DNA of 64,000 bases from Podarcis muralis. Taxonomy: Eukaryota. Location of the stretch: the NCBI RefSeq assembly GCF_964188315.1, contig NC_135667.1, forward strand, positions 45,942,001 through 46,006,000. Direction: 5' to 3'. Shown here in pieces: positions 1 to 64,000 of the stretch; position 1 is the stretch's first letter, and each line of letters opens with the position of its first letter. The position numbers and the translations under genes are program-made. The notes below the pieces were generated by a model. That model did no database searches and was not told the DNA's origin. It saw only the letters and a list, made by a program, of their open reading frames with translations.

Positions 1-22891: not shown

Positions 22892-25800
22892 AACCAGTAC
22901 ACTTTGCGGTAGTCAGAATGCAAGTGCGGCCAAGACTTATTCCAAAACCTGCCACCTTGCTTGTCGCAGACGGCAGTTTGTTAAACCTTTCCCTGACCTG
23001 TAAGATTGGGCCCTCATTAATGCGTATGAACCCCCAGAATCTGTTTTATTTACTTTGATGTTGTCATACCGCTCTATTGATTCATCGTCTGCACTTTTGT
23101 TATAATGAATATAGTTTTTAATATTATTCATAGTGTAAGTACCGCTTAGAGATTTCAAAAAAAATGAAGTTGTTTTGAAAGGCTTTTAAAATAAATAAAT
23201 ATACCTGTTTGGTGTGGGTTGGCAGAACCAAACAAAACCTATGCAGGACACTTTAAAAGTACTATGATCATGTAGGAAGGGGGTGGTCTTGTTCTTTTTT
23301 GTGCTGGATATTATACACCTGTGCAAATTTTCATCATACTTACCTGGCATCACTCCAAACTGAAGCTTGAGTGAAGCCAATCCAACCATCTTTAGTCCTG
23401 GCAAGGTCAGTGGCCCAATAATACTTATTGCTGGATCTGAACCAGGAAAACCTGCTATTAGCACTCAGTGTAGGCCTAGATAGGGGCAGGGACGCATGCA
23501 ATGTCCCTGGGCTCCTCTCTGGCGTTTGCACTTGTAGCTTCCAAGGTCTGCTAAGGGTTTCTAAGCATTTTGAAGCCAGGTTCTCAATCACAGGGAGCTT
23601 TGCACATCTAAAAACGAGTCCATTAGGGACATTAGAGATAGGGCTTGCATGTGTGCCCATGTCCCATTGAAGTATCTCTGTGTTATAAGTGTAGCACTGA
23701 AGAAACCAAGAAACCGGGCTTGTCTCAAATTCTTTATTTTGCACCAGTTAGGGCAGAAAGAAACACTCAATAAAAACAAAAAAAGTATCATCCCACTACT
23801 GATACAGTGGGTAAGGTATGGTTGTTTTATTGCACTAAAATCTTGTTCTAATCCACATAACACAAAACCTAATGAAATAATGTCAGTTTCCCACCTCAAA
23901 AGTTATCAGCATCTTATTTTAAAAACTTCTGCAAGATGACAAATTACTCTATAAACTTCCACAATATTGGCTGATTTGTAAACACTAAAAAAGGCAGTTA
24001 AACACCATGATATTGCCACACAAATGCTACCAAAACCAAGCTGTTTCAAATATACAAAGCACCACCCTCTTGAGTCTTTTCTGCAAGAATGTGCTATTTA
24101 GGCATATAGCATCTACATCACATTACTGCTTGGCCAAGAAAACAATAGGCAGCGTATCACAGAGGTCTTCAGGTGCGAAGTCGGGAAAAATATGTAAACG
24201 CCTAACTACAGAGCCTGAAAGAGGGTGCAAGTTGAGCTGGAACTATGGGAACCTAGAAGGCTAATTGGATATGCAGGTATTCAAGATGGTTCAGTTCAGC
24301 AGATTCACAAGTTGTGAAAGTGGGCTGGAAACCTTTTAAATAAAACTAAAAGTAAAAGCACAGCATTTATTCAAGTCTCTCTTCAGTCCACAGAGGGTTA
24401 TCAGAATGGCTTTGCACCAAGAATAATTATTTCTAAGGTACACTCTTCCAATCTTTTTGTATACAAACCCAAAAAGTCTGGATGTGGTGTTCTATAAGGG
24501 AAGATATGGATCACCAACTTACTAGCTGCAGCACATAGCTCCACAGTAGGTTCTGTGAAGGTTCTCTGCAGGTCTGAGACACTGGTTAAAATCATACCAG
24601 CGTAGTTAACAACTTGTGCCGGTTTTACTGAAACAAGGCGAAACAGGTATCAGGGTTCCTGTGAAAATCCACACCAAAGCATTAGCAAAATCCAGATGCC
24701 ATTTGTAAATGGTTTATTCTTGAGGAACACAGCACCATCTTCACAGCAATGCACACAGTGCAACCAAGATATGGGAATTAGGTACCCTAAATCAGTCATC
24801 GAGCCAATCTAAATTTGGTCTTCAAATCCCTTTAGCCAAAACAATGCTGCCGCCATACTGATTGCAGAGATCCACAGAAATGATGGTATAGTCTCATTCT
24901 GTTAACAGAGGCTTTTTCTAATGAAATATTCTGAAGCTGTGATCCCCACTTTTATGCTCTACTTGCAAAACTGCACATATTGTGGGTGAGCAGGCCCTAG
25001 GAATCTGGGTTTGCTACTCGTTTTCATCTGTGATCCTAGGCTAAAAAAATTCTGTAGTACCTATATTGTTTTCTTCAAAAAGAGGGGGCCATCTGAGAGC
25101 ATAAAACATCCATGAATTCTGAAACAGGTGTCAAATGACCAGTGCATGGACACGTCAGGCTGACAGACCCTTTGCCACTACAGATTGCAGACTGTTTAGT
25201 GAGGAAGCATGTTCATGGTTCCCGCATAGGTGCTGGCTTTGGTGACAGACAGAGGGTAGCTAGGAGCCAAATATTTTGTTGCTTCTGCCCAAACCTTTAT
25301 GGTGCAGGGTGGAGGACATTTTTAGTGCTGGGAACCTCTCTGAAATAGTTAATAGTAAAGCGTGTGTGTGTGTGTGTGTGACTGTTTGCGTGAGTGTCCA
25401 ACCCACCAAAATATTATTGCCATTATCATGTGCGAGAAGAGCCAGAATAGAGCTCCAGAAGTTCAAAACATAAGGATTTGGGGTCATTACGTGCAAATGC
25501 TTACTCAGGATAGATAGATGCTGCTTCCAATACCTTGCAGATGTCAGGGTCCCATACACAAACATAACAGAGGTACACTCAATTGGATCTGAAGATTTCC
25601 TTCTTACAATCAGCAGCTGGGTACAAGTCACTTCCGTCACTCAAGAGATTTTAGAACTTGCTCTTTATCTGGCTTTTGAATAAAAGCCAATTCCTGTTGC
25701 CTGACTTCTGTTGCATTAAAGACGAGCTGAGATCTGTCTTCCAAGGCCCGTTTTGGAACGTGAACCACAACAGCGGGACATTTTGGCTTTGAACCAAGAG

Positions 25801-26025
25801 TGCAACACACAGCAAGCTAAAAAGGTGAAGGGCATGGCAGGTTCAGCAACAAATATCTTCCGATTCTGCACCAGAAGGGTTTTGTTCTAAAATTCACACT
25901 GTCTTCCAAATTTGCCCAATCAGGCTACACATCAAAGAATGGGGTATTATCCTACTCCTGCACAAGGCTCTCCATCTGTGCTCCATGAGACAGAAGAGCC
26001 ACAGCAGGGAAGGGAAGACAACTGT

Positions 26026-29000
26026 TTATTGGCCGCGGGAACTGGATGGATCCATCTGATTCAGCTCTGACTGATCCAGCAGTTCGAAGTCATCTCCTTC
26101 AGCATCTGTATCGAGCTCCGAGCTGGAGGTCCGGAGGAAGGCCCTGGCACTTTGCTGCCGTCTGTTGCCAGGCACGGAGCCAGACTGGGAGGCCCCTGAC
26201 AAGGCCAGCTGGATCATTCCCCTGGTTACAAAGCCAGCCAAGTCATCTGTGAGGTTGTGCATTAATGGCAGGTTACCTAGGATATCTGAGGTCACTTCCT
26301 CCCGGTCATGAGAAAGTCGCAGCTCTTCCTGGCCTTGTCCACGGCAGGCAAGGCTTGGTATGCCTATGCTGGTATCATCTTCATCGTCTATGCCTGTCAC
26401 CTCAGGGTTGATGGAAGGGAAATCTGGAAGATCTCGGGCAAAGGATTCCTCAGGGTCGCTGTGGCCATCAAAGTCTATTGAGAGAGAATTAGTTTGGCGA
26501 AAAGTCATTACAGTGGTGCCCCGCAAGACAAATGCCTCGCAAGACGAAAAACCCGCTAGACGAAAGGGTTTTCCATTTTTGAGTTGCTTCGCAAGACAAA
26601 TTTCCCTATGGGCTTGCTTCGCAAGACGAAAACGTCTTGCAAGTCTTGCGATTTTTTTCGCTCCCCCCCCCCTTTTTCTAAGCCGCTAATAGCGCTAATC
26701 CGCTAATAGGGTTGCTTCGCAAGACGAAAAAACCGCTAGACGAAGAGACTCGCGGAACGGATTATTTTCGTCTTGCGAGGCACCGCTGTACTCGGTTTCT
26801 TTGCCTACCACTAAGTAGTCTAACTTCCTATTGGAAAACAGGCAATAATTTCTTTAAAACTATATTGTCTTCCCACAGGGATCTATAATGTTGGGGGGCG
26901 AGTAAAAAATTAGAGTTATGAAACCTATTCCCAATACTTGACTGAGCTGCCTCTTCTGCAGGAGAGAGAAAATTTACAAAGCTTCTGTACTGCAGCAGAC
27001 CTCAGAATTGAATTTGAGGGACTAAGAACTAACTCTGTCTGGGTTCTGGCGTTCTTAATTTGCAAATGGGTCTTAAAACAATCCGACAGGCAGGAGCCTT
27101 TCTAACTCTTAACACCGGAAAGCTCTCAACTGAAGGTGCCGAGGACTGAAAGCTCCCATTTCAAAGAATAAAATTCCAGGTTCTGTCACTCAGTGGACCA
27201 GTGTACTCAACTCCTTCCTGAACCAATCTTTGTCTGCTTTATTCAATATAAACTACAAGATTTTTGGAGCAGGACCAAGGCAAACCTTCCATGTTGTACA
27301 GTACCTGGCTGGTCTCACTTTATCCAGGTTTGTAGCCCAACAACCAACAGCTGCAACAGTAGGATTAATATGTTATTTGGTAGCAACTAGGGACGCGGGT
27401 AGCGCTGTGGGTTAAACCACAGAGCCTAGGACTTGCTGATCAGAAGGTCGGAGGTTCGAATCCAATGGGGTGAGCTCCTGTTGCTCGGTCCCTGCTCCTA
27501 TCAACCTAGCAGTTCCAAAGCACGTCAAACTGCAAGTAGATAAATAGGTACCGCTCTGGCGGGAAGGTTAACGGCGTTTCCGTGCGCTGCTCTGGTTTGC
27601 CAGAAGCGGCTTAGTCATGCTGGCCACATGACCCGGAAGCTGTATGCCGGCTCCCTCGGCCAATAAAGCGAGATGAGCGCCGCAACCCCAGAGTCGGACA
27701 CGACTGGACCTAATGGTCAGGGGTCCCTTTACCTTTATGTTCTTTAATAACTTCGATAATAGCTGTCCTCACCTTCAGATCCCTCTGTCAGGGGGGTTTG
27801 ACCTCGTGAGAGATTAAATGTCCCATTCTCGGTATAGGATACTTCTGCATCAGAGTGCTCCGAATCAGAGATAGCCAGCTCTTTGGCAACTATTGCATCA
27901 TCCAACTTGAAAAGAAGCAAGTGATAAAAAAAAAAAAAGATCTAAGCAAGGTAATTTGGGGTTACTGGAGAGCACACATACCTCCACAATGCCATTCAAC
28001 ACCACATGGACCCAGAGACATTCCTCTCAGCAATGGAAATGAGGAACTTGAAAGCCAGGCACTGCCCTCCAGTCCTTCATTTCCATTCTGGATTCTTTAC
28101 TTCATTTTACAGCCACCTAAGTGTTGCCCAAAAATTGTTTTATAAAATTAAAAATCTCCTAAATCTGCTTCTGAAAGTACGAGATGTAGTTGTAATGAGG
28201 GAAATCCAATGGCGCTATAAAAAAATAATTTCATATTCAAGCTAAGAAGAATAGAGCCAGCAGGAGATGCTATATTTCAGAAATCAGGCAAGTTTGACCA
28301 TGAGTAAAAACTCACAGGCCGCCTTGTTGCTTACCCTCCCCCACTCCAATCTTAGCAGCACCCTATCTTAGCAGCGGGTGGCGCTGTGGTCTAAACCACA
28401 GAGCCTAGGCCTTGCCAATCAGAAGGTTGGCGGTTTGAATCCCTGCAACGGGGTGAGCTCCCATTGTTCAGTCCCTGCTCCTGCCAAACTAGCAGTTCGA
28501 AAGCACGTCAAAGTACAAGTAGATAAATAGGTACCTCTCTGGCGGGAAGGTAAATGGCGCTTCTGTGCGCTGCTCTGGTTCGCCAGAAGCGGCTTAGTCA
28601 TGCTGGCCACATGATCCGGAAGCTGTACGCCGGCTCCCTTGGCCAGTAAAGCAAGATGAGCGCCACAACCCCAGAGTCGCCCGCGACTGGACCTAATGGT
28701 CAGGGGTACCTTTACCTTTATTCTTTAACAAGATCCATGCCCTATTTACCGTGGGACAGAAAGCAGCAAGTTCTTCTTCACTGTCGCTCCCATCAGCACT
28801 AGCAGCATGATGGCTCAGCATCTTTTGTCGCACTGCAGAGAAATCAGAGGACAGAATAGCAGTTATAAATGGGAAGGAAACAACTCTGCATGCCCATAAA
28901 GAAGCCAAGCAGAAGAAACAGGTGTGATCCAGAGAGAAGACTTTGGGATTGCAAACCAGAGGCTGCAGAGGGTAGGAGGGGCGCTCCAAGAGCTAAAATG

Positions 29001-32000
29001 CTAACTGACCACTGTGCCCTAATTAGGACTGCAACAATTCCGGTCCCATGTTAGAAACAGTTTGGACATTCAATTGCTCATCAATTGTGGGAAATGCTCA
29101 TTCCCTTCCTCCCCCACCCCAACCCCCCCACAAACTGTGGTCAGGGATGCGAGGAACATTCTTAGGTAACTACTGATTCATTTAGTGTTTTCATCTGATC
29201 TTCTCAGGTTCCTCACATCACCAACAAAAAGAGGTGGCAGACAAGAAGTGGATGAGTTAGTACCAGCCCTGCACAAGACTTACATTGCCTCTCCTTATGT
29301 TTGGACATCATGTAGCCATGAACACTGAAGTCCAGCCGCTGCAGAGCTGGCTCCAATTTGGTGTACAGGCGGTGACCCAGCCGGTGGTAAACAGCAAGTG
29401 GCCACAGAAGGATGGAAACCACTGCAGGAAGAGGATAACAACAGGAGGACTCAAAGAAGGAACTTTTGGAAACTCAAGGCAGTAGAAACATAAGATGATT
29501 GGACCCCACTGAACTTGAAGCATGGGAAGCCCCAACAAAAATTTATAATTTGCAAAATATTTGGACTTCATGATGTGTATTTGTATAATTTGGAATATTT
29601 AATGTGATTTGATTGGATTGTTAAAATGGAAGACTTAATAAAAATTATTATTTTAAAAAAAGGAAACCACTGCAGGAAGAGGATGATTAGAGAGTTGGTG
29701 TTCAATAAACACTCTCAAGACGGCATTTTGGGATACAATATAATAGAACAAAGATATCATGTATTATATCATACATAAAGATCTTATCTAAACGTATAGA
29801 TATGTTTGTGGTTTTATTGTTTGCTTTATACTTTCTTCTTTTTTTGTAAACCACTTAATGGACTGTTTAATCATTATGTACACACAAGTTTGCAATGCAA
29901 CCCAGTTGGAACAGCTCAGAATAGCCTTGTTTGCAAATGCTCTGTACTTTCAAGTGAAGGGCACTCTGCTGCCCAATCCCCGCCCAACACAGATACTCAC
30001 TTGTTAGATAGGCAAGACAGACACCTGGAATGTACTGGCCCAACACAGCCAAAAATGTAAGGACACCGCAAGCCAGAAGGCAGAACTGGAAAACAAAACC
30101 CAAAGTTAGTCTCTACCGAATTGAGAAAAGCGAGCAAGGTGGCTCCTACGGCTCAAGACCATACAGACACACTTTGCTTGCTGCCAGCAAGCTAACTGCT
30201 TGGGAACAGAGACCAAAACAGAGGAATTCTGCTTGAGAAGCCTTGCATAAACATTAGGAGAGAGGGAGGGATGAACCTCATGAGCCACGACTGCCTTTGG
30301 ACCAAGCCCTGGAGTGATTTTGACAGAATCAGGGCAACATTTCTACTTTGGAACGTAGGTGGAAGCAAGACCAGTCCGATGAAAGCTCCATCTAATAGGA
30401 TGGCTGGAGTATTTTCCCATTTTGGCATCCCATTCCTCTTCCCCTTTATACCTGCCTCTCAATCCTCCAGTTTCCTTCTTTCCCAGTAAGGAAAGCACAC
30501 CTGTACAGAGTACTTTGCGTACACAGTTGCAGATGGATTATAAAAAGGACTCTGACCATTAGGTCCAGTCGTGGCAGACTCTGGGGTTGCGGTGCTCATC
30601 TTGCTTTATTGGCCGAGGGAGCCGGTGTACAGCTTCTGGGTCATGTGGCCAGCATGACTAAGCCGCTTCTGGCGAACCAGAGCAGCACACGGAAATGCCA
30701 TTTACCTTCCTGCTGGAGCGGTACCTATTTATCTACTTGTACTTTGACATGCTTTCGAACTGCTAGGTGGGCAGGAGCTGGGACCGAGCAACGGGAGCTC
30801 ACCCCGTCGCGGGGATTCGAACCGCCGACCTTCTGATCGGCAAGTCCTAGGCTCTGTGGTTTAACCCACAGCGCCCACCCACCTCCCAGATGCATTATAC
30901 CTCCACATAAAGAAAAGAGTAATTCAAACTGTTGCTATTCTTTCTTCTTTGCTCCTCCTTCTCCTCCAACCCATTCCCCGATGGCTAGTATCAATGAGGA
31001 CTGCTTTTCACCTTGCCCGGATTTTGCCTTTTGAAGCCCAACAGGTTCCTCATGAAGCTGTCTCCTGTGACCCATCCTTCTGCCAAATAGTGACATAGTT
31101 CAGGCACACTCAGCAGTCGGGGGTGGACGTAGCCCCAGCTGGAGGGACAACAAAAAAGGACATCTTACCTTGCTGATAAAATATCAGGAAAACCTACTGC
31201 AGTTTTAAAATAGCCCTCTTCTCATTCCACCTCATTGAAGCTGCTCAGGGTTCACGTTTCACACGCAGGAAACGGACCCTGCGTTTGAACTTGAAACCCA
31301 CACTTGCTTAATCTGAGCCCTTTCTAAAGCAGCAGCACTCCCAAACACATAACCCACAGAAGTGAATGAAATTTTCTCAATTCATTTCAATGGGATATGT
31401 GCAGAAGAATTTGACACTGGAGGCAACCTTCTAAAGGGCAGACAAGCCACTCACATGTATTCACAATTAGGCTGTTTAAAGGGTGTTAATGAGTACTTAA
31501 ATCTCCATGTCCTTGGCTGTGCACTCGAAGAGATTAAGGAGCAGTGAAGGGGTTGGATTTCCCCAGCTTTTCGACCCATTTTAACAGGAAAACTGGGGAT
31601 TCTAAGAACCCAGTGCATGCAGAGTTCAAGGCCTCAGATTTATGTAGCTTGCAGCCTAAGCCTAATACAGTGGTACCTTAGTTTACACATAATCCGTTCT
31701 GGAGGTCCGTTTGTAAACCAAAACAGGTTGTAACCCAAGGCATGCTTTCGCCAATGAGGCCTCCAAAAATTTTTTGTTTGGTTAAAAAAAAAAGGGGTTG
31801 TAATCCAGAAAAAGGTTGCAAACCGGGACACGCACCTCCGGGTTTGACGTGTTTGTAATCCAAAACGTATGCAAACCAGGACGTATGCAAACCAAGGTAG
31901 CACTGTAATGGTTTACAGCACAATACTCTACATGGCAACTCAGAATGATGTCCTATTCACTGCAATAGGACACAGAATTGCAACCTTACTCTGGAACCTA

Positions 32001-35000
32001 GCAGTAGACTTTCTCCCAAGCAAGCATAGGATCGCAGCCTTAGTTACAAACTATGAGAAGAGGTAGGTAAGCGACAATATTTAGGAGCAAGGGATCTTTC
32101 CTTTCATCCAGCCATGGAAGGGCATTCATTTGCCAATAAGGTTTAAATTAACAAAAAGCATTACAGCTAAGCCACACAAGCACATGTAACATGAGACATG
32201 CTACAAAGAAAAGGATATTCAATTTTTCATACCTTTCATTGTCTAATTCATCAGGTCTTGCTACTAAAACATTAAAGACAGATGAGGATTAGTTGTGAGG
32301 GAAATGCCTGGGAAAACTCTTTGCTGCATAATTAAAATACACAGATGACTTGAGAATAATGCATAATTGTTTCCCACTGACAGCCTGCAACCGAAAACAT
32401 CCTGAGCTTAGTATTTTATCCTGTGCCCCCACTTTTATAAACTCAACTTTTTTATTTATTACGTTTGTAATTTTGTACAGATGCAATTGTACAATTGTAG
32501 AAATGGTTCTGTTGCCTTTAGTTTACAAATGCAAACATTTTGTATTTTATTGCACGCTGCTATTTTGTTGTCGTTTGTGAGGCAGTTTATAAATCTGCAA
32601 ATATATTTAAAATGTATTTTAAAAATTAAAACACTGCTCAAGATAGCTTCTTGTAATGCTCTTATTATTATAGCAGCCTGGGGGTGGGGCTAGCAGTCAA
32701 TGATCTGGTTAGCATGTAATGCTAAACCTCACCATAGCTTAGTGCAAATGTGTGGGTTGCCAGAGAAGATATTACGGTCACTTTGCTTTTCAGTCATTCA
32801 TGTACCGTAATCTGAAATCAAGCTCATGGTCTGACACAAAAGTAACTCAAGTTTACCCTTGTTTTACAGCTCGTGGTTTATCTTATGGAGACAGACCACA
32901 AGCTTGGGTTTGGATGACATACTAAGCCAAACTATGGCTTAGCTCATAGCAGCAGGACTGGAGGAACAAGAAACCACCATCTCCTCTCCCAAGGACCTGC
33001 GGCCTTGCACTAAACCATGATTTTGCTTAGCATTATGTGCAACCTGAACTAATACTCTTTTAGTTCTTATCTAAGATGATAGTTCTCAAAATTTAAGCAG
33101 GCTTTCAATTGGGAACAAGTTTTTTTAAAATCAAATATTACCTCAGCTCCAGCATGTTAGAGAGAAAAACCATCAGGTTTCAGTCTTCAATGAAGCCTTT
33201 AAAACTACTGCTTTAATTTATTCTTCCATCCTTCATGAATACAGCTTTCTATATCATAAACTACTACTATAGTCAACAAATAAATTTTTTTACCATAGGT
33301 TACCTTCCTAAGAAATTATACTATGGTTTTGTTGAATTGACTTGACTGCTTTCAGACTAAAATATAATTTAAGATATACACCAAGATGTTAGTTCAATGC
33401 TCAATTTAATGATGAACTAAAGCCTGGACTGTATGTCTCTATAACCAATAAGAAAAAATACCCCTTTGGAATTTTAACATTGATAAACAAAGGCTTTTTC
33501 TGGAGCTAGAGAACAAAAGCAGATCTTTGGAACATCTGAGATCTGGGTAAGTGACCTTGGAAAGCAAAACTCCAACACATGAACAAGCAGTGAAAATGCA
33601 GCAACCTGAAATACAAATCCCAATTTTCCAAACCACCAGTTTCATTATGGTGGAATTGCTCCTCTCCCTCCCACCACCTGAGCAGCCAGGGTGCCTTTTC
33701 AACACTATCAACTCCTAAACATTCATTTCAACTAGGAAGGCGCCCAGTTTACAAGATCTTTGTCAATGACTGTTTTGATTAATGAGATCTGCAATTTCTT
33801 GAGTTCAGAAATGGGGGTGGGGGAAGAGACCACAGCTGAATTCAAGGGTCAAGTAGGGAAAAACATACCTCTTATTTCAGGCCATATTTTATTCTTCCAC
33901 TGATCTAAACACACTATTAGTATCAGGGTGAAAGCAACCAAGAATATCAGGTGAAGAGACGTCAGAGCAAAAAACCTGAGGGAAAATAAAGCTAGTCAGT
34001 ACACAATTTTCTTCTAGAAATGTTACCTTAAAAGCAAGAGCTGATGTTAGGCCATGGAGCAGGAAAAGCCCAAGATAAATAATTGTTGCCTTATGATTGG
34101 CAGGAAGAGGTTAGAAAACAACGGGTAAGGAATGGAAGGTATCACAACAGCTCTTTGGAGTATATTTCCATTAGGGTTAAATAATGTGTGAGAGAGGATT
34201 TTGTGTGTGTGACCTCTATGACATCCACCAGATATCATCCTGTTTCTGATCAATGATCTGAAAACTGATCATTTTACCTATTCCCTCTGCCAATCAAGAA
34301 GGAAACTGACATTTATGGCAGCTGCAGCTTATTTATTATCATTATATTGAAATCTTAAGCATATGGGTTGCTATGGACAGGAATCAGTTTACAATGGCTT
34401 GTACCTTCTGGCAGGACAATGTTTAAAGAGACTAAGATCAAGGGGAGAAAAATTGTTCGGCATCAAGTGTAAGGAGTTTGCAGAAAAGCGGGAGAAAGCT
34501 GAAAATTGCCTATGGACCACAGAAAGAAGTGTGTGTATGTATTCTCATGTTATTCTTATTTATCTCTTAAAAGTTATTATAAACAAATGAGTATCATCAT
34601 ATCAGGCATTTAGAAAGTATTCAAGTCAGTGGTCACTTTCCACTCAATTATAACCAGAAGCAAAATCTGCAGTGCTACAAAGCTTATTTAAGATCAATCT
34701 GCAACTGTAAGCTGTAAACTGTGAATAAGAGTTACACAGCTTTCTATAGTCAAAATTATTTTTACCATAAATGTAAACATGTAAAGGGACGCAGGTGGCG
34801 CTGTGGGTTAAACCACAGAGCCTAGGACTTGCTGTCAGCGGTTCGAATCCCTGTGATGGGGTGAGCTCCCGTTGCTCGGTCCCAGCTCCTGCCAACCTAG
34901 CAGTTCGAAAGCACGTCAAAGTGCAAGTAGATAAATAGGTACCGCTCCGGCGGGAAGGTAAACGGCGTTTCCGTGTGCTGCTATGGTTCGCCAGAAGCGG

Positions 35001-64000: not shown

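What the first reader, a model, noticed from the sequence alone, without database searches (positions are those of the whole stretch)
29414..29684. Retroposon TSD duplicated the RETREG3 exon 6 splice acceptor, creating a poison decoy
Seen: the 23-bp TSD reads ATCCTCTTCCTGCAG|TGGTTTCC on the transcript strand, so the acceptor exists twice. The upstream copy (AG at 29671-29670) keeps the native intron and branch-point context but reads A|TG GTT TCC TTT TTT TAA, an immediate stop. The downstream copy (AG at 29423-29422) leads into the real exon, but everything beyond 15 nt upstream of it is now TE-derived. Inference: correct splicing must skip the first AG and use a branch point donated by the 225-bp insert; use of the decoy would add 248 nt and trigger NMD or truncate the ER-phagy receptor before its LIR. 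This is a natural rheostat or hypomorphic allele produced purely by target-site duplication.
Basis: partly seen in the sequence, partly recalled or inferred. Interest (0 to 1): 0.75.

Follow-up and report, generated by a model that had tools for sequence, protein, structure and literature searches.

The report
Old retroposon duplicated a lizard splice site
In wall lizards, a small jumping-gene copy landed on the start of exon 6 of the ER-recycling gene RETREG3 over ten million years ago and duplicated its splice signal, yet the gene is still intact and conserved, so this is a long-tolerated natural splicing experiment and not a defective allele.

Summary
A perfect 23-nt direct repeat (29414-29436 and 29662-29684) flanks a 225-nt A-tailed insert lying antisense in Podarcis muralis RETREG3. 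The repeat spans the intron 5/exon 6 junction, so the acceptor exists twice, and the upstream copy reads into a stop after five codons.

New here: Lacerta agilis and Zootoca vivipara carry the empty site with a single 23-mer. P. muralis, P. raffonei and P. lilfordi all carry the insert and both repeat copies. The insertion is therefore real, made by target-primed retroposition, and shared across deep branches of the genus (major clades split about 17-10 Mya). It is not a private hypomorphic allele or an assembly artefact.

All nine exons are intact. Public annotation uses the downstream acceptor. The coding sequence has stayed under purifying selection since the insertion (11 synonymous to 1 non-synonymous codon change, muralis vs raffonei).

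The upstream copy keeps the native branch-point match, pyrimidine tract and AG in all three species. The working acceptor must use a branch point inside the insert (best candidate 29451).

Whether the decoy is used, and any "rheostat" role, stays untested because no RNA data were reachable. The closest known case is the canine Merle SINE in PMEL. Verdict: new member of a known kind, moderate interest.

The parts
26026..38850 (-). RETREG3 (FAM134C) coding region, nine exons, all open with canonical splice sites
   Evidence: Exon pieces were located. Pfam PF24456 hits. The translations equal P0188, XP_028560952.2. The LIR motif DDFELL lies in exon 9 and the stop TAA at 26028-26026.
30001..30085 (-). 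Exon 5 (85 nt, ends in phase 1); donor GT at 30000-29999
   Evidence: Pfam profile positions 123-149; the donor is identical in 4 of 5 lacertids.
29685..30000 (-). Native part of intron 5, with the best native branch-point match (ctctaAt, A at 29687, 18 nt before the decoy exon start)
   Evidence: yUnAy 4/4. The motif is kept in all five lacertids.
29662..29684 (-). Upstream TSD copy, the decoy acceptor (AG 29671-29670, then 8 nt of exon 6 sequence)
   Evidence: invariant in three Podarcis species.
29653..29655 (-). Premature TAA reached five codons after the decoy junction
   Evidence: Stops also follow the decoy in P. raffonei and P. lilfordi, read from the alignment.
29437..29661 (+). 225-nt poly(A) retroposon fragment, antisense to RETREG3 (AATAAA 29637-29642, A-tail 29655-29661)
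   Evidence: Present in three Podarcis at 91.5-94% identity and absent from Lacerta and Zootoca. No tRNA, Rfam family or terminal inverted repeats.
29451..29451 (-). Best candidate branch-point A donated by the insert (ctttgAg, 30 nt before exon 6), followed by an 81% pyrimidine tract
   Evidence: The motif is identical in three Podarcis. This is a prediction only.
29414..29436 (-). Downstream TSD copy, the working acceptor (AG 29423-29422) plus the first 8 nt of exon 6
   Evidence: It is the acceptor used in the annotated proteins of all three Podarcis.
29284..29421 (-). Exon 6 (138 nt), the end of the reticulon-homology domain

Best explanation
Shown: in an ancestor of the sampled Podarcis wall lizards, a 5'-truncated polyadenylated RNA (a LINE 3' end or an mRNA 3' end) was copied into RETREG3 by target-primed reverse transcription, antisense to the gene. 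The two nicks lay 23 nt apart and straddled the intron 5/exon 6 junction. Repair therefore duplicated the last 15 nt of the intron (pyrimidine tract plus CAG) and the first 8 nt of the exon. The insertion is shared by P. muralis, P. raffonei and P. lilfordi. The gene has remained intact and selectively constrained, and annotated messages use the downstream copy. Inferred: productive splicing assembles on a branch point and pyrimidine tract supplied by the last roughly 45 nt of the insert (best candidate A at 29451). The upstream copy still has its native branch point, tract and AG. It therefore probably captures some share of transcripts, adding 248 nt with an early stop that nonsense-mediated decay should clear. 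On this reading the decoy is a constant, tolerated loss of output, not a regulated switch.
For: Lacerta agilis and Zootoca vivipara have the empty site with one 23-mer, while three Podarcis have the filled site. Divergence inside the insert (6% and 8.5%) is at least as large as across the locus (3.1% and 4.7%), so the insert is as old as the species splits. Major Podarcis clades split about 16.7-9.8 Mya (PMC8114931). Purifying selection after the insertion shows as 11 synonymous to 1 non-synonymous codon differences (muralis vs raffonei) and 16 to 8 (muralis vs lilfordi). The proteins of all three species read LAYLT-MVSILLWPL across the junction. The native branch-point match lies at -18 of the decoy. 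For the real acceptor, the only candidates inside the AG-free zone are A -30 and A -15, judged by the scanning rule in PMC1431707. Both acceptors share positions -15 to +8 by construction, so their core strengths are nearly equal. No Podarcis-specific change lies within 50 nt upstream of the decoy or in either donor.
Against: No transcript data were available. Use of the decoy, the branch points and NMD are all predictions. The branch-point calls rest on a simple consensus count, not a trained predictor. The source element was not identified, and no second copy exists in the 64-kb window or in the five loci. The first-strand nick site (TTTCC/AT on the gene's sense strand) is not the classical L1 TTTT/AA. 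Wall lizards introgress heavily (PMC8114931), so sharing among species could partly reflect gene flow and the age is approximate. The low variability of the last ~106 nt of the insert (2 variable sites) is not significant: 11% of intron windows are as low.
Confidence: 0.55

Rival explanations
1. Silent decoy. The upstream copy is essentially never used, because only 8 nt of exon sequence follow it before a U-run and 70% A+T retroposon sequence with no usable donor. Exon definition therefore pairs the exon 6 donor only with the downstream acceptor. The duplication is then a neutral relic.
For: No donor-like GT scoring 4/7 or better lies between the decoy and the exon 6 donor, so the decoy would define a 386-nt exon. 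The gene is under normal purifying selection. Annotation lists only the downstream acceptor, and the two isoforms differ only at exon 3. The conservation of the decoy is no greater than neutral expectation.
Against: The decoy is an exact copy of an acceptor that worked, with its native branch point 18 nt upstream. It is transcribed first and closes a short 331-nt intron. Under the scanning rule a spliceosome built on the native branch point must take this AG (PMC1431707). Annotation pipelines rarely report NMD-bound isoforms.
Confidence: 0.33
2. Regulated rheostat. The choice between decoy and real acceptor is tuned by tissue or stress, so that unproductive splicing sets the RETREG3 dose.
For: The decoy 23-mer, native branch point and early stop are kept in three species after more than about 10 My. 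The oligo(T) run next to the decoy varies (7, 12 and 10 nt), which recalls the length-dependent splicing switch of canine Merle (PMC6091007).
Against: Retention is within neutral expectation: about 1.3 variable sites are expected in 23 nt, and zero has probability about 0.26 from the rates. No conserved structure was found (fold z = +1.14). No regulatory motif was tested and no RNA data exist. Outgroup lizards manage without it.
Confidence: 0.1
3. Private hypomorphic allele or assembly artefact of the reference individual.
For: None beyond the perfect identity of the two repeat copies in P. muralis.
Against: The same insert sits at the same site in the separate assemblies of P. raffonei and P. 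lilfordi, with its own substitutions and indels. Only one P. muralis assembly was examined, because L005 is identical to the window.
Confidence: 0.01

Closest known systems
Canine Merle allele: antisense SINEC_Cf at the intron 10/exon 11 boundary of PMEL (PMC6091007, PMC7349775)
   Same: Both have a retroposon inserted antisense exactly at an intron/exon boundary. In both, the target-site duplication (15 bp in Merle) contains the original acceptor. The A-tail reads as oligo(T) in the transcript, and an original and an alternative acceptor compete. In Merle the outcome is graded, a true splicing rheostat.
   Different: In Merle the competing site is a cryptic AG inside the SINE, fed by a very long oligo(T) of 25-105 nt. 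The product stays in frame, the allele is young and segregates within one species, and the splicing effect is proven. Here the competitor is the duplicated native acceptor itself with its native branch point. The oligo(T) is short (7-12 nt) and the product carries an early stop. The insertion is shared by three species over more than about 10 My, and the splicing outcome is unmeasured.
Disease-causing Alu/L1 insertions at splice acceptors, for example two independent Alu insertions into the NF1 intron 14 acceptor (PMC3219598)
   Same: L1-type retroposition into an acceptor, with flanking target-site duplications and effects on splicing.
   Different: Those are de novo pathogenic events that wreck splicing. 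The lizard insertion is fixed and compatible with a conserved, working gene.
Unproductive splicing coupled to NMD (poison exons and poison splice sites)
   Same: Use of the decoy would add 248 nt and a stop far upstream of three later exon junctions, which is the classical NMD trigger.
   Different: Known regulatory poison sites are defined by measured, regulated use and by conservation above background. Neither is shown here.

Membership tests
LINE-mediated (target-primed) poly(A) retroposon insertion | Flanking direct target-site duplication | tested here: met
   A 23-nt exact repeat flanks the insert, and the outgroups carry it once.
LINE-mediated (target-primed) poly(A) retroposon insertion | 3' A-tail abutting the duplication, with an upstream polyadenylation signal | tested here: met
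   A7 in P. muralis, with AATAAA 12 nt upstream. The run is 12 and 10 nt in the other two species.
LINE-mediated (target-primed) poly(A) retroposon insertion | Orthologous empty site in relatives | tested here: met
   Lacerta agilis and Zootoca vivipara.
LINE-mediated (target-primed) poly(A) retroposon insertion | First-strand nick at an L1-type TTTT/AA site | tested here: not met
   The nick falls at TTTCC/AT on the gene's sense strand. It is T-rich but non-canonical. The specificity of lizard LINE endonucleases was not examined.
LINE-mediated (target-primed) poly(A) retroposon insertion | Identifiable source element or other genomic copies | tested here: inconclusive
   No other copy exists in the window or in the five loci, and earlier scan notes held nothing. 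The whole genome could not be searched.
RETREG3 / FAM134C | N-terminal reticulon-homology domain | tested here: met
   PF24456 hits on exons 1, 2, 4, 5 and 6 in profile order.
RETREG3 / FAM134C | C-terminal LIR motif (DDFELL) | tested here: met
   Present in exon 9. It is functional in mammalian FAM134C (PMC8447607).
RETREG3 / FAM134C | Orthology: named orthologues and conserved neighbours | tested here: met
   The best full-length relatives are named reticulophagy regulator 3. The sequence is identical to the P. muralis RefSeq protein. The gene is flanked by a 451-aa tubulin gene and PSMC3IP.
Merle-like splicing rheostat | Antisense retroposon at an intron/exon boundary, with the acceptor inside the duplication | tested here: met
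Merle-like splicing rheostat | Measured, graded use of two acceptors | not testable with these tools
   No RNA-seq or transcript contigs of Podarcis RETREG3 were reachable. The 90% cluster of P0188 holds only genome-derived entries.
Poison splice site (AS-NMD) | Premature stop more than about 50 nt upstream of a later exon junction | tested here: met
   The stop lies five codons after the decoy junction, and three introns follow.
Poison splice site (AS-NMD) | Conservation above neutral background | tested here: inconclusive
   The decoy is invariant in three species, but P is about 0.26 under the local rate. The acceptor-proximal part of the insert is low in variation but not significantly so.

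The most novel reading that the evidence does not exclude
The duplicated acceptor is a transposon-born poison 3' splice site that Podarcis has kept for more than 10 My as a regulated brake on RETREG3 dose. The neighbouring oligo(T) length (7, 12 or 10 nt) would tune the brake differently in each species. This would be a wild, fixed counterpart of the dog Merle rheostat, acting through NMD.
Probability: 0.1. Interest if true: 0.65.

Novelty: new member of a known kind. Interest (0 to 1): 0.4.

Why it matters
Retroposon hits on splice acceptors are known almost only as fresh, harmful mutations or as breed alleles. Here one has been carried by a whole lizard genus for millions of years in an essential-looking ER-phagy receptor gene. 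Empty-site outgroups are available as natural controls. That makes a clean test bed for three questions: how a spliceosome chooses between two identical acceptors 248 nt apart, whether a transposon can supply a working branch point, and how much unproductive splicing a gene can tolerate. Public P. muralis RNA-seq could settle the main question in a day. If the decoy proves silent, the case is a neat but neutral curiosity.

Tried and rejected
1. RNA structure that hides the decoy or brings the native branch point near the real AG: the fold of 29400-29760 is no more stable than shuffles (z = +1.14). Rejected.
2. SINE with a tRNA, 7SL or 5S head, or a DNA transposon: no tRNA, no Rfam hit and no terminal inverted repeats. 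Rejected.
3. Other copies of the insert: none in the window or the five loci, and nothing in earlier notes.
4. Selection on the insert-derived branch-point region: 2 variable sites in the last ~106 nt against a mean of 6.2 per 114-nt intron window, but 11% of windows are as low. Not significant.
5. Compensatory changes in Podarcis that weaken the decoy or strengthen the donors: none within 50 nt of the decoy or at either donor.
6. A second donor inside the insert that would make a mini-exon or allow re-splicing: none scoring 4/7 or better.
7. Word search with the exon 6 reading frame found only bird-like and mammal-like ORFs from read assemblies, and no lacertid. The mammal-like ones (P0063, P0064, P0066-P0068) could come from human or other mammalian DNA. 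I did not fetch, save or compare their contigs.
8. An alignment of single exon pieces to a sturgeon protein (A1) scattered the fragments and was not used as a query.
Exons were searched one by one by reference. Full-length comparisons used the database proteins P0188, P0190, P0289, P0288 and P0293, and codon counts were made exon by exon.
10. No trained splice-site or branch-point predictor was available offline, so only consensus counts are given.

Full report
**What is there.** On the minus strand, exon 5 of a RETREG-family gene ends at 30001 in phase 1, with its donor GT at 30000-29999. Downstream lie two identical 23-nt stretches, at 29684-29662 and 29436-29414. Each consists of 15 nt of pyrimidine-rich intron ending in CAG, followed by TGGTTTCC. 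About 3e-5 exact 23-mer pairs are expected by chance in 64 kb.

The 225 nt between the copies (29437-29661) are 70% A+T. On the plus strand they end with AATAAA, a 12-nt spacer and A7. These are the marks of a polyadenylated RNA copied in by target-primed reverse transcription, lying antisense to the gene.

The insert has no tRNA-like head, no Rfam match and no terminal inverted repeats. No second copy exists in the window.

After the upstream AG (29671-29670) the frame reads M V S F F, then a stop at 29655-29653. After the downstream AG (29423-29422) it reads the conserved MVSILLWPLAVYH... of exon 6.

**Which gene, which animal.** Translations of exons 1, 2, 4, 5 and 6 match consecutive parts of Pfam PF24456, the reticulon-homology domain of RETREG1-3. 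All nine exons are open and have canonical splice sites. Exon 9 carries the LIR motif DDFELL.
- A profile-free search with exon 9 found proteins named reticulophagy regulator 3.
- Two further searches led to XP_028560952.2, RETREG3 isoform X1 of Podarcis muralis (P0188). Its sequence equals the window's exon translations, including LAYLT-MVSILL across the exon 5/6 junction.
- The locus fetched for that protein (L005, assembly GCA_964188315.1) is identical to window 25026-39850, so the window is P. muralis.
- The flanking genes are a 451-aa tubulin gene, head to head, and PSMC3IP, which has a TBPIP/Hop2 domain.
- From memory, TUBG1-RETREG3-PSMC3IP is also the human arrangement.
- 'RETREG3 exon 6' is therefore right.
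- The two annotated isoforms differ only by a TAG-TAG tandem acceptor at exon 3, not at exon 6.

**The decisive comparison.** I fetched the RETREG3 loci of P. raffonei, P. lilfordi, Lacerta agilis and Zootoca vivipara. In Lacerta and Zootoca the two flanks of the insert abut, overlapping by exactly one copy of the 23-mer. This is a textbook empty site.

In all three Podarcis species the insert and both repeat copies are present at the same position. The insert is 94% identical between muralis and raffonei and 91.5% between muralis and lilfordi, with lineage-specific indels. That divergence is at least as large as over the whole locus (3.1% and 4.7%). The insertion is therefore as old as these species splits.

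The three species belong to different major groups, whose separation is dated to about 16.7-9.8 Mya (PMC8114931). The same paper documents heavy introgression, so the date is approximate.

This rules out an assembly artefact and a private allele. The perfect identity of the two copies in P. muralis does not mean youth. In P. raffonei and P. lilfordi the downstream copy carries a CT-to-TC swap that keeps the pyrimidines.

**Is the gene still working?** Yes, by every sequence test available.
- Between insertion-bearing species, codon differences are 11 synonymous to 1 non-synonymous (muralis vs raffonei) and 16 to 8 (muralis vs lilfordi). This indicates clear purifying selection.
- The annotated proteins of all three species use the downstream acceptor.

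**How splicing must cope (inference).** The two acceptors are identical from -15 to +8, so their core strength is nearly equal by construction.

The decoy keeps the native upstream context. A perfect yUnAy match (ctctaAt) has its A at 29687, 18 nt before the decoy exon start, and no AG intervenes. This motif is conserved in all five lacertids. Under the scanning rule the first AG more than about 12-15 nt downstream of a branch point is used (PMC1431707). A spliceosome built on the native branch point must therefore take the decoy.

The real acceptor has AGs at -30, -43 and -53, so its branch point has to lie in the last roughly 45 nt of the insert. The best candidate is ctttgAg with A at 29451 (-30), followed by an 81% pyrimidine tract. 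A second, very close candidate is A -15 at the insert/repeat junction. Both are invariant in the three Podarcis.

Use of the decoy would add 248 nt and a stop upstream of three further introns, which is the usual NMD trigger. It would also cut off the end of the reticulon-homology domain and the LIR, which FAM134C function needs in mammals (PMC8447607).

**Is the decoy used?** I could not test this. The protein collection holds no transcript-derived Podarcis entry for this gene, and no RNA-seq tool was available.

Arguments for some use:
- the decoy is an exact copy of a proven acceptor, with its native branch point;
- it is transcribed first;
- it closes a short 331-nt intron.

Arguments against:
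- only 8 nt of exon follow it before a U-run and A+T-rich sequence;
- no donor-like site lies in the insert, so it would define a 386-nt exon.

Evolution does not decide either. The decoy 23-mer is invariant in three species, but zero changes in 23 nt has a probability of about 0.26 at the local rate. The last ~106 nt of the insert have 2 variable sites against a mean of 6.2 per 114-nt intron window, yet 11% of windows are as low. No Podarcis-specific substitution has weakened the decoy or altered the donors. No RNA structure stands out (z = +1.14).

I put a constant leak into NMD at about 0.55, a silent decoy at about 0.33 and a regulated rheostat at about 0.1.

**Comparison with what is known.** The closest case is canine Merle. 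There a SINE lies antisense at the PMEL intron 10/exon 11 boundary, its 15-bp target-site duplication holds the original acceptor, and the length of its oligo(T) sets the ratio of two acceptors (PMC6091007, PMC7349775). Alu insertions into the NF1 intron 14 acceptor are a disease counterpart (PMC3219598).

The lizard case differs in several ways:
- the competitor is the duplicated native acceptor itself;
- the predicted product is NMD-bound and not in frame;
- the oligo(T) is short, although it varies among species (7, 12 and 10 nt);
- the insertion has been fixed in wild species for millions of years.

It is a new member of a known kind.

**Limits and housekeeping.**
- The source element is unidentified, and the first-strand nick site (TTTCC/AT) is not the classical L1 site.
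- Exons were never joined into a spliced model. They were searched one by one by reference, and full-length work used database proteins.
- Mammal-like ORFs found might derive from human or other mammalian reads. Their contigs were not fetched or compared.
I did not examine it.

Noticed in passing
window 32259-32267 (minus strand): The exon 3 acceptor of RETREG3 is a TAG-TAG tandem acceptor. It explains the one-residue difference (Val118) between the annotated isoforms X1 and X2.
   Followed up: partly
window 29474-29473 (minus strand): A GAG inside the insert would, if used as an acceptor, add 51 nt in frame with no stop (17 extra residues). It is the only cryptic AG between decoy and real site that keeps the frame open. 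GAG acceptors are weak.
   Followed up: no
A2 alignment columns 353-355; loci L001 and L002: The downstream repeat copy carries the same CT-to-TC swap in P. raffonei and P. lilfordi. Yet over the whole locus muralis-raffonei (3.1%) is closer than raffonei-lilfordi (6.1%). This mixed signal would fit the mosaic ancestry reported for wall lizards.
   Followed up: no
window 35129-34647, 28724-28422, 27768-27415 (minus-strand frames): Three copies of one interspersed repeat inside RETREG3 introns share a long open frame ([24 protein letters not shown]...). The family was not identified.
   Followed up: no
window about 45100, 41000, 39800, 37600, 21000, 20600, 20000: Many interspersed repeats end in long trinucleotide (ATT/AAT-type) microsatellite tails. 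The RETREG3 insert, by contrast, has a plain A-tail, which suggests a different mobilising LINE.
   Followed up: no
window 2497-2875: A (TGA)11 microsatellite and 2.3 copies of a 101-nt tandem repeat.
   Followed up: partly
window 38850-39240: RETREG3 and the neighbouring 451-aa tubulin gene lie head to head about 400 nt apart, which suggests a shared bidirectional promoter.
   Followed up: no
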